A stretch of DNA of 64,000 bases from an uncultured Eubacteriales bacterium (GCA_949288175.1 CASEIV010000003.1:24043-88042); one strand, 5' to 3'; shown: positions 1 through 64,000, counted from the first letter of the stretch. Notes: a model not told the origin generated them from the letters alone. A program made the numbers and translations.

Positions 1-660
1 CCTAATCCCCTGACTGTTTTGATGATTTCTGGTTTGTTCGGGTCTTTTTCTATTTTTTCTCTAATTCTTTTGATATATACGGTTAAGGTATTGTCATTAA
101 CAAAGTTTTCTTCATTATCCCAGATATAGGATAATATTTGTTCTCTTGTTATGATTTTTCCTCTATTTTCAAATAACATAACTAAAATCTTGTATTCTAA
201 TGCTGTTAGTTCTACTTCTTGTTTATCTTTTAATACTTTTCCGTGTTGTATAATTAATTTCTACATGTTTGATTTTTATGGTTTCTTCTTTTTCTTTTTT
301 TACATTATGTCTTAATACATTTTTTATCCTAGATAATAGTTCTCCTGCGTGAAATGGTTTGGTGATATAATCATCTGCTCCTAAGTCAAATCCTTTTACA
401 ATATCTTTTTCTTCATCTAATGCTGTCAAAAATATGGTTGGAATCTCTTGTACAACTTTCATTTTTTTATATAAGTCATATCCTGTACCATCTGGTAAAT
501 TGATATCTAACAACATTAAGTCATAATTATTGTTTTTTATGTTTTCAATCCCTTCTTTTACGCTTTTTGCTGTATGAATAGCAAATCCTTCTGATTGCAA
601 ATAATAAGAAACCGTACTAGATATATTTTTATCATCTTCTACTAATAATATATTAATCAT
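1..660 (-). CDS. OmpR-family response regulator (receiver + winged-helix), cut at window edge. Reading frame is broken near 243 by an extra C before GGA; the receiver domain is ORF 223..660 and the wHTH lies in another frame at 1..246
   Basis: Receiver motifs LLVEDD, LMLLDINLPDGTGYDL and KPF are present. The reverse complement of 1..246 translates to QHGKVLKDKQEVELTALEYKILVMLFENRGKIITREQILSYIWDNE...IKTVRGLG, which is a typical OmpR wHTH. Deleting the C at plus position ~243 restores canonical IDx6Vx4Gx3LT spacing. Confidence 0.75.
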
Positions 661-677
661 AGTCTTATCCTCTTTTT

Positions 678-1400
678 CTATTCTTTTAATAAGTACTCTG
701 CATGTTTTTTTATCATTTTTAAGATAAAGATAACAGATGTATCAAGCAATTCTAGCATTTCTTTTTCACTATATATTTTGTATTCTGTACTCTCTCCTTC
801 TTCTAACACTTGAGCCTTTCCTGTATATCTATCACTTATATATTCTATCGTTTTTTCTATTTCTGATTTTTCTAATGCAATCCAATTAATATCTTTTAAG
901 TATTCTTCTATATCTTCTTGATATTCTGGCTTATCCACTAAATGATGATCATAAATATATTTCGAAAATATTTTAAAATCCTGTGTTTTTATTTGTCTTG
1001 CCTTCTCCTTACTACATAAAATTCTTTCTCTATCATTTAAAATTAATCCTATTCGATTTTTTTCTTCATCATAAATCCCACGCTCACCATATGTTTTATC
1101 ATTCCAAAAATAATCTGTTAATAGATGTGTATAATATCCTAACATTAATGGATTAGAAAATTTATATTTATATTTTTCTGCAAAATTTCTTAAATCATAT
1201 CTTTTTTCAATATGTTCTACCACTAAAATATCTGTTTCAAAATGTGTTCTTGCATGTGATACATGATGTTTTATTCCTTTTACAACATATTCATTTGGTA
1301 TATCTGGTAATATATTTCCAAATGTAAATATGTTTTTATCTATATTTATCTTTTCGCTTACTTTTTTTGCTGTTGCTAAATGAATAGCCCATGTTGGCAT
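678..1400 (-). CDS. hypothetical cytoplasmic protein, possibly a zinc-dependent phospholipase C-like family member
   Basis: 240 aa ORF with N-terminal W/H-containing motif (MPTWAIHLATAKKV). Family assignment is from memory and is weak. Confidence 0.3.
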   Translation of the reverse strand: MPTWAIHLATAKKVSEKINIDKNIFTFGNILPDIPNEYVVKGIKHHVSHARTHFETDILVVEHIEKRYDLRNFAEKYKYKFSNPLMLGYYTHLLTDYFWNDKTYGERGIYDEEKNRIGLILNDRERILCSKEKARQIKTQDFKIFSKYIYDHHLVDKPEYQEDIEEYLKDINWIALEKSEIEKTIEYISDRYTGKAQVLEEGESTEYKIYSEKEMLELLDTSVIFILKMIKKHAEYLLKE

Positions 1401-1563
1401 GTTAATTCCCCCTTTATTTCTTTTATATTATCTTTATTACAAAATATTGTCAAGAAAAAGAGAAGAAGAAAAAATAAGTTCTTTTTTATTTTTTCTATCA
1501 TATATTTAAATAAACTATTTTTAAGTATATTCTAGCAGTTATCTGCTACTTTGGAGGTTTTTT

Positions 1564-2994
1564 ATGATTTACAAATATATGAATAAAACAAATATTAAAC
1601 GTTTTTTTAGTGTCCTTCTTATACTTTGCATTTTCATTTCTTACTCTTCTTTTGTGTATGCTTCAGATGACTCTTTATATGTTTGGTCTAGCAGTAGTAA
1701 TACTTTAAATATTGTTAACAATACAAGCAACTCTACCAATACTACAAATGTTGCAAATTCAACTACAAATACTAATAGTTCTAATACTATCTCCGCAAAT
1801 ACTACTAATACTTCTAATAATGCAAATATAAATACAACCAGTAATACTTCTACAGATGTTTCTAATATAGAAGAGGATCCTTCTTTACTCACAAATGCGA
1901 CAAGTGAAGTAACAGATGATAATTCTTTAAATCTAGAGTCTGCATCTGCTATTTTAATTGAACAATCTTCTGGTAAAATTTTGTATGCTCATAATATTCA
2001 TGAGCAATTAAGACCTGCTTCTGTTACCAAAGTTATGAGTATCCTTTTAATTATGGAAGCATTAGATTCCGAAAAAATATCTTTAACAGATTCTGTTCCT
2101 TGCAGTGAAAATGCAGCTTCTATGGGTGGTTCTCAAATATGGTTAGATACCACAGAAACATTAACGGTTGATGAGATGTTAAAAGCAATTTGTGTGAATT
2201 CTGCTAATGATTGTGTCGTTGCAATAGCTGAATATATTGCTGGTTCAGAAGAAGCATTTGTACAAATGATGAATGATAAAGCCTTTGAATTAGGTATGAG
2301 TGATACCACTTTTAAAAATTGTCATGGTTTAGATGAAGATGGTCATGTCACTTCTAGTTATGATATTGCCATTATGTCTAGAGAATTACTTACCAAATAT
2401 CCTGAAATTACAAATTATACAACGATTTGGATGGATACTTTGCGAGATGGCGAGACACAACTTTCTAATACTAATCGATTAATAAAAAACTATTCTGGTG
2501 CTACTGGTTTAAAAACTGGTTCTACTTCTCTTGCTCTATATAATTTATCTGCTAGCGCTACACGTGATGACTTGTCTTTGATTGCTGTTATTATGAAAGC
2601 TCCTTCTACAAAGGTTAGATTTTCAGAAGCTGAAAAATTATTAGATTATGGTTTTAATAATTTTTCTTATCAAAGTTTTGGGAAAGCTGGAGATTTAATC
2701 CAGACCGTTAGTATTGATAAGGGTGTGCAAGCAACCATTCCTGTTGTATTGGAAAATGATGCTGGTATTTTGTTAGCAAAAGGTAGTGAAAAAAATATAG
2801 AACAAACTGTGACTATTGATGAAAATATTTCTGCCCCTATATCTAGTGGGCAAAAAGTAGGTGAAATTTCTTTTTCTCTAGATGGCGAAGTTCTCGCAAC
2901 TGTTAATTTAGTTTCTCAAGTTGCTGTTGATAAGATGGATATTGCAACTATGAGTACAAAGGTATTTTCTACTTGGTTTAATTTATTACGATGA
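1564..2994 (+). CDS. D-alanyl-D-alanine carboxypeptidase (PBP5 / DacF-like) with an ~80 aa N/T/S-rich low-complexity region after the signal peptide
   Basis: SxxK (SVTK), SxN (SAN) and KTG motifs. Signal peptide present. A C-terminal PBP5_C-like domain is present. Confidence 0.85.
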   Translation: MIYKYMNKTNIKRFFSVLLILCIFISYSSFVYASDDSLYVWSSSSNTLNIVNNTSNSTNTTNVANSTTNTNSSNTISANTTNTSNNANINTTSNTSTDVSNIEEDPSLLTNATSEVTDDNSLNLESASAILIEQSSGKILYAHNIHEQLRPASVTKVMSILLIMEALDSEKISLTDSVPCSENAASMGGSQIWLDTTETLTVDEMLKAICVNSANDCVVAIAEYIAGSEEAFVQMMNDKAFELGMSDTTFKNCHGLDEDGHVTSSYDIAIMSRELLTKYPEITNYTTIWMDTLRDGETQLSNTNRLIKNYSGATGLKTGSTSLALYNLSASATRDDLSLIAVIMKAPSTKVRFSEAEKLLDYGFNNFSYQSFGKAGDLIQTVSIDKGVQATIPVVLENDAGILLAKGSEKNIEQTVTIDENISAPISSGQKVGEISFSLDGEVLATVNLVSQVAVDKMDIATMSTKVFSTWFNLLR

Positions 2995-3002
2995 ATTTTA
3001 GA

Positions 3003-3048
3003 GAACCCCCTTCTACATTCTACAGAATATAGAAGAGGGTTCCTGTTT
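3003..3048. terminator. bidirectional rho-independent terminator between the PBP5 gene (+) and the small ORF (-)
   Basis: gaacccccttct...agaagagggttc hairpin followed by a T-run. Confidence 0.6.
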
Positions 3049-3059
3049 TCCCATGTACA

Positions 3060-3323
3060 TCATCTCACCTTTCTAACATTTTCAATGTGAACACCATTTT
3101 TTTGTGTAAATCTCACTCGATAATGACGACTTGGCTTGTCTTTCATTGGTACAACCTGAATTAAAAGTTTTTCTCCTTCCAGATGTACTCGAACGGCTGG
3201 TCCATCAAGAAACAACGGCTTCTCGTCAAAGTAATCTTCAACGATTACTATTTCACCATCTTTTCCCCGACACCATGTATCGCTTTCCTCGATTTCCCTT
3301 GTTTTGAACCAACTATTACTCAT
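3060..3323 (-). CDS. small hypothetical protein (87 aa) in a GC-richer islet; uses CGG/CGA/CCG codons that native genes do not use
   Basis: Intact ORF. Local GC is clearly above the background. A hairpin atcgccaaaaaaggcgat lies upstream at ~3366-3386. Confidence 0.4.
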   Translation of the reverse strand: MSNSWFKTREIEESDTWCRGKDGEIVIVEDYFDEKPLFLDGPAVRVHLEGEKLLIQVVPMKDKPSRHYRVRFTQKNGVHIENVRKVR

Positions 3324-3547
3324 AAAAATTCCTCCTTCTCTCTTTTTGCTTAGCTCTATTGTAAAATCGCCAAAAAAGGCGATGGAGTTTTACCTTTAGG
3401 TAACTTTCCTAACTTCGCTTTATTTTATCATATTTACATAACATTGTAAAGTTTTTAAAACCTTTACTACATATATTTATAAGTAATATTTTAATTAAAC
3501 CTAGATTGTATTTTTCATGCATATATTAATTGTAATGGGGGAAAATT

Positions 3548-4333
3548 ATGAAATTAGTTATGATAAAAAAGAAATCCGTCTTTAGATTCTTTATATTTTT
3601 ATTTTGTATATCTATACTAAACTTTTTTGTTTTTTATCTTTTTTCTATAAAGTCAAATACACTATCTACCAGTGCTATCGACGAAAATACTTTTCAAAAT
3701 AAAGTCTCTAGTCTTATTAATCAAAAAGAAAAAATTGCCTATTTGACATTTGATGATGGTCCTACATTAAAATCCACAGCTAAAATTCTTGATATATTGT
3801 CTGAAGAAAATGTAAAAGCAACATTTTTTGTTGTTGGAAAACATGTTAAAGAACATCCTGAGCTTGTAAAACGTGCATATGACGAGGGGCACTATATTGC
3901 AAATCACAGTTATAGTCATAATAATGATAGACTATATACAAATTCTGATAGTTTTATTAATGAAATTCTATCTACCGATGTAGAAATTGGTAAAGCCATT
4001 GGTGTAGAAAATTATGCTTCTCATGTTTTTCGATTTCCAAATGGATATATGGCACCAAGCTATAAAGCTAAGAAACAAGAATATGCAAAACTATTTTCTG
4101 ATATAGATTATATTTATATAGATTGGAATGCTTTAAATAAAGATTCTGAGAAAAAATATAGTAATGTAGAATTATTAAAGAATTTAAAAGATTCTTCAAG
4201 AAATAAAGGTACTTTAGTCATTTTAATGCATGATACATCTGATATAAATGAAACACATCTTGTTTTAAAAGATTCTATTCATTATTTGAAAGAACAAGGC
4301 TATACATTTCAAAATTTTTATAATCTGAAATAA
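3548..4333 (+). CDS. polysaccharide deacetylase (NodB homology domain), membrane anchored
   Basis: TFDDGP and HSYSH motifs. N-terminal TM helix. Confidence 0.8.
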   Translation: MKLVMIKKKSVFRFFIFLFCISILNFFVFYLFSIKSNTLSTSAIDENTFQNKVSSLINQKEKIAYLTFDDGPTLKSTAKILDILSEENVKATFFVVGKHVKEHPELVKRAYDEGHYIANHSYSHNNDRLYTNSDSFINEILSTDVEIGKAIGVENYASHVFRFPNGYMAPSYKAKKQEYAKLFSDIDYIYIDWNALNKDSEKKYSNVELLKNLKDSSRNKGTLVILMHDTSDINETHLVLKDSIHYLKEQGYTFQNFYNLK

Positions 4334-4402
4334 TTTTGTAATTTTAAAATGAATAAAAGTGAGTTTTATTACTCACTTAATTATTCATGGGATTTACTTG
4401 GT

Positions 4403-4591
4403 TTAGAAAAATATAAAATAAATCGCACCAAGCTCCAAAATTAGTCCTAAAATAGGTTTTCTGTCATCTGTTGCATCTACAGGTTGCACTATTCTGTATG
4501 CAACAACTGATACTGCTATCATGGCAACAATCTTTAGAATACACTCTAAAATCCCCATATTTTCCCTTTCCGCAAAATTTGCTAAACTCAA
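4403..4591 (-). CDS. small hydrophobic protein (62 aa), hypothetical
   Basis: ORF with one or two TM helices and nothing else. Confidence 0.25.
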   Translation of the reverse strand: MSLANFAERENMGILECILKIVAMIAVSVVAYRIVQPVDATDDRKPILGLILELGAIYFIFF

Positions 4592-4720
4592 GGTTATCAG
4601 GTTACATTACTGCACATTATAGCACAAAGTAAAAATTTACACAAGTATCTGGAGCTTCTATATCTACAATCAAACAGACACCTCTTATAAAAGAAAATGT
4701 CTGTCAAATTTTTTATAAAA

Positions 4721-7381
4721 TTACTTCAAAGATTCCATCACCTTTGCTAACATATCTTTGTATTTTTCCAATTTTGCTTTTTCTTCATCAATTTTACTTT
4801 GTGGCGCTTTATTCATAAAACCTGGATTAGACAACATCTTTTCACATCTTGCTACTTCACCTTCTAGTCTTTTCTTCTCTTCTTGTAATCTCTTTCTTTC
4901 TTGTTCCATATCAACTAATCCTTCAAATGGCATATATAATTCCATTCCATCTTGCACAATGCTAATCGCATTATCTTTAATTCCTGTTTTATCTTTTTGA
5001 ATGGTTATATTACTTCCAAATCCTAATTTTAACAAGAATTCTTTTGCTTCCTCTATTTCTTTTTCATATTTTTCAGTTACAAAAACCAATTCTGCTTTTT
5101 TAGATGGATGTACATTCATATTTGCTCTTGTATTTCTAATTTCTGTGATAATAGATTTTAATCTTTCAACAAACTCTTCTTCATCTTTAAATGCATTCTC
5201 ATTTTTTGCATAAGGCCATTTTGATACCATTAATTCTTTGTCATTATATTGTACTAAATTTCTATAAATTTCTGTTGTTACAAATGGCATAAATGGATGT
5301 AATAACTTCATTGAAATACCAAATACATAATCTAATACATAGCAAACTTTTACTTTTTCCTTGTAATCCTCACTATATAGTCTTGGTTTTACCATTTCAA
5401 TATACCAATCACAGAATTCGTTCCAAATAAAGTTATATACTTTATCCAAAGCAACACCTAAATCATAATTTTCCATGTTATTGGTTACTTCTGTTATTAA
5501 TGTTTCTAGTTTATTGATAATCCATTTATCTTCTAAATGCAATAATTCTTTTTTGTATTTACCTGTTTCTTTGTCAAATACTTCTGTATGGAATGCAATA
5601 ATATCTTCATCTTTTACATCACTATTTCTAATAAATTTTGTTGCATTCCATATTTTATTTGCAAAGTTTGATGCTTGCTCTAATTTTTCTGGCATATATC
5701 GAATATCATTTCCCATTGTCGTTCCTGAAATGACTGCAAAACGTAAACTATCTGCTCCATATTCATCAATAATTTCAATTGGGTCTATACCATTTCCTAA
5801 TGTTTTAGACATTTTTCTTCCTTGACTATCACGAACCATTCCATGGATTAAAATATCTTTAAATGGTGCTTGACCAGTAAATTCTAATCCTTGTGACATC
5901 ATTCTAGATACCCAGAAAGTAATAATATCAAATCCTGTAACCAATACATTTGTTGGATAGAATGTTTTATAATCTTCTGTCTCCATGTTTGGCCAACCTA
6001 AAGTTGAGAATGGCCATAATGCAGAACTAAACCATGTATCTAATGTATCTTCATCTTGATGTAATTTTGTACTTCCGCATTTTTCACATTTTTCTGGCAT
6101 TGTTTTTGCAACATTGATATGTCCACATTTTTCACAATAATATGCTGGTATTTGATGTCCCCACCATAATTGTCTTGAAATACACCAATCTTGTATATTA
6201 TCTAGCCAATTAAAATATTGTTTTTCATATTTTTTAGGAATAAATCTAGCTTCATTATTTCTAACAGAATCTGCTGCTCTTTTTGCCAATTCTTTCATAG
6301 AAACAAACCATTGCTCAGATATTTTAGGTTCTATAGTTGTTTTACATCTTTCACATTTTGCAACATTATGGGTATAGTCTTCTGTTTTTACTAGTGCACC
6401 AATTTCTTCTAGTTTTTTTACAATTGCTTTTCTTGCCTCTAATAAATCCATTCCTTTGTATTCTGGAACCAAATCACCCATTTTATAATTTTCGTCAAAT
6501 ACTTCCACAATCTCTAGGTTATGTCTTAAACCTGCTTGATAGTCATTCATATCATGTGCTGGTGTAATTTTAACACATCCTGTTCCAAATTCTTTATCCA
6601 CAAAATCATCTGCAATAATTGGAATTTCTTTATTCATAATTGGTAACATGCATGTTTTTTCAACTAAATCTTTATATCTTTTATCTTCTGGATGGACTGC
6701 AACTGCTGTATCCCCTAACATAGTTTCAGGTCTTGTGGTTGCAACAATAATATATCTATCTTTTTCACCTGTTATTTGATAACGAATATGCCATAAATGA
6801 GAAGCTTCTTCTTTGTATTCTACTTCTGCATCTGATATAGATGTCTTACAACTTGGACAATAGTTTATCATTCTTTTTCCTTTATAGATTAACCCTTTGT
6901 TATATAAATCAACGAATTGCTCTAAAACAGCATCTGACAATCCTTCATCCATTGTAAAACGTTTTCTATCCCAATCACAAGAGCAACCTAATTTCTTTTG
7001 TTGCATTTCAATGGTCCCACCATAGATTCTTGTCCATTCCCATGCTTCTTCTAGGAATTTTTCTCTTCCTAATTCTTGTTTGGTTTTTCCTTCATTTCTT
7101 AATTTTTCAACTACTTTCATTTCTGTTGAAATAGCTGCATGGTCTGTTCCTGGAAGCCATAAGGTATTATATCCTTGCATTCTTTTAAAACGGATTAAAA
7201 TATCTTGTATTGTATCATCTAAAGCGTGCCCCATGTGTAATTTTCCAGTTACATTTGGAGGTGGCATCATAATACAATAACTTTCTTTGGTTTTATCCAT
7301 ACTTGGTTTAAAATACCCTTTTTCCTCCCATTCTTGATATAGTTTTTCTTCAAAGTCTTTTGGATTATACTTATCTTGCAT
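4721..7381 (-). CDS. valS: valyl-tRNA synthetase
   Basis: HIGH-type motif (PPPNVTGKLHMGHA), KMSKS (KMSKTLGN), a C-terminal coiled coil, 886 aa. Confidence 0.95.
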   Translation of the reverse strand: MQDKYNPKDFEEKLYQEWEEKGYFKPSMDKTKESYCIMMPPPNVTGKLHMGHALDDTIQDILIRFKRMQGYNTLWLPGTDHAAISTEMKVVEKLRNEGKTKQELGREKFLEEAWEWTRIYGGTIEMQQKKLGCSCDWDRKRFTMDEGLSDAVLEQFVDLYNKGLIYKGKRMINYCPSCKTSISDAEVEYKEEASHLWHIRYQITGEKDRYIIVATTRPETMLGDTAVAVHPEDKRYKDLVEKTCMLPIMNKEIPIIADDFVDKEFGTGCVKITPAHDMNDYQAGLRHNLEIVEVFDENYKMGDLVPEYKGMDLLEARKAIVKKLEEIGALVKTEDYTHNVAKCERCKTTIEPKISEQWFVSMKELAKRAADSVRNNEARFIPKKYEKQYFNWLDNIQDWCISRQLWWGHQIPAYYCEKCGHINVAKTMPEKCEKCGSTKLHQDEDTLDTWFSSALWPFSTLGWPNMETEDYKTFYPTNVLVTGFDIITFWVSRMMSQGLEFTGQAPFKDILIHGMVRDSQGRKMSKTLGNGIDPIEIIDEYGADSLRFAVISGTTMGNDIRYMPEKLEQASNFANKIWNATKFIRNSDVKDEDIIAFHTEVFDKETGKYKKELLHLEDKWIINKLETLITEVTNNMENYDLGVALDKVYNFIWNEFCDWYIEMVKPRLYSEDYKEKVKVCYVLDYVFGISMKLLHPFMPFVTTEIYRNLVQYNDKELMVSKWPYAKNENAFKDEEEFVERLKSIITEIRNTRANMNVHPSKKAELVFVTEKYEKEIEEAKEFLLKLGFGSNITIQKDKTGIKDNAISIVQDGMELYMPFEGLVDMEQERKRLQEEKKRLEGEVARCEKMLSNPGFMNKAPQSKIDEEKAKLEKYKDMLAKVMESLK

Positions 7382-7439
7382 ATTTATCTTCCTCCCTTTC
7401 TTTTATTTTATTTAATAATATTTGTTTATTTTCATCTAA

Positions 7440-7725
7440 AAGTATCAAAAATACCCTTATGCATAAAGCATAAGGGCGAATGATATTCACGGTACCACCT
7501 TATTTATATAATAATTTGCTTGTATATTTGTGTTTTCTCCGAAAATCTATTGTTTTATAATGCAAATATTTATATATCTCTTTAGCCTATAACGTTGCTT
7601 AAACGGACATTCTTACTATTATTTCAGAATATCAACAAAAAAGCTACCTTCCATTTATCATGATTTAAGAAGCTCCCAGCCAACGACTTCTATTCTCTAA
7701 AAATCTGTGTAAATGTACTCCTCTT
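7440..7725 (-). promoter_or_regulatory. T-box riboswitch leader of valS, with an upstream extended -10 promoter and a terminator hairpin
   Basis: Minus-strand AAATAAGGTGGTACCGTG T-box sequence (plus ggtaccacc at 7491-7499). Terminator cccttatgc/gcataaggg followed by a T-run at 7455-7477. Stem I region AGAGAATAGAAGTCGTTGG contains GUC/GUU valine codons. Promoter TTGTAA ... TGTCATAAT at ~7730-7765. Confidence 0.7.
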
Positions 7726-7820
7726 TTTTATCGTCTTTTTCTTTTATGTTAATATTATGACACATTTTTATAATTTTTACAAGTGTTTCTTTTAAATTTA
7801 TAAAATTTATAAAATAAAGG

Positions 7821-8047
7821 TTATAGTTCAGACTTTTCCATTAAGAGGAACGATATGGTAGATTTTTAAACGTTCGAATGCAACCAAAGTCGTTTTAGAA
7901 ATTCTTATATCTAAGTCGTAAAAGGTCCTGTTTCCGGGTATCGTTACGATTTAGATATTAGAATTTCTTAAACGGGAATCGGCGGGTAGCCGAGAACTTT
8001 AAAAATCTACCATATCGTTCCTCTTAATGGGAAAGTCTGAACTGTAA
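7821..8047. repeat. 227-bp hairpin element: ~50-bp near-perfect inverted-repeat arms (2 mismatches) around a 127-bp core; MITE-like or structured ncRNA
   Basis: Left arm 7821-7870 (ttatagttcagacttttccattaagaggaacgatatggtagatttttaaa) is the reverse complement of right arm 7998-8047. It lies between the adh 3' end and the valS promoter. Confidence 0.65.
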
Positions 8048-8071
8048 CAAATAATAGGGCTGAAAAATCGT

Positions 8072-9235
8072 TTATTGTGCTGCTCTTCTATATAATTCTA
8101 TGAAATCTTCCTTAGTAACTTCTCTTGGATTTCCTGGTTTACATGGGTCATTCATTGCTTTTTCAGCAAGCATTTCAAAATCTTCTTCTTTTGCTCCATA
8201 ATCTGTAATTTTTGTATCAATTCCTACTGTTTTGCTTAATTCTGAAATCATCCATACAAATGTATTAATCACATCTTGGTCATTTAAGTGTTCTGCATCT
8301 AGTCTTCCAATATTCATTAAGATTTCTCTAAATCTTTGAGCTGTTGCAGGGTCTTCTCCATTAAATCTCATAACTGTTGGCAATAACATCGCATTAGCAA
8401 TTCCATGTGGTGTATCATATACAGCACCTAATTGGTGTGCCATTGAATGAACAATTCCAAGTCCTACATTTGAGAATCCCATTCCAGCAATATATTGTGC
8501 CATTCCCATCATTTCAATTGCTTCTTCATTTTTCTCATTAACAGCTGATGGTAAATATTTAAATATCATTTGAATAGCCTTCATATGAAACATATCTGAC
8601 ATTTCATTATGTGCTTTTGTAATATATCCTTCTACTGCATGTGTTAATGCATCCATTCCTGTTGCTGCTGCTAAACTTTTTGGCATTGATCCCATTAATT
8701 CTGAATCAATAATTGCTAAAATTGGAATATCATTAGGGTCTACACATACCATTTTTACTTCTGCATCTTCATCTGTAATAACATAATTTATAGTTACTTC
8801 TGCCGCTGTTCCTGCTGTTGTTGGTAAAGCAATGATAGGCATTCCTTTATTGGCTGTATCAGATGCTCCATTTAAAGATTTGATATCTGCTCTATCTGGG
8901 TTTGTCATAACAATGGAAATTCCTTTTGCTGTATCAATACTTGAACCTCCACCTACTGCTACAATTAAATCTGCTCCTGAATTTTTACATGCTTCAACTC
9001 CATCTGTTACATTTTTAATTGTTGGATTTGGTTTAATCTCATCATATAAGTCATAAGGAACATTTGCTTTATTTATTACTTCCTCAACTTTAGCTGTTAC
9101 TCCAGCTTCTACTAAAGATTTATCACTTACTAAAAATACTTTTTTAAATCCTCTTTTTTGAATTTCTCCTGCAAGTTCTTCTCTTGCTCCTTTTCCAAAA
9201 TATGATGTTTCATTTAAAACAAATTTTACTGACAT
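8072..9235 (-). CDS. iron-containing alcohol dehydrogenase (FucO / 1,3-propanediol / butanol dehydrogenase family)
   Basis: GGGSxxD motif (AVGGGSSIDTAKG), His-rich metal site, 387 aa. Confidence 0.9.
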   Translation of the reverse strand: MSVKFVLNETSYFGKGAREELAGEIQKRGFKKVFLVSDKSLVEAGVTAKVEEVINKANVPYDLYDEIKPNPTIKNVTDGVEACKNSGADLIVAVGGGSSIDTAKGISIVMTNPDRADIKSLNGASDTANKGMPIIALPTTAGTAAEVTINYVITDEDAEVKMVCVDPNDIPILAIIDSELMGSMPKSLAAATGMDALTHAVEGYITKAHNEMSDMFHMKAIQMIFKYLPSAVNEKNEEAIEMMGMAQYIAGMGFSNVGLGIVHSMAHQLGAVYDTPHGIANAMLLPTVMRFNGEDPATAQRFREILMNIGRLDAEHLNDQDVINTFVWMISELSKTVGIDTKITDYGAKEEDFEMLAEKAMNDPCKPGNPREVTKEDFIELYRRAAQ

Positions 9236-9383
9236 TTTCTAATTCCTCCTTAATATATTTTTTATTTAAAAATTTATATTTTGCCATATAGATAAATTAT
9301 CTTGATGTTGCAATTGTTAAAACAATAGCAGGCTTTTTTACATTTGCTCTGCTTATAACAATTGCTTTTTCTATATAACAAAG

Positions 9384-10076
9384 TTACCCCTCTTGAAAAT
9401 CTGATGGTATTTCAAATACTCCATCATCAACATTATAAGATACATTTACACTGATGAGTTCAGATTTATCTCCCATGATTGTTCGAATATACTTCAAGTC
9501 ATCACCATCAAAATAAAATTTAGTATTGGTATCTTCTTCTGAAACGCCTTCATCTGTATTCATTAAAAAGTCTGATACTCCTTTATATTCTTCATAACGA
9601 TAGTTTTTACCATTTATTTCTTCTTGCCCTTTTTCAGGTTCTTGACTTTGAATAATTTCATTTAATTGATTTGATATTTCTCCAAGTCCGGTTACATTAT
9701 TTTGATAGGTATAATATCTCTTTGTGTTATACATTAATAAATAGGTGTTTCCATCTTTAATAATATTTGTCGTGTGCTTTCCATCGCTATAAGTATCAAT
9801 ATTAGCGACATCACCTTTTCTTGATACTGTATATTTATTATTATCATCTAACTGAAATGTTATACCATATGTGTTATTTCGCGTCATTTTTCCGTACATA
9901 TTTGCTAATCTATTTTCACTTGTATTTTCTTCTACACTTCTTGTTGCTGTATATACAATAAGCAATACAATAATAATTGCTACAATTGCACAAACTGAGA
10001 TTATAAATATTTTTTGTTTCTTATCCAATTTTTCCGGCTTTTTCAAATTTTCCATATTTATATCAATCCTTTCCAC
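9384..10076 (-). CDS. membrane-anchored hypothetical protein
   Basis: N-terminal TM helix and an extracellular domain of unknown family. Confidence 0.4.
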   Translation of the reverse strand: MERIDINMENLKKPEKLDKKQKIFIISVCAIVAIIIVLLIVYTATRSVEENTSENRLANMYGKMTRNNTYGITFQLDDNNKYTVSRKGDVANIDTYSDGKHTTNIIKDGNTYLLMYNTKRYYTYQNNVTGLGEISNQLNEIIQSQEPEKGQEEINGKNYRYEEYKGVSDFLMNTDEGVSEEDTNTKFYFDGDDLKYIRTIMGDKSELISVNVSYNVDDGVFEIPSDFQEG

Positions 10077-10164
10077 AATATAACCAAATTATACCAATAA
10101 TATTTTGTTATCTCAATAAAAAGGATTAAAATGTAATATAAATGTAATAAAAAGAATACAGACC

Positions 10165-10201
10165 TCAAATAAAAAACTATATAGAAGTTATTTTATTTGA
10201 G
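10165..10201 (-). terminator. rho-independent terminator of pfk
   Basis: ctcaaataaaa...ttttatttgag 11-bp stem followed by a U-tract on the minus strand. Confidence 0.6.
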
Positions 10202-10230
10202 ATCTGTTCCTTTTTATATTTTGTAATTCA

Positions 10231-10259
10231 GGGAAAAATGAGTCCGTCCCCAAAATCCC
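10231..10259. repeat. GC-rich 29-nt element GGGAAAAATGAGTCCGTCCCCAAAATCCC; the same element is at 36048-36076 in inverted orientation
   Basis: The reverse complement of 36048-36076 is gggaaatttgagtccgtccccataatccc, 26 of 29 identical. Confidence 0.6.
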
Positions 10260-10263
10260 GATT

Positions 10264-11406
10264 TTAATCTCCCAAGCAAATTCCGATATCTCTAGCTGTT
10301 TTTACTAAATCATCATCCATTGTTACATATCTTACATTACTTTCAGCTGTACCGCCTTGAACTGCTCCAATTTCTTTATTTTCTCCTACGACTACTTCTA
10401 ATGGTACACAGTCTAATTCTCCATTTTTGATAACAGTTAAAACACCAAATTTTCCTTCCATAGCAAGTTCTACTGCTTTTGCACCATATTTCGTAGATAA
10501 TACTCTATCATATGCTGTTGGTGTTCCTCCTCTTTGCATATATCCTAAAATTGTACATCTTGATTCTAATCCTGTCAATTCTTGAAGTTCTTTGGCAACT
10601 CTATTTCCTTCACCACCAAATTTAACACTGATTCCTGCTTTATTATCAATACCTTCTGCTGAATGTGTTGTTTGTCCAGCATCTTTTGGATGTGCCCCTT
10701 CTGAAACAACTACAACACTAAATCTTTTTCCATTTTCTTTTCTTTTATTAATTGCTTCTGCTGCTTTATGAATATCATATGGTATTTCTGGTATTAAAGC
10801 AACATCTGCTCCTCCTGAAATAGCTGATTCTAAGGCAATCCAACCTGCAAATCTTCCCATAACTTCTAATACCATGATTCTATCATGTGTCTCTGCTGTT
10901 GTGTGTAATCTATCTAACGCTTCAGTTGCTACATGAACAGCAGTATTATATCCAAATGTAACATCTGTACATGCAACATCATTATCAATTGTTTTTGGCA
11001 CTCCAATTGTATTAATTCCTTTTAAAAATAAGTCTCTTGCTGATTTTTGTGTACTATCTCCACCTAATGTAAACACACAATCAAATCCCGCTTCTTTTAC
11101 ATTTTTTACACATTGATCTGATAAATCTTCATATGTCACTGTTCCATCTTCATGTTCTACTTTATAATGGAAAACAATTGCATTTGTCGAAGAACCAATA
11201 ATTGATCCACCTTTTGGCAATATTCCTGAAGCAATTTCATTTCCATCTAATCTAATATAATTGTTTTTTACAAGTCCTCTGTATCCATCGATATAACCGT
11301 AACATTCTATTCCATTTGTTTCACATGTTTTTTTGATTGCTCTAATTACTGCATTAAATCCTGATACATCTCCACCATTTGCTAGTATTGCTACTTTCTT
11401 TAACAT
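10264..11406 (-). CDS. pfk: 6-phosphofructokinase (long form, possibly PPi-dependent)
   Basis: GGDGS-like LGGDST, MGR motif (VMGRFAGW), N-terminal ILANGGDVSGFNAVI. Confidence 0.85.
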   Translation of the reverse strand: MLKKVAILANGGDVSGFNAVIRAIKKTCETNGIECYGYIDGYRGLVKNNYIRLDGNEIASGILPKGGSIIGSSTNAIVFHYKVEHEDGTVTYEDLSDQCVKNVKEAGFDCVFTLGGDSTQKSARDLFLKGINTIGVPKTIDNDVACTDVTFGYNTAVHVATEALDRLHTTAETHDRIMVLEVMGRFAGWIALESAISGGADVALIPEIPYDIHKAAEAINKRKENGKRFSVVVVSEGAHPKDAGQTTHSAEGIDNKAGISVKFGGEGNRVAKELQELTGLESRCTILGYMQRGGTPTAYDRVLSTKYGAKAVELAMEGKFGVLTVIKNGELDCVPLEVVVGENKEIGAVQGGTAESNVRYVTMDDDLVKTARDIGICLGD

Positions 11407-11548
11407 AAAAATCCTCCCTTTCTCTTGTTTATGTCCATATATTATTATATCAATATTATGGAAAATTACAAGTTTTTGGAAAGATTTTTTTTATTTATTA
11501 ACATTTAAATTTACTTTTTACAAAATTTTAAATAACATTCTTTTATAT

Positions 11549-11971
11549 TTAAACAATCGCAAACGTCAATTCTCCTTTTACTGCTACTTTTCCATCAACT
11601 GTTGCTAATGCTTCTCCTATTCCAATAGGACCTTTTCTTTTAATAATTTTTACTTCTAATTTTAATCTATCACCAGGAACCACTTGTCTTTTAAATCTTA
11701 ATTTATCAATTCCTCCAAAAAGTGCATTCCTTCCTTTATTTTCTTCCATAGAAAGAATAGCCACTGCACCAGTTTGTGCCAAAGATTCTACAATTAAAAC
11801 ACCTGGCATAATTGGGTTTCCAGGAAAATGTCCCTTGAAATAATATTCATCTTCACTCACATTTTTATATGCTACTGCACTTTCTCCTGGTATATATTCT
11901 TCTACTTCATCAATCATTAAAAATGGGTCTCTTTGAGGAATAATTTCTTTAATTTGTTCTTTATTTAACAT
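11549..11971 (-). CDS. fabZ: 3-hydroxyacyl-ACP dehydratase
   Basis: Hot-dog fold motif [16 protein letters not shown]. Confidence 0.9.
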
Positions 11972-12008
11972 TTATCTTAACCTCCATTCTATTATTTTAA
12001 TAAAAACT

Positions 12009-12208
12009 AAAATTGTTGTTATCATATATGAAATAAATTTTGAATGTGATTGGAGATATGTTAGAATTTGTTAATCATATATTGAGGAATGTTCACGGTA
12101 CTCACGGAAGTGAGGGTCTGAGTGAAAGAGGCTCAATATATGATGTTACAAATTCTTAAATATCGTATTGAACCGAAAAATTTATTTCATATATGATAAC
12201 AACAATTT
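12009..12208 (-). repeat. fab-operon structured intergenic repeat, copy 1 (fabZ|accB)
   Basis: Conserved core tgaatgtgattggagatat...gagggtctgagtgaaagaggctc...cgtattgaaccgaaa, flanked by a perfect 31-bp inverted repeat aaattgttgttatcatatatgaaataaattt. Confidence 0.7.
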
Positions 12209-12221
12209 TAGTGAATCATTA

Positions 12222-12689
12222 TTATTTAATTTTAAATAAAGGTGTACCATATTCTACAACATCTTCATTTTTTACACAAATCTCTACAACTTCACCATCA
12301 AATTCTGATTCGATTTCATTCATTAATTTCATAGCTTCTACAATACATACCACTTGTCCTTTTGAAATTTTATCTCCTACTTTTACATATGGATCTTTAT
12401 CTGGTGATGAACTTGCGTAAAAAGTACCTACCATTGGTGATTTGATAACTTTGTAATTTTCTTCTTCTTTCTTTTCTGTTACTGTAACCATTCCTTTTTC
12501 TTCTTGTGGTCTTATAGCAGGAACAGACATTGGTGCACTTGCTTCTATCACATGTGGTTCTACAATCACTTCTCTTTTCTCACTTTTTTTCATACTAATT
12601 TTCACACCATCTGGAAATTCAATTTCTAATTCTTCCAATTTAGAATTTCCCATATCGTCCATCAATTTTTTAATTTCTTTATACTCCAT
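12222..12689 (-). CDS. accB: biotin carboxyl carrier protein of acetyl-CoA carboxylase
   Basis: Biotinyl-lysine motif EAMKLMNEIE. Confidence 0.85.
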   Translation of the reverse strand: MEYKEIKKLMDDMGNSKLEELEIEFPDGVKISMKKSEKREVIVEPHVIEASAPMSVPAIRPQEEKGMVTVTEKKEEENYKVIKSPMVGTFYASSSPDKDPYVKVGDKISKGQVVCIVEAMKLMNEIESEFDGEVVEICVKNEDVVEYGTPLFKIK

Positions 12690-12734
12690 CTTACTACCTC
12701 CATTTTTGTTTTTATTTTATACTATTTTTTAAAT

Positions 12735-13976
12735 CTATCCTTCATATTTCTTTAATAAAATGCTACTATTGTGTCCACCAAATCCTAATGAATTAGAAAT
12801 GGCATATTTTACTTCCACATTTCTTCCTTCATTTGGAACAACATCTAAATCACATTCTTCATCTGGAACTTTGTAATTAATTGTTGCTGGAACAAAGCCT
12901 TCTTCAATTGCTTTTGCACATACAATTGCTTCTACACCACCTGCTGCTCCTAATAAATGTCCTGTATGACCTTTTGTTGAACTTACCATTACTTTTTTAG
13001 CAGATTCTTCTCCTAAAGCTGTTTTAATGGCTTGAGTCTCATATGCATCATTTAAATGTGTTGATGTACCATGTGCATTGATATATGTAATTTCTTCTGG
13101 ATCTACTTTTGCTTCTTCCATAGCAATTTTCATAGCTCTTGCACCGCCTTCTCCTCCTGGAGCAGGTGATGTGATATGATATGCATCAGATGTTGCACCA
13201 TATCCAACCATTTCTGCATAAATTTTAGCTCCTCTTTTTTTCGCATGTTCTAGTTCTTCTAAAACAATAACTCCAGCACCTTCTCCCATAACAAATCCAC
13301 TTCTTTCTTTGTCAAATGGAATACTAGCTCTTGTTTTATCTTCAGATTTTGTCAAAGCTTTTATATTTGCAAATCCTGCTATTCCAAGTGGTGTGATTCC
13401 TGCTTCTGTTCCTCCTGCTAATACAACATCTTGATATCCATGTTTTATCATTCTGAAACTTTCTCCAATACTATGTGTACCTGTAGCACATGCTGTAACC
13501 ATAGCTATAGATTCTCCTTTTGCTCCAATATCAATTGCTACATTTCCTGTTGCCATATTCAAAATTCCCATAGGAATATACATTGGTGAAACTCTATCTG
13601 GACCTTTTGTCATACATTTTTCATGTTCTGTTTCAATTGTTTCTATTCCTCCAATTCCTGATCCAATAATAATTCCTACTCTTTCCATATTTTCATTTTC
13701 TTTGTCTAAGCCACTATCTTTCCATGCTTCTCTTGCGGCTATCATTGCATATTGAGAAAATTTGTCTAATCTTTTTGCTTCTCTTTTATCAAAATAATCT
13801 TCTGGATTATATCCTTTTAATTCAGCTGCTAATTTTACCTTAAAATTTGAAATATCAAAACTTTTTATTTCTTCAATTCCACACTTACCTTCCTTAATAC
13901 TATTCCAAAATTCTTCTGTATTATTTCCTATTGGAGTCAAAGCTCCTAATCCTGTAATAACAACTCTTCTTTCCAT
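12735..13976 (-). CDS. fabF: 3-oxoacyl-ACP synthase II
   Basis: KAS II active site and C-terminal GHxxGAAG/NSFGFGG motifs. Confidence 0.9.
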   Translation of the reverse strand: MERRVVITGLGALTPIGNNTEEFWNSIKEGKCGIEEIKSFDISNFKVKLAAELKGYNPEDYFDKREAKRLDKFSQYAMIAAREAWKDSGLDKENENMERVGIIIGSGIGGIETIETEHEKCMTKGPDRVSPMYIPMGILNMATGNVAIDIGAKGESIAMVTACATGTHSIGESFRMIKHGYQDVVLAGGTEAGITPLGIAGFANIKALTKSEDKTRASIPFDKERSGFVMGEGAGVIVLEELEHAKKRGAKIYAEMVGYGATSDAYHITSPAPGGEGGARAMKIAMEEAKVDPEEITYINAHGTSTHLNDAYETQAIKTALGEESAKKVMVSSTKGHTGHLLGAAGGVEAIVCAKAIEEGFVPATINYKVPDEECDLDVVPNEGRNVEVKYAISNSLGFGGHNSSILLKKYEG

Positions 13977-14029
13977 CTTTCTCTTCCTTTCATTTTCTAA
14001 TACTACATTCTTATTTCAAATACAATATA

Positions 14030-14199
14030 TTTTTTATAAAGTACATTGAATGTGATTGGAGATATTTTAGAATTTGTTAACAATTTATTGAGGGATGTTC
14101 ACGGCACTCACATCGTGAGGGTCTGAGTGAAAGAGGCTCAATAAATTGTGCTACAAATTTTTAGATATCGTATTGAACCGAAATATACTTTATAAAAAA
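14030..14199 (-). repeat. fab-operon structured intergenic repeat, copy 2 (fabF|fabG)
   Basis: Same core as copy 1. Flanking inverted repeat is ttttttataaagtac / (g)tactttataaaaaa, a different sequence from copy 1 that still base-pairs. Confidence 0.7.
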
Positions 14200-14224
14200 T
14201 ATATTGTACTTGAAATGTAACCTT

Positions 14225-15007
14225 TTACATGACCATTCCGCCATCTACATTAATTACTTGACCAGTGATATAAGCACTTTCATCTGATCCTAAGAAATAA
14301 ATTAAATTTGCTACTTCATTTGCTGTTCCCATTCTCTTTAATGGAATTTGATTATGTATATTTTCCTTTACTTCATCTGATAAAACTGCAGTCATATCTG
14401 TTTCTATAAAACCAGGTGCTACTGCATTTGCTCTAATATTTCTTGAAGCCAATTCTTTTGCTACACTTTTTGTAAATCCGATAATTCCTGCTTTTGATGC
14501 TGCATAATTACATTGTCCTGCATTTCCTGCAACACCTACAACAGATGATAAATTGATAATACTTCCTTTTCTTTTTTTCATCATATATTTTGTAACTGCT
14601 TTTGTGACAATATATGTTCCTTTTAAATTTACTTCTATTACTTTGTCAAATTCTTCTTCACTCATTCTCATTAATAAATTATCTTTTGTGATACCTGCAT
14701 TATTAACTAATACATCTATACTTCCAAATTCTTCAATTGCTTTTTTTACCAATTCTTCAATTGCTTCTTTGTCTGTTACATCTGCTTGCATGATAAGTGT
14801 TTTTACACCTTTACTTTCAAATTCAGCTTTTAATTCTTCTACATTTGTTTTGCTTGAAACATAGTTTATGACAACATTATATCCATTGTCTGCAAATTTT
14901 AAGGCTACTTCTTTTCCAATTCCTCTTGAAGCTCCTGTTACAAATACTGTCTTATTTTCTTCCATCTTTCTTTTCTTCCTTTCTTTATTTAATGTCAGGG
15001 GACACAC
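14225..15007 (-). CDS. fabG: 3-oxoacyl-ACP reductase; true start probably the internal MEENKTVFVTGAS (~14965)
   Basis: SDR motifs TGASRGIG, NNAG, YxxxK. Confidence 0.9.
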   Translation of the reverse strand: MCPLTLNKERKKRKMEENKTVFVTGASRGIGKEVALKFADNGYNVVINYVSSKTNVEELKAEFESKGVKTLIMQADVTDKEAIEELVKKAIEEFGSIDVLVNNAGITKDNLLMRMSEEEFDKVIEVNLKGTYIVTKAVTKYMMKKRKGSIINLSSVVGVAGNAGQCNYAASKAGIIGFTKSVAKELASRNIRANAVAPGFIETDMTAVLSDEVKENIHNQIPLKRMGTANEVANLIYFLGSDESAYITGQVINVDGGMVM

Positions 15008-15102
15008 CTTACCTTTAGGTCACATCTACTTGAGTTAAGGAATGTCCCCTCCCCTTGTGACTTACTTATGACCTTTGCTTGAGTTCTTCCTCTTTTTTTA
15101 CT

Positions 15103-16074
15103 TTATTCTTGCATTAAGTATTTTTCTAGGCTTTCCATATTATTTATGTTAAATGTTTTTGCTTCTTTATTATCTTTCTTTACAAATCCTGTCAAAGTTC
15201 TTCCTGGTCCAATTTCTATATATTCTTCTACATCTTCTTGTTCCATTAACTTGATTGCCTTATCAAATCTTACTGGACTAATGATATGATTTGCTAGAAT
15301 TTCTTTTATGTTATCATTTTCTGTATAATATGTACCATCGATATTTTTTATAACTTTAGTCTTTGTATCAAGGTGAAAATCAATATTCATCAATTCTTTT
15401 TCATATGCTTCTTTTGCTTTTTCCAATTTTATTGTATGGAATGGTCCACTGGTATTTAACTTTAATGCTCTTTTGGCACCTTGTGCTTTTAATGTTTCCA
15501 TTGCTTCATCAATAGCATCTTCTTGTCCTGATATAACAGTTTGTACACTGCAATTATAATTAGCAACGACAATAAATTTATTTTCTTTAGAAATTTCTTT
15601 GCAAACTTCTTCTATTTTTCCTGAATCTAGTCCAATAATTGCTGCCATAGAAAATTTTTCATCAGGTAAAAGATTTCCCATGTAATAGCCTCTTTTTTGA
15701 ATTAATTTGATTCCATCTTCAAAGCTGATGATTCCAGCATAAATTAAAGCTCCATATTCTCCTAAACTTAATCCTGTTGCAATATCTGCTTCTATTCCTT
15801 TTGCTTTTAAAACTTCTAATATTGCTAAACTAGTTGTTAAAATAGCAATTTGTGTGTTTTCTGTTTTGTTTAATTCTTCCTCTGGACCTTCGAAACAAAG
15901 TTTTTTTACATCAATTCCAGATATTCTTGAAGCCTCATCATAAATTTTTTTCGCTTCATCATATTTTTCATAAATATCTTTTCCCATTCCTACGACCTGT
16001 GCGCCTTGTCCTGGAAATAAAAATGCTCTTTTCATTCTTTCTTCATCCTTTCTTTTTATAAAATTTATTATCAT
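15103..16074 (-). CDS. fabD: malonyl-CoA:ACP transacylase
   Basis: FLFPGQGAQ and GLSLGEY active-site serine motif. Confidence 0.9.
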   Translation of the reverse strand: MIINFIKRKDEERMKRAFLFPGQGAQVVGMGKDIYEKYDEAKKIYDEASRISGIDVKKLCFEGPEEELNKTENTQIAILTTSLAILEVLKAKGIEADIATGLSLGEYGALIYAGIISFEDGIKLIQKRGYYMGNLLPDEKFSMAAIIGLDSGKIEEVCKEISKENKFIVVANYNCSVQTVISGQEDAIDEAMETLKAQGAKRALKLNTSGPFHTIKLEKAKEAYEKELMNIDFHLDTKTKVIKNIDGTYYTENDNIKEILANHIISPVRFDKAIKLMEQEDVEEYIEIGPGRTLTGFVKKDNKEAKTFNINNMESLEKYLMQE

Positions 16075-16082
16075 TTGTTTTT

Positions 16083-16282
16083 AATTACTTATATATTTAT
16101 ATGGAATAAATTTTGAATGTGATTGGAGATATTTTAGAATTTGTTAATAATTTATCGAGGAATGTTCACGATACTCACGAAGTGAGGGTCTGAGTGAAAG
16201 AGGCTCGGGTAAATTATGTTACAAATTCTTAAATATCGTATTGAACCGAAAAATTTATAAAATATAAATATATAAGTAATTA
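16083..16282 (-). repeat. fab-operon structured intergenic repeat, copy 3 (fabD|fabH)
   Basis: Same core. Flanking inverted repeat is aattacttatatatttatat / atataaatatataagtaatt, again a distinct sequence that still base-pairs. Confidence 0.7.
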
Positions 16283-16289
16283 TAGTCTT

Positions 16290-17225
16290 TTATATTTCCA
16301 TCAAAATACTACCTGTATTTAATCCTCCACCATATCCTAACAAAATAATTTTATCACCTTTCTTTAGAAAATTACTTTTTTGCATATCATATAAAGCAAT
16401 TGGTATGCTGGCACAAAAAGTATTTCCTCTTTCTTGTATATTTGTATACATCTTATCCATTCCTATATGTAATCTTGATGCAATTGCTTTCATAATTTTT
16501 AAATTTGACTGATGGGCTACGATATATTTTACACTATTTAATGATATATTAGCTTTTTCCAGTAATTCATTAATGTTTTCAACTGTTTTCGTAACTGCAT
16601 ATTTATATACTTCTTTTCCATTCATATATACATTTTTACCATATTGATATGTTAATATATTATTTTTGTCTTCTTCTGCTTTAACATTTGATATATACAT
16701 TTTTTGATAATCATATGTTTCTTCTTTTTCTATTAGTGTTGCTCCAGCACCGTCAGATAAAACAACTGCTGTACCTATATCTTGTTTGTCAATGATTTCA
16801 GATAGTTTATCAACCCCAATAATTAATGCTTTTTTTATATCTCGTGAATCCATATATACCTTTGCAATATCAAATGCATTAATATATCCTCCACATCCAG
16901 CTAATATATCGAAACAAATACAGGGAGGAATTTCTAATTTTTTCTGTATATAATTAGATATTCCTGGCATTAACATATCTGTACTTGTTGTCGTTGTTAT
17001 AATAAGGCCTATATCTTGTTTTTCATCTGCTAAGGTAATAACATTTTTTGCAGCTCCTAATGCCATTTCTTGTATTGTTTCTTTTATTGCATAATATCTA
17101 TTTTTTATTCCTGTCCTTTTTTCGATGTATCCACTTTCTAAGTTCAGTATTTCTTCTAACTCATCATTTTTTATCTGTCTTTGAGGAAAATATATTCCGT
17201 TAGCGATTATATGTATATTACTCAC
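16290..17225 (-). CDS. fabH: 3-oxoacyl-ACP synthase III
   Basis: KAS III architecture with active-site Cys (AGCGG). Confidence 0.85.
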   Translation of the reverse strand: MSNIHIIANGIYFPQRQIKNDELEEILNLESGYIEKRTGIKNRYYAIKETIQEMALGAAKNVITLADEKQDIGLIITTTTSTDMLMPGISNYIQKKLEIPPCICFDILAGCGGYINAFDIAKVYMDSRDIKKALIIGVDKLSEIIDKQDIGTAVVLSDGAGATLIEKEETYDYQKMYISNVKAEEDKNNILTYQYGKNVYMNGKEVYKYAVTKTVENINELLEKANISLNSVKYIVAHQSNLKIMKAIASRLHIGMDKMYTNIQERGNTFCASIPIALYDMQKSNFLKKGDKIILLGYGGGLNTGSILMEI

Positions 17226-17326
17226 TTAATACCTCTTTCTTGTTTTTTATATAAATTATGCCTTATATATTTATATACTATTTTCTTATTTTTTTCTATT
17301 AGTATGACTGGTCAAAATTACGCAAA

Positions 17327-17364
17327 TAGAGAATATTCACTTGAATTTAAGCAAATATTCTCTA
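17327..17364. promoter_or_regulatory. 11-bp perfect inverted repeat TAGAGAATATT-N16-AATATTCTCTA upstream of fabH; either the terminator of the upstream gene or an operator
   Basis: Seen directly. Lies about 100-140 nt upstream of the fabH start. Confidence 0.4.
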
Positions 17365-17429
17365 CTTTTTACATTTTTCCTAATCATTTAATTTTTCTTA
17401 ATCATTTATTATTGTTCATTTCCTTATTG

Positions 17430-20121
<2,692 letters not shown>

Positions 20122-20168
20122 TTATTTACTTTATTTTTTTTGTTTCAATTTTTTTAAGGGTTATTTTA

Positions 20169-20651
20169 TTATTTCTGTTTATCTTCTTGATATAGCATTT
20201 GAAGATTACACTTTTCAAATCCTAATCCTTCATAAAATTTTATTGAATTACTATTTTTGTTGTATGTATCTAGTTGAATATTGGTTATTCCCGCCTCTTT
20301 TAAAGCTTCTATCGCTGTTTTCATTAATGCTTTTCCAATTCCTTGATTTCTATATTCTTCCAAAACAAATATATTATTGATGGAACCTAATTGCACAGTA
20401 TACCATGCTTTTTTCTTAAATATTTCTGCTGTTATAAATCCAACAATTTTCTCATTTTCTTCTGCTACATAGATATATTGCTCATTTAAAAAATACTCCA
20501 AATCCTTTTTTCCTACTTCTGTATATCCCCATTCAGTTTCAACAATATCTAATCCTAAAGATTTATCATGTTTTGCAAGCAAATATCTTAAATCTTGTAT
20601 ATCTTTTATATCTTGTTTTTTAGCTTTTCTTATTTTCATATTATCACCCAC
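20169..20651 (-). CDS. GNAT family N-acetyltransferase
   Basis: Acetyl-CoA binding motif RNQGIGKALM. Confidence 0.7.
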   Translation of the reverse strand: MGDNMKIRKAKKQDIKDIQDLRYLLAKHDKSLGLDIVETEWGYTEVGKKDLEYFLNEQYIYVAEENEKIVGFITAEIFKKKAWYTVQLGSINNIFVLEEYRNQGIGKALMKTAIEALKEAGITNIQLDTYNKNSNSIKFYEGLGFEKCNLQMLYQEDKQK

Positions 20652-20661
20652 TCAATTTTTA

Positions 20662-21684
20662 TTATTGAATAAACATAGCATCTCCGAAACTAAATAATCG
20701 ATATTTTTCTTTTACTGCTTCCTGATATGCTTTCAGAATATAATCTTTTCCCGCTAAGGCTGATACCAACATTAATAAAGTAGATTTTGGCAAATGGAAA
20801 TTGGTAATTAATCCATCTAAACATTTAAATTGATAACCTGGATAGATAAAGATACTGGTGTCTGCTTCTGTTTCTTTTACAAATCCATTTTCATCTGCAA
20901 TGGTCTCTAATACTCTACAAGAAGTTGTTCCAACAGCAATCACTCTTTTTCCTTGTTTCTTTGTTTCATTGATTTTATCAACATCTTCTTGTTTAATATA
21001 AAAATGTTCTGTATGCATTTCATGATTTTCTACATTTTCTTCTTTTACAGGTCTAAAAGTTCCAATACCAACATGTAATGTCACATTCGCAATTTTCACA
21101 CCTTTTTCTTCTATTTTCTTTAATAATTCTGGTGTAAAATGCAAACCTGCTGTTGGTGCTGCTGCTGAACCATTATATTTTGCATAAACCGTTTGATATC
21201 TATCATTATCTTTTAATTCCTCATGAATATATGGTGGTAATGGCATTAATCCTATCTTATCTAATATTTCATTAAATATTCCTTTATATGAAAATTGAAC
21301 TTTTCTTGTTCCTCCTGGCATAACCTCTAAAATTTCAGCTGTTAATAATCCTTCACCAAAAATAACTTTTGTACCCACATGAAGCTTATTACCTGGTCTT
21401 ACAATCGTTTCCCAAATATCGCCCTCCATATTTTTTAATAATAAAAACTCTACTTTTGCTCCTGTTTCTTTTTTTCCATAAATTCTAGCAGGAATTACCT
21501 TTGTATTATTTCTTACTAAACAATCCCCTGGTTCTAAATAGTCAATAATATTTTTAAATGTTTTATGTTCAATAGTTTGTTTACTTCTATCTAAAACCAT
21601 TAATCTAGATTCATCTCTTCTTTCTATTGGTGTTTGTGCAATTAATTCTTCTGGTAAATCATAATTAAATTCTGATACTTTCAC
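20662..21684 (-). CDS. queA: S-adenosylmethionine:tRNA ribosyltransferase-isomerase
   Basis: Full-length QueA similarity ([21 protein letters not shown]...). Confidence 0.9.
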
Positions 21685-21702
21685 TTTTTCATGCTCCTTT
21701 TA

Positions 21703-23055
21703 TTATACTTTTCCTAGCATAAGTTTTATATTCCTAAATAAATTTTCAAATATACCTCTAATTTCTTCAATGATATTTTGTGGCTCTGTATAAACCTCTA
21801 ACTCATAAGGATACGCAAAATTTGATCTTTTAGCAGGCTTTAATGTATAGATTTCATTTGGTAATCCAATATATCCATTTGATATATGTATTTCTTGATT
21901 CATATAATCTTTGTACCATTGTTTTTGTCCTACTAGATACTCATTTTCATACCCATAATTTTTATAATCATGTAATGCTGGTATATCATATCCATACTCT
22001 TTTGCAGTTCTTTCTAGTGAATGCAAAAATTCATGTAAAAATACTTCTTCTGGAAATTGATTTACTCTTGAATCATATTTATAAATATAACTTTTTGAAC
22101 TATTTGGTAGTCGAATATTTGAAAATCCGATTCCATAATAATCCATGCCACCTAAACCAATCCAGTCTTTAATTTCAATATCATCTTCATATTCTTCATT
22201 TCCCAATCTGACGACAACAAAAATATGATCATAATTATTTTGTTCTATAACATCTTTAATTTGTTTTTCTATATCTTCTGGTGCAACATAATAACCAAAT
22301 TCATCATCATATGATAAAGAAGTAATTGGTTCTTGTACTTCATATATATCGCAATCTGCTGTCATTTTTTCTTTTGATAAATGATTACAAGAGTTTTCAA
22401 ATCGTTCTATCGTATTTTTGATATCTATTATATCTGTATTCGTTACTTGTATATCAATTTCTTTGTTATCAACCATAACATTTGTATTTTCAAATATAAA
22501 GCAAGCAAAATTCCAGTTACTATCTTCTTCAGTTTGTCCTTCTTCAATTTTAAAATCAGAAAACCAAGCTTCACCTTTGGCATATCCTTCTGTTCCTCCT
22601 AGTCGAAAAGCAATATTAACTGTATCTCTGTTTTTTGAATTAAATATAAATTCTACCTCTTGCCAATCGGTATCTCCGTTAATTGCCACAGATCTTTCTA
22701 CTGTATTAGAAATAGAAATTTGTGCTCCTATGCTAGAAGCGCTCTTATCTGCTTCTACATTCTTGGTTTTAATCATACAAGTAACTTTATATGGTGTATT
22801 TTTTTCTACTTGTACTTCTTTTGAAAACATTGCATCATTAAATTCATTTGATGTTATTTTATAACTTCTAGTATCTGAATATTTTATTTTTTTATCTCTT
22901 TTAAATTCTGATATCCCTAAATTTGCTTCACTTCGTATAAAATCATTGAAATTATGGCTTTGATAAAATTGATATGCTCCATACACAGCAATCATTAAAA
23001 TTATAAAAGTAAATATATTCATAATGAATGCTTTTGTACTTTTATTTTTTTTCAT
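21703..23055 (-). CDS. membrane-anchored putative zinc metallopeptidase (HExxH)
   Basis: N-terminal TM helix. HEFLH motif at FLHEFLHSLE. Extracellular beta-rich region. Confidence 0.4.
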   Translation of the reverse strand: MKKNKSTKAFIMNIFTFIILMIAVYGAYQFYQSHNFNDFIRSEANLGISEFKRDKKIKYSDTRSYKITSNEFNDAMFSKEVQVEKNTPYKVTCMIKTKNVEADKSASSIGAQISISNTVERSVAINGDTDWQEVEFIFNSKNRDTVNIAFRLGGTEGYAKGEAWFSDFKIEEGQTEEDSNWNFACFIFENTNVMVDNKEIDIQVTNTDIIDIKNTIERFENSCNHLSKEKMTADCDIYEVQEPITSLSYDDEFGYYVAPEDIEKQIKDVIEQNNYDHIFVVVRLGNEEYEDDIEIKDWIGLGGMDYYGIGFSNIRLPNSSKSYIYKYDSRVNQFPEEVFLHEFLHSLERTAKEYGYDIPALHDYKNYGYENEYLVGQKQWYKDYMNQEIHISNGYIGLPNEIYTLKPAKRSNFAYPYELEVYTEPQNIIEEIRGIFENLFRNIKLMLGKV

Positions 23056-23079
23056 AATTTATTTTCCTTTTTTGTTATT

Positions 23080-24640
23080 CTACTTTTTTTCAAATAATGT
23101 AAATTGATAACTACAATTTTGATATGCTATTTTATATTCTTTGGCTTCTATTATTGTATTCATGTTTTCTGTTGGTACTTCTTTATATATATTACTTCCT
23201 GCTGTTCCTACAACCCATACTCTTCCATGATAATCATTTAATACTTCATCATAACTATATACGGTTTCCATTGCTGGTGCATATGCTTTATATGCTTCTT
23301 CTACATCCCAATTCCATTGATTATAGAAATATTGTTTATTATCTGGAAAATATGAGGCTAATACTCCTCCGTACACCTATTTCGTTATATATGATAATAT
23401 CATCTTTTTGTATATTTTCTTCCATAAAACGCATAACTTCTTGGTTTGTTATATCATAATTATCTTTTATCGTATTATAGTTTCCAATAAAACTTAGAAT
23501 TAATATTACAGCACATAACATTCCTGTTATCCATTTTTTCTCTTCTTTTGCCATGAAAAAAGCAAAAACAAAAATATATAGCCCTGTCAATGTTAGCAAA
23601 TATCTTCCTACTAATATTGGACTTCCTATTAATGATATGATTAAAACTGCTACTATTACTGTTATATATATGATAATAGATATGATAGCTGGTAAAATTT
23701 CTTCTTTGTTTTTCTTTGCTTTATATATTCTGTATCCTATGTAAATATATAATAATATAGATACGATTAATGAAATAATTGCTGTGGCATTAATATTTGA
23801 ATCTGTTTGTACTCTAAATTGAAAACTTGGTACTTCTATTAAAGTGTTTAAATTTAACTGAATCCAAAATCCTCCACCTACACGTGTCATTTGTTCTATT
23901 AAAAACAGTAACCATGGAATATATAATATTATTTGAATAATTGCTACTATTATAAAATTTTTTAATGGTTTTGATATCTCTTTTTTATCTTTTATATCTA
24001 AATTTTTTTGTTTTTTGGCTTTTACTACATTTTTCATTAAAAATATAAATAATATCAAATTTATAAGCCCTGCTGTTGCTAGCGCATAATAATGCGTATA
24101 ACATGATAATATGCTAAATATAGCAAATATCATCAGGTTTTTGTTTTGATTTTTCATTGCATTTTTATCTTTTATGGATTTGTAAAATCTATATGCATAT
24201 ATAGCCATGATTGTTACTAACAAATATGCTAATGAGTACATTCTAATCTCTTGACTATATATACAGATGACTGGTAAGAAATATACTAAAAATGAAAATA
24301 GTATCCCTACCTTTTCTCCAAAATCTTTTCGTATATGTGTATATCCTAATACTCCTAAAATAGCAATCGCCAAAACAGAAAATAATCGGAAAGCAATGTT
24401 TTGATTTCCAAAAATCATCCATATAATATGTAACATCCAATAATATAGTGGTGGATGAACATCATGTCCTGTTATGTTCCATATTTCACTAAAACTATGT
24501 TTTTCAATAGATACAGAATAACTTTCATCAAACCAAATATTTTCATGAAAAGCTGATAAACTGATAAATATAATTCCTAATACAATAATTCCTATATGTA
24601 TATATTTATATTTTTTATTAATCTTTTTTAGTTGTTTCAT
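23080..24640 (-). CDS. GT-C fold glycosyltransferase, family 39/83-like (PMT_2 / ArnT-like), broken near 23371 by an extra C before GGA (ORFs 23339..24640 + 23080..23376)
   Basis: Multi-TM N-terminal region with DE motif WFDES. Deleting the C gives ...IIIYNEIGVGGVLASYFPDNKQYF... Confidence 0.6.
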
Positions 24641-24824
24641 ATTTTTTATTTCCTTTACTATTATTTACCAATCTGTTGGAATATAATCAAATTTTGGCAA
24701 TCATGTAATTTTATACAACCAAAATGATAATCATTTTTCAACAATAATAAGTGGAACATTATTATTGTCATGATTAAACAATATTGAAAACGTCCACTTA
24801 TATTTTTTATTTATTCTATTCATC

Positions 24825-26087
24825 TTAAACCAATTCTTTTTCTGTTTGTGCTTTGCTGTTAGAAACATCTGCTATTTTTATACTTCTTACATGTTCTATT
24901 TTTTCCCATGAAGTATTTCTGATAAATAAACATTTAAAGTTTATGCATATCCATGTTAATAAAAATAGTGGATAACAAAGTAATCCTTTTGCCATTGGTT
25001 TAATTTTTCTTCCATCTAACCACATTGCAAATATTCCTACAAGTATTGGCAAAATAAATGTTGGAACTAAATACATAATTAAATTCTTGATTAATTCTGC
25101 TGTTGTAATAGAAGCTGAATTATACATAATAAAGTTTGTTAACAATAATACAATTGTTATGATAAACATTGGTATACTTCCAACAATATATAGTAATCCA
25201 TCAAGATTCATCATTTTTTTGTTCTCTTTTGTTGCAATTGCCAATTCTTTTGTATATTTTTGTATACATTGAATATGTCCAACTGTCCATCTACTTCTTT
25301 GTGACCAACTTTGTCTAAATCCAGTAGGTTGTTCATCATATACGATAGCATCTGTTGCCCAACCTAATTTTTTACCTTTTATAATTCTCTTTAAAGAAAA
25401 TTCAATATCTTCTGTTAAAGTTTCTGTATCCCATCCTTGTGGTTTGATAACATCAAATCTTACCATAAAACCTGTACCATTTAATAATGGTGATAACCCA
25501 ATATTATATCTAGCTAAATGATAAAATCTATGCATTTGCCAATAAAAGATAGCATATCCTGCTGTTATCCAGTTATCAGATGGGTTTTTAATATCTCTGT
25601 AACCTTGTACAACATCTTCTCCTTGGCATAACTTTTTATTCATATTTTTTATAAAGTCTTTGTCAACAATATTATCTGCATCAAATACAAAGAAAGCATC
25701 ATATGGTGCATCTTCTGCAATTTTTTGTTGTAAAAACCAATTTAAAGCATATCCTTTTGTTTTTTTCGTTTCGTCAAATCTTTCATAAACAATTGCTCCG
25801 GCTTCTTTAGCTATTTTTGCCGTATTGTCTGTACAATTATCTGCAATCACATATATGTCATATAAATTTTTGTTATATGTCTGATTTTTTAAACTTTCAA
25901 TCAAATTTCCTACAACTGCTTCTTCATTGTGTGCTGGTATAATTGCCATAAAACGGTGATCTTTTTTTACTTTTAAAGGTTTATCCTTTAATTTTACTAA
26001 AGAACATAAACTAACAACAACTTGGTATAACCAAAATATTGTTACCGTCCATACTAAAGCTTCTCTTAGTATATATAAATAATCCAT
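24825..26087 (-). CDS. family 2 processive glycosyltransferase (PgaC / IcaA / cellulose-synthase-like) with TM helices
   Basis: D, DxD (DADN) and QxxRW (QRSRW) motifs. N- and C-terminal TM segments. Confidence 0.75.
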   Translation of the reverse strand: MDYLYILREALVWTVTIFWLYQVVVSLCSLVKLKDKPLKVKKDHRFMAIIPAHNEEAVVGNLIESLKNQTYNKNLYDIYVIADNCTDNTAKIAKEAGAIVYERFDETKKTKGYALNWFLQQKIAEDAPYDAFFVFDADNIVDKDFIKNMNKKLCQGEDVVQGYRDIKNPSDNWITAGYAIFYWQMHRFYHLARYNIGLSPLLNGTGFMVRFDVIKPQGWDTETLTEDIEFSLKRIIKGKKLGWATDAIVYDEQPTGFRQSWSQRSRWTVGHIQCIQKYTKELAIATKENKKMMNLDGLLYIVGSIPMFIITIVLLLTNFIMYNSASITTAELIKNLIMYLVPTFILPILVGIFAMWLDGRKIKPMAKGLLCYPLFLLTWICINFKCLFIRNTSWEKIEHVRSIKIADVSNSKAQTEKELV

Positions 26088-26205
26088 TTTTTTACCTCTC
26101 TTTTAATATACTTTCTATATATTATTATACTACCTTTTATATTATACTATTATTAGAAAAATATTGCAACTTTTTTAGTAAAATTTAATATAATTTTAAT
26201 AAATT

Positions 26206-27717
26206 TTAATAAATTTCTCCTCGCATGTTTTCAGCATCTTGCTCTATATCTTGTTCTATATTTTCTTGAAATTCTTCTTTACTAATATTTTCTTCTTTGT
26301 TATTCCATTCTCTTTCTACTCTTTCTCTGATCTCTCTTTCCGTAAACTTATCACTGATTTCTCCATTTTGCATTAATTTTGCAACAATCTCGTCTGTATG
26401 ACTATGTGACACTGTGTTAGGTTTTCCATCTATATCTTCTACTTGTAAATCTTCACATGGTTCTCCTTTTGCGTTTTCATGTTGCTTTGCCTCTTGATAA
26501 GATTCCTCTACTGACCTATATCCATCTTGATATTTTTGTGCCAGTTTTTGTGTAGCCTGATTTGTCCCTTCTATCGGGTTTTTAGAATCTGTCGTTTCTA
26601 ATTGTCTATCTAAACTTTTGTTACCCTCAACACCTTTTCCGCCTATTGTTTTATCATGAGAATGATATACTTCTATTTCTCCATATTGTCCATTTTCTAT
26701 TCCTATCGTTTCTTGTCCTTTAATCTGTAATCTTGTTATTACATCGCCTTTCGTAACTTCTTGATTTTTATTTTGTTTTATTTGATAATTATTTTCTATT
26801 GGGTTTGTACCCTCTTGTGTATCATTTTCCAAATTTAAAGCTCTAACATTTCCATTTTTATCAATGCTTACGGCTTCATATCTTGAGGAATGTCCTTGTA
26901 ATCTTTTTCCATTTTCATCTTTTAATTTTTTTAAGTCATCTGATTCAACAAATGCTAATTTTCCTTCTTTTTCTTCTCCTTTTATTTTTCCTGCTTCTTC
27001 TAATCGTTTTCCTATTGTATCCATATCTGTTGCCATCGTATTCATGTCTACTTCTTGTTTGATATTGATATCTTTTACTGTATTTTGTATTTTTTCTCGT
27101 TTTGCCTTTATTTGCTTTTCTATTTCATTATTTCGTTCCTTTATTTGTTGCTCTTTCTTTTTTTGTAATTCTTCAAATTGTCTTGCTTTTTCTTGTTTCT
27201 TTTCTTGTCCTATACTTTTTTGATATCCCATTTGTTGCTCATAAATATTTCTATTTCTCGTTTTTTCATTAATAGATTCTCTTTCTTTTTCTTGCTCTTT
27301 TCTCTTTTTGGTTCTTTCAATTACTTGAACAATCTGATCTTTTATCTGGTCTGAAAGTTGGTTTTCTAATGTATTTTCTCTAAATATAATTAAATTTTCT
27401 CCCATAATTTTGGGATTATATCCTCCAATAATCGTATTTCCTAAAAAATAAATATATCCATTTTCTTCTTTTTGGACTGACAATTCTTCTTCTTTTCCAT
27501 TAACATATACTGTTCCTATAACATTTCTTTCTTGATGAACAATATTAATCGATTTCATAAAATCTTCATGTCGTTTATCTTCATTATGAATATTGGTATT
27601 CATTGTCATTTTTTTATTAAATTCTTGATGTTGTTTATTTTTCGCATTTCTTTTTATATATATGTATATTATTATTCCTAATAAAATAATGAATATTACA
27701 AAAAATATTAGTTTCAT
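26206..27717 (-). CDS. membrane-anchored K/E-rich coiled-coil protein, hypothetical
   Basis: N-terminal TM helix and a long charged coiled-coil region. Confidence 0.4.
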   Translation of the reverse strand: MKLIFFVIFIILLGIIIYIYIKRNAKNKQHQEFNKKMTMNTNIHNEDKRHEDFMKSINIVHQERNVIGTVYVNGKEEELSVQKEENGYIYFLGNTIIGGYNPKIMGENLIIFRENTLENQLSDQIKDQIVQVIERTKKRKEQEKERESINEKTRNRNIYEQQMGYQKSIGQEKKQEKARQFEELQKKKEQQIKERNNEIEKQIKAKREKIQNTVKDINIKQEVDMNTMATDMDTIGKRLEEAGKIKGEEKEGKLAFVESDDLKKLKDENGKRLQGHSSRYEAVSIDKNGNVRALNLENDTQEGTNPIENNYQIKQNKNQEVTKGDVITRLQIKGQETIGIENGQYGEIEVYHSHDKTIGGKGVEGNKSLDRQLETTDSKNPIEGTNQATQKLAQKYQDGYRSVEESYQEAKQHENAKGEPCEDLQVEDIDGKPNTVSHSHTDEIVAKLMQNGEISDKFTEREIRERVEREWNNKEENISKEEFQENIEQDIEQDAENMRGEIY

Positions 27718-27942
27718 TTATATACCTCCAAATTTTATTAAAATGATTATAATATAAATTACTTTTTCCTTCAATAATTTAAGAAAATTTTAATTTACTA
27801 TTTTTATCCTTTATGCTATAATAAAAGATAGGTATTGACCTTGTTATATATAGAAAAAATCTTATATAATCAAGATAAAAGTAGATTTTTTCTATCCAAT
27901 AACAAAAACTCTCAATAAATCATAAACTGTAAAGGGGTTTTT

Positions 27943-28482
27943 ATGAAAAAAGAAATAAAAGAATATAATTCCATAAATAATAAAGAATTTTTAAACATTA
28001 TTGAAGAATTGGTAAATAATAAAACTGTACAAGAAATGAAAAAATATAGACAACATTATGAAACCAGCTGTTTTGACCATTGTTATATGGTTTCTTATTA
28101 TTGTTATTTAATATGCAAAAAATACCATTTAGATTATGTATCTGCTACAAGAGCAGCTATGTTACATGACTTATTTTTGTATGATTGGCGTGTTCGTCAA
28201 CCTGAAAGAAAAGGATTACATGCTTTTACTCATGGAAAAACAGCTTGTGACAATGCAAGTCAATTATTTGATTTGAACCAAAAAGAAAAAGATATGATTC
28301 TTACACATATGTGGCCTGTAACCATGCAATTCCCTAAATCATTAGAAGGTCTGATACTAACTTTTGTTGACAAATACTGTGCTATGTCTGAAACTTTTGA
28401 AGTATTAAAATCTAGAATGTTTATGAAAAAAGCCTTCCGATATGCTTATGTGTTTTTTAGTTTTTTAATGATACGATTTTAA
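27943..28482 (+). CDS. HD-domain phosphohydrolase family protein
   Basis: H...HD motif (AAMLHDLF). Confidence 0.55.
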   Translation: MKKEIKEYNSINNKEFLNIIEELVNNKTVQEMKKYRQHYETSCFDHCYMVSYYCYLICKKYHLDYVSATRAAMLHDLFLYDWRVRQPERKGLHAFTHGKTACDNASQLFDLNQKEKDMILTHMWPVTMQFPKSLEGLILTFVDKYCAMSETFEVLKSRMFMKKAFRYAYVFFSFLMIRF

Positions 28483-28570
28483 AATTTATTCTATGATTGC
28501 TATATCAGTTCAGGTTTTTGTTTTACTTTAAGTTGTATAACACTCAAAGTTTCATATGATTTCTTATACA

Positions 28571-28602
28571 AAAAACGTTTCTAGATAAGAAACGTTTTTT
28601 GT
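28571..28602 (+). terminator. rho-independent terminator after the HD gene
   Basis: aaacgtttctagataagaaacgtttttt. Confidence 0.65.
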
Positions 28603-28711
28603 GAATTTATTAAACTTTTGATTTTCTATTCTCTTTTTGCTATTTTTGTAATATAATGGCAATGTATAAGAAATATAAATATATTTCTTATCTACTATTT
28701 AAGAAAATCAG

Positions 28712-29599
28712 GTGATTTTTATGAAAAAAATTTTATTTAAAGGCTGTGGAACAGCTATCAGTACACCTTTTGATGAAAATGGTGTCAATCTTAAAGAATT
28801 TGAAAGGCTTATTAATTTTCAAATTGAAAATGGCGTAGATGCTATTATCGTGTGTGGAACAACAGGAGAATCTTCTACTATGACAGAAGAAGAAAAAGAT
28901 GCTACCATTTCTTGTGCTGTCAAAACAGCTAATGGAAGAGTACCAATTATCGCAGGTACTGGTGGTAATAACACAATGAAGGTTATTGAAAACTCTAAAA
29001 AAGCAGAAGCTTTAGGTGTTGATGGACTTTTAATCGTTACCCCTTATTACAACAAATGTACACAAAAAGGATTAGTTGAACATTACAAAGTAATTGCTGA
29101 AAGTGTATCTTTACCAATTATCTTATATAGTGTACCAAGTAGAACTGGTGTCAATATTTTACCAGAAACTTGTTTAGAATTGTCCAAAATAGATAATATT
29201 GTTGCTATTAAAGAAGCAAGCGGCAATTTATCACAAGTTGCTGAAATTGCACATTTATGTGGAGATAATTTACATATTTATTCAGGAAATGATGATCAAA
29301 TATTACCAGTATTATCATTAGGCGGACTTGGTGTGATATCTGTTTTATCAAATGTAAAACCACAATATACACATGACATGGTTCAAAACTTTTTTGATGG
29401 TAATATCGAAAAAGCTACAAAAATGCAATTAGATGCTTTACCTTTAGTAAAAGCTTTATTCTCAGAAGTCAACCCTATTCCAGTTAAAGCTGCTTTAAAT
29501 CATATTGGCTATCACTATGGAATTCCTAGATTACCACTTACTAAAATGAGTAGTGATAAAGAACAAAAATTAATTGAAGAATTAGATAAATTGGGTTAA
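28712..29599 (+). CDS. dapA: 4-hydroxy-tetrahydrodipicolinate synthase (start likely MKKILF at ~28721)
   Basis: DapA family similarity over the full length; GTTGE motif. Confidence 0.9.
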   Translation: MIFMKKILFKGCGTAISTPFDENGVNLKEFERLINFQIENGVDAIIVCGTTGESSTMTEEEKDATISCAVKTANGRVPIIAGTGGNNTMKVIENSKKAEALGVDGLLIVTPYYNKCTQKGLVEHYKVIAESVSLPIILYSVPSRTGVNILPETCLELSKIDNIVAIKEASGNLSQVAEIAHLCGDNLHIYSGNDDQILPVLSLGGLGVISVLSNVKPQYTHDMVQNFFDGNIEKATKMQLDALPLVKALFSEVNPIPVKAALNHIGYHYGIPRLPLTKMSSDKEQKLIEELDKLG

Positions 29600-29738
29600 T
29601 AAAATATATGAATAAAATGTATAAATAAAATATACAAATAAAATGAATGAATTTTAAAATACTATAAACAACAAATATATAGTAAAAATACAAATTAAAA
29701 AACATAACATTAAATTTTATAAAATATGGAGGTATCAA

Positions 29739-30488
29739 ATGTTAAACGTATTTGTAAATGGTTGTAATGGAAAAATGGGAAATGTTGTATGTAGTTTAGT
29801 AGAAGAAAATGAAAACATGCAAGTTATTGGTGGATTTGACAAAGTAAGTTATTCTGATTCTAAATTTCCAATTTTTACAGAGATAGAAAATATTGATGTA
29901 AAACCAGATGTCATCATCGACTTCTCTCTTCCTGTTGCAACATTAAATATATTAGATTATGCAAAAACAAATCAAATACCAATGGTTATTGCAACAACTG
30001 GATTTACAGATGAAGAAACAAAAATAATTGAAGAAACCAGTAAAACAATTCCTATCTTTAAATCTGCTAATATGTCTTTTGACATTATGCTTATGAAAAA
30101 AGTTGTTTCTTGGCTTGCACCACTTTTAAAAAATACAGATATTGAAATTATTGAAGCACATCACAATAGAAAAGTGGATAGTCCAAGTGGTACTGCACAA
30201 ATGTTAGCAGATAGTATTAATGAATCTTTAGGAAATACGCTTCATTGCGAATATAACAGACATGATAAACATGAAAAAAGAGATAAAAACGAAATTGGTA
30301 TGTCTTCTATCAGAGGTGGAAATATTGTTGGAGAACACTCTGTTCAATTCATCGGAAATTTTGAAACTTTTGAAATTAAACATACTAGCTATTCTAGAAA
30401 TGTATTTGCAGAAGGTGCTTTAAGAGCTGCTGAGTTTATTGTTGATGAACAACCTGGTATGTATGCTATGGAAGATATGTTTGATTAA
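29739..30488 (+). CDS. dapB: 4-hydroxy-tetrahydrodipicolinate reductase
   Basis: NAD-binding GxxGxxG and EAHHxxKxDxPSGTA motif. Confidence 0.9.
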   Translation: MLNVFVNGCNGKMGNVVCSLVEENENMQVIGGFDKVSYSDSKFPIFTEIENIDVKPDVIIDFSLPVATLNILDYAKTNQIPMVIATTGFTDEETKIIEETSKTIPIFKSANMSFDIMLMKKVVSWLAPLLKNTDIEIIEAHHNRKVDSPSGTAQMLADSINESLGNTLHCEYNRHDKHEKRDKNEIGMSSIRGGNIVGEHSVQFIGNFETFEIKHTSYSRNVFAEGALRAAEFIVDEQPGMYAMEDMFD

Positions 30489-30523
30489 TTTGGGTCCGTT
30501 GGGGATACATTTGGGTCTTTACG

Positions 30524-30566
30524 ATAAAACCAGAAAATCCTTTTACAAGATTTTCTGGTTTTCATT
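30524..30566 (+). terminator. rho-independent terminator of dapB
   Basis: aaaaccagaaaatcc ttttacaag attttctggtttt. Confidence 0.7.
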
Positions 30567-30612
30567 ATACACTAAGATAAGTTTATATAATCACACTTCT
30601 TATTTCTATAAA

Positions 30613-32100
30613 TTATTTTTCTACTGTCTTCCATTCCGTACCATCCCATGTTGTTTTTACATCTAATGTTGGGAAATCATTTTCATGATATATCCACTTA
30701 GCCCAACTTGTTGTATCAATATTAGAACCGTTTCCTCCTGTTTCAATAAATGTATTTAATTCATCCACAAATTCTTTTGATTTCATTTTTTGTTCATCAC
30801 ATATGATAACATATTCATTTATTTCTGAATTTGTATCCTGTAGCAAATGAAAACAATTTTTAACTTTAGAAATTGCCTTTGGTATCATCTTGCTATTTTC
30901 TCCATAATCTATTATATTTAATAATTCTGCATTTGTATCATTATAAACATCACTAATAATTCCTAAGTTTGCTTTTCCAACATTAAAACAATTATATATT
31001 TTACAATTATTGCTCCAATCCCATGCTAAAATTCCTGCATTGTTTCCTCCTGTCATAGTGCCATAATTCGCACAATTAATGAACTTGCTACCATCATTAT
31101 ATTCTACTCCTGATATTCCAGCAACTCTAGAAGATTTTGCTCCTTCTACATTTGCATAATTAACACAATTTATAAAAGTTGAGCCTCTACTCCAAGCAGT
31201 AATTCCTCCAGCTTGAACAAGTGTACTTGATGAATCATTTCTAACACTTATTTTTCCTTTTACTGCTATATTTTTTATTTCTGCATTCCAACATGCTCCA
31301 AATATCCCCGCTTTCTTATCCCTATCTATATACAAATTTGATATAGTATAATAATTGCCATCAAAATGTCCTCTAAATGTATCATCTCGCCCATTTACAT
31401 TTGTACCAATTGGACAAAATCCTTCTTCTGTTGTTAATATTTCTTTCAATTCCTCTATCGAATTACAACTTGGTATGTTTCCTTCTATGGTAATTTGTCC
31501 ATTAATATATGATAAATCTGATTTAAAATCTAAGTTTTTTGTCAACACAATATATTTATTTTGATATGTTGTTCCTTTATTACAAGAATTAGAAAGTGCG
31601 CATAAATCTTCTATACAATTAATTTGGTAAGCATCTTCTTTAGAACTACCTGATAATTGATTTCCATTTTCATCTTTTGTGATATCTCCTGGATAGTTAT
31701 CTTTCGCCCTATCAGCTATTACTGGTCCATTTACTATTCCCTCTAAATCCACTGTATAATATCGATTCGTTTCTGTAAAATAAACATATAATATGTCTTC
31801 TCCATGCAATACCTCTGTTTTTCCTTCGCCTGTATAATTATCTAATTCATTTTGTAAATCTTCTTTAGTTATATTCCCATATTTACTTTTTCCCATGGTT
31901 TGCACAATACATGTATCCACAATTTCTTTTTCATTATCTATTTCAGTCTGTTCTTTTGCTCTACTAGCATTTCCTATAATTCCGTTATCTCCTGTGATAG
32001 CACTTATCGTAATTCCTGCTAAAATTAATAATATTATAATTGTAATAACTAATGCTAATAATGTGATTCCTTTGTTTCTTTTAAATTCTTTTGTTATCAT
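30613..32100 (-). CDS. surface protein with GLUG-motif beta-helix repeats and an N-terminal hydrophobic anchor
   Basis: FRGHFDGNYYTISNLYI and repeated GxISGV / GGIxA motifs typical of GLUG repeats. N-terminal KGITLLALVITIIILLILAGI. Confidence 0.5.
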   Translation of the reverse strand: MITKEFKRNKGITLLALVITIIILLILAGITISAITGDNGIIGNASRAKEQTEIDNEKEIVDTCIVQTMGKSKYGNITKEDLQNELDNYTGEGKTEVLHGEDILYVYFTETNRYYTVDLEGIVNGPVIADRAKDNYPGDITKDENGNQLSGSSKEDAYQINCIEDLCALSNSCNKGTTYQNKYIVLTKNLDFKSDLSYINGQITIEGNIPSCNSIEELKEILTTEEGFCPIGTNVNGRDDTFRGHFDGNYYTISNLYIDRDKKAGIFGACWNAEIKNIAVKGKISVRNDSSSTLVQAGGITAWSRGSTFINCVNYANVEGAKSSRVAGISGVEYNDGSKFINCANYGTMTGGNNAGILAWDWSNNCKIYNCFNVGKANLGIISDVYNDTNAELLNIIDYGENSKMIPKAISKVKNCFHLLQDTNSEINEYVIICDEQKMKSKEFVDELNTFIETGGNGSNIDTTSWAKWIYHENDFPTLDVKTTWDGTEWKTVEK

Positions 32101-32657
32101 CTTTTTCTTATTTACACTTTCCTTTCATTTAGACATTTTTAAAAACTTTTCTTAAAAAGCTTATCAGTAAATAATAATAATGTCAATAAAAAAAGAGATT
32201 TTTTATATTCTATAATATAACTGTAAACACAGAAAATAGACATTTTGCATCATCTATCCCCTATAATCTAACAAAATACTAGCTAAAGTTATTGATATAT
32301 AATATAACTCTTCACTCTCTCAGGAAATTTTTTATAATACTTGAACTTTATAAATATTCATGATATAGTGTTAACATAAGATTTTTGGTTGTACTTTTTA
32401 TTTTTAAATTATATTTTTATATCCATTTTTTATCTAAAAAAAGTATTTATATTCAGATTATTTAATGAAAACTATTATTTTATCTTATCATTTTTTATCA
32501 AAACTTTAACTCCCTATATTTATAGTTAATAATTATTTAATCACTATATTACATTTTATTCTATTTTTTCACTTTTTTATCTTATATTTTCATGTAATTA
32601 AAACCTATGATAAAAGTCTTTTAAGAATTTAAAATTTTATCAAATAAAATTTTTGTA

Positions 32658-33587
32658 TTGTATAACCAAAAAAATTTTGTTACAATGAAAGGAAAATATT
32701 TATTGAATCAATTAAAAAATTTAAAAGAAGTAGACATGCTACCATTATCAAATGATTATGTCTTTAAAAGAATCTTTGGAAAAGGTGGAAACGAGAAAAT
32801 TCTAAAAAGTCTTTTAGAGGCAATATTAAAAATGAATATACAAAAGATAGAAGTTAAAAATCCAGAGATACCAAAAGAAACTATTGATGAAAAACTAAGT
32901 ATTTTAGATATCAAAGCAGAAATTAATGAAGATACGATTATTGATATTGAAATGCAAGTGGGAAATACAACAGCAATGGATAGAAGATTGGTTGTATATA
33001 ATGCAAAATTAATCTCAGGAGATATCAAAATATCAGAGGAATATAAAGATGCAAAAGATACAATAGTTATATGTATCGTAAATGATTCGATTACAAAACG
33101 AAATTCCTATTTAAATTTAGCAATGTTAAAATATGAAGAAACAGAAGAAATAAGATATGTAGATATGGGGTACAAAGAAGAAGAACCATATTTAACAAAA
33201 ATGTGTAAATATTATATAATCGAATTATCAAAGTTTAGGAAGAAGAAACCAAAAGTAGCAGATTTACTAGAAAAATGGTTGTATGTAATTGGGGGCGATC
33301 AAAAAATGATAGAAGAATGTAAAAATGATAATGAAGAAATCAAAGAAGCAGTAAAACAACTTACAGAAATGAGTGCAGATGAATACGAAAGAGAATTATA
33401 TGAAATTAGAGAAAGAAGCAGACTAACATATAATACAGAAATAAATGAAGCAAAAAGAAAAGGGTTAGCTGAAGGAAAAATTGAAGAAAAAAGAGAAATT
33501 GCAAAAAAAATGAAAGAAGAAGGCCTAGATATAAAACTAATTCAAAAAATAACCAATTTGTCGAAAGAAGAAATTGCGTTATTATAA
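32658..33587 (+). CDS. Rpn/YhgA-like recombination-promoting nuclease / putative transposase (TIGR01784 / PD-(D/E)XK family)
   Basis: N-terminal LPLSNDYVFKRIFG...LLEAIL, conserved acidic residues (IIDIEMQ), C-terminal repeats. Confidence 0.65.
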   Translation: MYNQKNFVTMKGKYLLNQLKNLKEVDMLPLSNDYVFKRIFGKGGNEKILKSLLEAILKMNIQKIEVKNPEIPKETIDEKLSILDIKAEINEDTIIDIEMQVGNTTAMDRRLVVYNAKLISGDIKISEEYKDAKDTIVICIVNDSITKRNSYLNLAMLKYEETEEIRYVDMGYKEEEPYLTKMCKYYIIELSKFRKKKPKVADLLEKWLYVIGGDQKMIEECKNDNEEIKEAVKQLTEMSADEYERELYEIRERSRLTYNTEINEAKRKGLAEGKIEEKREIAKKMKEEGLDIKLIQKITNLSKEEIALL

Positions 33588-33589
33588 AC

Positions 33590-33620
33590 AAAAAAGATGA
33601 GACGAACTCATCTTTTTTTA
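33590..33620. terminator. bidirectional terminator between the rpn-like gene and rplS
   Basis: aaaaaagatgagacgaactcatctttttt. Confidence 0.7.
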
Positions 33621-34262
33621 TTACGCTTTTTTATCTTCTTCAATTGCTGGTTTTTCTTCAGCTTTTTTAGAATCTTCTTTTACTTCTTCTTTAGCTGGTT
33701 CTTCAGCTTTAGCTTCTTCTACTTTTTCAGCTTTTTCTTCTTTTTTAGGTTCTTCTACTTCTTTAACCTCTTCAACAACTTCTTCAGAAACTGTATCAAC
33801 TGTTTCTTGAACAGCTACATTTTCTGTTTCAACAGCTGGTGCTTCTTCTGGAGCTTCCTCTACTGCTGGTTCCTCTACTAAGTCTTCTTTGATAGTAATT
33901 TCTCTATCTTCAATTCTTGCTCCAACTTGTTCCTTAGTCTTAGCAGCTTTACCTACTCTGTCTCTTAGGTAGTATAATTTTGCTCTTCTTGCTTTACCTA
34001 CTCTTACTAATTCTACTTTTTCAACTAATGGAGAGTGTACTAAAAATGTTTTTTCAACACCTACACCATAAGAATTTTTTCTTACTGTAAATGTTTGGTT
34101 AACGCCTCCACCTTGTACTTTTATAATGATTCCTTCAAAAACTTGGATTCTTTCTTTGTTTCCTTCTTTTATTCTTACGTGTACTCTTACTGTATTACCA
34201 ACTTTTAATTCTGGTATCTTATTTTTCAATTGTTCATGTTCAATTGATTTTATAATATCCAT
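33621..34262 (-). CDS. rplS: 50S ribosomal protein L19 with an unusual ~95 aa acidic E/K/A/V/P-rich C-terminal extension
   Basis: N-terminal 115 aa is canonical L19 (...[16 protein letters not shown]). The ORF then continues 95 aa with no stop. Confidence 0.85.
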
Positions 34263-34306
34263 TTTAGAATTTCCTCCTTTTCTTTATTATTGTCAGGGGA
34301 CACCCC

Positions 34307-34966
34307 CTATAATATATCTGGTCTTTTTTTCTTTGTTATTTCTAAAGACTTTTCTTTTCTCCATTTTTCTATATTTTCGTGATGCCCTGAAAGTAATATT
34401 TCTGGAACTTTCATTCCTTCAAAAACCTCTGGTCTTGTATATTGTGGATATTCTAGAAGTCCATTTGAAAAACTTTCTTCTTTTATAGAATCTTCTTTCA
34501 AAACACCTTCTACATATCGACTGACACTATCTATTAGCACCATTGCTGGGATTTCTCCCCCTGTTAATACATAGTCTCCTATAGATATTTCTTCATCTAC
34601 AATTTTATCAAGTACCCTTTGGTCAATTCCTTCATAATGCCCACAAAGTATAATTAAATGGTTTTCTTTTGATAATTCTTCTACCTTATCTTGATTTAAT
34701 GGCTTTCCTTGTGGTGACATATAGATAACTTTTGCATTTCTATCTTTTATAGACTGATATGCATCATATACCACATCTGGTTTCATTACCATTCCTGCAC
34801 CACCACCATAAGGTGTATCATCTACTTTTTTATGTTTGTCTTTTGAAAAATCTCTAATATTGATTAAATGAATATCAATTAGGTCTTTTTCAATTGCTTT
34901 TCCAATAATACTTTGATTTAATATTTCAAACATTTCTGGAAACAGTGTTAAAACATCAAATTTCAT
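34307..34966 (-). CDS. trmD: tRNA (guanine37-N1)-methyltransferase
   Basis: SPOUT-knot motifs; full-length TrmD similarity. Confidence 0.9.
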
Positions 34967-34978
34967 AAAATACTCCTT

Positions 34979-35485
34979 TTATATTAACCCAGGAAGTAAA
35001 TGTACAATGATTTTTTTATTTTCTATATCAATTTGTTTGATTACATCCTGTATGGCTGGTAAAAGAATTTGTTTTCCTTGTTTGTCTTTTACAACATATA
35101 TGTCATTACTACCAGTATTGAATATGTCTTCTAAAGTTCCTAATAAAATTTGTTCATCTGTATAAACTTCTAGTCCAAGTAAATCTACGATATAATATCT
35201 GCCTTCTTCTAGCTTTTCTACTGACTCTCTAGAAACTGTTAGATAACTATTTCGTAACATTTCTGCTTGTTCTACTTTGTCTATACCTTTGAATTTTATT
35301 AATACCATGTCTTTATGATATTTTACTTCTTCAATTTCATATTCTGTTTGAGTACTATTTTTTTCGACATATACTGTTTTTAATTCATCAAATCTTCTAA
35401 TATCATCTGTAAATGGTTTAACTTTTACCATTCCTTTTATTCCAAATGTATTGACGATTTGACCAATTTCTAGATTTGGTAACAT
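34979..35485 (-). CDS. rimM: ribosome maturation factor RimM
   Basis: RimM N-terminal and PRC-barrel domains. Confidence 0.85.
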   Translation of the reverse strand: MLPNLEIGQIVNTFGIKGMVKVKPFTDDIRRFDELKTVYVEKNSTQTEYEIEEVKYHKDMVLIKFKGIDKVEQAEMLRNSYLTVSRESVEKLEEGRYYIVDLLGLEVYTDEQILLGTLEDIFNTGSNDIYVVKDKQGKQILLPAIQDVIKQIDIENKKIIVHLLPGLI

Positions 35486-35499
35486 ATTGGTTACTCCTA

Positions 35500-35766
35500 T
35501 TATCCTAAAAATTCTACTGATGCTTTTTTATGTTCTTTATTTGCAACAGCTTTCATAACATTTCTAATAGCTTGTGCAATTCTACCTTGCTTTCCTATTA
35601 CTTTGCCCATATCTTCTTGGGCTACTTTTACTTCAAATGTAACAGATTTTCCGTTATCTATCGTATTAATTTCGATAGCATCTTGATTCTCTACTAAATT
35701 TGAAATGATAATTCTTAAAAATTCTTCCATAATTGTGTCCTTCCCTATTTCACCTAAACAAATCAA
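35500..35766 (-). CDS. KH-domain RNA-binding protein (YlqC family)
   Basis: GKxG KH motif (IGKQGRIAQAIR). Sits in the conserved position between rpsP and rimM. Confidence 0.75.
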   Translation of the reverse strand: MICLGEIGKDTIMEEFLRIIISNLVENQDAIEINTIDNGKSVTFEVKVAQEDMGKVIGKQGRIAQAIRNVMKAVANKEHKKASVEFLG

Positions 35767-35786
35767 AAACGAAGCTTTTCATTTGT

Positions 35787-36023
35787 TTACGCATTAGCTT
35801 TTTCAATTAAAGCCTTAACTGTATCTGTTGGTTTTGCACCATTTTTAATCCATTTTTCAACTTTTTCTTTGTCTAATACGATTGTTGATGGATTTGTCAT
35901 TGGATCATATGTTCCTATTTGCTCTATAATTTTTCCATCTCTTGAAGCTCTTGAATCAGCAACTACAATGTGATAGAATGGAGCTTTTTTCTTTCCTTGT
36001 CTTTGTAATCTTATTTTTACCAT
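35787..36023 (-). CDS. rpsP: 30S ribosomal protein S16
   Basis: [30 protein letters not shown]. Confidence 0.9.
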
Positions 36024-36047
36024 TTTTGGTTCACCTCCTGAAATTTA

Positions 36048-36076
36048 GGGATTATGGGGACGGACTCAAATTTCCC
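36048..36076. repeat. inverted copy of the 10231 GC-rich 29-nt element, in the rpsP 5' leader
   Basis: gggattatggggacggactcaaatttccc. Confidence 0.6.
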
Positions 36077-36187
36077 TTTTGGAGAAGATTTTTGTCAGCC
36101 CTCTAATCACTTTATTTTTATATATAAATTTAAAAACTTAATAACATTTTTATAAAATACACATTTTCTTTTTGTTTCTATGACATT

Positions 36188-37541
36188 TTAAAATTTAAAA
36201 TTCTTTAATGTATTTTCATCAATACCATTTAATAACTTCTTCATACCACCTTTGTTGTTTTTCATCTGTTTCATCATTTTTTGTGTCATTTCAAAAGATT
36301 TGATAAATTTGTTAATATCTTGTACAGTTGTTCCACTTCCGTTTCGCAATTCTTTGTCTTCTACTTGCATTTAATAATTTGGTATTTCGTTTTTCCGCTT
36401 TTGTCATTGAACAAATAATGGCTTCGATTTTAACAAATTCTTTATCATCTACTTTTAAATCTTTTATTTGATTAAAGCCTGGTATTAATTTTAATAATGA
36501 TGAAAATGAACCCATTTTCTTTACTTGTCTAATTTGTGCTAAATAATCATCTAAATCCCATTCTTTTTTCTTTAGTTGTTTTTCAAGCTGTTCTGCTTGT
36601 TCCATATCAAATGATTCTTCAGCTTTTTCAATAACTGCTAGAATATCTCCCATTCCTAATATTCTTTGAGCCATTCTATTTGGGTGAAATACCTCTATAT
36701 CACTTAATTTTTCTCCAGTTGCTGCAAACTTAATTGGCTTTCCTGTTACCTTTTTAACAGAAAGTGCTGCACCACCTCTCGTATCACCATCTAGTTTTGT
36801 AAGGATAATTCCATCAATTCCCACATTATCACTAAAACTTTGTGCAACATTTACAGCATCTTGACCTGTCATACTGTCTACAACAAGTAATATTTCATGA
36901 GGTTTAATATTGGCTTTTAAATTCTTTAATTCTTGCATTAATTCTTCATCAATATGTAGTCTACCTGCTGTATCTAAGATGACTACATCATTTAGTTTTG
37001 ACATAGCAACAGATAATGCTTGTCTTGCAATATGCACAACATCTTTTGAGTTTTCATTTGCAAAAACAGGTATGTTTAATTGTGCACCAACAACTTGTAA
37101 TTGTTTGATAGCAGCTGGTCTATATACATCGCAAGCAACTAATAATGGTTTTTTACCTTGTTTTCTAAGTATATTTGCCAATTTTCCTGCTGTTGTGGTT
37201 TTACCTGAACCTTGAAGACCTACTAACATGATAATCGTTGGTGGATTTGGTGTGAAATTAATTTGACTTGTTTGTCCACCTAGTAGTTCTACTAATTCAT
37301 CTTTTACAATTTTTACAACTTGTTGTCCTGGAGTTAAAGATTTTAGAACATCTTGACCTAAGGCTTTTTCTTGAATGGTCGCAATAAACTCTTTTACAAT
37401 TTTATAGTTAACATCAGCTTCTAATAATGCAAGTTTTACTTCTCTTAGCATTTCTTTTAAGTCTGATTCTGTAATTCTTGCTTTTCCTCTGATTTTTCTT
37501 GTAATTTCTTGTAATCTAGAAGATAATCCTTCAAAAGCCAT
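36188..37541 (-). CDS. ffh: signal recognition particle protein Ffh, broken near 36350 by an extra C before GGA (ORFs 36312..37541 + 36188..36370)
   Basis: NG domain with GKTT, DTAGR and TKLDGD motifs. Deleting the C gives the canonical M domain ...RQRIAKGSGTTVQDINKFIKSFEMTQKMMKQMK... Confidence 0.9.
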
Positions 37542-37575
37542 TTATACCATTCCCTTCATCTAAAATGTATCATTC

Positions 37576-37699
37576 GGTTGGAAAAGAATTAAATTTTGGC
37601 TAGGAAAACAAGTTTGAAATTTATGAGTCGTACTTTTTGTACGTCGATTAAATTTCAAATGAAGTTTGACGACACCAAAATTATAATTATTTTTCAACC
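37576..37699 (-). repeat. ~124-nt nested palindromic element in the ylxM-ffh inter-region; its two ends equal the compact palindrome at 41742-41768
   Basis: Begins ggttggaaaagaatt and ends atttttcaacc. The interior contains nested inverted repeats (tttgaaattta...taaatttcaaa; gtcgtac ttttt gtacgtcga; aattttgg...ccaaaatt). Confidence 0.55.
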
Positions 37700-37705
37700 A
37701 GATGT

Positions 37706-38053
37706 CTAAACTAAACAATTTAATTCCTTTTTAATATGTTCTAATACAACAGCTACTTGCTCATCTGAAGATTCTTTTTGAATCTTTGTTAATTCTGATA
37801 AAACTTGTTCAATCTTTTTTTCTTGCTTTAACATCCTTTTCATAAACAATAGCTTTTCTTCATATTCAAAAAGCTTCTTTTCCCCCTTTTTGATGATATC
37901 TCTAACAGCTTGTCTTGTGATGTCATTATTTTCTGCAATTTCTGATAAAGACAAGTCGTTATTATAGTAGTCATTTATGAATTCAAATTGTTTTTCAGTT
38001 AATAATTTTCCATATAAATCACATAAAATACTGATTTCTACATTTTTATCCAT
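37706..38053 (-). CDS. ylxM: YlxM/UPF0122 putative DNA-binding protein (sigma-70 region-4-like)
   Basis: Sits in the conserved position upstream of ffh. HTH motif LSLSEIAENNDITRQAVRD. Confidence 0.75.
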   Translation of the reverse strand: MDKNVEISILCDLYGKLLTEKQFEFINDYYNNDLSLSEIAENNDITRQAVRDIIKKGEKKLFEYEEKLLFMKRMLKQEKKIEQVLSELTKIQKESSDEQVAVVLEHIKKELNCLV

Positions 38054-38132
38054 AAATAACGACTCCTTTAAAATGTAATGCTAATATACTTTACACTATT
38101 TTTTTCAATTTGTCAATAGTTTTTTTAAAAAA

Positions 38133-38286
38133 AGTTGCCAAAGGGGACGTTTCTGTTTGATGATTTTGGGTGATTTTGGGGACGGAGAAAAAAATCATCA
38201 TGATTTATTTTTCAACTTATATTATAATTTAATACTTAATCATGATGATTTTTTTCTCCGTCCCCAAAATCACCCTTTGACAACTT
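38133..38286. repeat. large intergenic palindrome: perfect 37-bp inverted repeat gggtgattttggggacggagaaaaaaatcatcatgat with a 35-bp spacer, plus outer imperfect arms; lies upstream of the ylxM promoter
   Basis: 38168-38204 is the exact reverse complement of 38240-38276. The outer agttgccaaagggg pairs with ccctttgacaact. Confidence 0.65.
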
Positions 38287-38287
38287 T

Positions 38288-38638
38288 TTAATAATAGTTA
38301 TATCCACCATATCCATTATTCATAAAATTATTAAATCTTCTATTAGATATGGTAATAAACTTAATAGAATAAATATCACAATACGTAATTGTATCGCTCT
38401 CTATGGAACGCAATAAAATATAACTTGCTCCAACATCTTCTAATATACCAATTCTATCCACTAAATTATTGGTTCCAATTAAAAACTCCACTCTCATCAA
38501 TTTACCAATTTGTTCTCGTAAAAAAGCAGGTGTATAAATTGAATTTGTTAAAATCTCTGGTGAATCCTGATTAATAGTTACATTTCTATTTTCTCTTTTG
38601 TCTTGTTTTTCATCTCCCATGATAACCTCCTTACACAA
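38288..38638 (-). CDS. GerQ/YwdL-like spore coat protein (putative CwlJ partner)
   Basis: C-terminal architecture similar to GerQ. Lies immediately downstream of the cwlJ-like gene, as in B. subtilis cwlJ-gerQ. Confidence 0.45.
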   Translation of the reverse strand: MCKEVIMGDEKQDKRENRNVTINQDSPEILTNSIYTPAFLREQIGKLMRVEFLIGTNNLVDRIGILEDVGASYILLRSIESDTITYCDIYSIKFITISNRRFNNFMNNGYGGYNYY

Positions 38639-38720
38639 TAAGTTTACACTCTTTTTAATTCCTTTATATTTTCATTAATTATAATGTCAATAGATTCTCT
38701 GGTACTTTTCTATAAGCCTC

Positions 38721-39168
38721 TTATGTATTTGCATATTGACTTGTTGGACGATAAAAACAGTGCTCTCCCAATCTTGTATGTATTGTTCCAGAACCATTTC
38801 TTGGAAAGGTTGCATCACAACTAGGTTTAAATGGATTCAAATACCACAAGCATTCTCCGATTTCATTCAATCGATTTCCTGCTAATGCCCAATCTGCTAT
38901 GTAATAATGTTCTTCTGTTGGATTCATATTATAGATATTTTGAGGATTATATCGATTAAACAACGTTTCTGTGGCGCAATCAAATTGTCCTGGCTGAAAA
39001 ATAATATTTCTGACACTACCACCTTGCGATATCCTTGCATATTCCCCCACTGTTGCATTTACTCTATTTAAAATCACACTTGCTACTGCTTTCATCCCAT
39101 TATCCCCTTCTCCTCCGCGCTTCACATTGAACAATTCTAGCAATTAGTTCTCTATCTGAATAAGCCAT
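38721..39168 (-). CDS. spore cortex-lytic cell-wall hydrolase (CwlJ/SleB, Hydrolase_2), broken near 39117 by an extra C before GGA
   Basis: Frame A is MAYSDRELIARIVQCEA. Deleting the C continues GGEGDNGMKAVASVILNRV..., matching the CwlJ AEAEGEGxxGM motif. Hydrolase_2 C-terminus present. Confidence 0.75.
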
Positions 39169-39294
39169 TTTCTTCACCTCTAATAGTAAAGTATATGCAA
39201 TATTGATTTTATAAGTTCCTATTATTTTTAGGATTTTTGTATACCAAAAAAGAATCTTTAAAGTATATTGTTTTACTCTAAAGATTCTTTTATA

Positions 39295-41709
39295 TTATTT
39301 TCTTAATTCTGCACCTACTGTTTTTTCCAATTCAGCAATAATATTTTCCATTACACTATTTACTTCTTCATCACTTAGTGTTTTATTTTTGTCTCTGAAT
39401 GTTAAGGCATATGCTACACTCTTTTTATTCTCTCCTAGTTTTTCATTTCTATAAATGTCAAATAATTTTAATCCTTCTAATAATTTCTTAGCTTTCTTTG
39501 TAATCATTTTTTCAATTTGTCCAACTTCAACATTTTCATCTACAATAACGGCAATGTCTCTTTCCACTGCTGGGAATTTTGGAACTTCTACATATTTTTT
39601 ATTATTTCTTGAATATTTTTCTAGTTTACTGATATTAATTTCTGCTAAATATACTCTTTTTTCAATATCATAATTGTTTAAAACAACTGGATGTACTTCT
39701 CCTAAAGTGCTAATTACATCTCTTCCTACTGTGATATTGGCACATCTTCCTGGATGATATGATTGATTATTTGTTTCTCTTTCTACTTCATAACGATTAA
39801 TATATGTTGCTTCTAATACATTTTCTACGATTCCTTTTAAGATATAGAAATCAACATCATCTCCATACATACCAATTGTTAAAATATTTTCTTGTAAAGG
39901 TACTTCTCCTTTTTCTACTTCGCCATTCATGTTTTTATAATTTCTTGAAATATCAAATAATTTTACATTTTGATTTTTCTTATTAGCATTATTAGCTAAT
40001 ATTTGTAACATACTTGGTATGGTTGATGGTCTCATCAATTTGTATTCATCACTTAATGGATTTTGAATGGTAATTGCTGTTTTCTTTAATGTATCACTAA
40101 TGTTTGATTTTTCTAAATCTTTTTCACTTAAAAATCCATACGTATATATTTCAGATAAACCACTATTCACAAGCACTTCTTGTATTTTCTTTTCTATTTT
40201 TTGTTCTTTGTTTCTGATACCTAATGTTGTATCTGATTTAATTAAGGTTGCTTCTAATTTGTCATATCCGTAAAATCTTAATACTTCTTCTGCTAAATCT
40301 GCTAATTGTTCTACATCCATTCTAAAATATGGTGCAGTCGCAATATCGTTTTCCACTTTTATATCTAATTTATTTAGAATATCAATCATTTCTTCTTTAG
40401 AAATATGTGTTCCTAATAATTGATTAATTCTATCACTATCTAATTTGATTTGATGTACTTTTTGTTTTGTTGGATATACATCTACTTTTCCATCAACAAC
40501 TTCACCAGCATGTAAGATTTCTACCAATTCTACTGCACGATTCACTGCTCTTAATGCATTTTCTGGTGATAATCCTTTTTCAAAACGAGAAGATGCTTCT
40601 GTTCTCAATCCTACTTTTTTAGCTGTTTTTCTGACAGCTCCTCCATAGAATACAGCTGATTCAAATACAACTGTTTCTGTATCATTTTCGATTTCTGAAT
40701 TTAGTCCTCCCATAACACCTGCAATGGCTACTGCTTTTTTGTCATCAGCAATAACTAAATCATTTTCATCTAATACTCTTTCTTGTTCATCTAAAGTTGT
40801 AATTTTTTCATTGTTTTTAGCTCTTCTTACAGTGATATGTTTTCCTTCAATTGAATTAATATCAAATGCATGCATTGGTTGCCCCATTTCTAGCATTACA
40901 TAGTTGGTAATATCCACAATATTATTGATACTTCTTACCCCACAAGCATTTAATCTTCTAACCATCCATTTAGGTGATGGACCAATCTTTACATTTTTTA
41001 CTACTCTTGCAATATATCTGTAACATAAGTCAGGTGCTGTAATATCTACTTTTAATCCTTCGATTTCTTTTTTATCTTCTACTTTTAATTCATCAATATT
41101 TTTTCTAGGATTCTTAAATGGTTTTCCTAAAGATACTGCTGTTTCTCTTCCTAATCCTTCGATTGATAAACAATCTGGTCTGTTTGGTGTGATTTCAAAA
41201 TCAATGATATCCTCTTTTAATTCTAATACATCTACTATATCTTTTCCTAAATCTTTTTCATATTTATCATCTAGAATAAAGATACCATCTACCACTTTAT
41301 CTGGATAATTTGCTGGATCAATTTCTAATTCTTCCATTCCACACATCATACCTTGTGATTCTACACCACGTAATTTTCCTGTATGGATATTTACCCCATT
41401 TGGTAACTCTGCTCCATCTTTTGCAACTGGCACAATTTGTCCAGTTTCTCCTACTTTGATGTTAGTTGCTGCTGTTACAATTTGAAGTGTTTCTCCATTT
41501 CCCACCTCTATTTTGGTTACCACTAATTTATCAGCATCTGGATGTTTGGTAACTTCTAAAATTTTTCCAACAACAACATTTTTTATGTTGTTTCCTTTTT
41601 GTTCTATGGTTTCAACCTTAGAACCTGTCATTGTTAAGATGTCTCCTAGTTTTATAGTGTCAACATCTATATCACTATATTCTTCTAACCATTCTCTACT
41701 TGCTTTCAT
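39295..41709 (-). CDS. pheT: phenylalanyl-tRNA synthetase beta subunit
   Basis: tRNA-binding, B3/B4, B5 and FDX-ACB domains; 804 aa. Confidence 0.95.
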   Translation of the reverse strand: MKASREWLEEYSDIDVDTIKLGDILTMTGSKVETIEQKGNNIKNVVVGKILEVTKHPDADKLVVTKIEVGNGETLQIVTAATNIKVGETGQIVPVAKDGAELPNGVNIHTGKLRGVESQGMMCGMEELEIDPANYPDKVVDGIFILDDKYEKDLGKDIVDVLELKEDIIDFEITPNRPDCLSIEGLGRETAVSLGKPFKNPRKNIDELKVEDKKEIEGLKVDITAPDLCYRYIARVVKNVKIGPSPKWMVRRLNACGVRSINNIVDITNYVMLEMGQPMHAFDINSIEGKHITVRRAKNNEKITTLDEQERVLDENDLVIADDKKAVAIAGVMGGLNSEIENDTETVVFESAVFYGGAVRKTAKKVGLRTEASSRFEKGLSPENALRAVNRAVELVEILHAGEVVDGKVDVYPTKQKVHQIKLDSDRINQLLGTHISKEEMIDILNKLDIKVENDIATAPYFRMDVEQLADLAEEVLRFYGYDKLEATLIKSDTTLGIRNKEQKIEKKIQEVLVNSGLSEIYTYGFLSEKDLEKSNISDTLKKTAITIQNPLSDEYKLMRPSTIPSMLQILANNANKKNQNVKLFDISRNYKNMNGEVEKGEVPLQENILTIGMYGDDVDFYILKGIVENVLEATYINRYEVERETNNQSYHPGRCANITVGRDVISTLGEVHPVVLNNYDIEKRVYLAEINISKLEKYSRNNKKYVEVPKFPAVERDIAVIVDENVEVGQIEKMITKKAKKLLEGLKLFDIYRNEKLGENKKSVAYALTFRDKNKTLSDEEVNSVMENIIAELEKTVGAELRK

Positions 41710-41741
41710 TTTATTTCATTCCTTTCTCTAGGTGCAAATCT

Positions 41742-41768
41742 GGTTGGAAAAGAATTCATTTTTCAACC
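41742..41768 (-). repeat. compact palindrome ggttggaaaagaattcatttttcaacc in the pheT leader; its ends match those of the 37576-37699 element
   Basis: Seen directly. Confidence 0.55.
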
Positions 41769-41799
41769 TTCTCTTCCCTTCTTATGTTATATATTTTCA

Positions 41800-42150
41800 T
41801 TATCTATATTGCCCATATCGATTTCCTTGATTATATTTCTTAGCACCTTGCCAATTATTATATGATGGTACAACTGTACTATGACTTCTACTAACATTCT
41901 CTGTTCTTTTTTTGCATTCTTCATCTACACCAATTTCTTCCATCATTTTTCTTCTTTTTTCTTGAAAAGGTGTTTCTACATATGGAACTTCTTTTAATAA
42001 ATTTTCATCTAACCTTAACCAATATTTTGTATGTAATATATCATCTGGATTAGTTGGTACAGCTATATGATTTTTGAATTCTTCGTCTTGTAACTTTTTC
42101 ATAGCCTCAGCTAATGAATATGCTTTTTCCTTTCTATTAAATAACCCCAT
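41800..42150 (-). CDS. hypothetical 116 aa protein inserted between pheS and pheT
   Basis: Intact ORF with an AAGGAG RBS. No family assigned. Confidence 0.35.
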   Translation of the reverse strand: MGLFNRKEKAYSLAEAMKKLQDEEFKNHIAVPTNPDDILHTKYWLRLDENLLKEVPYVETPFQEKRRKMMEEIGVDEECKKRTENVSRSHSTVVPSYNNWQGAKKYNQGNRYGQYR

Positions 42151-42299
42151 TTTTCATTTCTCCTTAATCAATTAAATTTTTAATTAATTTTGTTTATTTG
42201 TTAATTTACATATTATATAATTAACAATTTATTTTTATTTCATAGGTCTGTCCCTTTCGTTTCATTTTGGAACGATTTGGCACGTCCCTATCGTTCAAC

Positions 42300-43328
42300 T
42301 TAAAATTGTTTTAAGAATCTGATATCATTTTCAAATAATAATCTCATGTCTTCGATTCCGTATTTGGCCATGGCAATTCTTTCTACACCAAATCCAAATG
42401 CAAATCCTGAATAAATATCTGGGTCAATTCCACAATTTCTTAAAACATTTGGATGAACTTCTCCACAACCTAATAATTCTATCCATCCTTCTCCTTTACA
42501 TACTCTACATCCCTTACCACCACATACAAAGCATGATACATCTGCTTCTGCTGATGGTTCTGTAAATGGGAAGTGATGTGGTCTAAATCTTATTTTCGTA
42601 TTTTCTCCCAAACATTTTTTAGCAAACATCTCTAATGTTCCTTTTAAATCTGCCATAGAAATGTTTTTATCAATGACTAATCCTTCTACTTGATGGAATA
42701 CTGGTGAATGTGTTGCGTCTACACTATCTGATCTATATACAGCTCCTGGACATATGATTTTGATTGGTGGTTTTTGATTTTCCATAACCCTTGCTTGAAC
42801 AGGTGATGTTTGACTTCTTAATACAATATCATCTGTGATATAGAATGTGTCTTGCACATCTCTTGCTGGGTGGTCTGGTGGTGTATTTAATTTGTCAAAA
42901 TTATATGTTGCCTTTTCTACTTCTGGACCATCAGCAATTTCATATCCCATTCCTAAGAATATTTCTTCTACTTCTTCTATGATTTTGGTAATTGGATGTA
43001 AAGATCCTAAAACAACTTTTTTGCTTGGCTCTGTAACATCAATTGTCTCATTTTCTAATCTTTTTAAAAGTTCTTGATTTTTAAATTCTTTTTCTTTACT
43101 TTGAATTAAATCTTCAATTTCTTCTCTTACTTTATTTACTAGACTTCCAATAACTGGTCTTTCTTCTGGAGATAATCCTCCCATTCCTCTTAAAATAATG
43201 GTTAGCTCTCCTTTTTTCCCTAAATATTTTACTCTTAATTCATTTAATTCTTTTAAATCCTTTGACTCTAAAATTTCTTTAATAGATTTTTCTTTGATAC
43301 TTGCAATTTGTTCTTTCATTTTGTCCAT
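42300..43328 (-). CDS. pheS: phenylalanyl-tRNA synthetase alpha subunit
   Basis: Class II motifs 2 and 3; 342 aa. Confidence 0.95.
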
Positions 43329-43422
43329 TCCTTATACTTAAATTTAGGTTTTTAAAAGGTTACCCATAAACCTTTTTTTATATGTGCGTCGAAATATTTG
43401 ATTTCGTTAACGCACGCTTTTC

Positions 43423-43764
43423 TTATAATGGACGATATTCTTTTGTTTGTTTATATTGTCCATATTTTTTGTTTAAAAATGATGTCCTTTTTTCACTAAT
43501 CTTTCTATTTCTTTCTGTAAGAAGTAATACCTTTTTGTTTTTTCTTTTTTCTTTAAAATTGCCAACATATTCTATCTTGTCTGTAAAATGGATTTTTAAA
43601 ATATATACGCCCCATTCATTTAAAAATAAATTTGGTTCTACTTTCTTGTTTGGAAATTCTAGTTTTGCTTCTTCAATATTTTTGATTAGTTGTTCTTTTG
43701 TAAAGTTTTTTGAATCAAAATAATATTCAATACATTTTCCTTCATTATTCATATCTATCAACAT
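43423..43764 (-). CDS. hypothetical 113 aa protein encoded between the Phe T-box leader and pheS
   Basis: Intact ORF starting ~30 nt after the T-box terminator U-tract. Hairpins at 43391-43425 and a second one just before pheS. Confidence 0.35.
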   Translation of the reverse strand: MLIDMNNEGKCIEYYFDSKNFTKEQLIKNIEEAKLEFPNKKVEPNLFLNEWGVYILKIHFTDKIEYVGNFKEKRKNKKVLLLTERNRKISEKRTSFLNKKYGQYKQTKEYRPL

Positions 43765-43794
43765 CCTTTATTAAATTTTACTTAAAATTTAAAT

Positions 43795-44065
43795 CCATGT
43801 CATCAAAAAAACCATCTCTTCCTAGTTTCTGTTAGGACGAAATGGTTATTTTCCGTGGTACCACCTAAATTTATTAGTATGTTTTATACTAACCTCGTTA
43901 TAGTTTTAACGGTCCAACCGCCTTTTCCTACTATTATTTCAAAAAAGGACCTAAAAAGTGAATTTTCTATATACGATATTTAATGGTTTCCAGCCAATGA
44001 CCATTTTCTCTTGTAAATATTTGAAATATATATACTTTGCTTTTTAATTGGTTTTGCTCTATTTT
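43795..44065 (-). promoter_or_regulatory. T-box riboswitch leader, Phe-specific
   Basis: Minus-strand AATTTAGGTGGTACCACGG T-box (plus ggtaccacc at 43857-43865), a terminator with a U7 tract, and a Stem I candidate specifier GAAAAUUCAC (UUC flanked by A). Confidence 0.7.
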
Positions 44066-44404
44066 TCTTACAGATAATATTGTATCATAAAAAGGCTTGA
44101 AAAACAAGCCTTTTTTAGAAAATATTTCTATTTTTAGTAATAAATAATTATCTTTTACATGTAATCCAAGAACAATAGCGGGCTTTTTTAAACATTTTTC
44201 TGTTCATAACATTTCAAAGCCCGCGTCATTCCTCCGTATAACTTATCTGTAGCTTGCTTTGCTTCGCACAGCTAAGAAATGTCGGGCACCAAATTTTACG
44301 TTAGTAAAATTTGTGTGCAATCGTTAGAGCGAAGCGACGTTCTTGAATAGGAAAAACTCCCGCAACCCTATAAGAGTGGGTTGCAGGAGCAGGACATTGG
44401 TAAG

Positions 44405-45243
44405 TTACATGTTTCTTAACCGCTCAATCAACGGTTGAAAGAGCGTCTTTTCCGCCTCAATTTCGTGTTCTGGGATAATCAGATGTTTGTCTGAATGTGT
44501 AAACCTAGTGTGCAAAACACCGTCCGGATCCACACTATATTTCAAGTGTCCAGGATTTAACTGCATATTACCCAGCCGGACAATTACACCATTATCCATG
44601 CGATACGCCGCCTTGTTACCATCACAGATAATCTGTTCCTCCGGCATATCAAGCAGATGCTGATGTAAATACGGCACAAACTGATATTTATATGCGTATG
44701 GATTGACTGGGTTTAAGGTTCTCACCTTTACTCCCATTCCTAAATCCAATGCTTTATCGACCACTTTCATCAGGCTCTCCTTTGTTGGATAAGCCTCTGT
44801 GGTAGCCATGATATACAACTTAATACGTGACTTCCACCCGGCTTGTTCTCTCAACATGAATTCCAGCCCCGGTTCATATGAGAACCGAATCTCATCTACT
44901 ATTCCATCGAGTTGCTTTATTACATCTTGGCGAATTCCGTTTGTAAACATGTTTACCATGAACCCTTCTTCTTTCGCCAATTTGGCGTATTTGACAACAT
45001 CGTGGTGAACAGTTGCCTCTCCGCCATGTAAATATAGAATTTTAAAATCCAACTCTTTAGCAATCTTCATAGCAGTAACAAATGCTTCTTCCCCCATGTA
45101 TTTACCTGAATGAACATTAGGTTCAATACAGTATGGGCAAGCTTTGTTACACGCATATGTCAGCAAAAAATAAATTTGCGAAGATCTTCCACTTCAAGTG
45201 GATGTGGTACGATACCGCACTTCAATTGTTTTCTTTGTAACAT
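44405..45243 (-). CDS. radical SAM domain protein in a GC-rich islet, with an apparent homopolymer frameshift (A6/T6 run at ~45155-45160)
   Basis: CxxxCxxC (CNKACPYC). Upstream frame gives MLQRKQLKCGIVPHPLEVEDLRKFIF and joins LLTYACNKACPYC if one T is added to the run. GC is far above background. In-frame CGG and CCG codons are used. Confidence 0.6.
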
Positions 45244-45339
45244 AAAATTTTGTCCTTTCTTTAAATTAGGATATTGCCTCGGGTTACATAATTTATTATA
45301 TCATGTGCGTTTTGCATTTTCAAGTTTTTAAGTTAAATA

Positions 45340-46488
45340 CTATCTAAGATCAAGTTTTTCAAAATAATTTAAATACTTATTTGTAAAAATATTCAATTTT
45401 TCTTTCTTTTCTTTTAATAACATCATTAATTTATTAGCTTCTTCATAGGCCATTTCATATTCTTCTTTCGTAATCTCAAATCGTTTTAAAGCTTCTTTTA
45501 GTTCTTTTTCATCTAGCAATATAATTTTTCCGTTAGGCCTTACAACTACATCTAAATATAAATCATCTTCATAAGGTATTCCATTCTCTTTACCTATTTT
45601 TTTTGCGATATCAAAATACCATTCTATAATCTCACTATTTTTATCATAAAATGCAGACAATTTAACTTTAGAACTATAATTATAAAATTCCAATAATTTA
45701 TAGTTGTTATCTATTATAATTTTTCCATTTGGAATCGATATTTTTATATTTGCATTTCTAAAATTATAATAACAAACATCACCATTAAAACAATTTTCCT
45801 CAAAACTTTTTACTAAATATATTAAATCACTGTTAGGTTTCTCCAATTTATGTCTATTGGCATATCTTTTTTTCAATGTAATCCAATATCTCTGATTTAT
45901 TCTTCCATTAGGCATTTTAATTTCATTTTCCAATATTCCTCCATTACTAATAATGGATTTCATTGAAGCAATATTATCCTTATAGCTATCAAGGAATACT
46001 CTCCCTATTCCCAACTCTTTACATTTCTCTAGACCTAATCTTATCTGCTCTGTAGCATAACCTTTTTTTCTTTCTGAAGGACGAATGCTGTTTCTAATGT
46101 GTCCTCCATAATGTAATAATTTTTCATTTAAATAATGGTTAATTTGTATATTTCCAACTATTTTATTATCAGATTTTCGTATTGTTAAGTATATTGTTGA
46201 TGGAACTTCTCCTTCTTCAACTTTTTCTTCTGATAAATCACATTCTATATTTTTTAACCATTTATCAAAATCTTTTATTTTACATAAATTTGCATCTCCG
46301 AAAATCTCGTTTTCATTATTGCGAATAAATTCTTCAACATATTCCTCTATTTGTTTTTTATATTCTTTTGTTGGAAATACCAATTCTAATTCTTCCATAA
46401 ATTCATCTTCTTTCTCATTATACAAGTAATAATGTGACATATTAGTAAATTCATTGAATATTTTATCAAATTGATATTTCTTATTCAA
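45340..46488 (-). CDS. hypothetical protein with a central GNAT acetyltransferase domain
   Basis: GNAT acetyl-CoA motif (KKGYATEQIRLGLEKCKELGIGRV). Confidence 0.5.
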   Translation of the reverse strand: MNKKYQFDKIFNEFTNMSHYYLYNEKEDEFMEELELVFPTKEYKKQIEEYVEEFIRNNENEIFGDANLCKIKDFDKWLKNIECDLSEEKVEEGEVPSTIYLTIRKSDNKIVGNIQINHYLNEKLLHYGGHIRNSIRPSERKKGYATEQIRLGLEKCKELGIGRVFLDSYKDNIASMKSIISNGGILENEIKMPNGRINQRYWITLKKRYANRHKLEKPNSDLIYLVKSFEENCFNGDVCYYNFRNANIKISIPNGKIIIDNNYKLLEFYNYSSKVKLSAFYDKNSEIIEWYFDIAKKIGKENGIPYEDDLYLDVVVRPNGKIILLDEKELKEALKRFEITKEEYEMAYEEANKLMMLLKEKKEKLNIFTNKYLNYFEKLDLR

Positions 46489-46584
46489 TTCTTTTATAAA
46501 AATTCTGCTATTAGAACTTTATACTGACTGCAATCTTTTACAGAATAAAGGTATTTTTTCGCAAATTTATTTTTATACATTATA

Positions 46585-46620
46585 AAACTCCCATATTATC
46601 AAAATATAGGAGTTTCTTTT
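46585..46620 (-). terminator. terminator of the cotJ operon
   Basis: aaactcccatattatcaaaatataggagttt followed by a T-run. Confidence 0.55.
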
Positions 46621-47226
46621 TTAATTGCAGCCACAATTGTTATTATGATTCATATAATATTTCTTTTCTGCTAATTTATCTTGAACACCTCTTAATGCTT
46701 CTCCAAATCTTTGGAAGTGTACGATTTCTCTTTCTCTTAAATATCTTAATGGATCTAATACATCTGGGTTATCTCTACATAAGTCTATTAATTTTTCATA
46801 CGTAGCTCTTGCTTTTTGTTCTGCTGCTAAATCCTCTTGCAAGTTTGCGATTGGGTCTCCTTTACAAGCGATTGCCACTGCATTAAATGGAAATCCTGCT
46901 GCTGCTTGTGGATATACATCCACACCATGGTCTGTGTAATATGCACTTAATCCTGCTTTTTCTATTTCTTCAATACTTGCTCCTTTTGTTAATTGGTGTA
47001 CGATGGTTCCTACCATTTCTAAGTGAGCTAATTCTTCTGTACCAATATCATTTAAAATTGCTTTTGCATTTTGGTCTGGCATTCCAAATCTTTGAGACAA
47101 ATATCTAAGTGATGCTGCCAATTCTCCATCTGGTCCACCATATTGTGATATGATTACTTTTGCAAGTCTTGGGTCTGTACATTTGATATTAATTGGGTAT
47201 TGTAACATTTTATTATATGTCCACAT
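46621..47226 (-). CDS. cotJC: spore coat protein CotJC (manganese catalase family)
   Basis: Ferritin-like Mn-catalase motifs; 201 aa. Confidence 0.85.
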   Translation of the reverse strand: MWTYNKMLQYPINIKCTDPRLAKVIISQYGGPDGELAASLRYLSQRFGMPDQNAKAILNDIGTEELAHLEMVGTIVHQLTKGASIEEIEKAGLSAYYTDHGVDVYPQAAAGFPFNAVAIACKGDPIANLQEDLAAEQKARATYEKLIDLCRDNPDVLDPLRYLREREIVHFQRFGEALRGVQDKLAEKKYYMNHNNNCGCN

Positions 47227-47558
47227 TTAAAAATTCCCCCTTTCCCATGGCCATGGTTCTTCAAGCCATCTCCATTTATTGCAAATGGTCCAAATACCTT
47301 TTGATATTTATCCTTTAATTCTTTTACTTCCTTACAATATTTTCTATGCAAACAAAGTGCTTTTTGGTCATTTGGGTGTGTATCTAAATATAGAGCTAAT
47401 TCGGTTATCGCAAATTCAAGACATCTAATCTGCTCAGCCATTTCTCTTCTTTCATCACAATCCACTGTTCTTTCAGTATCTTGCATTTGGTTATAATACA
47501 TTGCTTCATTTTCTTCACAACCACAATTTCTATTTTGATTTATTGACATTTGTTGCAC
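47227..47558 (-). CDS. cotJB: spore coat protein CotJB with an apparent -1 frameshift (probably a T-run length error near 47270). The true C-terminus ...NKWRWLEEPWPWERGNF is in another frame and ends at 47227.
   Basis: Frame 0 carries ...EQIRCLEFAITELALYLDTHPNDQ...FGPF. Frame 2 carries the CotJB hallmark PWPWE C-terminus. Confidence 0.65.
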
Positions 47559-47899
47559 CCCTTTCCTATTTCATTGGTCATCGCAATATAATTAATTTCT
47601 TCCATTGATTGACCTGGTGAATATGGACTTACCAATTCAGGAAAAATCGTTCCCATTTTTAATCCTACACATGGTTTAAATGTCCTATCTATATATTGGA
47701 TTGGAACATAACTTTGTGCTAGCATTGGATTTTCTGGGAATACACTTTGTTCTTCATCAAATCCACAATCACAACTATTTGAATTGTCTTCATAAGATAC
47801 AACATTATTACATTTTGTTTCCATGATGTCATTTTGCATTTCACATGAATTATTTGAATAATTGTTGTTCATACAATAGCATTTTCTTCTACTAAACAT
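47540..47899 (-). CDS. cotJA: spore coat protein CotJA (true start probably internal)
   Basis: PF-like YVPIQ...SPYSPG core. A CATACATA sigma-E-like -10 lies upstream at ~47935. Confidence 0.55.
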   Translation of the reverse strand: MFSRRKCYCMNNNYSNNSCEMQNDIMETKCNNVVSYEDNSNSCDCGFDEEQSVFPENPMLAQSYVPIQYIDRTFKPCVGLKMGTIFPELVSPYSPGQSMEEINYIAMTNEIGKGCNKCQ

Positions 47900-48047
47900 A
47901 TTAAAATTCCTCCTTTTGTTACATTATATGTATGGTAACAAAAAAGGTTGACATTTTCATTATGAATTTCTATACAAAATATATTTTATCTTTTTTATAG
48001 TAAATTCTTTTATTTTATGATATAGTACTTTCAAAAGGAGGAATTAA

Positions 48048-48437
48048 ATGATGGATATAAATTTATTAATTGAAACTGCTAAAAAAGCAAGAGAAAATTC
48101 TTATTCCCCTTATTCCAACTATAAAGTGGGTTGTGCATTACTTACTAAAAATGGAAAGATTTTTTCTGGATGTAATATTGAAAATGATGGACTTATGTCT
48201 ATATGTGCAGAAAGAGTTGCTTTTACCAAAGCCATTTCTGAAGGTGAAAAAGAATTTGAATGTATTTTAGTATTAGGTGGAAAAGAAGAATTACAATATA
48301 CCTCTCCTTGTGGATATTGTAGACAATTTATGTCTGAATTTTGTGATAAAAATTTTGAAATTTATATGTATTATGATAATAATAAAATGGATAAAAAAAT
48401 ATTAGCAGATTTATTACCTGATAGTTTTGATTTATAA
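48048..48437 (+). CDS. cdd: cytidine deaminase
   Basis: CAERVAF and PCGYCRQF zinc motifs. Confidence 0.9.
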   Translation: MMDINLLIETAKKARENSYSPYSNYKVGCALLTKNGKIFSGCNIENDGLMSICAERVAFTKAISEGEKEFECILVLGGKEELQYTSPCGYCRQFMSEFCDKNFEIYMYYDNNKMDKKILADLLPDSFDL

Positions 48438-48519
48438 TTTAAAATAAAAATTACTTAATAATAAAACATCAAAAAACTCATCATATGATGAGTTTTTTCT
48501 ATATCATTGTTGTTTCATC

Positions 48520-49965
48520 TTATACTCTTGCAACTCCACCGATAACTTTGTTTTCTGTTGCATCTGGTAATATTTTTGGTCCTCCTGCAAGAACAACTTT
48601 ATCACCTTTTTCTAAGATTCCTTCTTTTTCTAATTCAGCAATTCCTTTTTGAATTGTATCTTCAATTGTTTTTCCATCTTTGATTAAAATTGGTGTTACA
48701 TTCCATGTAACTGCTAATTGATAATATGTTTGTTCATTATCTGTTACAGCAAATATAGGGCAACCAGGTCCCATACCAGCAATCATTCTTACTGAATCAC
48801 CTTTATGTGTATAAGCAACAATTGCATCTGCTTCTACTTGGTAAGCTGTTACACATGTTGTATAAGCAATATTTTTTTCTAAATCTTCTGAATCTATTTT
48901 TTTGAAGTTCTTTCTATTAAATCTCTTCCAGTAATTAACTGTTCCTTCAATAGCTTTTGATATCTTAACCATTGTTTCAACACATTCTACTGGATATTTA
49001 CCCATAGCACATTCTCCAGAAAGCATGATACAACTTGTCATATCATATACAGCATTTGCAACGTCACTAACTTCTGCTCTTGTTGGTCTTGGATTAGAAG
49101 TCATTGATTCTAGCATTTGTGTAGCTGTTACTACTGGTTTACCAACTTGGTTACATCTCTTAATAAAGTGTTTTTGAACAATTGGAACTTGTTCCATTGG
49201 TATTTCAACACCCATATCTCCACGAGCTACCATGATACCATCTGATATTTCTAAAATTTCTTCAAAGTTATCAATACCCTCTTGGCTTTCGATTTTTGAT
49301 ATGATTTTGATGTGCTCTCCACCATTTGCTTTTAATAAATCTTTGATTGCCTGAACATCTGATGCTCTTCTTACAAATGAAGCAGCTATGAAATCAAATC
49401 CTGCTTTAATTCCATTTGTAATATCATCAATATCTTTTTGTGCTAAAGCTGGTAAGTTTAATTTTAATCCAGGCACATTCATTGTTTTTCTGCTTCCTAA
49501 TCTTGCTGTGTTTAATGCTTTACATTTAATATCTTTTCCAACAACTTCTACAACTTCAAACTCTAAAGCTCCGTCATCAACTAAGATTTTAGCTCCTGGT
49601 TTTACATCTTGATATAAGTTTTTGTAACTAATTGTTGTTTTTGTTTCATTTCCAATAATATCATCATGAACAAATGTAAATTCTTGTCCTTCATTTATTG
49701 TTACTTTTTCGTCTCCAGATTCTAATTTTCCTGTTCTAATTTCAGGTCCTTTTGTGTCTAATAATAAAGCAACTGGTTTGTTTAATTTTTCTCTTACTTT
49801 TTTTATTGTTGCTATTTTTTCTGCGTTTTCTTCATATCCTCCGTGTGAAAAGTTAATTCTTGCTACATTTAATCCTGCTAAAACTAAATTTGTAAACATT
49901 TCTTCACTTTCACTTGCTGGTCCTATTGTACCAATGATGTTTGTTTTTCTTAAAACTTCTTTCAT
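48520..49965 (-). CDS. pyk: pyruvate kinase
   Basis: Full-length PK similarity. Confidence 0.95.
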   Translation of the reverse strand: MKEVLRKTNIIGTIGPASESEEMFTNLVLAGLNVARINFSHGGYEENAEKIATIKKVREKLNKPVALLLDTKGPEIRTGKLESGDEKVTINEGQEFTFVHDDIIGNETKTTISYKNLYQDVKPGAKILVDDGALEFEVVEVVGKDIKCKALNTARLGSRKTMNVPGLKLNLPALAQKDIDDITNGIKAGFDFIAASFVRRASDVQAIKDLLKANGGEHIKIISKIESQEGIDNFEEILEISDGIMVARGDMGVEIPMEQVPIVQKHFIKRCNQVGKPVVTATQMLESMTSNPRPTRAEVSDVANAVYDMTSCIMLSGECAMGKYPVECVETMVKISKAIEGTVNYWKRFNRKNFKKIDSEDLEKNIAYTTCVTAYQVEADAIVAYTHKGDSVRMIAGMGPGCPIFAVTDNEQTYYQLAVTWNVTPILIKDGKTIEDTIQKGIAELEKEGILEKGDKVVLAGGPKILPDATENKVIGGVARV

Positions 49966-50116
49966 TTTCTTATTCCTCCCTTATTTCTTAAAAACCAGAG
50001 CTTATTATATCACACTATAAGAACGGTTTTCAACATTTTTTTATTATTTTTTACATAATCTTAAAAAATTATACTTTTCTAATATTTTTCTTCTTTGTAT
50101 TATTTCGTTCTTTGTT

Positions 50117-50881
50117 TTAATATATTTTAATAATTGCATGTAAAATTTTGTCATCTTCACTTTTTATAACCACTATATTTTCCCCATTTTCTTTTGCATA
50201 TTTACATTTTGCGATTTCTCCTAATTTTATTTGATTTTTATATTGTATTCTAATATGATTAAATGGTCTTTTTTTATATTCTTCTTCTGGCAAAGCTTCA
50301 TATGCTAAATATAAATAATATAAATTATGCATATGGCCAATTACATCGATATCTCTTCTTCTAGTCGTATACGTCATTTCACTTATATATTCTTTTGGCT
50401 CTTTTATTTTTTCAATTTTTTTGTCTTTAAAAACTGCCTTCTCTGTTTCTGATTTGTATCTGTCTGCTATTCCTGGTTCTACTCTTGCTATTTTTTCTGT
50501 TTTGCTATCTACTAATAACCATTTTGAAGTCGCAATTGCACATAAATTGTTTTTTTCATCATAAACTTCAAAATCACGAAAAGCATAAAATTTTTCTATT
50601 CCTCTGGACCAGGTATGAATATCTAGAACTTGTCCATATGTTGGCCTTTTTAACACTTCTAGTTCCCAGTCTAATAATAACCAATTCCAATGTGTTTCTT
50701 CTGTTGTATTAATCCCAATCCCTACACTGTCAGAATGATATGCTGCAATATCTTCTAAGTATTCTAAAATAGCAATATTGCTTACTTCATCTCTAGCCCA
50801 TACATCTTTTAATCCTATTTTAAATTTTTCCTTATATATCATGTTTTTCTCCTTCCGTCCTTTTAGGACACTCCAAATCAA
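50117..50881 (-). CDS. acyl-ACP thioesterase (start likely MIYKEKF at ~50842)
   Basis: Two hot-dog domains, FatA/FatB-like. Confidence 0.65.
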   Translation of the reverse strand: MIWSVLKGRKEKNMIYKEKFKIGLKDVWARDEVSNIAILEYLEDIAAYHSDSVGIGINTTEETHWNWLLLDWELEVLKRPTYGQVLDIHTWSRGIEKFYAFRDFEVYDEKNNLCAIATSKWLLVDSKTEKIARVEPGIADRYKSETEKAVFKDKKIEKIKEPKEYISEMTYTTRRRDIDVIGHMHNLYYLYLAYEALPEEEYKKRPFNHIRIQYKNQIKLGEIAKCKYAKENGENIVVIKSEDDKILHAIIKIY

Positions 50882-50922
50882 ACATTTTCTAGTTCTTTTT
50901 GGCGTGTCCCTAATCTTTTATT

Positions 50923-52230
50923 TTAATATCCTGGTTTTTCTAATAATTTAAACATATTCTTTTTGTATTCCTCTACACCTGGTTGATTAAATGGATTAAC
51001 TCCTAATATATTTCCAGACATAGCACATGCTTTTTCAAAGAAATAAATTAATTCTCCTATATTTTCTTCATCTAGTTTTTCCATTTCTATCACAATGTTT
51101 GGAACATCTCCTGATACATGTGCTTTTATCGTTCCTTCCATTGCTTTTTTATTAACATAGTCTAGTCCTTTTCCAGCCAGATAATTTAATCCATCTAAGT
51201 TATCATCATCTGGATGAATGGTTATATCTGAATTTGGTGTTTTTATACTAATAACAGTTTCAAATAAATTTCTTCTTCCTTCTTGAATATATTGTCCCAT
51301 AGAATGTAAATCTGTTGTAAAATCAACACCTGCTGGGAAGATTCCCATTTGATTTTTTCCTTCACTTTCTCCAAATAATTGCTTCCACCATTCTGTAAAA
51401 TAGTGCATTTTTGGTTCATAATTTACTAAAATTTCGGTGTTTTTATATAATTTGTATAATATATTTCTCACAACTGCATATTTATAGCATTCATTATATT
51501 TCAAGTTTGGATCATCATATCTGTCTTGCGCTATTTTTGCTCCCATCATTAATTTATCAATATCAATTCCTGCTACTGCAATTGGTAATAATCCTACTGC
51601 TGTTAATACGGAATATCTGCCACCTACATTATCAGGGACAATAAATTGTTCATATCCTTCGTTTTGTGCAAGTGTTTTTAAGGCTCCTTTTGTTTTATCA
51701 GTTGTTGCATATATTCTGCTTCTTGCCTCATCAATTCCATATTTGTTTTCTAAGATTTCTCTAAAGATTCTAAAAGCAACAGCTGGTTCTGTTGTTGTTC
51801 CAGATTTTGATATCACATTTACTGAAAAATCTTTATCTCCAATATATTCAATTAATTCATTAATATAATTTGGACTTAAATTGTTTCCAACATATAACAC
51901 TTGAGGATATTTTCTTTGTTTGTTTGGTAACATATTGTAAAACGAACTGGTTAATGCTTCAATAACAGCTCTTGCTCCTAAATAAGACCCTCCAATTCCA
52001 ATAACAACTAATATATCAGATTCTTTTTTTATCTTTTTTGCTGCTTTTTTTATTCTTGCAAATTCTTCTCTATCATAGTTTGTTGGTAATTCTAACCATC
52101 CAACAAAATCTTTTTCATCATTTGCTCTTCTATGCAAATCTTTATGTATATTTTCTACTTGTTCTTTGTATGCTAAGATTGTTTTTTGTGTAATTCCTGC
52201 GTGTTTTAAATTTAAACTAATATTTGCCAT
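50923..52230 (-). CDS. pgi: glucose-6-phosphate isomerase
   Basis: Full-length PGI similarity. Confidence 0.95.
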
Positions 52231-52306
52231 ATGAATACCTCTTTTCTTCTTTTTATTTTATGGTTATTATATCCAACTTGTTATCATATTGCAAGATATT
52301 AAAATA

Positions 52307-52364
52307 AAAAATCGAGATTTCGAGGAAGTGTCCAATTGGACACTTCCTCGAAATCTCGATTTTA
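52307..52364. terminator. 27-bp perfect inverted repeat (4-nt loop), terminator of spoIIP
   Basis: aaaatcgagatttcgaggaagtgtcc aatt ggacacttcctcgaaatctcgatttt. Confidence 0.75.
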
Positions 52365-53565
52365 TTTCATAATTTCATCCATGACTTTTGCTAAGTATTT
52401 CATGCTTGTTAGACATTGTTCTAATGTGTTTCCTGTTGCTCCTACTTCTATGATATTTGCATATTTTCCTGTGTGTTGGTTATATCTGGAAGTTGTTAGC
52501 ATAATTGGTTTAAATAGTCCTGGATATAGTTCTTCTGCTTTTTCCTGTACTTTGATAGCAAACTTTAAGTTTTGATTCCAATTAGGATGCCATAATCCTC
52601 CTGCATTTGTTCCGAATTACAAACATGATTTGTGCTGCTTCTTCATCTCCAATTTTGACTGTTGGGGCATAATCACTTCTGCTTCCTATCGCATCTCTAT
52701 GTAAGTCAATAATAATATCTGATGGATTTGTTTGTAATAAGCTTTCTACTGTTTTTAAAGAATTTGTATAAGAACCATTATATGATGGATAATCATGATA
52801 ACTTGTATCATGAATTACATTATATCCATACTGTTGTAATTGTGTAGTAAGTTCTGTTCCTACTCTTGTAACTGTGAAGTTTAAATCAGTTGTTCTAAAA
52901 TTTCCAGTTGGTGTATAGGGATATAAGTCACTTGAGGTATAACTTTCACAACTATGGGTATGAAATATCATAACATTTTTATTTTCAATCGTAATATCTG
53001 GTGTTAACATTTCTTGGGTTAATTCATAATCTGTTTGGTTTCTTATTTTGACATTACCATATTGTGCATTATAATTTTCTGCTACTGGATTATTGGTGAT
53101 AACCTCTGTTCCTACATCTGTTGTCGCTAATTCTACCTCTTGTTCTGTCTCATTTGTATTTTCTGTATCTTCTTCTCCTTCTGTTTCCGATATCTCTTCC
53201 ATATTCTGAATTTCATCTATAGAACTAATTTGGGTTTCTAACATTGATTTTAATATATCATTTTCACTTAACTTCTCTTTTTCCTTTTCTTCACTATGAT
53301 TAATAGATGCTACAACAGGAAGTGTAGCATCTAAACAGGATAATAAACTATGACTAGATAATTGATTGGTTACATTTTCTACTTTTTGTGTTACTTGCTC
53401 TGTATTTTTCTTTGCTCTAGAAAAATAATTGGTGATACTAAATATTAATAAAATGAGTACAAATATACATATAATATATTTTACGATATCCCTTAATCTT
53501 AATACTGTTACATTAAACATATACCTTTCTCCTTTGTCCAATTTCCTATATATATGTATATGCAA
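52364..53565 (-). CDS. spoIIP: stage II sporulation protein P (SpoIIP), broken near 52614 by an extra C before GGA
   Basis: ORF 52582..53565 ends ...IMFVIRNKCRRIMAS. Deleting the C gives ...FVIGTNAGGLWHPNWNQNLKFAIKVQEKAEELYPGLFKPIMLTTSRYNQHTGKYANIIEVGATGNT...MK and a stop adjacent to the terminator. Confidence 0.75.
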
Positions 53566-53590
53566 AAGTTTTAGAAATATTATTCATTTT

Positions 53591-54091
53591 TTATATATTT
53601 AAAAAGTATATAGAAATATTTAAATATGTTGCAAAAAGTAACCATAAAACATAAGGTACTAATAAAATTCCAGATAGTTTATTTTGTCTATAAAATTGAT
53701 AAGTCATAATAATTACCAATATATCTAAAATGATAATCCATAAGACAGACAGTAATCTAAGCCTAAATACAAAGAATATAAATGTCCACAAATAATTAAA
53801 AATTAACTGAGTGTAATACAGTTGTTGGGTTTCTTTTGGTAGTTCTCCTTTTTCTTTCAACAACGTATAAGATATTCCTATTAACAAATAAATAATTGTC
53901 CATGCAATTGGAAATACAATCCCTGGTGGAGATAATATTGGTTTTATTAAGTCATTATAATCCATAAAACCAGATGTAATCATTCCAACAATTCCTCCAA
54001 TGATTAATGGCAATATTGCATGGAATATCTTTTTTACATTTTGATTGCTTTTTATATAAAATCCCTCCTCTCTTAATAAAAGGTATTTCAA
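53591..54091 (-). CDS. tspO: TspO/MBR family tryptophan-rich sensory protein
   Basis: Five TM helices; PPGIVFPIAWTIIY motif. Confidence 0.75.
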   Translation of the reverse strand: MKYLLLREEGFYIKSNQNVKKIFHAILPLIIGGIVGMITSGFMDYNDLIKPILSPPGIVFPIAWTIIYLLIGISYTLLKEKGELPKETQQLYYTQLIFNYLWTFIFFVFRLRLLSVLWIIILDILVIIMTYQFYRQNKLSGILLVPYVLWLLFATYLNISIYFLNI

Positions 54092-54209
54092 AATATAAAA
54101 TTTATGATATTCTATTAGGGATTTTTGTAACTTATAAACTTTATATAAAAATATATGATTTCAAGTAAAAGGGACCCTCAGAGCTTATGCTCTTTGGGTC
54201 CCTTCTCCA

Positions 54210-54641
54210 TCAATAAAAAAGAAATTTTTCCAGCATGTTCTCAAACTTATCCAGGTACAAATTCAATTCATCTGGTATTACTGCCGATGATTGACTAAGC
54301 CGACAATTCATATGAGTATATATAATTGTCAAGCAAATCGACAATTTTCTCATTGTGTCCATTTTTACATTCGGACATACTATAGTATGTCCATATGTTA
54401 CTTCATACATTTCCATTCTGCCAAAATTTATAGCTTTTAGCAGCTGGAGCAATTCAACATACGGTTTATACTTGCGTGCCCACCTTGAGTTTTCATTGAG
54501 GTATGCCTCTAAGTTATCCCGTAGTCTTTCTTTTAACCTTTCGATTTTTTTCAACTGCTCTTTTTTCTTTTTTTTCATATTTTTGAACTCCTTTCTATTT
54601 AAATACAGCTCTTTTCTACCTAAGCTTATGCTTTTGACCAC
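54210..54641 (-). CDS. hypothetical K-rich protein (143 aa). Coding status uncertain: contains a perfect 20-bp palindrome ggacatactatagtatgtcc and an in-frame CGG.
   Basis: ORF only; locally elevated GC. Confidence 0.25.
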   Translation of the reverse strand: MVKSISLGRKELYLNRKEFKNMKKKKKEQLKKIERLKERLRDNLEAYLNENSRWARKYKPYVELLQLLKAINFGRMEMYEVTYGHTIVCPNVKMDTMRKLSICLTIIYTHMNCRLSQSSAVIPDELNLYLDKFENMLEKFLFY

Positions 54642-54699
54642 ATTATTATATCATAGATTTACATAATGAGCAATAGGATGGATTTTATATATCATCTCT

Positions 54700-57600
54700 C
54701 TATTCCTCTTTCACCAGCACATTCTCATTTCCAATAATCCATCTAAAAATGTCTAAGATATCTTCTGTTACATACATCTGCCCACAACTTTTGTTTTCAC
54801 TATCCACTTGAACAAAAACAGGCATATTATTTTTATCTCCATTGAAATATTTTATAGCACCTCTTAATTTCTTCTTTTCTTCTTCATCAGCATTCGTAAT
54901 ATTTAATACCAAAATCTTATGTTTTTGTTCTCCAAAATCTTTGATATCATTGGCAACAATTTTTGTGGCATCATCTTCACGAATACTTAATCTTCCTTCT
55001 ACTAATACAATGTTTTCTTCTGCTAAGCTTGAACCTGCTTTCATATAGGCATTTTCAAATACAATAATCTCTGCTTGACCATATAAATCTTCGATGGTAA
55101 CAAATGCCATAATCTTGTTATTTTTTGTATATTTCTTTTTGATTGATGTGATAATTCCTGCATATTTCACATGATCTCCATCAGAAAATTTTGGCTTTTC
55201 TAAATTGATTTCTCCAGCATCATATTGCATTGATGAATTTTGCTCATCAATTTCTTTCATTTGCATTGTATTAATATTGGTTTGCATTTCTATCTGGTGT
55301 CTTAATTTTTCCAATGGATGTCCTGATATATAAATTCCTAACATTTCTTTTTCTGTTGATAGTAAATCTCTTTCTGACATTTCTTCATGTTCTTCAAATA
55401 CATATTTCTTTTCATTCATTTCCTTTTTATCTTCTTCAGAGCCTAAATCAAACATAGAAACTTGTCCTGAAAATCCTTTTTTCTTACTACTTTGAATGGT
55501 ATCCACAATATTTTCAAAAGAAGCAAGTAATGTACTTCTCGTTTGTTCAAAATTATCGAACACACCTGCTTTTATTAAGCTTTCAATACATTTTTTGTTA
55601 ACAGCATCATCTGCAATTCTTTCACAAAAATCTGTAAAACCTTTGTAATCCCCATGCTCATTTCTTTCTCGAACAATGTTGTCTACTGGCACAGTTCCTA
55701 CATTTTTGATGCTCCCTAACCCAAATCGAATTTTTCCATCTTCAACTGTAAATTTAGTACTACTCTTATTAATTTCTGGTTTTAAAATTTCGATTCCTAA
55801 GTTTTTACATTCATCAATATATTGTGGAACTTTATCTAAGTTTCCTAAAAAGCTATTTAAAGTTGCTGCCATAAATTCTGCTGGATAATATGCTTTTAAA
55901 TAGGCTGTCCTATATGCAACAACTGCATAACAAGCAGCATGTGATTTGTTAAATGCATATTTTGCAAATTCTGCCATTTCATCAAAGATTTTATTCGCTG
56001 ATTCTGCGTCAATTCCATTTCTTACACAACCAGGAACAACTACATTTCCATTTTCATCTACTTGTCCATTGATGAAAACTTCTCTTTCCTTTGCCATGAC
56101 ATCTAGCTTTTTCTTTCCCATAGCTCTTCTTACTAAGTCTGCTCTTCCTAAAGAATAGCCTGCCAAATTACGAACGATTTGCATAACTTGTTCTTGATAT
56201 ACCATACAACCATAGGTTACGTTTAATATTGGCTCTAAGCTTGGGTGAGTATATTCATTATGTCCTGGATGTTGTTTTCCTTTAATATATCTTGGAATTT
56301 GGTCCATTGGTCCTGGTCTGTATAGTGAAACACCAGCAATTAAATCTTCTAGGCAGTCTGGTTTTAGTTCCTTCATGAAGTTAGTCATTCCTTGTGACTC
56401 AAATTGGAATATACCACAAGATTTTCCTTCTTGCCATAATTTATATACCTTAGGGTCTGCCATCTCTTTATCAAATTCTACTTTAATTCCTCTATCTTTT
56501 TCCACCATTTCAATGGTATCTTGAATAACGGTTAAAGTTCTTAATCCCAAGAAGTCCATTTTTAATAATCCTAGTTCTTCTAATGTTGTCATGATATATT
56601 GGGTAGAAATTTGTCCATCACGAACATACAAAGGAATATAGGTATCTACTGGATCTTTTGTAATAACCACTCCACAAGCATGGGTAGATGCCTGTCTTGG
56701 CATTCCTTCTAATCCCATAGCAATATCTAATAAGTTTTTCACTTGTGGGTCATTTTCATATTTTTCTCGTAATTCTATATTTTGTTCTAACGCTTTTTTG
56801 ATGGTAATATGTAATTCATTTGGTATCATTTTTGCCAAGGTATCTGCTTCTGCATAAGGCACATCTAATACTCTTGCTACATCTCGAATAACCATTCTTG
56901 CAGACATGGTTCCAAAAGTAATAATCTGTGAAACATGGTCATGTCCATATTTTTCAGATACATAGTCAATCACTTCTTGTCTATGCGCATCACTAAAGTC
57001 TACATCAAAATCAGGCATACTAATTCTTTCTGGGTTTAGAAATCTTTCAAATAGTAAATCATATTTCATTGGGTCTATATCTGTAATTTCAATGGCATAT
57101 GCAATAATAGAACCTGCACCTGAACCTCTTCCTGGTCCTACTGAAATATTGTGTGTTTTCGCATAATGGATAAAATCCCACACGATTAGAAAGTAGTCTA
57201 CATATCCCATCTTTTTGATAACACCAATTTCATATTCTGCTCTATCTAAAATTTCTTTGCTTGAATTTTCTCCATATCTCTTTTTGATACCATCATCACA
57301 AAGTTTTTTGAAATAATCATAATGTGTCGGATATTCTGGTGGTACATCATAGTTCGGTAATATGGTATGTCCAAATTCAAATTCCACATTACATTTATCT
57401 GCGATTTTCACTGTATTTTCTATAGCGTCTGGAAAAGCACTAAAATATTCTGACATTTCTTCTGGAGATTTAACATATAGCTCATCTGTATCAAATCGCA
57501 TTCTATCAGGATCACTCATTCTTTTTCCTGTTTGAATACATAATAAAACTTCATGATTATAAGCATCTTCTCTTTTTAAGTAATGGGCATCATTTGTAGC

Positions 57601-58260
57601 AACTAGTGGTATGTCTAATTTTCTTGCTAGTTTTACTAATTTTTGATTAGCCAATACTTGTTCTTTAATTCCATTATTTTGGATTTCTATATAATAGTCT
57701 TCCCCAAAAACTCTTTTATGCCATAAAGCAACTTCTTCTGCTTTTTCTTCTTGTCCATTTAATAAGGCTTGGTTAACGGCACCTGCTAAACAGGCACTTA
57801 AACAAATTAAGCCTTCATGATATTTTTCTAATACTTCTAAATCAATACGTGGTTTGTAATAATAACCATCCACAAATCCAATAGAAACCAATTTACTTAA
57901 GTTTTTATAACCTTGATTATCTTTTGCCAATAAAATCAAATGATAATAATGGTTATCAACATTCGGTTCTTTATCAAATCTGCTTCTAGGTGCTACATAT
58001 ACTTCACAACCAATGATTGGTTTAATTCCTTCTTTTTTACATGCTTTATAAAAGTCAATCGCACCATACATAACCCCATGGTCTGTTAATGCTATTGCCT
58101 TCATTCCTAATTCTTTGGCTCTTACTGGTAAGTCTTTTATTCTATTTGCTCCATCTAATAAACTAAACTCACTATGTATATGTAAATGCACAAAATCTGA
58201 CATATTTTTTCCTCTTTTCATATTTCTTTTTCTGTTAAAACTTCTTATTCTTTTTTGCAT
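54700..58260 (-). CDS. dnaE: DNA polymerase III alpha subunit (DnaE type)
   Basis: PHP domain (HLHIHSEFSLLDGA), pol III alpha catalytic core, OB domain; 1186 aa. Confidence 0.95.
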   Translation of the reverse strand: MQKRIRSFNRKRNMKRGKNMSDFVHLHIHSEFSLLDGANRIKDLPVRAKELGMKAIALTDHGVMYGAIDFYKACKKEGIKPIIGCEVYVAPRSRFDKEPNVDNHYYHLILLAKDNQGYKNLSKLVSIGFVDGYYYKPRIDLEVLEKYHEGLICLSACLAGAVNQALLNGQEEKAEEVALWHKRVFGEDYYIEIQNNGIKEQVLANQKLVKLARKLDIPLVATNDAHYLKREDAYNHEVLLCIQTGKRMSDPDRMRFDTDELYVKSPEEMSEYFSAFPDAIENTVKIADKCNVEFEFGHTILPNYDVPPEYPTHYDYFKKLCDDGIKKRYGENSSKEILDRAEYEIGVIKKMGYVDYFLIVWDFIHYAKTHNISVGPGRGSGAGSIIAYAIEITDIDPMKYDLLFERFLNPERISMPDFDVDFSDAHRQEVIDYVSEKYGHDHVSQIITFGTMSARMVIRDVARVLDVPYAEADTLAKMIPNELHITIKKALEQNIELREKYENDPQVKNLLDIAMGLEGMPRQASTHACGVVITKDPVDTYIPLYVRDGQISTQYIMTTLEELGLLKMDFLGLRTLTVIQDTIEMVEKDRGIKVEFDKEMADPKVYKLWQEGKSCGIFQFESQGMTNFMKELKPDCLEDLIAGVSLYRPGPMDQIPRYIKGKQHPGHNEYTHPSLEPILNVTYGCMVYQEQVMQIVRNLAGYSLGRADLVRRAMGKKKLDVMAKEREVFINGQVDENGNVVVPGCVRNGIDAESANKIFDEMAEFAKYAFNKSHAACYAVVAYRTAYLKAYYPAEFMAATLNSFLGNLDKVPQYIDECKNLGIEILKPEINKSSTKFTVEDGKIRFGLGSIKNVGTVPVDNIVRERNEHGDYKGFTDFCERIADDAVNKKCIESLIKAGVFDNFEQTRSTLLASFENIVDTIQSSKKKGFSGQVSMFDLGSEEDKKEMNEKKYVFEEHEEMSERDLLSTEKEMLGIYISGHPLEKLRHQIEMQTNINTMQMKEIDEQNSSMQYDAGEINLEKPKFSDGDHVKYAGIITSIKKKYTKNNKIMAFVTIEDLYGQAEIIVFENAYMKAGSSLAEENIVLVEGRLSIREDDATKIVANDIKDFGEQKHKILVLNITNADEEEKKKLRGAIKYFNGDKNNMPVFVQVDSENKSCGQMYVTEDILDIFRWIIGNENVLVKEE

Positions 58261-58307
58261 TATATCATAATTTTTATAAATGTCTAGATAATCTTTTGGA
58301 TGGTAAT

Positions 58308-58335
58308 TTAGGGACGAAGAAAAAAGTCATCTTCT
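58308..58335. repeat. half-copy of the GGGGACGGAGAAAAAAATCATC family in the dnaE leader
   Basis: tttagggacgaagaaaaaagtcatcttc, compared with 38178 ggggacggagaaaaaaatcatcatga. Confidence 0.5.
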
Positions 58336-58437
58336 TTATTATATGCTCATATAAGACATAAAATATGGAGATGAAAGTTGCTTCATCCCCACATTGGAAT
58401 CACACCACCAATTGAAAATGATGATCATCAAAGATCA

Positions 58438-58632
58438 TCACAGATCCGAATAGATGCCTTTGCGACGGAGATTCTTTCTCATTCTGTCGCAATCCATGTA
58501 ATCGCCAGACACCCTGATAGCACTTCCGCGATCACGAATAACATCCACGTCATTCCTTTCTGCCTCCTCTAAGACAATTCTCCTGTCCTCGCGTGACAGT
58601 CCTGAGTAGGTATTCCTATAACTACTAAGCAT
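58438..58632 (-). CDS. small Arg-rich protein (64 aa) in a ~360-bp GC-rich islet, with a strong RBS
   Basis: aaggagg sits 8 nt before the ATG. A hairpin ggatacgagatatatcgtatcc lies upstream. Local GC is far above background. Confidence 0.4.
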   Translation of the reverse strand: MLSSYRNTYSGLSREDRRIVLEEAERNDVDVIRDRGSAIRVSGDYMDCDRMRKNLRRKGIYSDL

Positions 58633-59188
58633 TTTTTGTGCCTCCTTGCACTGTGGATACGATATATCTCGTATCCTTTGAATCTTGAGTTTTCAATGTT
58701 GCATTTATATTGTAACACATTTTACATAAAATATCAACGTCGAGTCGCAATTTTTTGAAAAGTTAGAAACGCGCCAAATCGTTTCATATATATTAAAAAC
58801 ATTATGTATTGACATTCAGTTGTTTAGCGATACTAATCGTCTTCTCAATACTGATAAAGTACAACTGATTAGAAATACGGTTTTATTCTTATTTCTATAT
58901 ACTCATATAACAATTTTCTCTGATAAACTTCTTTATTTGTTCTTCATCTTTTCCCTCATAATATGGAATAAGTAAATCTTTAAATTTTTCTGTCAATTCT
59001 GCTGGAATTGCTATAATTCCTTTACCTTTTGAAATTAAATAATAAATGTGAAACTTTTTTTATGCTTTTATTGTTTTTTGTTTCACATTTTTTGTTTATT
59101 ATATAGATTTTGATCATTCTATTATATATTTCTCGTCCTAATTAATTCGTTTTTATAAAAAAAGCGTTCGTTAACGAAATATTTAAAA

Positions 59189-60061
59189 TTAATCTTGTCT
59201 CCTTCCTACAACCGCAAATCTCCCATCTTCTACATAATATGAACAAGTCGATAAAGTAATCAATTGGTCTCCATAGTTTGCTGTTTCATCAATAGGATAC
59301 AACGAAACATTTTTGGCATTCTTTACAAATTGATTATATTCCTCTTCTGATTCGCTATTGATAAAATAATAATAACGAAATACATTTTTCTCTGATTTAT
59401 AATACACTCTTGATTTGAAAGCTGAAATAATTTCATATTCCGCATCTTCTTCTGCTGTTGTAAAACGGATTACTGGATGTTCCTGATAAAAACTTTCTTT
59501 CTCATATTTTAATAATTCTTGAAACATCATTCCATTTCCTAAATTATGCCCATAAATCAATAAATTATTACTTGGTATATTCCAGTTATAATCTGCATTT
59601 AGAAAAATTGACCCATTTTTACTTTTTTCCTTTTTATAATTATGTGTCATATAATAACTATTATCTGTTCCTTGCAATACAGGATAATTAATATTTGTGT
59701 TTTCAATTTCTAACCAACCGACAATATCTGCATTTTGTTCTTGTAACTGTTTCACTTGTAACATTCTCTCTGTTTCTTTATTTTGTTCTTCTGGATTTTC
59801 TGTTGATATTGTTTCTCCTCTTTCTTCTGATTGTGCCTCATCATTTTCTTGCCTATCTTCTAAAACATTTCCCACAATTTCTTCTGTTCCTTCCTTTTCA
59901 TATATGTCTATTACACTTAATAATTTAGTCTGTTCTTTTGCTTCTTGTTTTAATGAAAAAAAGTTTATAATATAAATAAGAGACAAAATTATCAATATGC
60001 TTAAAAGTAAATAAATAGCAACATGTATTCCTTTTCTTTTCGCTTTTGTTTTCTCTCCCAT
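59189..60061 (-). CDS. srtB: class B sortase
   Basis: N-terminal TM helix; TLxTC motif (LSTC); His/Arg catalytic residues. Confidence 0.8.
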   Translation of the reverse strand: MGEKTKAKRKGIHVAIYLLLSILIILSLIYIINFFSLKQEAKEQTKLLSVIDIYEKEGTEEIVGNVLEDRQENDEAQSEERGETISTENPEEQNKETERMLQVKQLQEQNADIVGWLEIENTNINYPVLQGTDNSYYMTHNYKKEKSKNGSIFLNADYNWNIPSNNLLIYGHNLGNGMMFQELLKYEKESFYQEHPVIRFTTAEEDAEYEIISAFKSRVYYKSEKNVFRYYYFINSESEEEYNQFVKNAKNVSLYPIDETANYGDQLITLSTCSYYVEDGRFAVVGRRQD

Positions 60062-60158
60062 GATAACTCCTTAAAATTAGTTTATGGATAAAATAAGGAT
60101 AGACGCTTTTGCCTATCCTTTGCTATTGTTCATATGGACGTTAAAATCTTTGATTTCA

Positions 60159-61283
60159 TTAACGTTCCATTTTCGTATTTTTCTTTTTCATTGAAATCAT
60201 GACAGTTGATGATAACATAATCACTAGTACAGCTAATCCTAAATAATTTTCTACACCTGTTTTTGGTGTTTCGTCTTTTTCCTCTGTTTCTGGCTTAGTT
60301 TCTGGTACAGTTGCTTCTACTATGGAAATTTTTGCATAAATCGTTGTATCTGCATTTAATGGGTCATTAAAGTTAAATTCTGTTGTATAATTAGCATCTG
60401 CATAATATCCATCAATTTGTTGATTATCTTCTAAAACAATATGTGATGACACTAAATCTGCAGTAATCATAGTTCCTTCATTTGCAGTAAATTTGATTTC
60501 TTGTTCATTAACCATAACGGTTACAATTACTTTCTTATCACCTGCATTTCCTGTTACTTTATCTGGTACATCTGTTTCAGCAACGACATTGTTATATTGA
60601 TCTGTTAATACAACTTTGTCATCTGTTAAAACGATTTTATTTGTTGTATCTGGTGTATTAGTAATTGTAAACTCTGTCAAACTATCATTTTCAGCAACTT
60701 TTACAACATTTTCCGTTGAATCTGATGTTAAAACACCATTCATGGTTAATGTTGGATTATTGGTTGCAGCTGCTCCTTTTGCAATTTCAATACCATTATT
60801 GGCAGTTGTTCCGTTATATCCTAAATGTAAGTCTATAACTTCAACATTACCACCATTGGCAAGAACACCACCATATTTAAATCCTGTTATAGAAACATTA
60901 TTTAATATGACAGTTGCTCCATCATAAGATTGCACACCATATTTCGGACCATTTTGTAAATTAATATTTTTTAATGTTAATTTACCAGCAGAAAATTGTG
61001 CCGTAAACATTGTTTGGTTTCCTGATGTTGATGTCCAATCACTAGAACCTGTAATTGTATACCCATTACCATCAATTGTAACTTGTTTTTGTATAACAAT
61101 TGGTGCTGTTACGGTTATATTATTTTGTAAGGTAATGGTTTCTCCGTCACTCACGCTTGATATCGCACTAAGTAAAGAACTTTCATCTGTAACTGGTGTT
61201 GCAGCCTTTGCAAAATTTGGTATAAAGAAACTAATCGCAAAAATTGCTATAAAAAATATAATGAATTTTATTGTTTTATTCAT
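60159..61283 (-). CDS. cell-wall-anchored surface protein with a PKTG sorting signal (SrtB substrate), beta-helix/T-rich repeats
   Basis: Signal peptide. C-terminal ETPKTGVENYLGLAVLVIML... followed by a KKKNTK tail. Confidence 0.7.
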   Translation of the reverse strand: MNKTIKFIIFFIAIFAISFFIPNFAKAATPVTDESSLLSAISSVSDGETITLQNNITVTAPIVIQKQVTIDGNGYTITGSSDWTSTSGNQTMFTAQFSAGKLTLKNINLQNGPKYGVQSYDGATVILNNVSITGFKYGGVLANGGNVEVIDLHLGYNGTTANNGIEIAKGAAATNNPTLTMNGVLTSDSTENVVKVAENDSLTEFTITNTPDTTNKIVLTDDKVVLTDQYNNVVAETDVPDKVTGNAGDKKVIVTVMVNEQEIKFTANEGTMITADLVSSHIVLEDNQQIDGYYADANYTTEFNFNDPLNADTTIYAKISIVEATVPETKPETEEKDETPKTGVENYLGLAVLVIMLSSTVMISMKKKNTKMER

Positions 61284-61439
61284 TTTTTCACCTCCACTAA
61301 ATGTATTTTTACCTTTTTTTCTTTTAATTATTTACAAATTTTCTAATTAAATTTTTCCAAATGACAAAAAATAAGACAAAAAAAACATTTATACGTTTCT
61401 TGTCTTTGATTTTTAACATTGTTTCATTTATATAATTTT

Positions 61440-61973
61440 TTATTTTTTTATTTTAGGAATAGAAAATTTTTCCATATTGACATTTTCGATTTCTAATAAT
61501 TTTATTTTTTTATCAATTCCTCCTGCATAACCTGTTAAACTTCCATTTTTTCCAACCACTCTATGACAAGGAATTATAATTGAAATCGGATTATGTCCAA
61601 CTGCATTTCCTACTGCTTGTGCAGACATAGATGGTTTATTTAATTTCTTTGCTACTTTTTGAGCAAGCTCTCCATACGTTATTGTTTCTCCATAAGGTAT
61701 TTCACACAAAAACTCCCATATATATTGCCTAAATGTATTTCCTTCTGGCGCTAATGATAATTCAGATATTTTAGGTTTTTCTTGTTTAAAATAGCTATCT
61801 AACCATTTTTTTGTCTTTTCAAATATGGCTAAATCATTTTTTAAAATACTTTCTTTTTCTATTTTATCTAAATAATATTTTTGCCCTTCAATACATAATC
61901 CAATGATACTTTCTCCATCACTTGCAATAAATAACTTTCCTATTGGTGAATCATAATATGTTTTATATACCAT
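61440..61973 (-). CDS. ogt: methylated-DNA-protein-cysteine methyltransferase
   Basis: PCHRVV active-site motif. Confidence 0.85.
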   Translation of the reverse strand: MVYKTYYDSPIGKLFIASDGESIIGLCIEGQKYYLDKIEKESILKNDLAIFEKTKKWLDSYFKQEKPKISELSLAPEGNTFRQYIWEFLCEIPYGETITYGELAQKVAKKLNKPSMSAQAVGNAVGHNPISIIIPCHRVVGKNGSLTGYAGGIDKKIKLLEIENVNMEKFSIPKIKK

Positions 61974-62083
61974 AATATTGTCTCCTTCTTTTAATTAATC
62001 ATTCCCATTCCAAAATTCATTTTTATTATACAAGTGAAAAAGAAAAAAGACAAGAACTTTTCATTCTTGCCTTTTGGTATATA

Positions 62084-62632
62084 TTAATAATTTTCAGCTT
62101 TGATTTCAAAGAATGCTTTTGGATGACTACATACTGGACAAATTTCTGGAGCTGATTTTCCAATAACAATATGTCCACAATTTCTACATTTCCAAATTCT
62201 ATCTCCGTCACGGCTAAATACTAATCCACCTTCAACATTTTCAATTAATTTTTTGTATCTAGCTTCATGTTCTTTTTCAATTTTTCCTACTTCTTCGAAT
62301 AAGAATGCAATATGGTTAAATCCTTCTTCTCTAGCTTCTTTAGCCATTCTGTCATACATATCTGTCCATTCATAATTTTCTCCATCTGCTGCAGCTTTTA
62401 AGTTTTCTACTGTAGATTTGATATCTCCACCTTGTAATAATTTGAACCACATTTTTGCATGTTCTTTTTCGTTTTGAGCTGTTTCTTCAAATATAGCTGC
62501 TATTTGTTCATATCCTTCTTTTCTAGCTTTAGCTGCAAAATATGTATATTTATTTCTAGCTTGTGATTCTCCTGCAAAAGCCTCCATTAAATTTTTCTCT
62601 GTTTTTGTACCTGCTAAATTAATTTCTTCCAT
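62084..62632 (-). CDS. rbr: rubrerythrin (ferritin-like diiron domain plus C-terminal rubredoxin-like CxxC-x12-CxxC)
   Basis: ExxH diiron motifs; CRNCGH...CPVCSHPK. Confidence 0.9.
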
Positions 62633-62644
62633 TCTAATTCCTCC

Positions 62645-63085
62645 TTATTTTTTATTATTTGATTTACAATCTTCACATATTCCATAAATCGTGATACTAT
62701 TTATATCCATATTGTTTCCTATTTGTTTTAATAATTCTTTTGAAATTTCGTCTTTATTAAAATTATCATAGAAATCAAATATGTTCCCACATTTCTCGCA
62801 GATTGCATGAGAATGTTCTTTATATAAATAGTCATATCTGTCTGGTCCTACTGTCATATTTAATTTTTTGATTTCTCCTAATTCTACTAAGATGTTAATA
62901 TTTCTGTATACTGTACTTTTACTTATCTGAGGTTCTTTTTCTAAAACAAAATGATAAATTTCCTCAGCTGTTGGATGTACTAGGTTTTCTTTCATAACAT
63001 CTAGTATCGCTTCTCTTTGTTTGGAATAGTTGTTCATAAATCTCTCCTTAAAATTAGGAATTATTCCTAATTTCGGTTTTATCAT
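62645..63085 (-). CDS. Fur-family transcriptional regulator (PerR-like; co-operonic with rubrerythrin)
   Basis: HTH, HxH, and CxxC...CxxC motifs. Confidence 0.8.
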   Translation of the reverse strand: MIKPKLGIIPNFKERFMNNYSKQREAILDVMKENLVHPTAEEIYHFVLEKEPQISKSTVYRNINILVELGEIKKLNMTVGPDRYDYLYKEHSHAICEKCGNIFDFYDNFNKDEISKELLKQIGNNMDINSITIYGICEDCKSNNKK

Positions 63086-63244
63086 ATATCTTTTTTATGT
63101 GTTTGTCAAGGAGATTTTGTAAATATTTTGTATATATTTTTTGTGTTTTCTAGTATAGTTTTGTCAAGTTTTTGATAGACTTGCCATTTTTTGTAGAATT
63201 GTGTTATAATGTTTTTTATAAAATATAATAGGAGCTGATCTTGT

Positions 63245-63820
63245 ATGGATTTATTAAAAGAAAAAATTAAAAATGATGGTATTGTTATCAATGAAAATGT
63301 TTTGAAGGTTGATAATTTTTTGAATCATCAAGTAGATACAAAATTAATGGATTTAATTGGAGAAGAATTTACTAATTATTTTAAAGTTAAAAATATTACA
63401 AAAGTCGTTACCATCGAATCTTCTGGAATTGCACCTGCTTATGCAACTGCATTAAAGTTAGATGTACCTTTAGTTATTTTTAAAAAGCAATCTTCTGCCA
63501 TTTTAGATACAGAAACAACCATTCAAACACCAGTACATTCTTTTACCAAAAATACTGATTATGTCTTAATGGCTTCCAAAAAATATCTATCTGAAAATGA
63601 TAATATTTTAATTATTGATGACTTCCTTGCAAATGGACAAGCTGCACTTGGTGCTTATCGAATTTTAAAAGAAGCTGGTTCTTCTGTTGCGGGTGTAGGA
63701 ATTGTCATTGAAAAATCTTTCCAGGATGGAAGAAAAAAATTAGAAGATTTAGGTTTAGATGTCTACTCTTTAGCTAGAGTTTCTAAAATTTCTTCTAATG
63801 GTATTGAATTTTTAAATTAA
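63245..63820 (+). CDS. xpt: xanthine phosphoribosyltransferase
   Basis: PRTase motif ([12 protein letters not shown]). An extended -10 promoter TGTGTTATAAT lies upstream. Confidence 0.9.
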
Positions 63821-64000
63821 GAAAAAAACACATAGTTCCCTTTACTATGTGTTCTTCTTTATACTTATTTTTTTACAAAAGTTCCTATATATGCAAATGT
63901 TCCAAATGCTAAGAAAAGCATAATGACATAAAATAAGACTAATAGAACCATACCTACTTTAATAGAAACATTTAAAAGGTAGCATATCCATTTTGTCAAA

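What the first reader, a model, noticed from the sequence alone, without database searches (positions are those of the whole stretch)
12009..16282. Three ~180-200 bp near-identical structured repeats occupy the fabZ|accB, fabF|fabG and fabD|fabH gaps; their outer stems covary
The cores (~140 nt: tgaatgtgattggagatat(t)ttagaatttgttaa...gttcacgRYactcac...gtgagggtctgagtgaaagaggctc...tgttacaaattcttaaatatcgtattgaaccgaaa) are more than 90% identical and contain internal hairpins (ctcacNNNgtgag; attgagg...ggctcaat; L/R arms atattttagaatttgttaa / ttacaaattcttaaatat). Each copy is extended by a 15-31 bp flanking inverted repeat whose sequence is completely different in the three copies but always perfectly complementary: copy 1 aaattgttgttatcatatatgaaataaattt, copy 2 ttttttataaagtac, copy 3 aattacttatatatttatat. 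That pattern fits either selection for a long closing helix in a structured RNA embedded in the fab polycistron, or a mobile element that inserts into pre-existing palindromes. acpP, which normally sits between fabG and fabF, is absent, and a repeat lies where it would be. Candidate roles include RNA processing or stability elements, attenuators dividing the operon, or a MITE-like family.
Basis: seen in the sequence. Interest (0 to 1): 0.65.

Follow-up and report, generated by a model that had tools for sequence, protein, structure and literature searches.

The report
Hairpin-forming miniature transposons in fab operon
The three repeats are real, but they are copies of a widespread family of small, non-coding, hairpin-shaped mobile elements (MITEs) of uncultured gut Clostridia, not a device of the fatty-acid operon; what is unusual is that their central fold evolves more slowly than the neighbouring genes.

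Summary
Three ~200-bp palindromic repeats lie in the fabZ|accB, fabF|fabG and fabD|fabH gaps, all on the + strand, antisense to fab. A fourth relative lies at 7820-8048.

They are not fab-specific. An exact 20-mer of the core hit at least 114 loci in ~35 uncultured Clostridia/Bacillota MAGs, up to 11 or more per genome. 116 of 118 copies are intergenic, next to unrelated housekeeping genes, with no recurrent ORF nearby.

Full-length relatives have 16-bp terminal inverted repeats (GTTACAGTTCAGAC...) and 8-bp AT-rich target-site duplications. Orthologous fab operons show presence/absence at every gap, so this is a MITE family.

Two layers of evolution are visible:
- **Inner hairpin (~140 nt plus a 45-50-nt apical module).** It shows true covariation across subfamilies. 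Wobble pairs are strand-specific (11 G·T, 0 A·C on the + strand). Orthologous copies are 98.4% identical against 94.8% for the flanking, mostly coding DNA.
- **Outer stems.** They stay complementary without strand bias. This fits DNA-level fold-back or template-switch copying rather than RNA selection.

No Rfam family, paper, phage or plasmid matches. The transposase and the role of the conserved core remain unknown.

The parts
12007..12212 (+). Copy c1 (type-1 element) in the fabZ|accB gap. Whole palindrome: outer stem 12009-12039 / 12182-12212 (31/31 bp), inner conserved hairpin 12040-12181. Possible degenerate ends and an ATTATTT(T)AAT direct repeat just outside (about 11991 and 12219).
   Evidence: MFE -87.1 on +, -76.8 on -. 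Identical in same-species contigs L115, L118 and L120-L122. Orthologous copy in L057 is 98.2% identical in the inner part.
12084..12134 (+). Apical module of c1: GAGGAATGTTCACGGTA-CTCAC GGAA GTGAG-GGTCTGAGTGAAAGAGGCTC. It is almost invariant in all type-1 copies. It comprises helix UUCAC/GUGAA, a variable hairpin CUCNN/NNGAG, and conserved unpaired GRAUG, GGUA, GGUCUGA and AGAGG.
   Evidence: invariant columns in alignment A1; helix 3 never varies and helix 4 covaries A-U/G-C
14013..14216 (+). Copy c2 in the fabF|fabG gap. Outer stem 14013-14043 / 14186-14216 (31 bp, 1 A·C mismatch), inner hairpin 14046-14186, apical module 14090-14139. Two T·G wobbles in stem P1 on the + strand.
   Evidence: Ortholog in L056 is 97.6% identical. 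Empty sites in L057 and L038.
16082..16282 (+). Copy c3 in the fabD|fabH gap. Outer stem 16082-16102 / 16262-16282, inner hairpin 16113-16254, apical module 16157-16206. Against the empty site of L057, the insert is about 236 bp flanked by TCTTTT(T)AT on both sides.
   Evidence: Orthologs in L023 and L029 show compensatory changes.
7820..8048 (+). Fourth member of the superfamily, with a type-3 apical domain and a 51-bp perfect outer stem. It has intact termini GTTATAGTTCAGAC...GTCTGAACTGTAAC and a flanking AAATAA(A/T)(A)G direct repeat. In L002 the same genomic site holds a type-1 element, and 14 nt of that element's right end (TAGGGCTGAA) remain next to this one.
   Evidence: (MFE -133.6)
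12690..12734 (.). Empty site. The accB|fabF spacer is 45 nt here, whereas L037, L064, L099 and L050 carry a type-1 element and L023, L038 and L113 carry type-3 or type-2 elements in the same gap.
63070..63242 (-). Empty site corresponding to the full-length type-1 element of L041 (GTTACAGTTCAGACC...GGTCTGGACTGTAAC). There is no palindrome here.
11549..17225 (-). Host context, the fab operon on the - strand: fabZ 11549-11971, accB 12222-12689, fabF 12735-13976, fabG 14225-15007 (ORF limits), fabD 15103-16074 (ORF limits), fabH 16290-17225. No acpP.
   Evidence: ORFs; Pfam families on the identical genes of L115

Best explanation
The three repeats are old, now probably immobile copies of a family of miniature inverted-repeat transposable elements (MITEs) that populate the short AT-rich intergenic spacers of a clade of uncultured, low-GC gut Clostridia.

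**Shown.**
- An intact element is 230-270 bp and non-coding.
- It ends in 16-bp inverted repeats (GTTACAGTTCAGAC...) and is flanked by an 8-bp AT-rich target duplication.
- It is gained and lost between related species.

**Inferred.**
- It is moved in trans by a cut/copy-and-paste (DDE-type) transposase encoded elsewhere. That enzyme was not identified.

**Two layers.** The whole element is one long hairpin-forming palindrome, built in two layers.

1. *Inner layer.* This is ~140 nt of stems around a 45-50-nt apical module.
   - Shown: it is conserved in sequence or by covariation across subfamilies.
   - Shown: it tolerates G·T but not A·C on one strand only.
   - Shown: it evolves about 3 times more slowly than the flanking genes.
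   - Inferred: a single-stranded form of that strand (a transcript or ssDNA) is recognised by something, most likely a protein needed for the element's propagation or control, or it has been co-opted by the host.

2. *Outer layer.*
   - Shown: these stems diverge fast in sequence but stay complementary, with no strand bias.
   - Inferred: they are kept and extended as a DNA palindrome by intramolecular template switching (fold-back copying of one arm from the other) during replication, not by selection on an RNA helix.

**In the fab operon (inferred, untested).** The copies sit antisense, so the polycistronic mRNA carries the complement of each hairpin at three gene junctions. Any effect on processing, stability or polarity is a by-product, as for REP, ERIC or Correia elements.
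For: **Dispersal.**
- 116 of 118 copies are intergenic.
- The only recurrent neighbouring ORFs are housekeeping genes.

**Mobility.**
- Every fab gap is filled in some related genomes and empty in others, and sometimes holds a different subfamily or apical type.
- Further empty/filled pairs are seen.

**TIR and TSD.**
- 11 full-length copies end in GTTA[CT]NNTTCAS.../...STGAANN[AG]TAAC.
- Their 8-nt flanks match at a mean of 5.9/8, against 2.65/8 for offset controls.
- 8 of 11 flank pairs match at 6/8 or better, against about 1% of controls.

**No palindrome at empty sites**.

**Inner structure.**
- 95.1% of cells are paired, against 82.2% in shuffles.
- 198 double-change cells, against 52.
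- Covariation score 0.331, against 0.098 (0 of 500 shuffles reach it) and at most 0.085 for slid partners.

**Strand specificity.**
- In stems P1/P2 there are 11 distinct isolated G·T events and 0 A·C.
- In the outer arms the count is 14 to 12.
- The + strand MFE is about 10-20 kcal/mol lower than the - strand in all four window copies.

**Constraint.**
- Orthologous inner parts are 98.4% identical against 94.8% for flanks, with inner at least as conserved as flank in 20 of 20 pairs.
- Compensatory double changes between orthologs number 13 (inner) and 18 (outer), against 0.35 and 1.7 expected.

**Local copying.** In L038 and L113, an 11-nt stretch of the ancestral right flank (ATTACCTTTGC, present in the empty site of L065) recurs inverted on the left of the element.

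**Precedent.** Template switching is reported to create, homogenise and expand hairpin arms (PMC8794818, PMC13100816).
Against: - No autonomous element or transposase with these termini was found. All TIR pairs in hand are 227-269 bp apart, and nothing recurs next to copies.
- The three fab copies lack recognisable TIRs. Only c3 has a convincing TSD-like repeat, and c1 a possible one.
- A double-strand cut-and-paste mechanism does not by itself explain three things: a strand-specific fold, a sequence-invariant centre, and an orientation bias. That bias is 55 antisense to 12 sense between co-directional genes, and 74 to 23 against local GC skew.
- Slow evolution could partly reflect gene conversion among copies. 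The c3/L023 inner stems look exchanged.
- The wobble counts are small.
- Orthologous copies are not fully independent.
- All genomes are MAGs, which assemble repeats and IS elements poorly.
Confidence: 0.75

Rival explanations
1. The conserved inner hairpin with its apical module is a functional non-coding RNA (a multicopy small or antisense RNA, a protein-binding RNA or a ribozyme). It is transcribed from the + strand and has spread on, or been domesticated from, a MITE. It persists at orthologous sites because it is useful to the host or to the element.
For: - The inner part is more conserved than the flanking genes in 20 of 20 orthologous pairs.
- The 45-50-nt apical module is invariant while the stems differ completely in sequence between subfamilies.
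- Covariation and G·U-only wobble on one strand.
- A sigma-70-like TTGAAT-16-TAGAAT sits at the same place in all three window copies, with TG upstream in c1.
Against: - No Rfam family matches, even at E up to 10.
- The -10-like box is not kept in type-2 and type-3 relatives (AACAAA, TACAAA).
- A start downstream of that box would exclude stem P1, which also shows the wobble bias.
- Promoter-like matches are no more frequent than in shuffles.
- No terminator is evident.
- No expression data are available.
- The folded strand is antisense to neighbours in about 3 of 4 copies, so read-through mRNA does not carry it.
Confidence: 0.2
2. The element moves as single-stranded DNA. A tyrosine HUH enzyme (IS200/IS605 TnpA-like or RAYT-like) recognises the folded + strand, as for REPINs and PATEs. 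The orientation bias reflects the replication fork.
For: - The fold is strand-specific.
- The hairpin has conserved bulges and asymmetric internal loops.
- Orientation is biased relative to gene direction and GC skew.
- The element is non-autonomous and intergenic.
- Precedents: PMC3116915, PMC6006769.
Against: - Full-length copies have terminal inverted repeats and 8-bp target duplications. IS200/IS605 elements and REPINs do not make these (established knowledge of those families).
- The bias is only about 3:1, and the folded strand is the lagging-sense strand, the opposite of the IS608 rule.
- The hairpin is about 5 times longer than known HUH substrates.
- No Y1 gene was seen near any copy.
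Confidence: 0.08
3. A cis-acting structured RNA of the fab operon (processing site, stabiliser or attenuator) selected for a long closing helix.
For: - Three copies lie at three intercistronic junctions of one operon.
- They are fixed in all sampled strains of the species.
- They are retained in some sister species.
Against: - The family is dispersed at unrelated loci in many genomes.
- Other species have empty gaps, or other subfamilies in the same gaps.
- The selected fold is on the antisense strand.
- The outer stems show no RNA-type wobble bias.
Confidence: 0.03
4. A mobile core that inserts into the centre of pre-existing palindromes (terminators or other repeats), which would explain the different but complementary flanks.
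For: - These genomes hold other palindromic repeat families, and some copies are nested in them; for example, the arms of L016 carry the GGGACG-box repeat.
- One site has a terminator-like hairpin in L099 where L002 and the window carry elements.
Against: - Empty sites at fabD|fabH (L057), fabZ|accB (L065), fabF|fabG (L057, L038), accB|fabF (window) and window 63.1 kb show no palindrome.
- The outer stems are homologous between copies of a subfamily and lie inside the TIRs.
Confidence: 0.03

Closest known systems
Bacterial MITEs that fold into long hairpins and show RNA-like compensatory evolution: ERIC/IRU of enterobacteria, bcr1 of the Bacillus cereus group, and Correia/NEMIS of Neisseria (from my own knowledge, not tested here)
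   Same: - Non-coding, 100-300 bp, multicopy and intergenic, often inside operons.
- Whole-length imperfect palindrome.
- TIR plus TSD.
- Presence/absence between relatives.
- Stems kept by compensatory changes.
   Different: - No sequence similarity.
- The centre (apical module) is the most conserved part, not the ends.
- At least 3 interchangeable apical modules sit on one basal scaffold.
- Orthologous copies evolve more slowly than the flanking genes.
- The host clade is uncultured gut Clostridia.
- The transposase is unknown.
REPINs (REP doublets forming hairpins) mobilised by RAYT (PMC3116915)
   Same: - Hairpin-forming intergenic repeats that replicate as a unit.
- Complementarity of the two arms is preserved.
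- A single-stranded intermediate is suspected.
- The mobilising enzyme is encoded elsewhere.
   Different: - REPINs are about 100 nt, built from two 25-35-nt REPs with a GTAG-type head, and have no TIR/TSD.
- Here the element is 230-270 bp with a 16-bp TIR and an 8-bp TSD.
- No RAYT was seen.
Quasipalindrome correction and hairpin creation by replication template switching (PMC8794818, PMC13100816, PMC7202029)
   Same: - One-step compensatory changes.
- Homogenisation and outward extension of inverted-repeat arms.
- Symmetry between the two DNA strands.
   Different: It is a mutational process, not an element. It is invoked here only for the outer stems, and was not shown directly in these genomes.
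TwoAYGGAY RNA (Rfam RF01731), the best but sub-threshold Rfam match
   Same: A long hairpin from gut Clostridiales metagenomes. The weak match covers only the long stem of c3 (28.4 bits against a gathering score of 43, E = 0.2).
   Different: It is below threshold, matches one copy only, and was not reproduced on eight related loci. I treat it as a chance match.

Membership tests
MITE (non-autonomous DNA transposon) | Short (under ~300 bp), no coding capacity | tested here: met
   Elements are 200-270 bp and contain no ORF.
MITE (non-autonomous DNA transposon) | Terminal inverted repeats | tested here: met
   A 16-bp TIR GTTACAGTTCAGAC... is present in 11 full-length relatives, including window 7820-8048. 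In c1-c3 the ends are degenerate or absent.
MITE (non-autonomous DNA transposon) | Target-site duplication of fixed length | tested here: met
   8-nt flanks match at a mean of 5.9/8 against 2.65/8 in controls, and 8 of 11 match at 6/8 or better. c3 is flanked by TCTTTT(T)AT, against TCTTAT in the empty site.
MITE (non-autonomous DNA transposon) | Many dispersed copies, with presence/absence at orthologous sites | tested here: met
   At least 114 loci, up to 11 or more per MAG. Filled and empty orthologous gaps are seen.
MITE (non-autonomous DNA transposon) | A cognate autonomous IS with the same ends, encoding the transposase | tested here: inconclusive
   None occurs in about 0.9 Mb of loci, and all TIR pairs are 227-269 bp apart. 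Whole genomes could not be scanned, and MAGs lose IS copies.
REPIN / RAYT system | No TIR/TSD; short REP units with a conserved head; single-copy RAYT gene flanked by REPs | tested here: not met
   TIR and TSD are present. There is no REP-like unit and no Y1 ORF near any copy. RAYT elsewhere in the genome is not testable.
IS200/IS605-derived PATE | Subterminal hairpins at both ends, no TIR, no TSD, insertion 3' of a fixed tetra- or pentanucleotide | tested here: not met
   TIR and an 8-bp TSD are present. There is a single whole-length hairpin rather than two subterminal ones.
Any described RNA family (Rfam 15) | Score at or above the family's gathering threshold | tested here: not met
   Only two T-box leaders pass in the window. 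Sensitive scans of the region and of 8 related loci give nothing credible.
Intrinsic terminator / attenuator of the fab operon | GC-rich stem followed by a U tract on the mRNA strand, conserved with the operon | tested here: not met
   No consistent U tract follows the hairpins on the - strand. The elements are absent from the same gaps in related genomes.
Integron attC site | R''/L''-L'/R' boxes (RYYYAAC...GTTRRRY), one per cassette, next to an integron integrase | not tested
   Considered only. By eye the sequence has no core or inverse-core boxes, the neighbours are housekeeping operon genes, and no integrase is nearby.

The most novel reading that the evidence does not exclude
The near-invariant 45-50-nt apical module (GAGGRAUGUUCACGGUA-hairpin-GGUCUGAGUGAAAGAGGCUC), and perhaps its two alternative modules on the same scaffold, is a new functional structured nucleic-acid motif. 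It would act as RNA or ssDNA of the strand antisense to host operons, for example as a protein-recruiting element, a ribozyme or an antisense regulator. It would ride on a MITE and be held by purifying selection at orthologous sites across species.
Probability: 0.22. Interest if true: 0.7.

Novelty: new member of a known kind. Interest (0 to 1): 0.4.

Why it matters
- **Annotation.** Long hairpins between genes of compact gut-Clostridia genomes should be read as a MITE family, not as operon-specific regulators. The report also supplies a ready marker (core 20-mer, TIR, TSD) for that clade.
- **A clean natural example of two hairpin layers.** Within one element, an inner layer is under strand-specific structural and sequence constraint, and an outer layer stays complementary in a strand-symmetric way. 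This separates selection on a folded single strand from fold-back copying of DNA.
- **Possible new motif.** If the conserved apical module proves to have a function, it would be a new structured motif from organisms that have no cultured representative.

Tried and rejected
1. **Rfam.** I scanned the window at gathering threshold, the region at E up to 10, and eight related loci. Only T-box, tRNA and spurious miRNA hits appeared. The TwoAYGGAY hit (28.4 bits, E = 0.2) was not reproduced.
2. **Other collections.** The core 20-mer gave 0 hits in viral contigs. BLASTN of c1 against plasmids and phages found nothing. Searching papers for core sequence strings returned only an unrelated human SNP paper.
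3. **Autonomous partner.** Clustering 690 ORFs from the loci showed only housekeeping families recurring. Regex pairing of left and right halves was uninformative because the right-hand pattern was poor. TIR pairs at IS-like spacing: none.
4. **'Outer stems are inverted duplications of donor or target flanks'.** The long unique arms have no second copy elsewhere in the loci, and many variable stems lie inside the TIRs. I therefore dropped the transduction ('onion growth') idea as the general explanation. Local copying is seen in one case (L038/L113 against L065).
5. **Insertion into pre-existing palindromes.** Rejected from the empty sites.
6. **Internal promoter TTGAAT-16-TAGAAT.** It is present in the window copies, but the -10 box is not conserved in types 2 and 3, and it would exclude stem P1. 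It is kept only as a weak point for the RNA rival.
7. **The apical core contains a third copy of the TIR (shared TCAGACC).** Not significant: 525 of 5000 shuffles do as well.
8. **Orientation as a discriminator between replication and transcription.** The two are confounded, and 11 of the 12 sense-oriented copies also sit in loci of opposite skew.
9. **First extension scripts.** The first extension attempt, anchored at the asymmetric core, failed. The first folding script timed out.
10. **By eye only.** K-turn, sarcin-ricin, T-loop, hammerhead and hairpin-ribozyme readings of the apical module showed no convincing fit. None was tested further.

Full report
**1. Observation.**

Reading 11500-16800 and searching for repeats confirm three copies of a ~140-nt conserved sequence on the + strand. 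The conserved parts lie at 12040-12181, 14046-14186 and 16113-16254. Each is extended by complementary flanks into a 200-206-bp palindrome: 12007-12212, 14013-14216 and 16082-16282.

- The invariant 25-mer GTGAGGGTCTGAGTGAAAGAGGCTC occurs 3 times, against 0 in 100 shuffles.
- Gapped core identity is 88-93%.
- The outer stems are 31/31, 30/31 and 20/20 bp.
- All large ORFs here are on the - strand.
- On an identical contig of the same species they carry the Pfam families of FabH, FabD, FabG, FabF, AccB and FabZ, and no acyl-carrier protein.
- Each copy folds into a single long hairpin. MFE is -87.1, -60.8 and -65.2 kcal/mol on the + strand, z = -9 to -17. The - strand is about 10 kcal/mol weaker in each of these three (about 20 for the fourth copy of section 2).

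**2. Not specific to fab.**

- All matches are in uncultured Clostridia/Bacillota MAGs from human, mouse, chicken, rumen and sheep gut.
- About 35 MAGs are represented, with up to 11 copies in one (RUG13298), 9 in BRZ_BI__bin48 and 8 in A107_L4_350350_idba_bin.26.
- 116 of 118 copies are intergenic.
- ORFs recurring near copies are only orthologous housekeeping genes (fab genes, an ABC transporter, and proteins that look like a phosphoglucosamine mutase, ValS and a topoisomerase). No transposase-like family recurs.
- The window holds a fourth relative at 7820-8048 with a different apical domain.

Nothing matches in Rfam, viral contigs, plasmids or phages, or the paper library by sequence.

**3. 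Mobile.**

About fifteen loci contain orthologous fab operons at 84-95% identity. Every gap is polymorphic.

| Gap | State in different genomes |
|---|---|
| fabZ\|accB | Window-type element in the window and L057; a different subfamily in L038 and L113; an unrelated repeat in L037, L050, L064 and L099; 47 nt and no element in L065 |
| accB\|fabF | Empty in the window (45 nt); type-1, type-2 or type-3 elements in seven other genomes |
| fabF\|fabG | Filled in the window and L056; 46-53 nt in L057 and L038, still without acpP, so the repeat did not replace that gene |
| fabD\|fabH | Filled in the window, L023 and L029; type-2 elements in L037 and L056; empty in L057 (fabH stop abuts the fabD ribosome-binding site) and in L040 |

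Outside fab, the full-length element of L041 corresponds to an empty site at window 63070-63242. At window 7820-8048, a type-3 element sits where L002 has a type-1 element, and a 14-nt remnant of the latter lies beside it. None of the empty sites contains a palindrome. This rejects insertion into pre-existing palindromes.

**4. Ends.**

Many copies extend beyond the window-type outer stem to a common terminus. Eleven full-length elements (229-269 bp) start with GTTA[CT]NNTTCA[GC]A and end with its complement.

- The 8 nt on either side match each other at a mean of 5.9/8. The left flank compared with offset right-flank positions gives 2.65/8.
- 8 of 11 pairs match at 6/8 or better, against about 1% of controls.
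- Examples are TTTTTTCT/TTTTTTCT in L001 and CTTTATTT/CTTTATTC in L036.

Terminal inverted repeats, a fixed-length target duplication, small size, no ORF, high copy number and insertion polymorphism together define a MITE.

By that standard the three fab copies are degenerate.
- Their ends no longer show the TIR.
- c3 is still flanked by TCTTTT(T)AT on both sides, where the empty site of L057 reads TCTTAT.
- c1 is bracketed by ATTATTT(T)AAT.

They are identical in five to eight metagenomic contigs of the same species and present at the same sites in sister species. The insertions are therefore old and fixed.

**5. Anatomy and two evolutionary layers.**

Clustering gives about 18 sequence groups. 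Their stems can be entirely different in sequence. All share the same plan:

- a large asymmetric internal loop (GAATGYGATTGGAG on the left, CGTATTGARCCGAR on the right);
- stem P1, with an invariant TTAGAA/TTCTT segment and a conserved T·T or small bulge;
- stem P2;
- an apical module, GAGG-RATGTTCACGGTA-[CTCNN...NNGAG]-GGTCTGAGTGAAAGAGG-CTC, which is almost invariant.

Relatives with the same basal plan carry two other apical modules. Type 2 is CAAGTAGGAGAATCTCA...TGAGAGGTGCCTACTTG. Type 3 is ...AAAGGGTCCTGTCTCCGGGTAT.... In some of these the P1 helix is strand-swapped. This suggests inversion of the centre by recombination between the arms (read from the sequences; inference).

*Inner layer.* On a 54-sequence alignment (A1), RNAalifold finds 30 pairs, 15 of them with compensatory changes. 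For a hand-set structure of 32 pairs:

| Measure | Observed | Shuffled | Note |
|---|---|---|---|
| Cells paired | 95.1% | 82.2% | |
| Double-change cells | 198 | 52 | |
| Covariation score | 0.331 | 0.098 | 0 of 500 shuffles reach it; at most 0.085 for partners slid by 1-3 columns |

- Isolated mismatches inside P1/P2 comprise 11 distinct G·T events in different copies and subfamilies, and no A·C.
- This is the reverse of what the local mutational asymmetry would favour (my inference from the skew).
- It identifies the window + strand as the strand whose fold matters. That strand is antisense to fab.
- Between orthologous copies the inner ~170 nt are 98.4% identical, while the flanking 2 x 200 nt, mostly coding, are 94.8% identical. 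The inner part is at least as conserved as the flank in 20 of 20 pairs.

*Outer layer.*
- Beyond the basal loop the arms are complementary over a median of 18 ungapped bp and up to 117 bp. Shuffled flanks give a median of 4 and at most 7.
- Mismatches there are 14 G·T to 12 A·C, so there is no strand preference.
- Orthologous copies nevertheless differ by 18 compensatory double changes, where 1.7 are expected from independent mutation.
- In L038 and L113, 11 nt of ancestral right-flank sequence (present in the empty site of L065) reappear inverted on the left of the element.

A strand-symmetric process that copies one arm from the other explains this better than selection on an RNA helix. Intramolecular template switching at quasipalindromes is such a process. 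It is reported to create, homogenise and expand hairpin arms (PMC8794818, PMC13100816, PMC7202029). This step is inferred, not shown.

**6. What remains open.**

The orientation of copies is biased but not fixed.
- Between co-directional genes there are 55 antisense and 12 sense copies.
- Relative to local GC skew the split is 74 to 23.
- In the window the + strand has GC skew -0.21, and 37 of 45 large ORFs are on the - strand. The folded strand is therefore the lagging-sense strand.
- Replication and transcription are confounded here.

A double-strand transposition mechanism does not need a strand-specific fold or an invariant centre. Something else must act on the single-stranded + strand. 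Candidates are a transcript of the element, ssDNA during replication or transposition, or a host function.

A sigma-70-like TTGAAT-16-TAGAAT lies in the left arm of all three window copies. I give it little weight for three reasons.
- Its -10 box is not kept in types 2 and 3.
- It would start transcription inside P1.
- Such matches are as common in shuffles.

The ssDNA/HUH reading fits the strand specificity, but it conflicts with the TIR and TSD. No transposase was found in the DNA available.

**7. Verdict.**

The repeats are real. Their 'covarying' outer stems are real, but they are a DNA-level feature. The elements belong to a previously undescribed MITE family of uncultured gut Clostridia.

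That criterion is met.

The part that keeps some interest is the inner hairpin. It is invariant at its centre, it covaries, it is strand-specific, and it evolves more slowly than the neighbouring genes. Its function is unknown.

Noticed in passing
window 7469-7740 (-) and 43830-44057 (-): Two T-box leaders above Rfam's gathering score (99.9 and 119.5 bits). The first lies just downstream (in window coordinates) of the type-3 element at 7820-8048, which therefore sits between the gene at 8072-9235 and this leader.
   Followed up: no
window 14985-15050 and 34270-34310; also L037/L064/L099 (fabZ|accB gap), L038 (fabD|fabH gap), L051, L072, L016: A second, unrelated repeat family built on GGGGACG / TGTC...GGACA boxes (e.g. 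AAAATGTCCCAAACAGAAACGTCCCCAAAAGGACA). In other loci it forms long, nearly perfect palindromes with variable centres. In the window a copy lies between fabD and fabG, just upstream of the fabG ribosome-binding site, and another lies before the gene ending at 34262. It may be another MITE family or a 5'-UTR motif.
   Followed up: partly
L064, L113, L050, L023: fabF|fabG gap: A third hairpin repeat (~90 nt: GCATTTTTGATGTCAACTTCAAGCTGAAGGCATAC TTTTT GTATGTC...GAAAATGTGC) occupies the gap that holds copy c2 in the window. L038 keeps only its right flank.
   Followed up: no
L042 around 7700-7750: One type-1 copy has a 20-nt tandem duplication inside the apical module (ATGTTCACGGTACTCACGTT twice).
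   Followed up: no
L023 and L038 (accB|fabF gap) versus window copies: In some type-2 and type-3 relatives the P1 helix has its two strands swapped relative to type 1 (ACAAATTCTTA on the left, TTAGAATTTGT on the right), while the basal loop keeps its orientation. It looks as if the centre of the palindrome had been inverted (flip/flop).
   Followed up: partly
L099 2470-2520, orthologous to window ~7800-8060: Where the window and L002 carry elements, L099 has a terminator-like bidirectional hairpin (AAAAATTCTTAGAG TAATTAA CTCTAAGAATTTTT). This is a possible ancestral state of that site.
   Followed up: no
L121 and L122 versus window 10264-11406: Two contigs encode an identical AccB but have different genes (86-aa and 438-aa ORFs) downstream of fabZ instead of the phosphofructokinase gene. 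L123, also with an identical AccB, has a different accB|fabZ spacer carrying the GGGACG-box repeat. The exact-protein look-up therefore mixes strains or species.
   Followed up: no
L013 (Bacilli MAG), L110 (Lachnospira MAG): The core 20-mer also occurs at contig ends in MAGs labelled Bacilli and Lachnospira. This may reflect a wider host range, horizontal transfer or binning contamination.
   Followed up: no
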